From a virus (taxonomy: Duplodnaviria; Caudoviricetes), in the IMG/VR virus record IMGVR_UViG_3300020151_002519, positions 1 through 36,681 of that record: a stretch of DNA of 36,681 nucleotides; one strand, given 5' to 3'. Positions 1 through 36,681 of this stretch are shown here, one piece after another; within the stretch, counting starts at the first letter, position 1, and the number at the start of each line of letters is the position of its first letter. The notes below the pieces were generated by a model. That model was not told the origin of the DNA. It ran no database searches and was given only the letters and a program-made list of their open reading frames with translations. Position numbers and translations under genes: made by a program.

Positions 1-12
1 AGACAATAAACC
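1..12. repeat. 12-bp terminal direct repeat AGACAATAAACC (left copy); candidate cos cohesive end
   Basis: Identical to 36670-36681; the junction lies about 100 nt upstream of the small terminase gene. Confidence 0.85.
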
Positions 13-121
13 CGATTAGCGCCCCGGGGCCACAAAAAGATTCCTTACCCTCCACACCCACCATCTTGTAGCACTGCGCATTTTTAACAACAAACCACCA
101 ACACCTCACTTTTGCCTCAAA

Positions 122-301
122 ACCCTCAAAACCATCAATTTCCCCCACTGAATTCCAGCTTGAGGGTTTTTACTGACCCTCAAGAAAATGGAGGGTCGTC
201 GCCGATGTCTCGCTCCACTGCGCCAAAACGCCCCCAAAATCTGCCCCTCTGCGTTGAGGGTGTTGAGGGTCGCCTTGTTCCTCTTGCCATAAATTGAGGG
301 T
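122..301. repeat. Iteron-like TTGAGGGT/ACCCTCAA cluster; candidate replication origin
   Basis: Six perfect copies at 122, 160, 176, 254, 263 and 294 in both orientations, in non-coding DNA just downstream of the primase/helicase genes. Confidence 0.55.
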
Positions 302-452
302 AGCACCGGCGGCGCGAGCACGGTGAAAATCCACGCGGCTTCGCCGCATGCTGGCGCATTCTCGCCACACCCAGACCGGATGCGGCCGCCGCCTTCGCCT
401 GGCTCTTTACGGTCGTCGTGGACCGATGCCGGCGGCTCCGTCTTAGGCCTAC

Positions 453-2297
453 TCAGCCCTTGACCTTCTCGATGTCGATGCGGCGCGGGTTGCAGTTCTT
501 CACGCTCGTAAAGCTCCACACGCTGCCGTCCTCCGTCCTGAAATGCCGCTCGTGCAGCTCCTTCGTCAGCGCCTTCCCCAGCGTCCCCGCAGCTTTCCCG
601 CTCAGCCACTCGCTCGCCGCCTTCAGCGTCTCCGGATCAATCCCGCCCTCCACCGGCTCCCCATCCTCCCACAGCCCGTCCACATCGTCCGCGGCCGCAG
701 CAGCCGCCGACTTCTGCGGCCGCTTGAATCCAGGGCACGCCAGCACCGCCTCCACGCTCCGCTCATCACCCAGGCACGCACACACCGCCTCGATCCCATT
801 GCGTCTCGCGATCCCCGCAAACTCCCGCACCAGCACCGGGAAACGCTCGCGCATCTCCCCCGTCTTCGGATCAGCGCCAAACTCCGCCACCGCCAGCTTC
901 GCCAGCGAGGCCCAGTCACGGCTCCGCGTATCCCCCACCCGATCATTCGTGTTCTCCATCATGCAGTCCCACTTCTCCTTCACCGCCCGCCCCACATGCC
1001 ACACCACCGCCGGAGCGAACCGCGCCCAGTTCTCAAAGCTCCCCAGCTCGCGCCCCGGCTTCTTGGGCCGTCCAGCCTCATCCCAGCTCCGCACCAGGCT
1101 CCAGCAGCACGCCAGCAGCGTTTGACGGTTTTGAGGGTCACGCCAAAAATTCGCGTCAATCATCTTCGCATCCGGCGGCAGCACCCGATCCACACCCGCC
1201 AGCGGATTGTAGAGATCGCACAGCAAAGACCGGCGCTGAATATCCCGCGACCACGTCACGTTATTCGCACTCCCCAGCACGATCGTATCGATCTTGAAGC
1301 GCTCGATCTTCATCCCTCCCATCAGGCGAAACTCCGGCTCGCTCGACTCGATAAACGTATCCAGCATCGGCAGCCGCAGCTCACGCCCGCCCCAGTCGAT
1401 GTTCTCAAAGTTCACGTAATCCCCGCCCGCCCGCGCCACGCTCAGCAAATACTTCCGCAGCTCCTCCTCACCATCCTGCTCCAGATTGTAAAACGCCTGC
1501 GACCCATGCACCGCAAACGTGATCAGCCGCGTCAGCAGCGACTTCCCGCTCTCCGGCAGATTCGCCCCGATGAAAAAAGCCGGCGCTCTCCCATGAAAGC
1601 ACCCGCGGCCAAACATCGTCACCAGCGCCGACAGCCAGATCGCATAATCACGCTCCTTCTGACGCCAGCCAAACGTCCGCGTCAGCCCATCCAGCCACAG
1701 CAGCGCATCACTCAGATGCAGATCTGTATCAAAGTGCACATCATCCTCCGTCCAGGTCATCGCCTCGCGATCAAACCCCTTCTCCAGCAGCCGCATCTTC
1801 CCATCCGCACCGATGAAAGGCAGCCGCACCCCGCTCACCTTCCGCAGCTCCGGCAGACTCATCTTAAAGTCCACGCTCTTCATCACCAGCCGCGACTGCC
1901 CCACGCTCAGATCCCCATCGATCATCGCACTCTCCCCATTCGGCCCCGCATCCTTCTCATAGCCCGAAAACAGCACCACCGCGCCCCCATTCGGCGAGCT
2001 CAGCCACGTGCAAAACGTCTCCGCATCCATCACATCAAACTTCTTCTCCGCCGCATTCCGGTAAACGATCTCCCCATTGCGACGAAACAGCAAATCACGC
2101 CCCGCCAGCACATCACATAGCTGCGGGATCAGCTTATGCGGCGCAGGCCGCGACCTCTCACGCCCCACATACAGCGACCGCGCCCGCAGCACCGCCGACT
2201 CCGGCAGCGCCATCCCACCACGCGCCGCCAGCGGCGCAAACGCCTCCGCCATCCTCGCAGCCTTATCGCCGCTCACTGAATCGCTGATCGAGACCAT
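453..2297 (-). CDS. Primase-associated P-loop NTPase / replicative helicase-like protein
   Basis: 614 aa; Walker-A-like GANLPESGKS; directly downstream of the primase gene. Confidence 0.65.
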   Translation of the reverse strand: MVSISDSVSGDKAARMAEAFAPLAARGGMALPESAVLRARSLYVGRERSRPAPHKLIPQLCDVLAGRDLLFRRNGEIVYRNAAEKKFDVMDAETFCTWLSSPNGGAVVLFSGYEKDAGPNGESAMIDGDLSVGQSRLVMKSVDFKMSLPELRKVSGVRLPFIGADGKMRLLEKGFDREAMTWTEDDVHFDTDLHLSDALLWLDGLTRTFGWRQKERDYAIWLSALVTMFGRGCFHGRAPAFFIGANLPESGKSLLTRLITFAVHGSQAFYNLEQDGEEELRKYLLSVARAGGDYVNFENIDWGGRELRLPMLDTFIESSEPEFRLMGGMKIERFKIDTIVLGSANNVTWSRDIQRRSLLCDLYNPLAGVDRVLPPDAKMIDANFWRDPQNRQTLLACCWSLVRSWDEAGRPKKPGRELGSFENWARFAPAVVWHVGRAVKEKWDCMMENTNDRVGDTRSRDWASLAKLAVAEFGADPKTGEMRERFPVLVREFAGIARRNGIEAVCACLGDERSVEAVLACPGFKRPQKSAAAAAADDVDGLWEDGEPVEGGIDPETLKAASEWLSGKAAGTLGKALTKELHERHFRTEDGSVWSFTSVKNCNPRRIDIEKVKG

Positions 2298-2380
2298 CTT
2301 CCTCTGGTTTCTGTTTTAAAGTTTGGTTGTCTTCGTTGCTCTTTTTCAAAAATTCCCCGGCGTAATCCCCGCGCGTCAAA

Positions 2381-3484
2381 TCACCCGCTCCCACTGCCCA
2401 CCTCCACCGGCACCCGATCCCCGATGCACTCCCCCGCCTTCGCCTCCGGGTTAAAGTAAACCAGGCACTGCTTCCGCGCCCCGTTCGGGAACGGCACAAA
2501 CTGCCCGTCCTTCATCTTCCCCTCGCGCCACGTGTTCGGCATCCGCATCGCCGCCGTCGGATTGCTCAGCGATTGCGGATCAAATCCCAGCTCCGTCATG
2601 CACTCCCGCGCCGCGATGCGCATGCGCGTGAATTCCTCGTAGCTCTCCGCATCCACCCGCACCAGCGCATGCAGACTCCGCCCCGCGCTCGTCGAGATCG
2701 CCACCACCGGCATCCGCACCTGCGCCAGCGCATTCAGCCACTGATCCTGCGGCGCCTCGTCCGATTCCCACAGCATATACCGCCACGCCACCACGCTCTT
2801 CATCGTCCGCCTGCTCAGCGTCGTCTTCCCGCTCACCGGATGCCACCTCCCATCGCACGGCTGGATCATCATCACACAGCCCTCGCGACTCCGCAGCGGC
2901 CCTAGCTGCACACGCTGCGCCTTCTGCTCCGGATTCTTCCCCAGCGCGAACCACTGCCCGCGCCAGCGCATGTAGTCCCCCACCGATCGCATCGACGTAA
3001 AGCACATCACCATCTCCCCCGGCCCATACAGCGCATCAATAAACGCACCGCACTCCACCTGCATCGGATCATACGCACTCCGCGCCCGCAGCCAGGCAAA
3101 GTCACACACCCACTCCGGCCGCTGGATACGCTCCAGCTTCTCCGCATCAAACTTCACCCTCTCCCGCGACTTCACCGCCGGCACATAGATCGGCCGCTCC
3201 GCGCCCCCCTCGCCATCCACCAGATACCCCTGCGGAAACCGCTGCGGCGACCGAAAAACGCTCCGCACCTTGTGCTGCAAATCCCGCTCCGCCCACTTCT
3301 CCCCCAGCCGGTCATTATACTCCCGCAGCACCTGCCAGCACTCCGCTTCCGACAGCCCCTTCGACCCCCCAAACCCCCAAAAGATCGAGCACACCACCCG
3401 AAACGTCGTCCCATGCCCACCCTGCCCAGAAATCGCATCCGGCATCGCAGCGACAAAGCGCCTCACTCGTTCGATCAGTTCCAT
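2381..3484 (-). CDS. Primase (AEP/RepB-like catalytic domain with N-terminal PriCT-like helical domain)
   Basis: AISGQGGH..TF PriCT-like N-terminus; WESD, SAGRSLHALVRV and MRMP primase-like motifs; start placed at ATG 3484 because the upstream extension is repeat-derived. Confidence 0.65.
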   Translation of the reverse strand: MELIERVRRFVAAMPDAISGQGGHGTTFRVVCSIFWGFGGSKGLSEAECWQVLREYNDRLGEKWAERDLQHKVRSVFRSPQRFPQGYLVDGEGGAERPIYVPAVKSRERVKFDAEKLERIQRPEWVCDFAWLRARSAYDPMQVECGAFIDALYGPGEMVMCFTSMRSVGDYMRWRGQWFALGKNPEQKAQRVQLGPLRSREGCVMMIQPCDGRWHPVSGKTTLSRRTMKSVVAWRYMLWESDEAPQDQWLNALAQVRMPVVAISTSAGRSLHALVRVDAESYEEFTRMRIAARECMTELGFDPQSLSNPTAAMRMPNTWREGKMKDGQFVPFPNGARKQCLVYFNPEAKAGECIGDRVPVEVGSGSG

Positions 3485-3527
3485 AGTGTTCTTCGTTCCT
3501 CGTTCGTTGTTCACGCTTCAGCGTGCC

Positions 3528-4490
3528 TCATGCCGCCAACAGCGGCATCTCCTCCTGAATCCGCTTCTTGCCCGCCTCCGCCACATTCTTCACCGCTTGA
3601 TCGTAGTAGGTCGTTTTCAGCTCAGCACCGATTGCTTTGCGCCCCATCGCGACGGCCTGGTAAACCTCGCTGCCCACACCCATGAATGGCGTAAACACCA
3701 CTTCACCCTGATTACTCCGCAGCTCAATAGCCCGCGCGATCACATCCAGTTGCAACGGATGCACATGCTTCTCGTCATCCACATCCCTCGCCGCCTGATA
3801 AGGCAGTATGTTGCTGATGTCGATGTCATGCCACGACGACGACGCATAGCGCCTCCAGCACCAATGCGAAAAACTGTTCAGCTTTTGATCGCCATCCATA
3901 CCACGCAGATGATGCAGTTCTGCCGGCGGCTTGTCCGTGCCATAGTAAGTCAGCAGCCCGCGATCATGCTTCACCGGCACCGCGTTCTTACCCTCCTTGC
4001 GAAAAACCAGCAGATAATCTGCCCCAGCCACATCGCACAATATTGAGTCCACACACACCGTCTTGTGAGCCAAACCCTTCGCCATGGTGCGATTTCTCAC
4101 TCCAAGAGGCTCCTTCCAGATGTGATGCCGCGCGATGTATTTGAAGCCATGCCGCTCATGCAGCCGGATGATGTCACCTGGGAAATCGGTCAGAAAGTTG
4201 CCCAGGTTGCACGAGTCTGGCACATCCATCGCATGCACCGCCGTGCATCGGCCTGGCTTAGTCAGCCGCGCGATTTGCTCCACCACCAGTTCGTAGTGCG
4301 CAAAGAACTCCTCGTAATCCTTGCAGTTCGACAAATCGCGCACATCGTTCGAATAAGTGTAAAGCGCGCAAAACGGCGGCGAGTAGATCGAGAAATCAAT
4401 CGCCCCCTTTGGCAGATCCTGCATCACCGCGATACAGTCTCCATTGTAGAGGGTGGCGTTGTCCGAGTGATGTTGAGTTAGCACAGCCAT
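3528..4490 (-). CDS. DNA methyltransferase, N4-C/N6-A family (beta class order)
   Basis: GDCI, catalytic SPPF, H..P, then SAM-binding FTPFMGVGSE and IGAEL. Confidence 0.9.
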   Translation of the reverse strand: MAVLTQHHSDNATLYNGDCIAVMQDLPKGAIDFSIYSPPFCALYTYSNDVRDLSNCKDYEEFFAHYELVVEQIARLTKPGRCTAVHAMDVPDSCNLGNFLTDFPGDIIRLHERHGFKYIARHHIWKEPLGVRNRTMAKGLAHKTVCVDSILCDVAGADYLLVFRKEGKNAVPVKHDRGLLTYYGTDKPPAELHHLRGMDGDQKLNSFSHWCWRRYASSSWHDIDISNILPYQAARDVDDEKHVHPLQLDVIARAIELRSNQGEVVFTPFMGVGSEVYQAVAMGRKAIGAELKTTYYDQAVKNVAEAGKKRIQEEMPLLAA

Positions 4491-5863
4491 GAGGGTAGTT
4501 CGGTTTTGGTTTGATGATCACGTTTCAGTCCCACATTGCTCGCCTCGCCCATGTGCTGGACGAGGTTCGCGAAAAGCACTTCGGCATTGGCCGACTTCCG
4601 CATCAGATTCTCCAAGACACCCGCTTCACCGGTGCTTGTGATGATGTCGATCTCCACCGGCTGCGTCTGGCCAAAACGCCAGAATCGCCGCACAGATTGA
4701 TAAAATTGCTCAAACGAATGAGATGGGAAAAACGTCGAGTGATGGCAGTGCTGCCAGTTCAATCCGAAGCCCGCAATATCCGGCTTTGTCACCAGCTTCA
4801 GTATCTGCCCTTTGGCAAAAGCCTCAAACACCTCCTCCTTGCGCTCCATGGAGTCCGCACCTGATACTTGCACCGCGTTCGGGATCATTCGCTCCATCTC
4901 ATCACATTCATCATTCAGGTATCCCCACGCCACACTTGCCCCTTCGTGCGCGATACAGCGCTGCGCAGCCTCCTTGCATCGCGCCTCCAGCGTCAAACGA
5001 CGCTCCCGCCGCTGCTCAGACAATCCCACAGCCGTCAGTGGCAGCAGATAGCCATCCAGCGGCTTCGCACACTGCACCGCATGCTCTCGCGTGATCAAAT
5101 CCGGCAGCACAAAACCCGCGTCATCAAAGCCGATGTCTGAAGGCCTGCGCAGCGCCCTCGCCCATCCACAGATCCATCGGTAAAACTGCCGCTCCGCATG
5201 ACCGCGGAAACGCCACACCCCAGCCCGAAACTCATCTTTGCGGCTATGCGTTTCACGCCCCTTCTCGTCCGACTTCTTGAAAAACGTGCTCAGCATGTCG
5301 TTGAACCCCATATAGCCCAGCGCCTCCGACGAATTGCCCAGCTCGATCAAATCATTCGGGCTCGGTGTCGCCGTGCAAAGCAGGCGAAAGCTCATCTTTC
5401 GCATGAAATCCGTCACCGCTGCCTTCGTCACCCCGTCGCAGTTTTTCAGGATGCTCGATTCATCGCAGACCATGCCCGAAAAATCGGATGCGTTGAACAA
5501 ATGCAGCCGCTCGTAGTTGGTCACCACCACCCGCGCGCCACCATGCACTCGGCCATCATTGCAGCGCACGGCCTCAATGCCAAACTTGCCCCCCTCCGCC
5601 ACCATTTGCCCAGCCACCGCCAGCGGCGTCAAAATCAGCACCGGCTTATTCGTCCGCATCACCACATTCTGCGCAAACGTCAGCTCCTGAAGGCTTTTAC
5701 CCATCCCGCAGTCTTCAAACAAAGCCGCACGCCCCTTTCTCACCGCCCAGGTAATCAAATGCCGCTGAAACTCAAACGCACCCGCCGGCATAAACACCGG
5801 ATTAAATCCCGCATCCGAATACGAATGCCGCTTCCGCTCCAAAAGTTGTTCGTATGAAATCAT
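4478..5863 (-). CDS. SF2 (SNF2-like) helicase
   Basis: GMGKS Walker A, DESS Walker B, TATP motif III, GFGLN, QSVRRFWRFGQ motif VI. Confidence 0.88.
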   Translation of the reverse strand: MISYEQLLERKRHSYSDAGFNPVFMPAGAFEFQRHLITWAVRKGRAALFEDCGMGKSLQELTFAQNVVMRTNKPVLILTPLAVAGQMVAEGGKFGIEAVRCNDGRVHGGARVVVTNYERLHLFNASDFSGMVCDESSILKNCDGVTKAAVTDFMRKMSFRLLCTATPSPNDLIELGNSSEALGYMGFNDMLSTFFKKSDEKGRETHSRKDEFRAGVWRFRGHAERQFYRWICGWARALRRPSDIGFDDAGFVLPDLITREHAVQCAKPLDGYLLPLTAVGLSEQRRERRLTLEARCKEAAQRCIAHEGASVAWGYLNDECDEMERMIPNAVQVSGADSMERKEEVFEAFAKGQILKLVTKPDIAGFGLNWQHCHHSTFFPSHSFEQFYQSVRRFWRFGQTQPVEIDIITSTGEAGVLENLMRKSANAEVLFANLVQHMGEASNVGLKRDHQTKTELPSWLC

Positions 5864-5925
5864 TTCTCAGTTCTCCATTCTCAGTTCTCAGTTCCCCGTC
5901 ATTCAGGTCATTCCGGTCATTCCGG

Positions 5926-7353
5926 TCACCCCGCCGTCCCCAGCGCCCCCTCCACCACGCTCAGCCCATCCTCATCCTCCGCGCACAGCGCCAGCGCCAC
6001 GCACGCCAGCAGGCACCATCGCAGCCCCTTCCGCTTCACCCCGTCACGGTTCAGCTCACCCATGACGCTCGCATAGCTCTCGCTCGGCAGGATCTCCGCC
6101 AGCGCCTCCCATTGCGACCCCATCAGCGCCTCCCACAGCGCATTCTGCATCGCCGCCTCCGGCTTCAGCATCAGCGCCCCATGCACCTTCCGCCACCGCA
6201 CCTCGTCGAAAGCAGACTCGGAGACCGGCAGACCATGAGACTCGGAGACTTGGAGACCTCCGCCTCCGACTCCGTCTCCTTCTCCGCCTCCATCAACCTC
6301 TCCGCCTCCGTCTCCTTCTCCGCCTCCCTCAGATCGAGCCGGAGTAGGAGTCGGAGTCGGCGCAGGATTTTTGCCCCTTCCGCGCAGCATCGGCACCAGC
6401 GCCACGCTATCCGCCGCCTCCACCACTGCACGATTCACCAGCAGCAAAAACTTCTCATCATCCCGGTCCATCGCCGGAGCCATCATCACCGGCACATCAT
6501 ACTGCGCCGCCAGATCCCACCACCGGCACGATCCCAGCCCCGCCGCCAGCTTCTCCGTCGGCAGCCACTCATGCGCCAGCTCATACGCCGACTGCTTCAC
6601 GGCCTGCTCCTGCACATACTCCTCCCGGTCATCCCACACCACCAGCTGCACCATGGCCACCTTTTCCGAGTTGTTCTCGATCACCTTCAGCCGCCACTTC
6701 GCCCCGTTCTTCTCCCACTCCGCCCGCTGCTTCTCCGGCTTGATGAAACGCTGCGTCACATAATCCTTCAGCTGCTTGTAGGAATACACCTCCCCCGTGA
6801 ACGGGTTCACGATGTCACCCATCATCTCCCGCACCTGGTCATTCGTCAGCCCCGCCAGCAGGCCCGCGCTCTCCAGCGACAACTTCTTATCCTCCACCAG
6901 CTGCTGTGCCCGATGCGGCAGCCTCTCGATGCTCAGATACAGCTGCACCGTCTCCATGCTCCGGTGACAAATCCCCGGCAGATCCTCCATCGGAATCCCA
7001 ATCATCAGCGCCTCCCGAGCCCCCCGTGCCATCTCCAGCGGCGAAAACGCATTCGCCCCATTCTGCATCGTCATCAAATGCCGGAACGCATCCGCCTCAT
7101 CAAACGGCCACACCTTCGCCCACAGCGCCTCCAGCCCCAGCCGCACCGCCGCCTCGCGCCTGCGATGCCCCTGCATCAGCCGCAGCACCCCCTGCGCATC
7201 GCGAAACACATGCACATCCTCCCGGATGCCCTCCATGCGCAGCTGCTCCGTAAAGCTCTCCATATCCCGCAGCTCACCCCCACGCGGATTACGCGCCCAG
7301 GGTTCAATCAGCTTCAGTGGAATCAATTCTCTCGTCGGTTCAATCGTCTTCAT
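5926..7353 (-). CDS. ParB/Srx-like N-terminal domain protein
   Basis: NPR and GHRRREA ParB arginine patch followed by an HTH-like region; low-complexity repeat-derived insert near the C-terminus. Confidence 0.8.
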   Translation of the reverse strand: MKTIEPTRELIPLKLIEPWARNPRGGELRDMESFTEQLRMEGIREDVHVFRDAQGVLRLMQGHRRREAAVRLGLEALWAKVWPFDEADAFRHLMTMQNGANAFSPLEMARGAREALMIGIPMEDLPGICHRSMETVQLYLSIERLPHRAQQLVEDKKLSLESAGLLAGLTNDQVREMMGDIVNPFTGEVYSYKQLKDYVTQRFIKPEKQRAEWEKNGAKWRLKVIENNSEKVAMVQLVVWDDREEYVQEQAVKQSAYELAHEWLPTEKLAAGLGSCRWWDLAAQYDVPVMMAPAMDRDDEKFLLLVNRAVVEAADSVALVPMLRGRGKNPAPTPTPTPARSEGGGEGDGGGEVDGGGEGDGVGGGGLQVSESHGLPVSESAFDEVRWRKVHGALMLKPEAAMQNALWEALMGSQWEALAEILPSESYASVMGELNRDGVKRKGLRWCLLACVALALCAEDEDGLSVVEGALGTAG

Positions 7354-7384
7354 CGTTCGTGGTTCTTGGTTCGTTGTTCGTTGT

Positions 7385-8188
7385 TCACGCTTCAGCGTGT
7401 CTCCCCGTCTCCAGGGCTCCCTGTCTCAAACTCTCCGCCCTCCGCCCTCCGCTCTCCGCCTTCTGCCCCTTCTTCTTCCGATTCTGCTTCCCCTTCATCG
7501 CCAAACTCAGCGCCTCCCGGCAGTGCTTGTTCTTCATAAACCAGAGCTTGAAATCACACTTGCTCGCCGGCCTCCCCGATCGCGCAGCACTCATCTTTCG
7601 GAACATCGGCAGCACATGCGACTTGATCGCCGCGCTGATCGCACTGCGCTTGTTCTTTGCCGTCAATCCCAACTCCGCACCAATCGCCGAAAGACTCTTC
7701 GCCATCTCCGGCCTCATGCGTTGATCCGCCACAGACGCATACAGCGTGATCAGCACCCTTTTCCCCACCTCTCGCGCCGTCCAGTTCTGAAAATCATCCG
7801 TCACCATCCCCAACAGCATGCTCGCCGTTGGCGCATGCCAGTCCACCAGCATCTGCCGCGTTACCTTGTAAGCGCTCGCCTTCGAGCGGTTACGCTCGTG
7901 CGCCGTTGCCATAAAATGCACCGGCACCATTTTTTTGTGCCATGGCAGCATCTCCGCACACAACTTTGCCACCCGACGCACAATATCATCCAGCGATTGC
8001 ACATTGTAAGTCAGCACCCGCAGGATCGTCAGCACACATCGAACGCGATCATCCGCATCATCATCCCCCACATACTCCTCCATCTCCATCACCACCTCAT
8101 CCGGCGCACGCACATGCAGCGCATCAAAGCCCATGCTAAAAGCCTCCTCCTGCGCGATGTCGTGAAACTCGTTCGTAAATGCGTTCAT
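7385..8188 (-). CDS. Hypothetical protein, possible C-terminal HTH
   Basis: 267-aa ORF in the operon; SLSAIGAELGLT..KRSAISAAI is HTH-like. Confidence 0.6.
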   Translation of the reverse strand: MNAFTNEFHDIAQEEAFSMGFDALHVRAPDEVVMEMEEYVGDDDADDRVRCVLTILRVLTYNVQSLDDIVRRVAKLCAEMLPWHKKMVPVHFMATAHERNRSKASAYKVTRQMLVDWHAPTASMLLGMVTDDFQNWTAREVGKRVLITLYASVADQRMRPEMAKSLSAIGAELGLTAKNKRSAISAAIKSHVLPMFRKMSAARSGRPASKCDFKLWFMKNKHCREALSLAMKGKQNRKKKGQKAESGGRRAESLRQGALETGRHAEA

Positions 8189-8240
8189 TCTCGGTTCTCA
8201 GTTGCTCGTCATTAAGGTCATTCCGGTCATTAAGGTCCCC

Positions 8241-8540
8241 TCAAAGCAGCCACCCCCATCGCTGCTCCAGCCTTCGCGCCTGCTGGCGCATGCGCTCCTC
8301 ACACGCCGTGATGATGTTCGCGCAGGCCAGCAGGCAGCTCTTCGCCGTCATCAGCTCCAGGCTCAGCGTCATCTTATCCGCCGCGCTCACCTCCGGCAGT
8401 TCCAGCAGCTCCTTGATCAGCCGCACCTGCTCACCCCACTCCTCCATCTTCGCGCGAGCCTCCATCAGCTCCCGCATTGGATGATCGCGCACCGCCACCG
8501 TCGCCGGCGCTTTCGTCTGGTCGATCACAAAGCTCATCAC
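8241..8540 (-). CDS. Hypothetical helical protein
   Basis: 99 aa; ATGA overlap with the upstream gene. Confidence 0.6.
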   Translation of the reverse strand: MMSFVIDQTKAPATVAVRDHPMRELMEARAKMEEWGEQVRLIKELLELPEVSAADKMTLSLELMTAKSCLLACANIITACEERMRQQARRLEQRWGWLL

Positions 8541-8878
8541 GCCGCCCTCCTTCCCATCTCCGTCTTCACCGCCTCAAACACCATCTCCACGCACGCGCGC
8601 AGGTGCGTCAGACCCGGATCACTCCGCGTCACCGCCCCCGCATTCGCCGCCGCGATCTCCGCCTGCAGCTCCTCCACCGTCATGAACGCCCCATCGCCCG
8701 TGTGCTTCTTTTTCAGCCACTTATGCAGCCCATGCAGCGTGATCTTCCGCACCGTCTCCGCCGCCCCTGGCAGCTTCACATACGGCAGCGCCTCCTCATC
8801 CATCATCCGTGACACCTCCCGTGCGCGGCAGTTAAAATACCGCGCGATGTCCGCGATCGTGTAAAGCCCTGCGCTCAT
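8537..8878 (-). CDS. Excisionase-like/MerR-type HTH DNA-binding protein
   Basis: LYTIADIARYFNC..EVSRMMDEEALPYVKL pattern; GGAGG SD upstream. Confidence 0.65.
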   Translation of the reverse strand: MSAGLYTIADIARYFNCRAREVSRMMDEEALPYVKLPGAAETVRKITLHGLHKWLKKKHTGDGAFMTVEELQAEIAAANAGAVTRSDPGLTHLRACVEMVFEAVKTEMGRRAA

Positions 8879-9105
8879 GGTTCAGTTCCTCCCTTTTCAG
8901 TTTTCAGTTCCACCATCTCAGCCCGCTGGCGGATACACTCACCCTCCACCGTCCCCGCCGCCACGCTCGTCACCACCAGCAGCGTCTGCATCTGCGCATC
9001 GTCCACCGACGCACTCCGCACCGTCCGCAGCGCCGCATCCATCTGCAGCACCATCACCGGCATTCCATCCGGCCCCGTGATCGTCATCGTGTAATCCGAG
9101 CTCAC
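8875..9105 (-). CDS. Hypothetical protein (76 aa)
   Basis: GTG start preceded by AAGGAGG; 4-nt overlaps with both neighbours. Confidence 0.55.
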   Translation of the reverse strand: MSSDYTMTITGPDGMPVMVLQMDAALRTVRSASVDDAQMQTLLVVTSVAAGTVEGECIRQRAEMVELKTEKGGTEP

Positions 9106-9506
9106 AGCGAGCCTCCTTTCTCCCCGCGGCCATTCCACGCCGCATTTGTGCCCGCATACGGATTCCATTCGTCGTCCGCATACGCCTCCCCCAGCTCCAG
9201 CGCCTCCGCGTTCTCGGCCCACCGGCGCAGCTTGCGTTCCCGCGCCGCATTGGCCACCAGCATGATGACAATGATCACGCACAGCGACCCGATCAGGTAG
9301 CACAGCGCCACATCCGTCGCGCGCCACGGAGCCACCATCGGCTCCGCATACGGCACCGCCTCCGCCGCCTTCCCCGCGCTCCACGCCGCCCCACAAAGCG
9401 CCGAAAGCCCCAGCAGCCGCAGCGCCTTCCAAAGCGTTCTCCGCGCCCGCAAAACGCGCCGCGACGCCCCCGCGTATTCAATTCCAAAATGTAGTCCGTT
9501 CGTCAT
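9102..9506 (-). CDS. Hypothetical membrane protein
   Basis: Two hydrophobic segments, including VALCYLIGSLCVIIVIMLVA. Confidence 0.6.
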   Translation of the reverse strand: MTNGLHFGIEYAGASRRVLRARRTLWKALRLLGLSALCGAAWSAGKAAEAVPYAEPMVAPWRATDVALCYLIGSLCVIIVIMLVANAARERKLRRWAENAEALELGEAYADDEWNPYAGTNAAWNGRGEKGGSL

Positions 9507-9578
9507 AGTCGTCAGTGTTAAGTAGTCAGTAATCAGTCAGTCAGGTCATTCCGGTCAGTCAGGTCATCCCTCGCGGCG

Positions 9579-10442
9579 TCACGCCGCCACCCGCTCCGAT
9601 GCCGGCACAAAAAAACAGCGCCGGTTCACCTGGAAGATCCTCGGCTTCGGGATCTTCCCGCGGTTCATGAGGCAATAGAGCGCATGCGGCGTCGTCCCCA
9701 TCCGCTGCGCCTCGCGCGCCAGCCATTCCTTCATCGGCACGTGATCCGGCGGCACCACGCCCGCCTTGATCCGTTCCAGCGTTTTCACCGCGCACAGCCT
9801 CGCCCGCGCCGTCTCATCCGTCGCAAAAGCCTCCATCACGGACGTCAGCCGTTCCCGCACCTGCGGCGTGCAAACCGTCCGCCGGCCTCTCAGGATGCCA
9901 TGCACCGTATTCAGTCCCACCGTGCCCAGTTGCTCGCGCAGCCGATTCAGCACCAGTCCCTCCGCCACCGCCTTTTGCAGACGGATGCGCAGCACCCCCA
10001 CCTCCGCCGCGATCACCGAGCGCGCCGCCTCCTTCGCCGCCATCCGCTGCGCCGCATCCGCCCGGCGCTTCTCCCACACCCGCGGCCGACGCCGCGCCAT
10101 CACCGCCGCCGCTCCGTGCTCCCGCACCTCCGCCACCATCTCCAAATGCCGCGCCTGGCGATCCGCCCGCGCCGCCGCATCGATCGGCAGACCCGAAACG
10201 CGTTTCGTATTCGCCCAGGAAGCCGCGCTCACCAGCTCCCCTGTCTCCGCATCCTCCACCACCTCCAGCAGACCGCGCCGGAACAGCGCAAAATTCAGCC
10301 GCTGATCCTCCACGGATGCCCCTGGCATATCCTTCCACGTCCGCCCATTCCACGTCATCTGCCACGGCAGACACCCCGCGCTCGAGCACCGCGTCACCGA
10401 TCCCACGTCAACACCGTCAATCTGGTCAGTGAGATCCTTCAC
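9579..10442 (-). CDS. Hypothetical DNA-binding protein with HTH-like segments
   Basis: LREQLGTVGLNTVHGILRG and AQRMGTTPHALYCLMNRGKIPKP are HTH/AlpA-like. Confidence 0.55.
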   Translation of the reverse strand: MKDLTDQIDGVDVGSVTRCSSAGCLPWQMTWNGRTWKDMPGASVEDQRLNFALFRRGLLEVVEDAETGELVSAASWANTKRVSGLPIDAAARADRQARHLEMVAEVREHGAAAVMARRRPRVWEKRRADAAQRMAAKEAARSVIAAEVGVLRIRLQKAVAEGLVLNRLREQLGTVGLNTVHGILRGRRTVCTPQVRERLTSVMEAFATDETARARLCAVKTLERIKAGVVPPDHVPMKEWLAREAQRMGTTPHALYCLMNRGKIPKPRIFQVNRRCFFVPASERVAA

Positions 10443-10750
10443 GCCGCCACCCCCTCTCCAGAGTGGGAGACCGGGAGACTATGAGACGGGGAGAATCCCA
10501 CCATCGCCAGCCCCCAGCAACGCCGAGCCTCCTTCGCATGCCAGCGCGCCGTCTCGATGACAGAAGGCAGCTTCGACTCCCGCGCAGTGCGGCGAGCATC
10601 AAGAGCACGCTCACGCGCAATCCCAAAATCCACCAACGCCTGGTGAGGCACCTGAAACCAAGCCTGCTGCCACAGCGGCCCCGGCCCTTTGCTCAGGTTA
10701 TTCTGACTCTCTGCTCTCTGCTCTCTGCTCTTTGCTTGGTTTGTTTTCAT
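10439..10750 (-). CDS. Hypothetical protein
   Basis: ATG at 10750 with GGAGG SD; GTGA overlap with the next gene. Confidence 0.5.
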   Translation of the reverse strand: MKTNQAKSREQRAESQNNLSKGPGPLWQQAWFQVPHQALVDFGIARERALDARRTARESKLPSVIETARWHAKEARRCWGLAMVGFSPSHSLPVSHSGEGVAA

Positions 10751-10863
10751 CGTCTTCCTCCGATGTTTATTGTTTGGGTTTGGGTTTGGTCTCCCGCCCG
10801 CCACCGCCGAGCCCATCGGGCTCTCACTCTCCCCAGAGTGGCGGCAGCGGGCCGGAAAAGGGG

Positions 10864-11049
10864 TCACGCCGCCATCGCGGGCGATTCGCCGCTCACCTGC
10901 GGAGCCTGCCGGTGCTGGCGGCGCAGTCGCAGCGCCTCCACCAGGATCGATTCGATCGGCACCTGCCGTTCCAGAGTCTCCGCCAGCAGCTCACGCTGCT
11001 CGTCAGGGTTGAGTCGGTCGCTAAAATCAAGAGTTAGGGTTGCTTTCAT
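10864..11049 (-). CDS. Small Cro-position regulator
   Basis: First gene of the early operon, divergent from the repressor; IESILVEALRL resembles ADQIIAEALRL in the repressor. Confidence 0.55.
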   Translation of the reverse strand: MKATLTLDFSDRLNPDEQRELLAETLERQVPIESILVEALRLRRQHRQAPQVSGESPAMAA

Positions 11050-11052
11050 GTG

Positions 11053-11143
11053 CAATGGGTAACTAAGCGGATTTAAACAGACCCATTGTCTATGTCAAAA
11101 GAAAAGTTGCCCATTGTATTAAAACGGGTAACTTTAGTTACCC
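11053..11143. promoter_or_regulatory. Divergent immunity switch region with operators and a leftward sigma70-like promoter
   Basis: AT-rich; palindrome GGGTAACT-TT-AGTTACCC at 11126-11143, a half-site near 11057, inverted repeat CAATGGGT/ACCCATTG, and minus-strand TTGACA at 11093-11098. Confidence 0.7.
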
Positions 11144-11686
11144 ATGAAACCAGAACTTCTTCTCTCCTTGCGCCAATCTCGCGGCCTCACCCGCGATCAG
11201 CTCGCGCGCGAACTCGGCGGCTGCACCGCGCAGGCCATCGTCAAATGGGAGCGTGGCGAGCGCACCATCCCCGCATGGGTGGAGGAAAAAATGATGCGCG
11301 CCATCCCCGTCACCCTGCCGCTTGACGAGCTCCAACTGCTTTTAACCGAAGCGCAAAACACCGGCATCCCCGCCGATCAAATCATCGCCGAGGCCTTGCG
11401 TTTGTGGCTCGAAAAAAAAACAGCAGGCATGAACAAAATCGCTTCACAAAATGATTTTGAGTTAATAAAACCGCGCTCATGGCACCCGAAAAACCCTTGT
11501 GCGCAAACTGCCGATTCCATCACGCCTTTCCACACGTCCGCATCGCCGACGGCGACTGCCAACATTGTCCCGCTCCCCACGCAGCACGTGGTCAGCCCAA
11601 ACGAAACCTCCAGCGCAGCCCCCACCCCCGAACGCGCCGAAAAACTCGGCCTAACACCTAAACCCCGCCGCAAACACGGCGCTTGA
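11144..11686 (+). CDS. XRE-family HTH repressor (cI-like)
   Basis: LRQSRGLTRDQLARELGGCTAQAIVKWERGER is a canonical XRE HTH; divergent orientation. Confidence 0.85.
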   Translation: MKPELLLSLRQSRGLTRDQLARELGGCTAQAIVKWERGERTIPAWVEEKMMRAIPVTLPLDELQLLLTEAQNTGIPADQIIAEALRLWLEKKTAGMNKIASQNDFELIKPRSWHPKNPCAQTADSITPFHTSASPTATANIVPLPTQHVVSPNETSSAAPTPERAEKLGLTPKPRRKHGA

Positions 11687-11688
11687 TC

Positions 11689-11796
11689 ATGTGGGAATCC
11701 CTTCAAACCGTCGCCCAGATCCTCGGCATCGGCATCCTCGTCATCATCGGCCTCTTCATCGCCGCCGCCGCCAGCCAAAGCAATCGCCGCTGGTAA
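11689..11796 (+). CDS. Small single-pass membrane protein (35 aa)
   Basis: MWESLQTVAQILGIGILVIIGLFIAAAASQSNRRW; starts 2 nt after the repressor stop; below the ORF-track cutoff. Confidence 0.55.
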   Translation: MWESLQTVAQILGIGILVIIGLFIAAAASQSNRRW

Positions 11797-11834
11797 CCCG
11801 TCAATCCGGTCAACACCGTCCACCCCGTCACCTC

Positions 11835-12206
11835 ATGCAAACCTCCGAACCCATCCAAGCCTGGCGCATGACCCGCCACGAAACCAGCGGCAGCCGCCTC
11901 GTTGGCTTTGGCTTTGCCGTGCTCGCCCTCCTTTCGCTCCTCTTCGTCCCCCTGCTCATCGGCCTCCTCTTGTGCCCCCTCTTCGCCGTCCTCAGCTACG
12001 CCTGCGACATCAAAAAGCGCCCCGTCCCCTACTGCGGCCACTGCGGCACAGATGTCTCCCCGCTCACCACCCTCTGCCCCTACTGCCACTCCCATCTCCA
12101 CACCCCACCCAAACGCATCGACTGGGTCTGGGTCACCCTCGCCCTCACCGCCATCGCCGCGTTCATTTTCTTCTACATCTTCCGCCCCGCCGCCTACATG
12201 CCCTAG
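11835..12206 (+). CDS. Membrane protein with zinc ribbon (possible superinfection exclusion)
   Basis: TM segments flanking CGHC..CPYC; lies in the repressor operon. Confidence 0.65.
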   Translation: MQTSEPIQAWRMTRHETSGSRLVGFGFAVLALLSLLFVPLLIGLLLCPLFAVLSYACDIKKRPVPYCGHCGTDVSPLTTLCPYCHSHLHTPPKRIDWVWVTLALTAIAAFIFFYIFRPAAYMP

Positions 12207-12243
12207 CACCGTCAATCCGGTCAACCCCGTCAATCCTGTCCAC

Positions 12244-12276
12244 GAAAAAGGCCGCTCAATTCGAGCGGCCTTTTTC
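12244..12276. terminator. Bidirectional intrinsic terminator
   Basis: GAAAAAGGCCGCTC-AATTC-GAGCGGCCTTTTTC between convergent genes. Confidence 0.9.
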
Positions 12277-12361
12277 ATACCCATCCAATCCTCCTCCGAC
12301 TCCGCCTCCTACTCCATCTCCCTCAGATCGAGTCGGAGTAGGAGCAGGAGTCGGAGTCAGA

Positions 12362-13597
12362 TCACAAACCCACCCCAAACCACCCCTCCCCATCCTCCTT
12401 TCTCAACGGCCTCCGATAACTCCTGCGGATCTCACTCTCGCTATTCCCGCACCACTCCGCCACCTGCCCGCGACCATGCCCCTGCGCCAATCGATACGAG
12501 ATATACGAATGCCGCATCACATCCTGCGGCCACGAATCAATCAGCCCGCGCTTCCGCAGCAGCCGCGACACAAACACTTGGTCATCACTCCGCACGATGT
12601 GCCGCGCCTTCCGCCGACCCTGCCGCGCCCCCCAAAACAACTCCGACGCCGTCAGCCGCTCATAAAGCAGCCCCCGCACATTCGCCGGGATCGGCACAAA
12701 CCGCTGTTGCATCACCTTCTGCGCCACATCCGCGTCCACGCACAAGTAACCCCGCTCCCAATCAAACTTCCCCGGCACCACCCGCCCCATCTCAAACGGC
12801 CGCAGGCCCATCCAGCAGCCGACCACGAGGTAAGTCAGTGACTCATTCAGCTCCTCACGCACCACCGACAAAACACGCCGCGCCAGATCCACGCTCCAGA
12901 TCTCCGGCACCTTATCCACCCATCGCGCCGGCTTGATGAGCTCCGCCGCATGCCCCTCCTCACGCACCAGCATTCGCTGCTTCCGCGCCCAATTCATGAA
13001 CGTCTTCCAAGTCGCCAGCCGATTGTTGAAATACCGCCAGCCAGGCTCCCCGCCATCCTCATTTGCCCGAGCAATCCACGCCCGCAGCATCCCCTCATCC
13101 ACATCCGTGATCAGCACATCCCCACGGCCACCCGCATCCACAAACGCCCGCAGATCCTTCTGCATCCCCCGCTTGTAGAGCCCCACCTTGAAGCCTTGCA
13201 AAAACGACTCCACCGCCTCCTCCATCGTCGCCTGGATGAGCTGCCCATGCCCTGCGCGCAGGTAAGCCTCGCACGCCCGCACCACATGCGAAAAGCCGCC
13301 CACACGCGCCACCACATCCCGCAGTTGCTCAACCACCGCCGGCAGCGACCGCGCCCCCACGATCTCCTTCAGTCCCTCCACCGCCTGCGCCTCCAAAACC
13401 GTCACCACCCGCGAACCCGAAGCCCCCGCCAGCTCCCGCACCTTCGCCCGAGCAAACCGCCGCGCCCGTTCCAGCGACACCGCCGTCGTTGATCTCCCCT
13501 TCTTAGCCTCCCGCCAAGTAATCGCAAAAAACCCATTTGAGCGCGGTTTGATCCGCACCGAGGCCCCGCCATAGGAAACAATTTCGCCCGCATTCAT
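12362..13597 (-). CDS. int: Tyrosine recombinase (phage integrase)
   Basis: GLRPFE (R), MRHSYIS (H-x-x-R region variant), CGNS..IRRSY (catalytic Y); adjacent to attP. Confidence 0.9.
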   Translation of the reverse strand: MNAGEIVSYGGASVRIKPRSNGFFAITWREAKKGRSTTAVSLERARRFARAKVRELAGASGSRVVTVLEAQAVEGLKEIVGARSLPAVVEQLRDVVARVGGFSHVVRACEAYLRAGHGQLIQATMEEAVESFLQGFKVGLYKRGMQKDLRAFVDAGGRGDVLITDVDEGMLRAWIARANEDGGEPGWRYFNNRLATWKTFMNWARKQRMLVREEGHAAELIKPARWVDKVPEIWSVDLARRVLSVVREELNESLTYLVVGCWMGLRPFEMGRVVPGKFDWERGYLCVDADVAQKVMQQRFVPIPANVRGLLYERLTASELFWGARQGRRKARHIVRSDDQVFVSRLLRKRGLIDSWPQDVMRHSYISYRLAQGHGRGQVAEWCGNSESEIRRSYRRPLRKEDGEGWFGVGL

Positions 13598-13725
13598 TAC
13601 CCACCATTACACACGCGAAAAAGCCAAAAAAAGCCCAAAAAGGCCCCAAACGTCATTTTCCCCACATCCCCCGCCAAAACGCGAATTCCCCTCCTAAAAC
13701 ACCCCATTCCACCCCCTCAAAAAAG

Positions 13726-13747
13726 GGTGGAGGCGAGGGGAGTTGAA
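13726..13747 (-). other. attP core: 3' end of tmRNA (or tRNA-Ala)
   Basis: Minus strand TTCAACT-CCCCT-CGCCTCC-A-CC reads as T-loop, T-stem 3' strand, acceptor 3' strand with U70, discriminator A; arm-like TTAC(A/C)C repeats at 13595-13614 and 13788-13807. Confidence 0.8.
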
Positions 13748-13830
13748 GCGTTCTCGATTGCCTACGTGGACGGAGGTGGCTCGGGCGATTACACGCGTTT
13801 TACACACTCAGCCGCGCGTGAAACGATGCG

Positions 13831-14394
13831 CTATTGTGAACTCTGAAAGTGCATGGCGTCGCGGTGCCAGAATGCGCCGGCGGGGATCCAGCCTTCGGAG
13901 GCGAAGATTTCCATCACCTCGAAGGGCATGGTGGCGCGGACGGGCCAGGGGGTGTTGAGACCGTTGGACTCGGCGTCGAAGTCGATGGCGGCTCCGCGGG
14001 CGTGGAGGCTGGGCAGGCGACCGTTTCGCATGGGGCGGTTCGCGTAGCATCCGTCAAAGCGGCGCAGGATGGCTTTGTGCGGGCTCGCGTTGAGGGCGAT
14101 CAGGATGCGCTCGAGGCTTTCGGATACGCGGCGGTGGCAGCGGATGGTTTTGACGGGGCGGTTGTCGTAGCAAATGCCGAGGCCGCTGACGTCGAGATTG
14201 ACGAGCTTGGATTCATCGCCGGGGGAACCGTAGAAAGCTTGCAGATCAGCCTGCGAGCTTTTCGGCCATGGATTCTTTTTGGGCATCAGGGATCGCAGGT
14301 GAGCTTGCGCGGCGGCGATGCTTTTGGGTCCCCAAAAACCATCGGGCTCGACTTTGAGGCGTTTTTGAAGGGCGATGATTTCGGTGATGTTCAT
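13831..14394 (-). CDS. Endolysin, M15-family peptidase with N-terminal peptidoglycan-binding motif
   Basis: LQKRL.VEPDGFWGPKS binding motif; R..SLHARGAAID..DAMHFQ zinc-peptidase motifs; start at ATG 14394. Confidence 0.85.
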   Translation of the reverse strand: MNITEIIALQKRLKVEPDGFWGPKSIAAAQAHLRSLMPKKNPWPKSSQADLQAFYGSPGDESKLVNLDVSGLGICYDNRPVKTIRCHRRVSESLERILIALNASPHKAILRRFDGCYANRPMRNGRLPSLHARGAAIDFDAESNGLNTPWPVRATMPFEVMEIFASEGWIPAGAFWHRDAMHFQSSQ

Positions 14395-14498
14395 GAGCGG
14401 AAAATCGAGCACAGACCCCAAACGATCAGGGCGAGCGCGGTGAAAATGAGGCCGAGGAGCTCCGGGAGATTGGTGGCGGCGGCGAGCATGGCGATCAT
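14391..14498 (-). CDS. Small membrane protein, holin-like (35 aa)
   Basis: MIAMLAAATNLPELLGLIFTALALIVWGLCSIFRS; ATGA overlaps on both sides. Confidence 0.55.
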   Translation of the reverse strand: MIAMLAAATNLPELLGLIFTALALIVWGLCSIFRS

Positions 14499-15154
14499 GC
14501 GGTGGGGGCGTGGATGCGCGGGGTGAAGACCGGGATCTGCTCGTGCTCAAAGATCTGGCGCATGGTGTCTTCAAATTGATCGCCGCGGGCGAACCAGTCG
14601 CTGTGGCCGTAGGTGTTGTTGGAGGCGTTGACGACGTCGCCAGGATGCGCGGCGGTGAATTGCTCCGCCTTGGCTCCGAGGTTGCCGTAGCCGAGTCCTG
14701 CCCAGCCAAAGAGCAGCTTTGAGACGGGCGCGAGGAGTCGCAGGGGCGCGTCTTTGGTGCTGCCGTAGAGGTAGATGCGGCCGACGCTGCCTTGGCGGAG
14801 CGCGGTGGCAAAGTCGGCGGGCTCGGCAGCGGGGGCGAAAAGGTGGACGCTTTCGAGCGACACGTTGAGCCTGGTGAGCAGTCCAGCGAGGATGGCGCAT
14901 CCGTTGCTGTGGCCGACACCGATGATGCGCGTGAATCCGGCGCGGCGATAGAAGCCGATCATGTTGGCAACGGCCTCAGTGCGGGCGCGCTGGCGGATGA
15001 ACCGCGTGGCGAAGTTCGTGTGATATTCGAACTTCTCGCCATAGATGCCATCGGGCGTGCGAGTGTGCGTCCAGGTCACGGCGCGATCGGTCCAGCCATC
15101 GGCGTCGCCGGGATCGGCGTGGATGCCATTGATGAAGAGGACGAGGGTGCGCAT
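14495..15154 (-). CDS. Alpha/beta hydrolase (lipase/esterase-like)
   Basis: FINGI oxyanion region, GHSNG nucleophile elbow, D after a strand, C-terminal GHSDWF. Confidence 0.8.
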   Translation of the reverse strand: MRTLVLFINGIHADPGDADGWTDRAVTWTHTRTPDGIYGEKFEYHTNFATRFIRQRARTEAVANMIGFYRRAGFTRIIGVGHSNGCAILAGLLTRLNVSLESVHLFAPAAEPADFATALRQGSVGRIYLYGSTKDAPLRLLAPVSKLLFGWAGLGYGNLGAKAEQFTAAHPGDVVNASNNTYGHSDWFARGDQFEDTMRQIFEHEQIPVFTPRIHAPTA

Positions 15155-15211
15155 GGAGCGTGCGCAGTGTCAAAAATCAGCACACGCTGAAGCGTGAACA
15201 ACGTGCTTTGA

Positions 15212-15589
15212 TCACTGCGGCTGTTCGCCGCAGTCTGCGGCAGTTTGCGGCTCGATGCGGGCGACGTCGGAGGTGGTCAAATACTCGCGATGGGTGCCGA
15301 TGAGGGCGGCTTTGGCGGGATCGGCGGCGGCGTCGCCGGTGATGACGCTGGCGCTTTGTGTGGGCGCGGGGCCGGATCCGGGTTTGCTGAGGATGAGATT
15401 GAGGATGCCGACGACGACTCCGGCGATGATGAGCCAGTTGAGCTTGCTGAGCGTGGCGTCGATTTTTTCGAGCGTGGTTTCGGTCAGGTGCATGCGTGCG
15501 GAGAGTCCATCGCGACTGTCGTCACCGCCATAGACGGTGCGCTCAAGGCGAGCGATGCGGGTTTCGTGTTCTTCGGCGTCATGGCCCAT
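15212..15589 (-). CDS. Coiled-coil plus TM protein, holin/XhlA-like
   Basis: HETRIARLE coiled coil followed by WLIIAGVVVGILNLIL; first gene of the lysis block. Confidence 0.55.
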   Translation of the reverse strand: MGHDAEEHETRIARLERTVYGGDDSRDGLSARMHLTETTLEKIDATLSKLNWLIIAGVVVGILNLILSKPGSGPAPTQSASVITGDAAADPAKAALIGTHREYLTTSDVARIEPQTAADCGEQPQ

Positions 15590-15621
15590 ATGGCATGGGT
15601 TAAGTCAAATGCTGTAAAGTA

Positions 15622-17148
15622 TTAAGGCTGGGTAGCCAAGACGGTGGTGGTGCCATCGGCCCACTTGACGACAAGACGGGTTTTTCCGGAGCCGTTGTCT
15701 TCGGCGTAAACGCGGAACCGGTCTGCCGATGGTGTGCCTGGTGCGGTCATTTCGAGCAGCTCCCATGCCGCGCCAGTGGTGCCGCCGCTGCCATTGCGCA
15801 GGGCGAGCACGTCGGTGGTCTCACCGTAGATGGTGCCGTAACGAATCACGGCATTGGCATCTGTGAACCGAAGGCTGGGATTGGTGGTGCCAAGCTGGAG
15901 ATTCGTCAGTCGAAATTCGTTCCCAAACGCTCCCAAAGACGCGACAGCGCTGCGGTCGCTGCCTTGGAGTGTGATGGTGGCTGAATTGCTTGATGCCCCG
16001 AAGGTGGCGCTTCCAGTGGAGGCGGTGACGGCAAAGGCTTGGGTGGTGCCGCTGGCTCCACCGAGTAGGCGGATGAGTGTGGAGGAGGCGTTGCTGGATG
16101 TGTTGGTGGCGGCAAACTCAAGGCCACGGAAGGTGACGGCGGCGTTGTTCCATGCTTGCGTGATGTTGAGCGGAGGCGTGGAGCTGGTGGCGGTGCCTGC
16201 GGTGATGTTGAGGGCTCCGGTCATCGTGTCGCCATCGAGTCGGACCATGCCGGCGGTCCAGCCGCTGCCGTTGTAGGCCTGGATTCGCGCGGCGGTGGTG
16301 TTCCAGATGACCATGCCTGCGGCGGGCGCTGCGATGGCATCACGTTGCGTCGTGGTGAGGTTGTTCAGGCGCAGGCCAGCGTGATCGGTGCCGCTGAATT
16401 GCTGGATGCCGGTGAAGGTGTTGCCCGCGAGCGTTGCGCCGCTGGTGATGGTGGTGGGTGCCCAGGCGCTGCCATTCCACGCGATGGCTTGGCCGCTGGT
16501 GGCACTGGTTTGAGCGAGCTGGGAGAGCGCAATCGTGTCGCCAGTGGTGATGAGTGTGCCGGTGGTGTTGGGAAGCGTCCACGTTTTGGTGAGGCCACTG
16601 GCGCTGCTGGCGAGGCGATGGGAACCAAACCAGATGCCCATGACGGTAGGGCCGGAGGTGAGACGGATGGCGGAGGCGGCGGTGAATTCACCGCTATCGC
16701 TATACACAGCGATCTTGCCGGCATCGGTGCCGAAGGTGTTCCCGCCGGTGCTTGTCGCGGTGTAGCTGAGGCTGCCGCTGCCGTTGTTGGTGAGGACGCC
16801 GGAGGCATCGGCGAGGCCTGCGAGGGCGGTCAGTCCGCTGTCGAGGGGCTGGTAGGTGCTGGCGGCGGTGCTGGTGGCCAGCTTGGCATCGAGGGCGGTT
16901 TGCAGATCGGTCTGCGAGCTCAGGGTGCCGGTGATGCTACCCCATGCGGCGGCAGCGGTGAATCCGGTGGCGGTGCCGTTGTTCACGATGCTGCCGCCAG
17001 CGTTGATGGTGAGGGTTTTACCGCTTGGGACGACGAGGTTTTCCACCAGTCCGTTGGTGCTGATGGTTTTGGTGACGTTTTTGACCTGCGCGGGGGCGTG
17101 CGAGGCGATGAGGAGCGCGGCGGCGGTGAGGAGTGCGAGGAGCTTCAT
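15622..17148 (-). CDS. Tail-fibre-like protein with N-terminal signal peptide
   Basis: WGSITGTLSSQTDLQTALDAK, YQPLDSGLTALAGL and LTTTQRDAI..PAAGMVIWNTT fibre motifs; G/T/S/A-rich; start MKLLALL at 17148. Confidence 0.7.
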   Translation of the reverse strand: MKLLALLTAAALLIASHAPAQVKNVTKTISTNGLVENLVVPSGKTLTINAGGSIVNNGTATGFTAAAAWGSITGTLSSQTDLQTALDAKLATSTAASTYQPLDSGLTALAGLADASGVLTNNGSGSLSYTATSTGGNTFGTDAGKIAVYSDSGEFTAASAIRLTSGPTVMGIWFGSHRLASSASGLTKTWTLPNTTGTLITTGDTIALSQLAQTSATSGQAIAWNGSAWAPTTITSGATLAGNTFTGIQQFSGTDHAGLRLNNLTTTQRDAIAAPAAGMVIWNTTAARIQAYNGSGWTAGMVRLDGDTMTGALNITAGTATSSTPPLNITQAWNNAAVTFRGLEFAATNTSSNASSTLIRLLGGASGTTQAFAVTASTGSATFGASSNSATITLQGSDRSAVASLGAFGNEFRLTNLQLGTTNPSLRFTDANAVIRYGTIYGETTDVLALRNGSGGTTGAAWELLEMTAPGTPSADRFRVYAEDNGSGKTRLVVKWADGTTTVLATQP

Positions 17149-17200
17149 GCGATTGAAAATTGAAAATTGGAAATTGGAGATTGGAAATTGCGGCCGGGCT

Positions 17201-17986
17201 TTAAGCGATGCGTTTCCAGATCTGTGCGTTGGTGCTGGCGTTGTAGTCATCGGGGCGGACGATGCCGTTGGCGGCGTCTTCGGCGGTGGTGCCGGAGAAG
17301 AGACGCCAGCTTTGCAGCTCGTCGGAGACGTAGAGGAGGACGAGGAGGCTGGTTTTGCCGACGGTGGGGATGCCGTCGAGGGCCGTGGTGCCGCCGCCAG
17401 TGAGGGCGGTGATGGCTTTGTAGTAAAGCGGCGCGCTAGGCACGGGTTGCGTGCTGCTGACGGGCGCGGTGTCGGTGTCGCGGCAGATGTCGCTCAGAAT
17501 CAGCACGGGGATCCACGGGCTGCTTTGGCGCACTCCGGCGGAGGTGACGGTTTCCACCTGGAGGTGGCAGTAAAAGCGATCGGTGCCGGCGGGCATGAGG
17601 GCGGCGAGGTCGTCGCCGCTGAGATCGAGTGTGCCGACGTAGAAGCCGCCGGGGGCGTCGGTGAGATCGGTCTGCGCGTTGTCGCTGGCGGTGGCCGGTT
17701 TGTCCCAATCGTCATCGGCGATGCGGGCAAGAGCGTCGCCATTGTGATCGTTCCACGCTTTGAGGGTGGCGGTGATCACGGTGTTGGTGGCGAGGAGCGT
17801 GACGCTGTCGTCCTCCCAGGGATCGAAAACGCGGAGTCGCAGGGTGGGCGTGTCGCCGAGCTGGAGCTGCAGCGCGCTTTCTGGGGGCATGCCAGCGCAG
17901 ATTTCACGGCCACCGAGCGGCGCATGGCCGCCCTGGCTGTTGAGGATGGCACCGGTGCGGAGATTGAGATAGGCCGTGATCGTCAC
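17201..17986 (-). CDS. Baseplate/fibre-attachment structural protein
   Basis: Located in the tail-tip block; beta-rich N-terminal domain; LTGGGTTALDGI..IVRPDDY..W motif. Confidence 0.55.
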   Translation of the reverse strand: MTITAYLNLRTGAILNSQGGHAPLGGREICAGMPPESALQLQLGDTPTLRLRVFDPWEDDSVTLLATNTVITATLKAWNDHNGDALARIADDDWDKPATASDNAQTDLTDAPGGFYVGTLDLSGDDLAALMPAGTDRFYCHLQVETVTSAGVRQSSPWIPVLILSDICRDTDTAPVSSTQPVPSAPLYYKAITALTGGGTTALDGIPTVGKTSLLVLLYVSDELQSWRLFSGTTAEDAANGIVRPDDYNASTNAQIWKRIA

Positions 17987-18001
17987 GCGTGCGCGTGGAT
18001 G

Positions 18002-18418
18002 TCAAAAAAGGCGGCTGATGCGAAAGTTCCGTTTCAGATACCAGAGGCCGTTCGCGGGCTGTGCTCCGGCCCACGGGACGTTCAGCGTGAAGGAATTGCT
18101 GCTCGTGAGATTCTGCTCCTCCTCGGCGGTGGCGGTGACGGTGCCGAAGCCTGCGACGAAGGTGTAAGTGTCCTTGGTCCATTTGATCTTCACGGGCATC
18201 AGGTAGCCCTGCACCTCGATGTCCACGGCGCTTTCTTGATTGTAGGCATTCGAGATCGTGGTGCCGGCGGTGGTGAGCGCTTTGCCACGCACGACGTTTT
18301 TGCGCTTGGCATTGAAGGTGCCAAAGGCGTCGGTGTAGGTGAACTCCGAATAGACCAGCGCCTGCCGCTGCGGAGGCGTGCGGTTGTTGCTGCTGGTGGG
18401 ATAACGGACGGGGAGCAT
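18002..18418 (-). CDS. Minor tail protein (putative)
   Basis: Synteny; T-rich beta composition. Confidence 0.5.
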   Translation of the reverse strand: MLPVRYPTSSNNRTPPQRQALVYSEFTYTDAFGTFNAKRKNVVRGKALTTAGTTISNAYNQESAVDIEVQGYLMPVKIKWTKDTYTFVAGFGTVTATAEEEQNLTSSNSFTLNVPWAGAQPANGLWYLKRNFRISRLF

Positions 18419-18430
18419 GGCGGCGGCAGA

Positions 18431-19024
18431 TCACGAATTCCACTGCACCCACACGGCGTTGGATGAGGCGCTGCCGCTGTCCTCGGCGCGGAGGCCGATG
18501 TTCCAATACTGCGTGGTGGAAAGCAGCGCGCCATTCCGCCAGCGGAAGAGCTCGATGTAGCGCTTGGTGGCGGTGTTGCTCTGCGCGGAGGTGTAGGATT
18601 CGATCGTGTAGCTGCTGCCGGTGAAGCCGGTGACGAAGCCGTTATCCGTCGTCAGCGTGAAGGTGACGACGGCATAGACGATGTTTGTGGTGCCGGTGGT
18701 GCTGACGATGGTGAGCTGCGGGCGCGGATCGGTGTTGATGCTGGTGCCGCCGATCGTTGGGTAGTTCCCATTGATGGTGCCGGGGCTGAGCGTGATGAGC
18801 TCCGCATTCACGCGCGAGGGCTGGAAGTTGTGCCATTCGCCGACGCTGCCGCCCGCGCCTCCGCCAGTCATCACAGCCTCATACGTGAAGCCGTTCGCGG
18901 TGCTTTTCAGCCGCAGACTCGGCGAGGGCTGCGGCGTGCGCTTTTTCAGCGCGAGGCTGAGCGTGCGGATGTGGTCCGCTTTCACCGGATCACCCGGCAT
19001 CGGCATGGGCAGGGTTTCAATCAT
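18431..19024 (-). CDS. Minor tail protein (putative)
   Basis: Synteny; PGDPVKADHI N-terminus; T/S/G-rich. Confidence 0.5.
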   Translation of the reverse strand: MIETLPMPMPGDPVKADHIRTLSLALKKRTPQPSPSLRLKSTANGFTYEAVMTGGGAGGSVGEWHNFQPSRVNAELITLSPGTINGNYPTIGGTSINTDPRPQLTIVSTTGTTNIVYAVVTFTLTTDNGFVTGFTGSSYTIESYTSAQSNTATKRYIELFRWRNGALLSTTQYWNIGLRAEDSGSASSNAVWVQWNS

Positions 19025-19785
19025 GGCGCGTAAAGATCCTCATCCCATTCATCGCCCTCAGGGCTGCTTTCCCATGTGGCGGTCAGCTCGAGCGCGCCGC
19101 CGTCCCAGCCATTGCCGGTGACACCCATGAAGAGCCAGTTGCCATCAATGTTTGGTGCGGGTCCGTAGGGTTGCGCGATCTTGCCGAGATTCCCGGTGAC
19201 GGTCCAATTTGTGTTCAGCTTGCGGTAGCGCCACACCCATTTCGGCTTCAGCACGCTCACGGTGCCGGATTCGATCTTGTCCGCGCACTCTTGCGCACGG
19301 GCACTACTGCTCAGCGAATCGCGCCGCGCGGTGCCCTCGCCATCGAGCACACCTGACTGGATCATCATGGCGAGGATTTGCCGGTCACTGGTGCTCAGAC
19401 CTGAATAGCGGCTGACGCGCAGGATGCTCACCGCCTCCAGGCTGGCATCGAGCTCAAAGAACTCCGTCACCGCGCTCGGCAGGCGGCCAGGATAGGCGAG
19501 GTTGCCATTTTGCACCTCCGGGCTGTCGGAGGCCACCGCCTGGCCGTAATTGTAAACGACGGTGGCCAGATTGCCCTCGTTGTAACTGATTTGAAAATTC
19601 AGCAGCGTCACCACGCTGCCCTGCACGTTGATGCTGCTGCCGATCAGTGGGTGAGTGGTCTGCGCGCGTGCCTCCTCATGCGTCATCGTTTTGATGATGC
19701 TGTGCGTGACGCCATCCGTGCCGCTGACTTGCGTCTGCGCGCCCGGATTTGTGGTGGTGATCGTGCCGTGATGGGTGGCTGCCAT
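19021..19785 (-). CDS. Tail tip/distal tail protein (putative)
   Basis: Immediately follows the tape measure gene; WDEDLY C-terminus. Confidence 0.5.
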   Translation of the reverse strand: MAATHHGTITTTNPGAQTQVSGTDGVTHSIIKTMTHEEARAQTTHPLIGSSINVQGSVVTLLNFQISYNEGNLATVVYNYGQAVASDSPEVQNGNLAYPGRLPSAVTEFFELDASLEAVSILRVSRYSGLSTSDRQILAMMIQSGVLDGEGTARRDSLSSSARAQECADKIESGTVSVLKPKWVWRYRKLNTNWTVTGNLGKIAQPYGPAPNIDGNWLFMGVTGNGWDGGALELTATWESSPEGDEWDEDLYAP

Positions 19786-19793
19786 GAGGAAAC

Positions 19794-21284
19794 TCAGTTG
19801 TAGGCGAAGCGCTGCGCTTTCAGCGCGGCTTCGATGCTTTTGAGGGTGGCGTTGGAGGTGTCGAGCTTCGCGGCCTGCTTCTCAAGGATGGCGCTTTGGC
19901 GCATCATCTCGGAGATCTGGCGGCTCGCGCCATTCGTGAGCGGATTCACGCTGCGCCCGCGACCAAAGGACGTGTCCACATCCCCACGCAGCGGCGAGAA
20001 GGCAGCCTCCCCGAGCGCGCTGGCGCGGCTTTGCAGGCCTTTGCTCTGCTCCATGAGCACATTCGCCATCGCTTTCGCTGCGGGCTCCATGAGGCGGGCG
20101 AGCTCGGTCATGATGCCGCTGAACTGGCCAAAGAAACCGCTGCCGGTGCGCTCGCCTGGAGGTTTTGTGAATGCGGGCTTTCCCTGCGGCGGCGCGACAT
20201 AGAACGGATCAGGCGAGCCATCGGGCAAACGGCCGCTCGGCATGTTGCCGAGGAAGCGCGCAAACGGATCAGGCGGCGCGCGGAATCGATTGATGAGGCC
20301 GCCATTGGCAAAACGCGCCCCACCTCCGCGGGCTTTTTCATTGCGGGCCGATTGCATCGCCTCAAACGCCGCGCCTTTGGCTTCTGCGAGGCTCATGCCC
20401 TCGGACCACAGATCAAAGGCCAGCATCGCGCCGCTGATCTCTTCGCTGAGACTTTGCACCACGTCTTTGATGTCGCGGAAGGTGCTCATCGCTCCAGCGC
20501 CCACATCGCGCAGCGTCGCGCCCATTTCGCGGATCGTGGCGATGTTGTCATTGATCGCACCGGAGAGCGAGGATGCGCCATCCACGCCTTGATTCACCAG
20601 CCCGCTCAAAAACGCATCCGTCGCCAGCATGATCGCCGTGCGGAAGTCGCTCATCTTTTCATCCAGCCCCGCCGTGGCGCGGTCCAGGTTGCTAAATCCG
20701 CCGATCAGCGCGCTGACGAAATCCTCCGCGTCGATCTTCATCTTTTGCAGCGTCTCGGTATCTGCGGTGCCAAAGACATCCTTCATCACGGCGCGCACCT
20801 GCGGCACGCGCTCGGCGATTTGATTGATCTCCTCGGCGCTGACTTTACCCTTGGAAATGATCTGCGTGAGGGCGAGCACCACGCCCTCGAGATCCGCGCT
20901 TGTGCCGCCAGCGAGGGAGAGCGCATTGCCCATCTCGATGATGCTGGCCTTGCTCATCGCCGCGCTCATGCCGACGCTGCGCAGTTTGATGTCAGCCTTT
21001 ACGGCCTGCTCAAAGTCCACGCCGGGTAGCTGTGCGGCCTCCTGGAGCTCTCGCAGGCGGGCCTCCGCGCCCTGCGCGCTGCCCTCCAGCGTGGTCATGC
21101 CGCGGCGGAGTCGGTCCATGCTGGATACCGTATCCAGCGCCTGCTTTGCCAGCACCGCAAAGCCGATGCCCGCAAACGCCGCCTGCATCTGCCCCGCGAC
21201 GCGATTGACGCTCTGAGGCAGCCCATTGACGGTTTTTTGGAAGGCGGCGGCATCCGCGCCGATTTCGACGGTGACTTGTGACAT
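19794..21284 (-). CDS. Tape measure protein (short, 496 aa)
   Basis: VEIGAD N-terminus; ALTQIISKGKVSAEEINQIAER tape-measure domain; Ala-rich helical. Confidence 0.88.
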   Translation of the reverse strand: MSQVTVEIGADAAAFQKTVNGLPQSVNRVAGQMQAAFAGIGFAVLAKQALDTVSSMDRLRRGMTTLEGSAQGAEARLRELQEAAQLPGVDFEQAVKADIKLRSVGMSAAMSKASIIEMGNALSLAGGTSADLEGVVLALTQIISKGKVSAEEINQIAERVPQVRAVMKDVFGTADTETLQKMKIDAEDFVSALIGGFSNLDRATAGLDEKMSDFRTAIMLATDAFLSGLVNQGVDGASSLSGAINDNIATIREMGATLRDVGAGAMSTFRDIKDVVQSLSEEISGAMLAFDLWSEGMSLAEAKGAAFEAMQSARNEKARGGGARFANGGLINRFRAPPDPFARFLGNMPSGRLPDGSPDPFYVAPPQGKPAFTKPPGERTGSGFFGQFSGIMTELARLMEPAAKAMANVLMEQSKGLQSRASALGEAAFSPLRGDVDTSFGRGRSVNPLTNGASRQISEMMRQSAILEKQAAKLDTSNATLKSIEAALKAQRFAYN

Positions 21285-21354
21285 TCACCCAGCGGCGGAG
21301 TCAAACACCTGCCTCCGGCGGAATGGCGAAACCAGAATGAGGAATGAGGAATGC

Positions 21355-21415
21355 GCCGAACCGGGACGCTGCGCCGAACTGAGCCTAGGCTCAGTCGGCG
21401 AGCTGGGTGTTCCTC
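21355..21415 (+). mobile_element. attC-like site A
   Basis: GCCGAAC..GCT(G)CGCCG(A)ACTGAGC..GCTCAGTCGGCGAGC..GTTCCTC: imperfect palindrome with AAC/GTT ends and two unpaired bases. Confidence 0.65.
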
Positions 21416-21420
21416 ATTCC

Positions 21421-21675
21421 TCATTCCGCCTCCGGCGGCGGCCACTCCAGATCGAGATCCAAAAGCGGCGGCGGGGCATCGAGGTCGATGCGGGGGCGGC
21501 CGTGGACTTTGTAGGTGTGCAGGCCGTTGCGGCGCATTTCGGCGTGGACAAAGCCGAGCGTTTGCCAGATCGGCCATTCCCATCCGACGGCGCGCGGGCT
21601 GTGCCCGTGGCGCACGCCATGCCAGATCAAGGCGACTCCGGGGTCTGGCTCGTCGGAGTCGTCTAGTCCAAAGGG
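21421..21675 (-). CDS. Tail assembly chaperone, frameshifted T segment (gpGT-like)
   Basis: The -1 frame opens at slippery CCCTTTG (21669-21675) and reads [14 protein letters not shown]. Confidence 0.7.
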
Positions 21676-21986
21676 CTGCCACCCTCGCTTTCGACCTCCA
21701 CAAACGCGGCGCGCATGCGACCGAGCTCCGCTGCCATACGCTTCCACAGCGGCGGCAGCGCGTCCATGGCCAATTCATGCCCATGCCGGCGGATGGCGGC
21801 GCGCAGCGCGTCCAGATCGGCCTCCAAGGCCTCGATCTGCTCAATGGGCTGCGTGTGGACAAAGTGCCACATCACCGCGGCCTGCTGCATGGCGCTGAAT
21901 CCCTGCGCCTCGGTGACGATCATGGGGCACTCCAGTTTGTTCAGCAGCGCGTAGCTGGCGGCGGAGAGGGGGCGGAGAGGGGGCAT
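21663..21986 (-). CDS. Tail assembly chaperone (gpG-like)
   Basis: 107 aa upstream of the tape measure gene; slippery heptamer just before the stop. Confidence 0.75.
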
Positions 21987-22031
21987 GCGGGCGGAAATTG
22001 AAAAATTGAAAAATCGAAAATGGAGATTGGC

Positions 22032-22436
22032 TCAGCATTTGGTGATCAGTTTGTCTTCGAGTGCTTTGAGGCGCTGCTCGAGGCTGCGATCGGTTTCAGA
22101 GGGGCGGCGGGGGCGTTTGACGGCGGACTCGAAGGATTGCCAGCGCATGGCGATGCGGTCGCCTCCATCGAGGTGCCCAGCATCGTAGATGGCGGTGATC
22201 ACGTCATCGAGATCGTCGCCGGGCTCCACGTGGATGTGGATGTGCGGGAAATGCGTCTGACGGAGAAACGAGACGGTTTTGCTGTGATCGTCATGGCAGA
22301 TGGTGCCCGCTTCACGGAAGCCGCGATCGTGCAGGAATTCGACCACGCTGGGCTTGTAGCCGCGACTGACGAGTTCGCGGTGCTCCGCATCGGTCATGCG
22401 TTTTTCATCGGCGATGAGTTGTGAGAGTGCGGCCAT
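22032..22436 (-). CDS. Hypothetical protein
   Basis: ORF in the tail operon; start chosen at ATG 22436 to avoid overlap. Confidence 0.55.
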   Translation of the reverse strand: MAALSQLIADEKRMTDAEHRELVSRGYKPSVVEFLHDRGFREAGTICHDDHSKTVSFLRQTHFPHIHIHVEPGDDLDDVITAIYDAGHLDGGDRIAMRWQSFESAVKRPRRPSETDRSLEQRLKALEDKLITKC

Positions 22437-22440
22437 GGCT

Positions 22441-22866
22441 TCAGCGTTTGAGGATTCGTAGCATCGTCTCGCGCGTGGCGCGCGGGTCATTCGGGGAGAG
22501 TAGGGCGACTTTGCCGCCGCGGCCGCGCACCACCATCATCTGGTGCTGCGGGTCCTTGACGTGATCGACGGCGATGTTGAGGTTCTCGCAGAAGGCTTTG
22601 AGGTAGGCGAGCGGGTGCTCGGGGTTGTTCAGCATCCAGTTCGCGCTGTGCCAGGCCTCCATCATCTCGCGTGTTTTGAATTGGCCGCACTTGCTCACGG
22701 GCGCGAGCGTCCAGGTCATGCGCGGTTTGCCATCGGGCGTTTCGCCGCTGTAAATGGCGGGCATTTCCTGCGGCTCGATGCCGAGGGTGACGAGGGCGAC
22801 AAAAAGCCGCGTGTCCGATGTTTGAGGCGGACGCGCGGCTTGGATGAATCGTTCAGATGGGGGCAT
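22441..22866 (-). CDS. Hypothetical protein
   Basis: 141-aa ORF after the major tail gene. Confidence 0.6.
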   Translation of the reverse strand: MPPSERFIQAARPPQTSDTRLFVALVTLGIEPQEMPAIYSGETPDGKPRMTWTLAPVSKCGQFKTREMMEAWHSANWMLNNPEHPLAYLKAFCENLNIAVDHVKDPQHQMMVVRGRGGKVALLSPNDPRATRETMLRILKR

Positions 22867-22890
22867 ATCTCGGGGAAGGCGGGTGAACGG

Positions 22891-23271
22891 TTAGGTGACG
22901 TTCATGAAGGGCGAGGCGAGCAGCTGCACCGCGAAGGTGTGGAAGTCCGCGCTCTGCCGGCGGCGGGTGACGCCGGTGACGACGGTGTCGCCAAAGCCAG
23001 TGGAGGGTGCGCCGCGGTAGAAATCGGACGGCGCATTGGCCAGCACCAGATTGGCGGCCATGCGGCTGGAGAAGGCACTGGAGGAGGGCACCAGCGCCTC
23101 GAGGCTCACGGCGAGCTGATCGCCCCACATGGCCATGCCGACTTTTTCACCGGCTTCATCGATGACCCACTTGTTTTCCGAAGTGAAGGCTTCCTCCTGC
23201 GACTGCAGGATCATGCCGGTTTGCGCTGTGACTCCGAGGACGGAGGCGGTTCCGAGAAAAGTGGCGGCCAT
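22891..23271 (-). CDS. Major tail (tube) protein, putative
   Basis: 126 aa starting MAATFLG; synteny between tail terminator and chaperone. Confidence 0.65.
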   Translation of the reverse strand: MAATFLGTASVLGVTAQTGMILQSQEEAFTSENKWVIDEAGEKVGMAMWGDQLAVSLEALVPSSSAFSSRMAANLVLANAPSDFYRGAPSTGFGDTVVTGVTRRRQSADFHTFAVQLLASPFMNVT

Positions 23272-23358
23272 GGCGAGTAGTAAGGGTGGAGGGTGTGATG
23301 GGCGCGGGGTGTCAAACACTCGCGCCCTGCGCGGAATGACGAATGATGAATGACGAAT

Positions 23359-23417
23359 GGCGAACGTCCGCTGCGCCAAACTTCGCCAAGGCTCAGTTGG
23401 CGAGCTCTTTGTTCGTC
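23359..23417 (+). mobile_element. attC-like site B (59 bp)
   Basis: GGCGAAC..GCT(G)CGCCA(A)ACT..AGTTGGCGAGC..GTTCGTC; same family as sites A and C with a compensatory base-pair change. Confidence 0.6.
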
Positions 23418-23424
23418 ATTCCAG

Positions 23425-23874
23425 CTACACGCTGGCCCCTTGCGCGGTGATTTGCAGGCCGTGGAGGGTCTGGTGGGTGCCGTCATCGGCGGCGGACTCG
23501 AAGCGGAGGCCGGTGAACTGCACGTGGTAGCAGTGGAGGCCGTCAGCGGCGCTGAGGGCGGTCTGCACGGCGGCGAGATCGTGCAGCCAGCTGGTGAGCT
23601 TCGCGGCGGCGGTTTTGTGCGCGGCGATGGTGGTGTCGCGCTGGCTGTGATAAACGATTTCCACGGCGCAATCCATCACGCCAGGCAGATCGATGGTGCG
23701 CGGGCTCATGGCATCGCAGCTCACGACGATGCGCGGCGTCTGGAGCGTGACATCGTCAAAGCTGGCCACGATCTGCGTGGTGCCGAGCCCGGCATCGCTG
23801 CGCACACTGATGAGGTAGGCGGCGAGGGCGGACTCGAGCTTGTGATTGAGCGGGGTGTGGTCGGTGTCGGGCAT
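23425..23874 (-). CDS. Tail terminator/completion protein (putative)
   Basis: 149 aa; PRIVV motif; synteny. Confidence 0.6.
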   Translation of the reverse strand: MPDTDHTPLNHKLESALAAYLISVRSDAGLGTTQIVASFDDVTLQTPRIVVSCDAMSPRTIDLPGVMDCAVEIVYHSQRDTTIAAHKTAAAKLTSWLHDLAAVQTALSAADGLHCYHVQFTGLRFESAADDGTHQTLHGLQITAQGASV

Positions 23875-23893
23875 GGCGAAGGAGCACGCGGTG

Positions 23894-24700
23894 TCATTTC
23901 AGTTTGCGCTTCAGCACCGCGGTGATCTCGGCTTTGATGCGGGCGGCGAGGCGTTTGCGGCGCTTGTTGCTGTCGAGCACGAATTCGGCGCGGCGTTTGA
24001 GATCGGCGTCGGTGGCGTAGCTGACGGTGTTGGTCATGCGCACGCGGTAGCTGTCGGCTCCGATGAGGATCTGGCAGGCTCCGCTGGCGTGGCGTTTGGC
24101 GATGGCGGGCAGGCGCACCTTCAGCTTCGCCGCGGCCTCGGCCCAGGCTCCGGCGAGGATGCCGAGCTTTGCCTGCTGGAAAGTGACGAATTCCTCAAAC
24201 GCGGGGCGCGGGATGACGGGCGCGCGAAAGAGCGCCCAGTTGCCTTCCTTTTGCAGCTTGATCGGCCGGGCGCGGATGCGGCCGCGCACAAAGGCGGCGC
24301 GGTGATGGGCGCGGAGCTGGTCCACCGTGGCCCCTGGCTGGAAATACACGCGCGGGCACCCGACGATGCTGCCATCGTCATCGCGCCAGAGTCGCACGTA
24401 TTCGCCGATGCCGGGATTCTTTGCCGCGCGGAGCATCACAAAGGGCTGCATCGGCACAAAGAGCCGGTGCGCATCGGCGCGGATTTTGGCGAGGCCCTGC
24501 TGCACGGCTCGCTCGCCTTTGCTGCCACTCATGAGCAGCGCTTTCTGGCTGCCCGGTGGCGTGATGGCGACGATGTCGCGCACGAAGCCCATGGCATCGG
24601 TGCGCACGGTTTTTTCGAGGATGGCCTGCTTCTGCGTGGCGCTAAAGCTCTGAAACGCCGCTTTGAGCTTGCCAGCGTCAATGCGGATGCGGGGTTTCAT
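23894..24700 (-). CDS. Neck/tail completion protein (HK97 gp10-like position)
   Basis: Basic protein; TPP and MTNTVSYA motifs; synteny. Confidence 0.55.
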   Translation of the reverse strand: MKPRIRIDAGKLKAAFQSFSATQKQAILEKTVRTDAMGFVRDIVAITPPGSQKALLMSGSKGERAVQQGLAKIRADAHRLFVPMQPFVMLRAAKNPGIGEYVRLWRDDDGSIVGCPRVYFQPGATVDQLRAHHRAAFVRGRIRARPIKLQKEGNWALFRAPVIPRPAFEEFVTFQQAKLGILAGAWAEAAAKLKVRLPAIAKRHASGACQILIGADSYRVRMTNTVSYATDADLKRRAEFVLDSNKRRKRLAARIKAEITAVLKRKLK

Positions 24701-24706
24701 GGCGGA

Positions 24707-25339
24707 TCAGCCTTTGATGTCGATCGCCATGACCAGGTGGGCGATGGCGGGGATGACGGCGGTGGCCGTCGCGCCATCGGTGCAGGCGATGGTCATACGG
24801 ACATCGAGCACATCGCCCGCGGCGAGGCCGGCGGCGTTTACTTCGAAGGTTTTGGCGGCGAAGGTGGTGCTGTTGATCGTGGTGGCGCTGGTGGTGACCA
24901 GATCGCTGCCGGTGACGCCGCCGGATTTGTTGATCTCATAGGCCTCAAAGTCCACGGTGCAGCTCGTATCAGCCGCGGTGGTGATCATGCCGCCATGCGC
25001 GACGATGCGCACCGTTTCGCCGCTGACATACTCCGGCGGGAGTGTGTAGAGGAAGCGCGCGCGGCGCGTGGTCGCGCCTGCGGCTTTCACATCGCCCGCG
25101 GTGATGTAGGGCGCATTGGTGCCGTAGGTGCCGCCGCTGCTGATGCCGAGATCGTCGCTGCCAGCGGTGCCGATGGCCGTGGCGAAGGCATCCCACACGC
25201 GGAGCTGCGAAAACGGAATAGGGATCTGCACTTCATTGTCCTGCGCCAGCTCGCCCCGAGCACGGGCGGGCAAAAGAGAACCAGACACGCGGAGCGAACC
25301 GGCGATTTCGACGTCATCAGGAAAGCGAGTAGCAGCCAT
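24707..25339 (-). CDS. Virion structural protein (decoration/collar-like)
   Basis: T/A/G-rich beta protein in the neck block. Confidence 0.5.
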   Translation of the reverse strand: MAATRFPDDVEIAGSLRVSGSLLPARARGELAQDNEVQIPIPFSQLRVWDAFATAIGTAGSDDLGISSGGTYGTNAPYITAGDVKAAGATTRRARFLYTLPPEYVSGETVRIVAHGGMITTAADTSCTVDFEAYEINKSGGVTGSDLVTTSATTINSTTFAAKTFEVNAAGLAAGDVLDVRMTIACTDGATATAVIPAIAHLVMAIDIKG

Positions 25340-25362
25340 GCACGCCGCCGGGTGTCAAATCC

Positions 25363-25719
25363 TCACGCCACGGCCTGCTCGGCCTCGATGGTCCACATCG
25401 TCCGCGTGGGGTCTTCCTCGGCGCGTTTCACGCGGTAGGCCCGCGATGAGCTGCCGCGGGTGACGGTGAGGGGCTGGCGCTTCACGTTGCCGGTGGTGCT
25501 GTCCATGAGATCCGCATCGGTGAGCGAGCCAAAGGGCAGCATGCAGGTCACTTTGCGCCCCTGGATGAATCCGCCGCGCGCATCCTCCATGGGGCCGCGA
25601 CTTTCAACCGCGCCACCACATGTGATGGTTTTTCCGGCGAGGGTGATGCTGGCCGGATGCAGCGCGGCGGTGGTTTGCAGGCTGCGGCGCGCGGCCGCCG
25701 CGATGGCAGTCTGAGTCAT
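25363..25719 (-). CDS. Head-tail joining/head closure protein (gpFII-like)
   Basis: 118-aa beta-rich protein with YRV motif; synteny. Confidence 0.55.
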   Translation of the reverse strand: MTQTAIAAAARRSLQTTAALHPASITLAGKTITCGGAVESRGPMEDARGGFIQGRKVTCMLPFGSLTDADLMDSTTGNVKRQPLTVTRGSSSRAYRVKRAEEDPTRTMWTIEAEQAVA

Positions 25720-25736
25720 GCGCGGGTGGCGATGTC

Positions 25737-25788
25737 AAAAAAACAGACCCGCCGCGCCTCCCAACCATGAAGAGCGCGACGGGTCTGT
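25737..25788 (-). terminator. Intrinsic terminator after the glycosyltransferases
   Basis: ACAGACCCG..CGGGTCTGT stem followed by a U-tract on the minus strand. Confidence 0.75.
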
Positions 25789-25826
25789 GAGCAACCAAAC
25801 CACAGCGAGGAAGCGCTGGGATGACG

Positions 25827-26429
25827 CTACGATGGAGATGTCAATTCCGGCGCGAGCGTGGTGCGCGCGTCGTGATGATAAAAATGCAGAACGTGCGGGA
25901 TGTGATGCGCCTGCGTGACGTGCATGCGCGCCTGCTTCACCCAAACCGCATCCTCGCCGTAATTCGTATCGAGGAATTGGCAGTGCGCGATGCGATCACG
26001 CCGCCACGCGCAGACGTGCCATGGGCCGCGGATGAGCTCTTGATCATCGGGACCGTCGATCTGCAGGTGCTGATCGGAGGCACCGTGCTGGAAGGTGACG
26101 TTGAAGGGCTTGCCATTGTAAGTGGCGCGCTGCTCGAAGGTGATGACGTGGGCCTCGGGGTGCTTCTCGATGGCCTTGAGCAGTGCGGGCACGTAGTTGG
26201 CACTCACGGCATCATCGTCATCGACGAAGGCGATGTATTGACCGCGCGCGGCATCGAGTAGCGCCTGACGTTTCAGGCCGACGCTGCGGTGGCGGTTGTC
26301 GTAGAGCACGAGGTGCTCCACGGCCCATGGCGGCGAGATCTGCGCGGCGATGTGCTGCACCAGGTCTTGGCATTGCTTGACGCGTTCCCAGCAGGCCGGG
26401 GTGAGGATGGAGAGGAGAGGTGGTTTCAT
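25827..26429 (-). CDS. GT2-family glycosyltransferase
   Basis: LSILTP, G.KRQALLDAARGQYIAFVDDDD, GED motifs. Confidence 0.9.
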   Translation of the reverse strand: MKPPLLSILTPACWERVKQCQDLVQHIAAQISPPWAVEHLVLYDNRHRSVGLKRQALLDAARGQYIAFVDDDDAVSANYVPALLKAIEKHPEAHVITFEQRATYNGKPFNVTFQHGASDQHLQIDGPDDQELIRGPWHVCAWRRDRIAHCQFLDTNYGEDAVWVKQARMHVTQAHHIPHVLHFYHHDARTTLAPELTSPS

Positions 26430-28126
26430 GCAGGTTTGCGGGGTGAGATGCCGGTGAGTTCTTCGAAGATGGCTGCGCCTTGTTGGTAGCGCTCGGTGCT
26501 GTTGTGGACGGCATACACTTCGTCCCAGCCTTTGCCTTCGTTGAAGAACGGATGATGGTGCTCGATGACGATGTGGGAGGCGTCGATGACGATGCCGTCG
26601 CGGTAGGCGATCCAGGAGTGGTAGTCGTCACTGAAGACGCTCTTGAAACGCGGATGGAGGAAGAATCCCTGCTGCGCGTAGCGGGCGCGGTTCATGACGG
26701 CGATGCAGAGCAGGTCATCGGTGCGGTGACCATCGGAGACGCGGAGGACGGCGGGTTTGCCAGGCTCCTCGGCGCAGGTGAAGGCTTCCTCGATCAGTTT
26801 ATCCCAGTGCATGGGCGGCTCGAAGTCGTCGTTGATCTGGACGAGGATCTCACCGCAGGAGGCGGCGGCGGCGAGGTTCCACGCGCCGACGCTGGCTCCT
26901 TCCTTGTTGGTTTGGATGACGTGGCGATAGACGCAGAGCGGGAGACTGTCGCCATCGTCGAAATCGATGGCGAAGAGGTGCTCCACGCGATCGGGATGCG
27001 CGGCGCGGTTCAGCCACTGGCGGCGGGCATCGGCGGCGAGCTTTGGACGGCCGCGCGTGGCATGCAGGAGGCTGATGACGGGATGCGGCTGGGCTTTGAG
27101 ATGATTGATCTCGCGCACATCGGCCTCGGGGAAGCGTCCATTGGCGCGGAGGGCCATGGCGTGGAGCTGGATGCCGAGCCAGCCGTAGTATTTGCCGCGG
27201 CGATTCCAGATGTATTCCGGCGGATCGCTGAGGCCGTGCATGGCCTCGGCATAGGCGAGGGCTCCGCGCGGATCGGCGAGGCGGAGCTTGGTGTTGACCA
27301 TCTCGCCATAGGCCTCGCGGCGGTAGGGGACGGCGTTGAGAGCTTGCAGGAGGTATTGCTCCTGCGCTTTGGGATTCGTGGCGACTTGCGCGATGTTGAT
27401 CATGAGCTCGTAGCCTTCCTCGGGGCCGATGTCCGGATGCTTGAGGGCTTGCTGCGCGATCTGCACGCCTTCTTCAATGCGTCCGACGAAACGGAGGCTT
27501 TGCCAGAGGTGGAAGAGGTGCGAGAGCGTGCGCTCGGCGGGCGGGATGCTTTCGAGGATGCGCAGGTTGCGTTCGTTGTTCGGCGTGCGGTCTTTGTGCG
27601 TGGCGTGGTGCCACTCCGGAGCGTCCTGGACGATCACGCGCGGCTTTTCCATGTTCACCTTGAAGCTCTCATGGATAGGCGAAACCCACGCGCCGGAATC
27701 GCGGCGCAGGATGCGCTCGCGCAGGACGCGGAGCTGATCCTCCGGCACGACGTAGGGCAGGGTGACGACGTCGGGGCGCTCCTCGGCTATGCGTTTGCGC
27801 AGCGCCTGCCATTGCTCCAGCGTGCCGCCATAGACATCGTCGGTGTCTGCCCAGGCAATGTAGTGGCCGGTGGCGAGCTTGAAGGCGAGATTGCGCGCGG
27901 CGGCGAAGTCATCGACGTGCGGCCAATCGTGCTCCGGTTTGTTGCGGTAGGACGCGCAGACGCAGCCACGCGCCTCGGCGATGTCGAGCGTGGCATCGGG
28001 CGTTTGGTTGCCGATGGCGCGCACGACGATGATCTCATCGAAGAGCGGCTGGAAGGAGTCGAGAAAGCGCGGCATCCAGTGCTCCACGTTTCCGGCGATG
28101 ATGGCGAGGCTGATTTTCATGGACAT
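26426..28126 (-). CDS. Glycosyltransferase GT2-TPR-GT2
   Basis: DFAAARN..WADTDD..IHE N-terminal GT2; central TPR-like helices (PYRREAY); second GT-A domain ISLLHATRGRP..INDDF. Confidence 0.88.
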   Translation of the reverse strand: MSMKISLAIIAGNVEHWMPRFLDSFQPLFDEIIVVRAIGNQTPDATLDIAEARGCVCASYRNKPEHDWPHVDDFAAARNLAFKLATGHYIAWADTDDVYGGTLEQWQALRKRIAEERPDVVTLPYVVPEDQLRVLRERILRRDSGAWVSPIHESFKVNMEKPRVIVQDAPEWHHATHKDRTPNNERNLRILESIPPAERTLSHLFHLWQSLRFVGRIEEGVQIAQQALKHPDIGPEEGYELMINIAQVATNPKAQEQYLLQALNAVPYRREAYGEMVNTKLRLADPRGALAYAEAMHGLSDPPEYIWNRRGKYYGWLGIQLHAMALRANGRFPEADVREINHLKAQPHPVISLLHATRGRPKLAADARRQWLNRAAHPDRVEHLFAIDFDDGDSLPLCVYRHVIQTNKEGASVGAWNLAAAASCGEILVQINDDFEPPMHWDKLIEEAFTCAEEPGKPAVLRVSDGHRTDDLLCIAVMNRARYAQQGFFLHPRFKSVFSDDYHSWIAYRDGIVIDASHIVIEHHHPFFNEGKGWDEVYAVHNSTERYQQGAAIFEELTGISPRKPA

Positions 28127-28162
28127 AAAAAAAACCCGCGCCGGTGGTGCTCCGAACGCGGG
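28127..28162 (-). terminator. Intrinsic terminator after the major capsid gene
   Basis: CCCGCG..CGCGGG stem plus U8, abutting the glycosyltransferase start codon. Confidence 0.7.
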
Positions 28163-28234
28163 CGGGATTGCTCCCAGAGTGATGAACCGCCCGGCGCGAG
28201 CACCAATCGCGACGGGCGGGAGATTTGCTGACGA

Positions 28235-29128
28235 TTAGGTCGTCGGCGTGGTGAAGAGTTTAACGGCTCCGGTGACGGCGGCGCTGTAACCGAAGAGGAC
28301 GTGCGTGTTGATGAACCACTTGCCGCTGGAGCGATTCCAGTGGCGGGTGTAGAGCATGCTGATGCCGGAGTCGGCATCGACATACTGCTCGAACGCGGAG
28401 TATTCCTCCTGCGGCAGATAGTTGCCGAGGTTGCGCATGGCGACCGCGACACCTTCCTGACCGGCAACGAAGCCGATGAGGCTGATGCTGTTCGTGGGCA
28501 GGACGTCGGTGCCGTAGATGTCCATGCCGAAGAGCTTGCCCAGCGTGCCTTCCTTGATGGCGTTGCTGTCGCCGCGATTGAGCGCCAGCGTGATGTTGGT
28601 GTCGCTGAGCAGAGCGGCTTCGACGCCAAGATTACCCACGAAGGCTTTCTGGCCACGCACACCGGCGGCGATCATCTGCTTGCGGGCTTCGATCAGCTGC
28701 GTGCGGCTGTAATTGGCGGAAGCAGTGGTGAGCACGGCCGCGCCGAAGTTCGTGGTGGTGAGGACGCTGAAGACATCCTGCAGGAGCTTGTTGGCCGTGG
28801 CCTGCGCGAGCTGCATGCCGAAGGCGTCGATGCGGCGGGCATTGGAGCTGTCGGCGATCTGCTGCGGGGTGAGATCGACGGGCGTGATGTAGCGCTTGTC
28901 CATCGTGACGGTGATGGCGCTGATGGTGCCGCCTGTGCCTTCATAGGCGGACGCGCCCTGCACGAAGGACGTGGAGGTCACGTTGCCGAAGAGCGGCACC
29001 ACCACGGCGGAGCCGGGGGCGACGACCTCGGAGGAGAGGTCGGTGGAGAAAATGTTGAGCGGGAGCAGAATGTCCACCAGCTGCTGGAAGACCGTCTGGC
29101 CGAAGAGGGTGTCGTTGAACGTGGTCAT
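28235..29128 (-). CDS. Major capsid protein (HK97 fold)
   Basis: 297 aa after the protease/scaffold; PGSAVVVP, G.LGKLFGMDIY and LFGY motifs; followed by a terminator. Confidence 0.85.
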   Translation of the reverse strand: MTTFNDTLFGQTVFQQLVDILLPLNIFSTDLSSEVVAPGSAVVVPLFGNVTSTSFVQGASAYEGTGGTISAITVTMDKRYITPVDLTPQQIADSSNARRIDAFGMQLAQATANKLLQDVFSVLTTTNFGAAVLTTASANYSRTQLIEARKQMIAAGVRGQKAFVGNLGVEAALLSDTNITLALNRGDSNAIKEGTLGKLFGMDIYGTDVLPTNSISLIGFVAGQEGVAVAMRNLGNYLPQEEYSAFEQYVDADSGISMLYTRHWNRSSGKWFINTHVLFGYSAAVTGAVKLFTTPTT

Positions 29129-29180
29129 GATGACGTGTGGATGTGGGGTGGCGGGTTACAGGTGGATGGGAAGTGTCAAA

Positions 29181-30272
29181 TCAGGCGGCGGCCTGGAAGA
29201 GATTGGAGGGCTTGCGCAGCTCATCGCGGTGCTTGTTGTAGAAGCGCGTGCGCTCGGCGGCATCGGTGATGGCGGCGTATTGCTCGGCGATGCTCATCTG
29301 TTCTTTCGGCTTGCTGTTGTGGATCGGCGCACCACCACCAGCAGCAGCGGCGGGGCCGTTGGTGATAAGGGCTTTGATAAGGCCGAGTTCGGTTTCCAGC
29401 GCGGTGATCTTAGCTTTGTCGGCCGCACCAGTGACAACGAGAGCATTGGCGATGCGCTGGTCGATGGATGCGGTGACCTGCGGATCTTCGATGTTGATGT
29501 CGAAGGCGGGTTTCCAGCCGTCGATGGCGGCGAGGATCTGGTCTTCGGTGGCGTTGTCGGCGAAGGCGATGCCGATCTTTTTGGCAAGAGCGAGGAGTGC
29601 TTTCATTTGTGCTGGGGTGAGGGTGTCAGAATCGGTATGGGCCGTGGATGGCGCGGAGGTGTCAAACAGGGCGGCGGGGCGGTGCGTGAGCTGCGCGGTG
29701 ATGCGGCTGCCTTTGAAGGCGCTGGCGCTGAGGGCGACGGCATCGGTGACTTCATCGGCGAATCCTTGCGCGACGGCTTCTTCGCCGGTGAGCCAGGTCT
29801 CGGCATCCATCATGGCGGTGAGGTCTTCGTCGCTCTTTTTGGTGCGGTCGCGGTAGGCGGCGATGAGCGAGCCTTTGAGCTTGTCGAGCAGATCCGCGAG
29901 CTGGCGCATATCGGCCGCATCCCCCATGGCGAAGCCGCTGGGGTTGTGGATCATGAGGTAGGCGTTGCGCGGCATGCTGATGCGCGTGCCAGCCATGGCG
30001 ATCACGCTGGCCATGGAGGCGGCGAGGCCTTCGATGCGGACGTTGACGTTGCCGCGGGCCTTCAGCGCATGATAGATGGCAAGACCATCGAAAACTTCAC
30101 CGCCGGGCGAGTGCAGTGAGAGAGTGAGCGGACGGCCTGCCGGGATGTTTTTGAGCTGGCCGAGGAAATCTTTGGCGCTGATGCCCCAGGCTCCGATTTC
30201 ATCGTGGATGGAAATTTCGGCAGCGGGTGCATCGGCGGCGTTGGTGATGGTGAACCAGGTTTTGCGGGACAT
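29181..30272 (-). CDS. ClpP-like (S14) prohead protease with C-terminal scaffold
   Basis: HSPGGEVFDG, GLAASMASVI, MIHNP, ETWLTGEEAVAQGFAD. Confidence 0.92.
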   Translation of the reverse strand: MSRKTWFTITNAADAPAAEISIHDEIGAWGISAKDFLGQLKNIPAGRPLTLSLHSPGGEVFDGLAIYHALKARGNVNVRIEGLAASMASVIAMAGTRISMPRNAYLMIHNPSGFAMGDAADMRQLADLLDKLKGSLIAAYRDRTKKSDEDLTAMMDAETWLTGEEAVAQGFADEVTDAVALSASAFKGSRITAQLTHRPAALFDTSAPSTAHTDSDTLTPAQMKALLALAKKIGIAFADNATEDQILAAIDGWKPAFDINIEDPQVTASIDQRIANALVVTGAADKAKITALETELGLIKALITNGPAAAAGGGAPIHNSKPKEQMSIAEQYAAITDAAERTRFYNKHRDELRKPSNLFQAAA

Positions 30273-30323
30273 GATGCCCGCGGGGTGTCAAAGACGGACG
30301 GGGAGGATGCACCACAGAGAGGG

Positions 30324-30368
30324 GATAACCGCAGAGATGAGGCTTTGAAGAATTTCTCTGCGGTTATC
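30324..30368. repeat. 14-bp inverted repeat (REP/terminator-like)
   Basis: GATAACCGCAGAGA..TCTCTGCGGTTATC at the edge of the low-GC island. Confidence 0.7.
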
Positions 30369-30584
30369 TTAAGTTTTAGCCTTTTTCAACGGTAGTGCGG
30401 CGCGGCCTGGTCCTATGTTAAATTCACCACACCAGTCCGTAGCCACAACACGCGGCCATCCCTCATCATTTCGAGGAGCATAGCGATGACAACGACCATG
30501 CCAAGGCACACCCTTTTCAGCCCGTGGAAATTCTCCGGCGTCCATGTATTTGCAGTCGTGACAGGTTGGAAGAATGTTTTTCAT
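30369..30584 (-). CDS. Small Cys-rich hypothetical protein
   Basis: CHDCKY..GRCHRYAP..WP.V...DWCGEF; low GC. Confidence 0.7.
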   Translation of the reverse strand: MKNILPTCHDCKYMDAGEFPRAEKGVPWHGRCHRYAPRNDEGWPRVVATDWCGEFNIGPGRAALPLKKAKT

Positions 30585-30593
30585 GTTATAGCC

Positions 30594-31121
30594 TTATTTT
30601 TTCCACCAGTTAGCAGGATCGTCTTTTTCTCGCCGGGATGCTTCTTCATTGTCCCAAATTGAATCACGATAACGAGACTTGCTTTCTTTCTTTTTATCTG
30701 CACCTGCCACACGATCGTGATTTAAAAAGGGGAACCGTTTTTCTTTTAATTTTCGAAGATCGCCAGACTCCCATTCATTTGCCGCGATTTGAGCGATTCG
30801 CTCTGCAAGTGTTCCTGACACGCAAGGTGCCACGTTTAAAATGTGGCAAAATGTGGCCCCAAAGCGGCAGGCTGAAAGGGTTCGGCTGTATTCCCTGGCG
30901 GCTGCAACTACTTGACGCATGCCGCTTTCCGTCAGCATGTTGTATCGAGATGGATATTGAACATTTTTCCAATACTCTCCCATGTGCATGGAAACAATGT
31001 GACGAGTTTTCAGAAACTCAACCCTCACATAAGGAATGGGATTTTCGCGAGACCATGGAAAAATCACATCTTTCCATGATTGGTCGATAAACACCGGCAC
31101 TTGGAACTTTTTTTCAGGCAT
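30594..31121 (-). CDS. Hypothetical protein (low-GC insertion)
   Basis: ATG 4 nt after the portal stop; AT-rich codons. Confidence 0.6.
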   Translation of the reverse strand: MPEKKFQVPVFIDQSWKDVIFPWSRENPIPYVRVEFLKTRHIVSMHMGEYWKNVQYPSRYNMLTESGMRQVVAAAREYSRTLSACRFGATFCHILNVAPCVSGTLAERIAQIAANEWESGDLRKLKEKRFPFLNHDRVAGADKKKESKSRYRDSIWDNEEASRREKDDPANWWKK

Positions 31122-31125
31122 ACAT

Positions 31126-32727
31126 TTATTTGTCATCCATGGCGGCGAGGTCTTGCGCGAGGGTCTCGGGGCTGAGGGTGGTGAGGAGGCTGCTGGAGCT
31201 GCTGGTGCGCTGGCCGAGGGCGAGGACGGTGGCGATACTGGGGGGTATGCCGCGCTCTTTGGCTCGCTCGATGGCGTAGCTGATGAGGTGGAGCTTTTGA
31301 TCGATGGCGGCTTCGCGGGTGCGCTGGCCGTCGTTGCCGGTGAGGAGCTCGACGAGGTCGTTGGGACTGATGAGGTTTTCACCCATGCGCTCCATCTGCG
31401 CTTTGTGATCGCGGCCGGCATCAGCGGAGGGATCGGGATCGGTGACGAAGTCGATGACGTTCCAATCCTCGACGGCTGCGTATTGGAACAACGGGCCGCC
31501 GGGCAGCATGGCGGTGGCGATGACTTTTTCCCAGATCCATTGGATGAGCGGATAAAGTTTCTGGCGGAGGCCTTCGTGGGCTCGCTTCACCTGCTCGAGC
31601 AGGCCGCGGTATTCGGTGCCGCCGACTTTGCCGCGCATGAAGATCCACTCTGGCGGGTAGCCGAATTCGAAGATGAAGGGGTGCAGCAGGTCTTCGAGTA
31701 TCTGCTTGAAGGGCACGCCTTCGTTGGGGTTGTTGAAAAAATTGAACTGCTCGCTGTCGGAGAGGGGGATGAAAACGGCTCCTTCGCCGAGTTCGACGAA
31801 ACGGCGGCCGGTGTCGGCGGCTGGGGTGCCGGATTGCTCGGCGGTGAGCACCTGCTGCATGGCGTTGAGCACTTTACCGTCTTTGGTGACGGTGGCTCCG
31901 AGGAGGGCGGCGCGGACTTTGGCGCTGTGTTTGCGCAAGGCTTTCAGATCGAGCACGTCGAGCAGGTCTTTGCCAGCGGCGAAGATGGCGGGGTCGCCGT
32001 GGTATTGATTGATGCGGCCGCTGTCTTTGAGGTGGAAGACGGCTGGGTAGCCTTTGGCGTCGATGGCGGGCAGGTCGCGGTATTTGCTGGCGGTGCCGAG
32101 TGCGGTGAGGCCGTCGTCGATGTTGAGGCGCAGCTTGATGAGCTGGTCGAGGCCATTGTAGAAAAGGCCGTCGATGCAGCGCGCGGTGCGTGCATCGGTA
32201 ACGTCGCCATTGGTGAGCTGGTCGCGCGTGATGTTTTGCAGCTGGAAGGCGCGCTTGGATTTGTCGTTGAGGCTCCAGCCGAGGCCCATGGGCTCGAAGA
32301 TGGGCAGCACAAACACCTCGCCATCGCCGAGCATGCCGGAGAGCCAGGTGCTCTGAAGCTGGAAGAAGGTCTGCTGCTTGCGGATGTCCACGGCGGGCGA
32401 GTCGGCCCATTTGAGGAAGAGCGCGGTGGCATCGCGGGCGAAGTCGGCATTCGTGCTGATGCTTTTCGCTCCGATGCCTTTGCCGACGGCCTCGCGCGGG
32501 AGCTGGCGGCACGCGTAGCGCACCTGCGGGATGCCGTTCTCGCTTTGCAGGAAGCGACTGATTTGCACGATGTCCTTGGATCGCTGAATGCGCTCGAGCG
32601 ATTTGTTGCTCCACGGCTGCCAGGTGGGCATGCTGCGATATCCACCGGAGGATGCTGGGAGCGCCGCGTTGGTGATCGGTGCGGCGGGCGCGGTGGCGCT
32701 GGGGGATTTTTTGCGACGGGAACTCAT
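31126..32727 (-). CDS. Portal protein, lambda family
   Basis: 533 aa; AVGKGI, DGEVF and QYHGDP motifs; follows the gpW-like gene. Confidence 0.85.
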   Translation of the reverse strand: MSSRRKKSPSATAPAAPITNAALPASSGGYRSMPTWQPWSNKSLERIQRSKDIVQISRFLQSENGIPQVRYACRQLPREAVGKGIGAKSISTNADFARDATALFLKWADSPAVDIRKQQTFFQLQSTWLSGMLGDGEVFVLPIFEPMGLGWSLNDKSKRAFQLQNITRDQLTNGDVTDARTARCIDGLFYNGLDQLIKLRLNIDDGLTALGTASKYRDLPAIDAKGYPAVFHLKDSGRINQYHGDPAIFAAGKDLLDVLDLKALRKHSAKVRAALLGATVTKDGKVLNAMQQVLTAEQSGTPAADTGRRFVELGEGAVFIPLSDSEQFNFFNNPNEGVPFKQILEDLLHPFIFEFGYPPEWIFMRGKVGGTEYRGLLEQVKRAHEGLRQKLYPLIQWIWEKVIATAMLPGGPLFQYAAVEDWNVIDFVTDPDPSADAGRDHKAQMERMGENLISPNDLVELLTGNDGQRTREAAIDQKLHLISYAIERAKERGIPPSIATVLALGQRTSSSSSLLTTLSPETLAQDLAAMDDK

Positions 32728-32729
32728 GA

Positions 32730-33074
32730 TCAGATGCGGTCGAGAACTTCAGCGGGGGCGCAGCCGGAGCCGAAACGGATGCCGAAGGGACGGGAGAGGG
32801 ACTTGGCGACATCGCCGGCGATTTCGCTTTCGACTTCCTCGATGGCGCGTTGCAGGGCCATGCGGCGCTGATCGGGCGAGGAGTCCCGGAACTGCGCGGA
32901 ATGCGAGGAGCCAGCGAAGGAGGTGGCGGTGATCTCCGCGCCGCTGCGGTCCTCGGCGAGGAGCAGGTATTGCTCGGTGAGCCATTTGAGCTGCTCACTT
33001 TGATCGCCGGGGTGCAGAATCCGCGCGTGGAATCGGTAGTCGGATGTCAGGTCTGCGATATTGACGGCGGGCAT
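32730..33074 (-). CDS. Head completion protein (gpW position)
   Basis: 114 aa between terminase and portal; SFAGSSHSAQF then a helix. Confidence 0.55.
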   Translation of the reverse strand: MPAVNIADLTSDYRFHARILHPGDQSEQLKWLTEQYLLLAEDRSGAEITATSFAGSSHSAQFRDSSPDQRRMALQRAIEEVESEIAGDVAKSLSRPFGIRFGSGCAPAEVLDRI

Positions 33075-33100
33075 GACGGCGCGGTCATGTCAAAAAACGC

Positions 33101-33159
33101 GGCGAACGTGCGCTGCGCCGAACTGAGCTAGGGCTCAGTCGGCGAGCTGGGTGTTCGTC
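33101..33159 (+). mobile_element. attC-like site C (59 bp)
   Basis: R'' GGCGAAC, L'' GCT(G)CGCCG(A)ACTGAGC, L' GCTCAGTCGGCGAGC, R' GTTCGTC. Confidence 0.8.
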
Positions 33160-33713
33160 TTATGAAATGCCACCCAGTGAGTCTGCGCTTTCTTGCCGCT
33201 CCGGTGGCCGTAGAGAGGGCGTTCTGGCGTGAGCGCCAGCACTTCGCGGAGCGGGATTTCCGCCTCGCACCATTTGAAGATCATCGTTCCATTCACCTTC
33301 AGGACACGGAAGCATTCAGCGAATCCCGCCCGCAGGTCGTCGCGCCATGTCGCATCCAGCAGTCCGAAATCGAAGGCGATGCGTCCCGTTGCCCCCGCTC
33401 CTTTGTGGAAGTGCGGCGGATCGAATACCACATGCCAGAACGTCTCGTCAGGGAACGGCATGTTTCGGAAATCCGCCACCATGTCAGGCGCAACGGTTTT
33501 CGGCGTGCGTCCGATTGTGCCGGGAGTTCCAACGTCTATGATTCGCGTCCCCTCCCGCTTGTCCACATAGAGGGCGCGGGCGTCCTGCTTATCGAACCAG
33601 AACATGCGAGTAGAGCAGCACGCATCCAAGACCGGAGGCAAAGACGAACAAGGCGCTGCATGGAACGCCGAGGAGCGTCCTTCTTGAAGCGGAGATTTAG
33701 GGTCGGCGTCCAT
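33135..33713 (-). CDS. Class I SAM-dependent (probable DNA adenine) methyltransferase, cassette 1
   Basis: LDACC..RMFWFDK, VVFDPPH, ECFRVLK..G..IFKW. Confidence 0.85.
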   Translation of the reverse strand: MDADPKSPLQEGRSSAFHAAPCSSLPPVLDACCSTRMFWFDKQDARALYVDKREGTRIIDVGTPGTIGRTPKTVAPDMVADFRNMPFPDETFWHVVFDPPHFHKGAGATGRIAFDFGLLDATWRDDLRAGFAECFRVLKVNGTMIFKWCEAEIPLREVLALTPERPLYGHRSGKKAQTHWVAFHKTNTQLAD

Positions 33714-33729
33714 GAGCTATGCGTTCCCC
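33643..33729 (+). mobile_element. attC-like site D (87 bp)
   Basis: GACGAAC-AAGGC-GCT(G)CATGG(A)ACGCCGA..TCGGCGTCCATGAGC-TATGC-GTTCCCC. Confidence 0.85.
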
Positions 33730-33992
33730 TTTGTGAATTTGAAGCCATCGATGAACAGCATGAGGAAACCAGCCTTGGCGTCGAAGTCGTCTCTCTGCTT
33801 TTGGTTCCACTGTGCTCGCGGCCCATACCAGCCTTCGTGGTATTCGATGAGCCATGAAACCATCGCAGACATTTTATCGGCCCTCGAAGGAGAACACGGC
33901 ACGGCAGCTAACCCCATAGGGCCATCTGTCGCAGGTCGAGAGTCTGCCGCTTCGGCGGCGGGTGCTGGTAGTGGTGAGTCCATCGTGGTCAT
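33717..33992 (-). CDS. Hypothetical protein, cassette 2
   Basis: 91 aa; N-terminal third encoded by attC-E. Confidence 0.55.
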   Translation of the reverse strand: MTTMDSPLPAPAAEAADSRPATDGPMGLAAVPCSPSRADKMSAMVSWLIEYHEGWYGPRAQWNQKQRDDFDAKAGFLMLFIDGFKFTKGNA

Positions 33993-34025
33993 GCCCTATG
34001 GGGTTGCTGCGTTTGGTCGTTCGCC
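33889..34025 (+). mobile_element. attC-like site E (137 bp)
   Basis: GGAGAAC-ACGGC-ACG(G)CAGC(T)AACCCCATAGGGC..GCCCTATGGGGTTGCTGCGT-TTGGTC-GTTCGCC. Confidence 0.85.
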
Positions 34026-34026
34026 G

Positions 34027-35868
34027 TCAAAACTTTACGATGCCGCCGGCGCGGAGGATTTGTGAGTGGAGGAGGGCGAGTTTGCCGCAGTCGCCTTGGT
34101 GGTCGTTGAGGATTTCTTTCCATCGGCCGGTTTGGCGGTCTTTGGTTTGATTGGTGAAGCCGGTCAAAAGATGTGAATCGGCATCGGTGGGGAAGATGAT
34201 GCGCGGTCCGCGCCGGCGCTGGATGCGGCGGCCATACATTTCGTCTTTGAGCTCGGTGTCGGAGTAGGTGTAGAGCTCGAGCTCGGAGCGGTTGCGCGAG
34301 GCGGCGCGGGTGACATTCCAGCCGCGTTTCGCGGTGGGGTCGCCTTTGGATGGCCAGAGGAAACCTCGCGACGCTTGGCAAATGTCGTAGATCTCCTCGG
34401 TGTTCCAGCCGGAATCGACGATGCCAGAGATGGGCACCATGGTGTCCATGGTGCCGGCGAGCGGGAAGCGGAGGGATCGGAGGAAGTCGGGATCGAGTAA
34501 GGCTTTTTCACTGGCGAGGCGGCCCCACTGGATGGCCATGAGATCGCCGTTTGGCATGAGTGCCCACACGGCCCAGTCGGTGGCGCGTTCGCCGGGGTCG
34601 GCGTAGAGGCCGAGGTGCAAGGGGCGCGTGGGGATGACGCCGCGGGCGTATTTGTCGGTGCCGCTGCCTTCGGCTCCGGCGATGCAGTCGTTGACGTGTT
34701 TGTCGCCGATCTTGAAGGCGTAGATGGACCAGGGCAGGGCGAGCCAGGAGTTGTAGAAGTTTTGCAGGCCGGTGGTGAGGAGGTCGCCTTTTTCGAGGAA
34801 CTCCTTGGCCATGTCGCCAAAGCTGACTTTGGGCGCGTAGAAGGACGGGATGCGGAAGCTGCGGTCGCTGAGGAGCGCGTTCGGATTGTGGTGGACGGCT
34901 TGCAGTTTGGAGAGCATGCCGGGCTTGTCGTCGTCGTGGATCTCGCACCCGTTCTTTGGGCAGATGTAGCGGATGGTTTCGCGGACGCGTGGGATGTCCC
35001 ATGAGCCATCGGCGCGGCGGGCATCGGGGCTCCAGACGAGGGAACGGTAGTGCTCGGAAACGGCGCGCTCCTGCTCTTCCTCGAGCGTGGTTTCCATCTC
35101 GTCCTCGGGAACGGTTTCGCCGTTTTTGCGGATCTCGAACTCAAACGGGAAGAAGTGCCCGCAGTGAGGGCAGGGGACGTGGAAGTGGGTCTGCGTGCCG
35201 CGCAGGTAGGTGAGCCACGCGAGGTGATTGGGCGTGTTCGGCGTGAAATCCATCATCTGCAGCTCGAGGCCGCGGAATTCCTTGGTGCGCTCGAAGGCGA
35301 GCTTGATGGGGTGCGCTTCGGGTGCCTGGTCGCGCTCGTGGTGGACGATCTTGGCGGCTTCGCAGATGTAAACGATGCGCTGGGTGCTGCCGCTGGTGGA
35401 GGTGTCGGAATTGATGCCCTCGAAGACGATGAATCCGCCGCTCATCTGCATGGCGAGTTTGCGGAAGTTGTGCGCGTCGAAGGGCTTGTGGATGCGCAGG
35501 CAGTGGTTTGCCTCGATGAGCGCGGCAAGTCGCTTGTCGCTGATTTCGACGCGGAGCCAGTCTTCGGAGTTGCCGAGGATCAGCGTGGGGCCGGGGGCGT
35601 GCGGAATGCGGTAGGCCAGAATGAGGATGCAGCAGGTCGTTTTGCCGGTCTGCGAGCCGCCGGTGACGGTGAGGGAGCGGACGCCGCTCTGAGGATGCCC
35701 ACACGCCAAAATTTCGCGCATATACGGGCGGCGCTCGGTGCTGAATGGTCCCGGCGAGGCGGGAGCCATCGCGGCGGGCAGGACGAGATTCGACTCGGCC
35801 CAGTCCACGACGGGCGGATCGGTGGTGAATTGGAAATCCCCGCGGACGATGTCGGCGATCAGGCTCAT
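34027..35868 (-). CDS. terL: Terminase large subunit, lambda gpA family
   Basis: PGPFSTERRPYMREI, GSQTGKT Walker A, HVPCPHCG, LQNFYNSWLALPW, VDSG; ATGA overlap with terS. Confidence 0.93.
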   Translation of the reverse strand: MSLIADIVRGDFQFTTDPPVVDWAESNLVLPAAMAPASPGPFSTERRPYMREILACGHPQSGVRSLTVTGGSQTGKTTCCILILAYRIPHAPGPTLILGNSEDWLRVEISDKRLAALIEANHCLRIHKPFDAHNFRKLAMQMSGGFIVFEGINSDTSTSGSTQRIVYICEAAKIVHHERDQAPEAHPIKLAFERTKEFRGLELQMMDFTPNTPNHLAWLTYLRGTQTHFHVPCPHCGHFFPFEFEIRKNGETVPEDEMETTLEEEQERAVSEHYRSLVWSPDARRADGSWDIPRVRETIRYICPKNGCEIHDDDKPGMLSKLQAVHHNPNALLSDRSFRIPSFYAPKVSFGDMAKEFLEKGDLLTTGLQNFYNSWLALPWSIYAFKIGDKHVNDCIAGAEGSGTDKYARGVIPTRPLHLGLYADPGERATDWAVWALMPNGDLMAIQWGRLASEKALLDPDFLRSLRFPLAGTMDTMVPISGIVDSGWNTEEIYDICQASRGFLWPSKGDPTAKRGWNVTRAASRNRSELELYTYSDTELKDEMYGRRIQRRRGPRIIFPTDADSHLLTGFTNQTKDRQTGRWKEILNDHQGDCGKLALLHSQILRAGGIVKF

Positions 35869-36566
35869 GCGGATTTCAGCGAGGGGGCAAGACCGGCGAG
35901 GCCTTCGAGCATGCGTTCCACGGCGGGCATGAATCGCTGTGTGAGCCACTGCTGCGCACCGGCGATGGCTTGCTGCTGATTGCCGGGATTGACGAGTGGC
36001 GCGAGCTCGGGTGGGGCGTTGCGCATCAGCGAGGTGACCGGCAGGAGGAACTCGGAGCGGAACGCGTGGAATTCATTGACCGGGATCAGTCGGCGGGCGT
36101 CGATTTGCCACGCCTGGTGCTTGGCGAGCGCGTCGTTGTAGGCTTTGCGGAGATCGATGAGGATCTTGGCGTGCATGAGCATCATCGGGTGGTCTGCCGT
36201 GATTGGTTTGCCCATGCGATCGACGCCTCCACCGCGGCAGGCGTTCCACTGCCGGTAATGCTCGCGCCACATCGTCCAGGCGGCTTTGAGCATGCGGCCG
36301 GTCTCGGACAGGTTTTCGTCGTCGATGCCGACTTCCGGCGGCGCGGCCGGCGGCCCAAGAGTGGACATTGGCGCATCCACCGGCAAAGGGGCGACATCGA
36401 CGGGTGCCTTAACCATGGCATCCCCGACTACCCCACGCGTGAACCGCTGGAAGTCATCGGAGTTTTGCGCCGCATGCCGCTGAGCCGTGCGGACAGTTGC
36501 CCCGATGCTCTCGGCGTAAGCCTTGATCACCGCAGCAGACCATCCATGTGTTGCAGTCCTTCCCAT
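35865..36566 (-). CDS. terS: Terminase small subunit (putative)
   Basis: N-terminal HTH-like AYAESIGATVRTAQRH; coiled coil and LIPV motif; directly upstream of terL. Confidence 0.7.
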   Translation of the reverse strand: MGRTATHGWSAAVIKAYAESIGATVRTAQRHAAQNSDDFQRFTRGVVGDAMVKAPVDVAPLPVDAPMSTLGPPAAPPEVGIDDENLSETGRMLKAAWTMWREHYRQWNACRGGGVDRMGKPITADHPMMLMHAKILIDLRKAYNDALAKHQAWQIDARRLIPVNEFHAFRSEFLLPVTSLMRNAPPELAPLVNPGNQQQAIAGAQQWLTQRFMPAVERMLEGLAGLAPSLKSA

Positions 36567-36669
36567 TGTCGCAATTTGCAATTTGCGACGTGTCAAAGCC
36601 CAAAACGACACACCCAGCGCGCCCGCATGTCGTTTTGCCAGTGACGCGACACTATTTCCCCCTGCGTCT

Positions 36670-36681
36670 AGACAATAAACC
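36670..36681. repeat. 12-bp terminal direct repeat (right copy); candidate cos
   Basis: Identical to 1-12. Confidence 0.85.

Follow-up and report, generated by a model that had tools for sequence, protein, structure and literature searches.

The 36.7-kb window, i.e., the whole stretch of DNA analysed here, comprises one whole virus record in which profile searches recognize genes for the terminase large subunit (terL), a lambda-type portal, a protease, a capsid protein, a tape measure protein, an endolysin, ParB and a tyrosine recombinase, and nearly all genes of the window lie on the - strand. Between terL and the next late gene, three imperfect palindromes (C, D and E) alternate with two open reading frames, and of two further palindromes, A lies before the tape-measure gene and B in the tail region (Table 1). 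CheckV describes the record as linear and 64% complete, yet its length equals that of complete relatives lacking the integron integrase IntI. Among the bacterial genomes searched, terL had a single relative, 69% identical, located on a 37-kb contig that binning had placed with a Prosthecobacter metagenome-assembled genome (MAG); the phage host therefore likely belongs to the Verrucomicrobiaceae, as judged from the binning of this one contig. The name "gpW position" for the conserved 114-aa gene is positional only; gpW as its product gained no support, as none of 10 homologues matched a named PHROG and no PDB match was obtained below E 0.04. Elsewhere in the record, two glycosyltransferase genes (25827-28126, - strand) follow the capsid gene and possibly serve capsid or DNA modification, and a small ORF near the endolysin gene (15212-15589, - strand) carries the PHROG label hemolysin (E 4.9e-07), while by position it is probably a holin.

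Table 1. Genes, attC-type sites, cassettes and motifs of the window (strand of attC-type sites and cassettes: top strand).
Feature	Position	Strand	Remarks
Phage tyrosine recombinase	12362..13597	-	411 aa; weak XerC/phrog_216 matches
attC-type site A (putative landing pad)	21355..21415	+	before tape-measure gene; empty in the window
attC-type resident site B	23359..23417	+	tail region
Conserved gene, terL-to-portal interval	32730..33074	-	114 aa; "gpW position"
TTTGACA leader motif	33088..33094	-	about 13 nt ahead of the ATG that starts the following late gene
TTTGAC(A/T) motifs	33094, 30292, 25739, 25359, 21305, 18006, 15609, 15174	-	before late genes
attC-type resident site C (putative landing pad)	33101..33159	+	59 nt including R boxes; spacers 4/5; crossover G33153^T33154
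DNA methyltransferase ORF	33135..33713	-	192 aa; phrog_954, E 2.9e-60
Cassette 1	33154..33723	+	570 bp; includes attC D
attC D, cassette-borne	33643..33729	+	spacers 5/5; crossover G33723^T33724
91-aa ORF	33717..33992	-	attC E makes up the first ~35 codons
Cassette 2	33724..34019	+	296 bp; includes attC E
attC E, cassette-borne	33889..34025	+	spacers 5/6; crossover G34019^T34020
Terminase large subunit (terL)	34027..35868	-	phrog_15, E 1.9e-63; flank upstream of the array

The Palindromes Are attC-Type Sites

An earlier note on this DNA had ascribed attC architecture to palindromes C, D and E, and covariance model, folding and architecture scan bear this out: all three are attC-type sites. They possess AAC...GTT R''/R' boxes with a crossover at G^TT, pairing L''/L' boxes, an extrahelical fourth base and a second bulge, site C reading AAC-4nt-GCT[G]CGCC...GGCGAGC-5nt-GTT on the top strand, and their lengths (C 59, D 87, E 137) all fall inside the attC range of 57-141 bp. 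With DNA folding parameters, the bottom strands form hairpins of -19.1 (C), -16.9 (D) and -31.5 kcal/mol (E) with the bulges where they are expected. By a strict architecture scan the window contains five sites, the top strand being + in each, and 30 simulated control sequences matched in dinucleotide make-up contained none. The covariance model was built from 10 attCs adjoining intI genes in bacterial genomes, in which 11 of 19 pairs show strong covariation, and it contained no sequence of the window's phage family; it recovered D (45.5 bits), E (44.8 bits) and C (35.0 bits) with exactly the borders that the earlier note had drawn, and additionally A (25.5 bits) and B (24.0 bits). Beyond these five sites it gave the reverse strand of B (19.1 bits) and then a next match at E 1.7, E-values being rough, and an Rfam search over 32500-34600 returned no match up to E 5.

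The permutation of R boxes proposed before, as integration at G^TT would leave it, holds for two of three junctions: the left R box of D matches the right one of C at 9/9 positions vs 7/9 in place, and the left box of C matches the right one of E at 8/8 vs 6/8 in place. The third match, E-left with D-right at 8/10, carries no weight alone because E pairs equally well in place (8/10). The GAAC/GTTC cores, formerly regarded as unusual, turned out to be ordinary, since the consensus of the 10 bacterial attCs has the same cores, which are therefore the norm of the host family's integrons. Similarly, the first bulge is a C on the bottom strand and not the usual G, as it is in most sites of the host family. 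Compared with the usual central spacers of 5-6 nt per arm, D and E conform, C and B have 4/5 and A has 6/5.

In the terms of Cury et al. 2016 (PMC4889954), where the accessible text defines the CALIN, the array with its at least two attC sites and no neighbouring intI is of this kind. It is not a complete integron, as no intI gene adjoins it and its head is formed by a full hairpin which scores as attC in place of an attI.

Cassettes With Genes Antisense to the attC Top Strand

The mobile units run from the TT of one crossover to the G of the next, as integron cassettes do, but their ORFs lie on the bottom strand and start in their own attC rather than on the top strand upstream of it, an orientation which the earlier note overlooked along with A and B as further candidate landing pads. 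The methyltransferase ORF has its ATG within attC D and its stop within resident site C, and the 91-aa ORF stops within attC D, three bases ahead of the methylase ATG. In nine of 12 arrays, the reading frame of the gene adjoining the resident site runs across the crossover, AAC being in frame, and its stop codon lies within the resident site. The genes of the host arrays L190-L192 are on the top strand. Judged by analogy, the methyltransferase would likely shield the phage's DNA against restriction by the host; its SAM-binding loop reads CCSTRM vs CCGTRM in the homologue L045, and its DPPH motif is intact. Profile searches with the 91-aa ORF gave no family match, and a top-strand ORF at 33162-33857, matching no PHROG, was taken as a shadow frame. 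Some cassettes of the relatives L006, L010 and L019 contain two or three genes and an AT-rich promoter-like stretch, resembling early-gene modules of phages.

Empty, Filled and Site-Less Alleles of the Junction After terL

Searches with terL yielded 35 loci (22 from viruses, 12 from metagenomes and 1 from a genome), of which 32 span the junction; L012, L127 and L131 fall short of it. These 32 loci comprise 20 distinct junction alleles: 11 filled with other cassettes, 3 with an empty site and 6 without a site. Among the empty alleles, that of the L002 group is intact, that of the L008 group is decayed, and L129 holds a different hairpin recognized by eye. By their contig names, L003 (empty site) and L043 (methylase cassette) bear the same dataset number, as do L002 (empty site) and L183 (an IntI-bearing phage).

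In relatives with 99% identical terL (L002/L003/L123), site C is present alone and the empty allele reads ...GAGCTGGGTG^TTCGCCGTCAAAA; this is exactly the sequence obtained by fusing the window's left flank, ending at G33153, to its right flank, beginning at T34020. Correspondingly, attC E now terminates in the original R' of the resident site (GTTCGCC). In each of the 11 filled alleles, the insert is bounded by the G^TT of the resident site at its start and by the resident R' at its end, and a model-detected attC abuts terL in 10 of them, the exception being L018, in which the model detects no distal attC. The proposal that two cassettes had been inserted into a resident attC after terL thereby gained from related phages an exact empty allele as well as alleles with other fillings that break at G^TT, and the main inferences of the earlier note appear supported at the level of sequence.

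The order of cassettes within arrays was informative as well. In the two-cassette alleles L006, L007 and L010, the distal cassette is the single cassette of the one-cassette allele L005, while the cassette adjoining the resident site differs from one allele to another. These three alleles suggest that new cassettes enter next to the resident site, although the polarity could instead stem from excisions of a longer array. In the terL tree, from which L124 was excluded for a frame break, the close clade is unresolved, and gain and loss of the resident site can therefore not be ordered. In L013 and L023, relatives without attC, an extra gene is nevertheless found at the junction, and the spot therefore tolerates insertions by other routes.

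The base-exact breakpoints bear directly on the reading that the sites are passive relics, i.e., bacterial integron fragments that were acquired a single time, through illegitimate or homologous recombination, and afterwards exchanged among phages on the basis of homology, no site-specific step taking place in the phage. Such capture is suggested for phage CALINs in the accessible text of Qi et al. 2023 (PMC9892861), and common attC families would provide short homologies for it. Against it, eleven fillings and the exact empty allele break at one and the same G^TT, where the homology between partners amounts to 3-4 nt; the cassette genes are antisense, unlike those of host arrays; and, save for attC E and a 68% methylase homologue, the cassettes were not found in 145 host-family genomes. 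We regard this reading as largely refuted on the breakpoints and assign it a very small residual probability.

Resident Sites as a Class and Their Operon Context

The resident sites span 51-53 nt from AAC to GTT and are distinguished by a 4-nt R''-L'' spacer, found in 11 of 14 head sites vs 1 of 35 others, although the heads are kin by descent and represent perhaps four independent families. All 14 sites have retained the left-arm AAC and the positions of the bulges. Five of 19 stem pairs are changed on both sides among the 14 sites, a number reached by 50 of 500 shuffles, and covariation counted in cells amounts to 23 vs 7.4 in shuffled stems, above all shuffles, with a control that ignores relatedness. 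Their consensus occurred in none of 145 host genomes, searched with a narrow exact pattern in incomplete assemblies.

A and B extend the class to other operon joints. Site A contains a cassette of ~880 bp with breakpoints at G^TT in G124 and L040, so that occupancy is reciprocal between two relatives: in the window A is empty and C filled, and in G124 A is filled and C empty. In 3 viral relatives and 4 sequencing runs, site B was either empty or missing and in no case filled. Short tandem repeats (GAATGAG/GAATGAC, AAAATTG) flank A and B (21320-21430, 23330-23425, 21995-22035) and lengthen the palindrome past the R boxes.

On the mRNA strand, A, B and C are each located upstream of a TTTGAC motif, that of B having been read by eye. 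The motif TTTGAC(A/T), followed after 9-14 nt by a start codon, occurs eight times on the - strand and not at all on the + strand, and it is likely a late promoter or a translation signal. At site C, the GTCAAAA of the leader motif is repeated at 34026-34032, where it contains the terL stop codon, whereas the site-less alleles L009/L133 possess a single GTCAAAA copy serving as terL stop and leader motif of the next gene at once; the repeat bracketing the resident element suggests either a gain accompanied by duplication or a loss by slippage.

The resident sites deviate from the published attC norm, which in the accessible text of PMC5027507 is a spacer of 5-6 nt, usually G as first bulge and a bulge spacing of 6 bp for IntI1: their bulges are 5 bp apart and the first one is a bottom-strand C. 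With these spacers and bulges they may therefore work as double-stranded targets instead. Insertion would then still be of the IntI type, the resident site acting as an attI/attG-like target (of which only L'-spacer-GTT is read), while its hairpin would be kept for a role in RNA, namely termination, processing or supply of a stop codon. The unusual length of the left spacer (4 or 6 nt), the growth of arrays beside the resident site as at attI, the T run following hairpin C on the mRNA strand and the insertion by IntI at double-stranded GWT sites, as described in the available part of bioRxiv 2022.09.11.507474, are all in line with such a target, and the stem covariation would fit an RNA role as well. 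Nonetheless, the left-arm AAC is kept in 14/14 sites, the bulges stand at attC positions and the resident sites score on the attC model, all of which speaks for a folded attC; an intrinsic terminator at site C was rejected since the terminator scan on the mRNA strand made no call there, and no T run adjoins hairpins A and B. We consider the double-stranded target unlikely, and the accompanying RNA role equally so.

Cassettes Shared by Unrelated Phages and the Source of the Integrase

Both cassettes of the window travel with their borders. Cassette 1 is found in L043 with the same borders (91% over 33153-33729) and in L044/G122 with the same 5' border and a different attC loop, and a contig of run X4 shares its 5' border as well. 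L044 and L207 belong to a 92-kb viral record (G122:C1:47000-54500), in which AT-rich forward cassettes are mixed with the backwards methylase cassette of the window. Cassette 2 recurs with the same borders (93%) in L165/G151, a phage whose terL and portal show no resemblance to those of the window; there it immediately follows another short hairpin, which is itself preceded by GTCAA. A contig of run X2 matches 33723-34023, i.e., cassette 2, and altogether the matches in public runs, which were covered as contigs, end at 33153, 33723 and 34018-34023; one such contig joins 33155 to 34017, its short side being just 31 letters. Members of the attC E family moreover stand at the head of other ORFs, namely in L166, L167 and the G036:C15 integron. 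Among the 145 host-family genomes, the window's cassettes had counterparts in two, both partial (attC E and the 68% methylase homologue).

Neither the window nor 3 complete relatives contain an IntI, nor do the cassette-sharing phages G122, G123, G151 and G155, in agreement with the earlier statement that no IntI is recognizable in the phage. The encoded tyrosine recombinase is not an IntI either, as the IntI-specific insertion that six IntIs possess is missing from it and the profile TIGR02249 does not match it. It is encoded in cis and in a block common to the close relative G124, and could on these grounds be thought to mobilize the cassettes itself; besides the missing insertion and profile match, the identical cassettes in phages unrelated by terL or portal, and beside true IntIs, make this highly improbable.

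Search of the likely host family for intI and for similar attC sites gave an IntI above the cut-off in 46 of 121 genomes, a count which takes in prophage-like copies, and the attC of one family cassette is 77-80% identical to host attCs and 83% to one of the phage G152. Two IntI clades occur in phage contexts. The first consists of G001:C62 and four viral contigs; this divergent clade (L035, at G001:C62:173-1141, and L182-L185) has the IntI insertion, lies among head genes and is accompanied by an attI-like site and antisense cassettes. The second comprises G036:C15, G152 and, by score and a shared attI-like motif, G154, the phage-borne IntIs of G152 and G154 being above the cut-off. The IntI of G152 (L195, L196, L200, L203), a complete phage of 39 kb, scores 352 bits, and the attI-like motif occurs three times in this phage, with attC sites after each copy. 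The integron of G036:C15 carries antisense cassettes, one of them with attC E at 89%, and on the run-X2 contig cassette 2 stands directly behind the attI-like motif of the G036/G152 clade, with one 26-nt loose end.

The supposition that the phage borrows a host integrase is thereby modified: an IntI acting in trans fits, but it need not come from the host chromosome, as IntI-carrying phages of the same host group share the cassette pool. We rate a host chromosomal IntI as a little below an even chance and a phage- or prophage-borne IntI as a substantial possibility too, and see a minor chance for other sources. Coupling to the SOS response was dropped, as a Verrucomicrobia LexA box preceded 1 of 36 intI genes vs 1 of 36 controls and did not occur in the window.

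Proposed Mechanism

Structure and footprints lead us to infer attC x attC chemistry at the landing pad, and we hold it to be probable that the short resident attC hairpins C, A and B take up cassettes by attC x attC recombination with an IntI acting in trans, whose source would be the host chromosome or a co-resident IntI-bearing phage. A cassette circle and the resident site would recombine through their folded bottom strands, probably when phage DNA becomes single-stranded in the course of its replication (accessible part of the review PMC8946536). As far as the available portions of PMC5027507 and bioRxiv 2020.11.24.395434 go, attC x attC insertion between molecules is established as a reaction of IntI. 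The resident R' would be shifted to the far end of the array with newcomers mostly entering beside the resident site. Cassette genes often begin inside their own attC and end inside the next. Since they lie on the bottom strand, they are likely transcribed together with the late operon, and because the pad is located upstream of the TTTGAC-ATG leader of the next gene, insertions would leave the packaging genes expressed.

More tentatively, and with somewhat less confidence than doubt, Verrucomicrobia phages may run a shared, phage-adapted cassette system with 4-nt-spacer resident attCs as attI substitute, backwards cassettes and IntIs of helper phages. If this were true, these resident attCs would form a class of their own, placed at several joints of the operon, each ahead of a late-gene leader, and would be fed from a pool which the IntIs move between unrelated phages.

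Comparison With Known Systems

Phage mosaicism is usually attributed to homologous or illegitimate recombination. The base-exact alleles described here indicate site-specific, repeatable gene capture within an essential late operon of a phage with no integrase of its own for this purpose, and they make several questions testable, namely the activity of integrase-less attC clusters, the replacement of attI by attC and the trade of anti-restriction genes via integron machinery. What is new is the direct evidence from empty, filled and absent alleles for an attC as a dedicated landing pad; a literature search, with most subscription journals outside its reach, found no paper on empty or filled attC landing pads in phages.

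Phage attC arrays as such are already published: the accessible text of Qi et al. 2023 (PMC9892861) describes 17 phage CALINs and recognition by IntI1, with accidental capture suggested, and SALINs are treated in the available part of bioRxiv 2022.09.11.507474. As far as these texts go, the window shares with phage CALINs and SALINs attCs of the same orientation, a replicon lacking intI, methyltransferase cargo and cassettes amid phage genes. It differs from phage CALINs in a resident attC which is empty in some strains and holds many different cassettes in others, in sites at three operon joints and in cassette genes facing the opposite way, and the accessible text of Qi et al. reports neither empty-vs-filled alleles nor a Verrucomicrobia phage. 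With the sedentary chromosomal integrons of Verrucomicrobiaceae it has in common the GAAC/GTTC cores and the GCTG..GAGC L boxes, in addition to the resemblance of one phage cassette's attC to host ones given above (77-80%), whereas in the phage the site stands without intI or attI, a short attC heads the array, bottom-strand ORFs overlap the attCs and transcription is apparently late and not from Pc. Finally, the transfer of R' at G^TT is the same footprint that intermolecular attC x attC insertion by IntI leaves (PMC5027507; bioRxiv 2020.11.24.395434); there, in the portions of these sources available, it is a laboratory reaction of integron arrays, while here it is apparently a standing entry route at a site which the phage keeps for the purpose.

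Follow-up and report, generated by a model that had tools for sequence, protein, structure and literature searches.

A two-cassette integron-type array in a phage genome, probably with its genes on the attC bottom strand and a short resident hairpin as its likely entry site

Integrons are seen as bacterial devices in which cassettes must face away from attI and attC hairpins hinder translation. In canonical integrons, attC sites have AAC/GTT boxes, matched R boxes and unpaired bases opposite the cleaved AAC, crossover takes place at the bottom-strand AAC, and the newest cassette lies beside the entry site (PMC2727003; PMC5027507). Two unpaired bases, usually G then T on the bottom strand and 6 bp apart, are located on the R''-L'' arm, the arm that bears them defines the bottom strand, and the described L''-R'' spacer measures 5-6 nt (PMC5027507), while the shape of the spacer influences recombination efficiency in model sites (PMC2727003). 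Integrase-less attC arrays (CALINs) with DNA methyltransferase cargo were described in phage genomes by Qi et al. 2023, and five of six phage attC sites recombined with IntI1 (PMC9892861). The helper reading frames ORF-11, ORF-17 and ORF-18 in attI1, together with short attC ORFs, aid translation of the next cassette and encode short top-strand peptides at the first position (PMC8876359). IntI can also place cassettes outside of integrons, at attG sites that are short, double-stranded and scattered (bioRxiv 10.1101/2022.09.11.507474).

The window analyzed here, from a freshwater phage, is the whole viral record IMGVR_UViG_3300020151_002519 (36,681 nt), which is estimated to be 64% complete, and an integrase elsewhere in the genome is possible. 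Its minus strand carries the terminase, portal, protease and capsid genes. Between terL and a 114-aa gene lies what is read here, with a probability of roughly 0.7, as a two-cassette integron-type array whose genes occupy the bottom strand. Its base would be a short hairpin resident in the phage (the dock), which is likely the entry site in place of attI and likely served by an integron integrase of the host (Table 1). No PHROG or Pfam match was found for the 114-aa gene, and "gpW" is a positional label from an earlier note on this sequence.

The locus shares attC-bounded single-gene cassettes, methyltransferase cargo and the lack of a detected integrase with the phage CALINs, while the available text on these (PMC9892861) contains no bottom-strand genes, shared frame, starts within attC or resident entry site. 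The TJE1 array from that study is in normal orientation according to our detector, unlike the present one. The box architecture, the arm of the unpaired bases, the matched R boxes, bottom-strand AAC crossover and newest-cassette position are those of canonical integrons; unlike in these, the genes occupy the bottom strand and point at the entry site, each attC precedes its gene and extends into it, and instead of attI, Pc and intI there is a hairpin with a 4-nt spacer. As with the ORF-11 type of attI1 (PMC8876359), a frame runs over the crossover point, ends at a stop provided by the newly joined unit and is probably coupled to the start that follows, but here it is the cargo genes that span every junction, all in one bottom-strand frame. 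Insertion at attG sites is a possible origin of the dock, which differs from these sites in being one folded site reused by many cassettes. Bottom-strand, frame-locked cassettes or hairpin docks were not found in print in a literature search that covered few subscription papers, and an annotated phage collection held no similar array DNA, with matches to methyltransferase cores only. The window adds a series of empty, dock-only and filled junctions and a terminal class of sites with a 4-nt spacer.

Table 1. Features of the window, followed by the IntI-like genes of two other viral records
Feature	Position	Strand	Basis or remark
terL, terminase large subunit	34027..35949	-	PHROG 15, E 2e-63; start codon provisional; stop TGA 34027-34029
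TTTTGAC, upstream copy of the 7-nt direct repeat flanking dock and array; contains the terL stop	34026..34032	-	sequence
attC-like site E	33889..34025	top strand +	R'' 33889-33895, R' 34019-34025
Cassette 2, site E and ORF91 body	33724..34019		296 bp from one presumed crossover point to the other
ORF91, 91 aa, no known family	33717..33992	-	first 33 residues attC-encoded; stop within D
attC-like site D	33643..33729	+	R'' 33643-33649, R' 33723-33729; TAG CTC ATG junction
Cassette 1, site D and methyltransferase body	33154..33723		570 bp; R boxes 7/7
Phage DNA-methyltransferase-family protein (MTase), 192 aa	33135..33713	-	PHROG 954, E 3e-60; 23-residue attC-encoded leader
Dock, 59-nt attC-like hairpin resident in the phage	33101..33159	+	4-nt L''-R'' spacer; R' box 33153-33159
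Downstream copy of the TTTTGAC repeat, with the TTGACA-N13-ATG expression signal ahead of the next gene	33072..33095	-	sequence motif
114-aa conserved gene preceding portal ("gpW-like"), start 33074	32730..33074	-	conserved in relatives
Second dock-type hairpin	23359..23417	+, same orientation as dock	empty in window; between two tail-region genes
TTGAC(A/T)-N13-start motifs before seven genes	33093, 30291, 25738, 25358, 18005, 15608, 15173	-	sequence
Divergent IntI-like genes	L274:1447-2415 (G154), L275:1459-2424 (G150)	co-directional with arrays	322 and 321 aa

Three hairpins of attC architecture, the dock and sites D and E, were identified between terL and the 114-aa gene. They scored 14.5, 16.0 and 17.0, respectively, and the second dock-type hairpin 10.9, with a calibrated detector that gave two hits of at least 10 and one of at least 11 in 196,186 shuffled bases (both strands). 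The attC calls come from this detector of our own, which still misses degenerate sites (e.g., L015) and makes false calls in AT-rich DNA (P12002L). Folding z-scores were -5.45 for the dock, -3.34 for E and -1.32 for D, so that D is unexceptional by folding energy alone. On the minus strand, which is the coding strand, the unpaired bases are found in the 3' arm, and by the published rule this strand is the bottom strand. For the TJE1 sites, whose genes are on the top strand, the published polarity was reproduced by our detector. The cassettes are thus inverted, as the earlier note had proposed, with both ORFs on the attC bottom strand and the first ATG and the stop of each within hairpins. Its positions were also confirmed (ATG 33992 and 33713, TAG 33717-33719 and TGA 33135-33137 on the minus strand), as was the stop-start junction of site D.

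Sites D and E have AAC/GTT core boxes, L boxes and an unpaired central spacer (5/5 nt in D, 6/5 nt in E). The position of their unpaired bases fits attC, with the letters C and T in D (G 33658 and A 33665 on the top strand) and C and A, 4 bp apart, in E. The pair C and T is also the common one in host arrays, the chromosomal integrons of Verrucomicrobiaceae, whose genes face the normal way. R-box complementarity was 7/7 for the methyltransferase cassette, 6/7 for the ORF91 cassette and 7/7 between the outer box of the dock and the last box. Empty and filled relatives and contig breakpoints place the crossover at the bottom-strand AAC, at the resolution of the R box rather than the exact bond. 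The dock has a 4-nt spacer and is never followed by a cassette of its own; from its sequence, it behaves like an att site, yet is not a canonical attC. Both genes are on the bottom strand and do not form canonical gene cassettes, with a top-strand gene upstream of its attC, and the window holds no complete integron, with intI beside attI and Pc. With at least two nearby attC sites by our detector and no neighboring intI, the array is a CALIN.

The minus-strand ORFs are real genes, as indicated by the PHROG 954 match and mostly synonymous natural variation. Among the best-supported variants from other samples, 14 of 18 were synonymous in the methyltransferase, while 3 of 18 were synonymous in an opposite-strand ORF of 231 aa; for ORF91, 9 of the 12 best-supported variants listed were synonymous. 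Two opposite-strand candidates, both in canonical orientation, were rejected: the ORF at 33162-33857 had no Pfam match and mostly non-synonymous variants, and the 117-aa ORF at 33712-34065 had no Pfam match, no homologue and a stop gained in a variant.

The similar leaders pointed out earlier (AVPCS and AAPCS) are present and are the translation of the shared L''-R'' arm. That they are encoded by attC is supported by the methyltransferase homologues, which do not align before LPP/FPP. A start at the downstream TTG of LPPV, named beforehand as the case against such leaders, is disfavored: the codon is TTT in a natural variant, homologues have F in 25 and L in 24 cases at this position, and it is not conserved as a start. 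The next ATG (Met37) falls after the conserved LDACC motif. Leader length among the 114 of 120 homologues with the core motif was at most 10 residues in 38 and at least 18 in 65, and an Asn two residues past the last conserved Lys occurred in 44 of 68 long-leader and 12 of 38 short-leader homologues. The tail NTQLAD and the stop of the methyltransferase are supplied by the dock. By eye and from the proteins only, leader end and tail resemble translated complementary R boxes in several homologues (P0001-P0120), as in the pairs CYA with KHN, VLP with KQN and VMP with KA-stop. Closely related methyltransferases bear different leaders, which may reflect an exchange of attC sites or the formation of cassettes on repeated occasions. 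Two phages of the published CALIN set, MW202573 (L504:2640-3186) and P12002L (L503 near 30057), also appear to have their methyltransferase genes on the attC bottom strand, judging from an LLGFPP leader, a KPN tail and a published bottom strand that is the gene strand; our detector called no site at either gene. The MW202573 enzyme belongs to the same family as the present one, with the same kind of leader and the KPN tail.

The start of ORF91 at 33992 reads ATA in contigs of two runs, in which the in-frame TGA there is changed to TAA, so the gene may start at the second in-site ATG, 33983. In the coding strand of site E, an AAC-frame TGA overlaps ATG 33992 (ATGA). Further ATGs lie beyond the hairpin (Met41 and Met44); one homologue was called from there, and a start at Met41, outside of the hairpin, is possible. 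ORF91 crosses D, reading AAC as Asn, and terminates in D. Its 14 homologues comprise 10 that share only the site E leader, on about eight unrelated bodies, and four that share the body and diverge after KEN. One homologue, P0123, lacks, without a shift of frame, the part of the leader that corresponds to the 3' arm of attC, and is possibly a domesticated cassette retaining its in-site start.

The terL junction was compared in 32 rows, the window and 31 terL relatives, several of which are identical. No hairpin was present in 14 rows, the dock alone in three, and the dock with at least one cassette in 15. Ten of the hairpin-less rows have a gap of 12-60 nt and four have inserts lacking a detected attC (L014, L123, L124 and L137); these inserts mark the junction as a general insertion hotspot upstream of the TTGACA signal. 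The TTTTGAC repeat is present as a single copy in hairpin-less relatives, and rows L015-L021 have the second dock type. In the filled rows, the dock remains at the 3' end and incoming DNA joins at its AAC, within the R' box 33153-33159; the dock holds stops in two frames. A terL-side cassette is common to L005, L006, L007 and L010, which differ next to the dock only, so that the unit is the hairpin followed by the gene in reading direction, opposite to the order in a textbook cassette, and new units likely enter at the dock.

In other samples, each cassette occurs on contigs beside different neighbors, with breaks at 33153, 33723 and 34017-34025. Contigs of RNA runs contained only about 5-6% of the sequence words, and X15 covered the flanks only. 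Pieces of the cassette 2 unit end at 33723 and near 34023, and cassette 1 has a different neighbor beyond 33153. A joint of 33155 to 34017 in X4 has unknown letters in between and is no proof of an empty site. The second dock is empty in the window and in L003, absent in L008, and filled in L213, where other DNA is joined at its AAC. In the terL tree (L126, L127 and L138 excluded), docks occur in two separate clades, one of which includes a dock-less member; the tree leaves the order of dock gain and loss unfixed.

Among 126 distinct phage sites with a matched neighbor, 10 from five families span only 46-55 nt from AAC to GTT. The L''-R'' spacer of these is 4 nt instead of 5, all 10 are array-terminal, and nine precede TTGACA. 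The 4-nt register was absent from all 85 cassette-owning and all 42 host sites, while one long site at a contig edge has it. The five terminal families are unrelated and share the short length, the one-base-shorter spacer and a covarying pair. In a pattern scan, hairpin-forming loci among the matches listed were 21 of 105 for the 4-nt spacer and 0 of 121 for the 5-nt spacer, with patterns designed from the docks of this phage and most of the 21 hits belonging to its own group. The 21 represent 13 distinct hairpins, all with an AAC-frame stop and six with a matched cassette upstream. Docks thus seem to form a separate class of short sites whose spacer is 4 nt. It is plausible that they act as special acceptors, since spacer shape affects recombination of model sites; activity of IntI on the dock is not assured, because the first unpaired base of the dock is C instead of the usual G and its spacer falls outside of 5-6 nt.

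The shared reading frame was assessed on cassettes with 7/7 matching R boxes and a body of up to 900 nt, taken from the window and from viral and metagenome loci. These were 84 phage cassettes (80 after de-duplication; the set is enriched by a D-family pattern, 57 loci) and 29 host cassettes. Frame tests were used because longest-ORF counts (75 vs 24 of 101) are ambiguous in GC-rich DNA. In 68 of 80 phage and 3 of 29 host cassettes, a bottom-strand frame stayed open for at least 95% of the body; for the top strand, the counts were 35 and 13, respectively. Of 79 genes with a long open 3' frame, 11 stop at the R box and 68 read through; AAC is read as Asn in 64 of the latter, and 67 stop within the next site. 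Without the 26 stops at +6, which stem from the D family and the second dock type, read-through in the AAC frame was 38 of 42, while the host bottom-strand control gave 11, 8 and 5.

Site statistics were based on one site per family with D-like sites removed. An in-frame ATG was present within the own site in 38 of 51 families (25 of 102 in the other frames) and lacking in 13. An AAC-frame stop lay within -8 to +4 nt of the in-site ATG in 22 of 38 families, compared to 3 and 3 in the other frames, and the remaining 16 had no stop at this distance. The overlap was exactly ATGA in 16 families, and ATGA starts had the TGA in the AAC frame in 18 of 23 (p 1e-5). Site D is one member of a widespread site family. 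For 19 of 22 different genes behind sites of this family, the in-site ATG matches the frame of the body, even though its distance to R'' falls in all three frames. Host attC sites have an AAC-frame stop in 11 of 14 families (8 and 6 in the other frames), so part of the pattern predates its use by phages. Shine-Dalgarno-like words were found at 2 of 38 in-site starts; the ATGs are preceded by A/C-rich (70%) stretches resembling those before core phage genes, and the ATG of D is predicted to be paired in an mRNA stem. By a crude measure, flanking genes were co-oriented in 20 cases and opposite in 7, with one tie, on each side.

Within the window, only site D has a tight stop-start junction (3 nt): the terL stop lies 34 nt ahead of the first ORF91 ATG and the methyltransferase stop 60 nt ahead of the gpW-like ATG. 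Stops adjacent to starts, as in termination-reinitiation, were accordingly found at D and in 22 of 38 families, not at the terL-ORF91 and MTase-gpW junctions. The earlier note had regarded attC as a translational coupling module that lets any captured cassette be expressed without breaking a terL-gpW-portal operon. Across related phages, the module is favored by the enrichment of AAC-frame stops beside the own ATG; in the window, it would apply at D and not at the two outer junctions. "Any" cassette is too strong, with 16 of 38 families having no close stop, 13 of 51 no in-site ATG, and 11 of 79 genes a stop of their own. Preservation of the operon by coupling found no support, since the gpW-like gene has its own TTGACA-N13 signal and, in four relatives, the terL junction accommodates inserts other than attC cassettes. 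TTGACA-N13-ATG precedes the gpW-like gene in all 18 dock-bearing rows and in 26 of 32 rows overall, and every insert sits upstream of it. TTGAC(A/T)-N13-start occurs seven times on the coding strand of the window, with 0.43 expected, and not on the other strand. As a promoter or initiation signal, it likely frees the downstream genes from the array.

The tyrosine recombinase model PF00589 matched nothing in the window or in G001, a complete relative, and the recombinases tested from G002 and G004 did not match the IntI model. Relatives of terL occur in two MAGs, one Prosthecobacter and one Verrucomicrobiaceae, both of which have an IntI above the cut-off; the host assignment is based on these two MAG contigs. 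An IntI above the cut-off was present in 54 of 145 Verrucomicrobiaceae genomes. Host arrays share R boxes, unpaired bases and some site families with the phage, and their genes are on the top strand (28 of 33, longest ORF). The host IntI is therefore the likely enzyme for the phage array. In two of five other array-bearing viral records, a gene for a divergent IntI-like protein (E 2e-65 and 4e-59, in both cases below the family cut-off) immediately follows the 3' end of a reversed array on the same strand, a place occupied by the dock in the present phage.

The array may accordingly work as follows. The mobile unit is a hairpin followed by the gene body in reading direction, as seen in empty and filled relatives. 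By the statistics above, a gene body usually lacks its own stop and crosses the next site, reading the invariant AAC as Asn, and that hairpin supplies its last residues and stop. Most units keep an ATG inside their own hairpin, with the incoming stop at or next to it in over half of the families. Ribosomes finishing one cassette would likely melt the hairpin and restart on the next gene; this coupling would link cassette to cassette, while the downstream structural gene is likely insulated by its own TTGACA-N13-ATG and not by coupling. Orphan phage methyltransferases protect phage DNA from restriction, and the methyltransferase cargo would likely shield this phage in the same way. More tentatively, and at somewhat less than even odds, Verrucomicrobia phages would run a virus-native integron format of backward cassettes, Asn-ending genes, stop-restart attC loops and one-way 4-nt-spacer acceptors, served by host IntI, in which the acceptor hairpins sit just before late-gene start signals and replace attI.

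It is extremely improbable that the hairpins amount to terminator-like or chance inverted repeats beside ordinary morons. Although 22 of 200 shuffles fold as well as site D and non-attC inserts occur at the same junction, the reading is already contradicted by the empty and filled series with its exact junctions, and it also fails to fit the detector scores, the matching R boxes and the reuse of sites with other genes. If the cassettes are real and reversed, the stop-start pairs could still be a by-product: host-type attC arms happen to spell an AAC-frame stop, genes in that frame survive, and each cassette starts independently, without coupling, from an A/C-rich region in its own loop. This would agree with the AAC-frame stops of host families, the 16 phage families without a close pair, the A/C-rich stretches like those of core phage genes, and ORF91, which follows terL by 34 nt without a coupling partner. 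It appears quite unlikely, as independent initiation does not predict ATGA in the AAC frame in 18 of 23 families, and the 22 close pairs against 3 and 3 and the predicted pairing of the D ATG also speak against it.

The nature of the dock and the source of the recombinase leave room for two further explanations, both unlikely. The dock may be no specialized acceptor but what is left, in degenerate form, of the attC of an old cassette that had entered at a secondary, attG-like site. Later cassettes would then use it since it is present, or would arrive through homologous recombination among related phages. Secondary GWT sites do receive cassettes through IntI (bioRxiv 10.1101/2022.09.11.507474), the R' box of the dock overlaps or abuts the terL stop in L008 and L015-L021, a 7-nt repeat flanks the dock, and L009 of the same clade has no dock. 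Against a leftover stand the joining of different cassettes exactly at the AAC and the short length and shorter spacer shared by five unrelated terminal families and absent in cassette-owning and host sites. The recombinase, in turn, could be a divergent IntI of co-infecting phages or of the missing genome part, which would make this a virus-to-virus system. The IntI-like genes 3' of the array in two of five other viral records point this way, while the lack of such a gene in the window and G001, the failure of the tested G002 and G004 recombinases against the IntI model, and the R boxes, unpaired bases and site families shared by phage and host sites argue for the enzyme of the host.

The array built on a dock suggests that phages have a plug-and-play gene-capture system of their own, a version of the bacterial one in which the same sites serve in opposite orientation and inside proteins. 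With swap sites inside proteins, recombination site and coding sequence would be under joint selection. The 59-nt acceptor with its natural empty-to-filled series offers a direct assay for attI-free integration. The arrangement would account for the differing extensions at the N- and C-termini of many small phage proteins, which gene callers should watch for. Methyltransferase cargo points to a rapid route of counter-defense, mirroring anti-phage cassettes in hosts. Many different attC leaders occur on closely related phage methyltransferases, so that ordinary phage genes appear to be turned into cassettes repeatedly; the same gene body with many attC ends is material for studying cassette genesis and, if this is true, the old question of cassette creation is reopened.

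Several other observations concern further genes of the window. A low-GC insert (47-55%) between portal and protease, at 30324-31124, holds two ORFs of about 176 and 71 aa and, at 30324-30368, a perfect 14-bp inverted repeat, with no attC called in the insert; the longer ORF has a 42% homologue at the same place in L013. A 566-aa two-domain glycosyltransferase at 26426-28126 directly follows the major capsid gene and is conserved in relatives. The head module is mosaic: compared to the window, L002 and L003 have a terL that is 98% identical but a gpW-like gene that is only 55-61% identical, and in L001 and L002 the protease is 34-40% identical, which points to gene swaps beside the dock.
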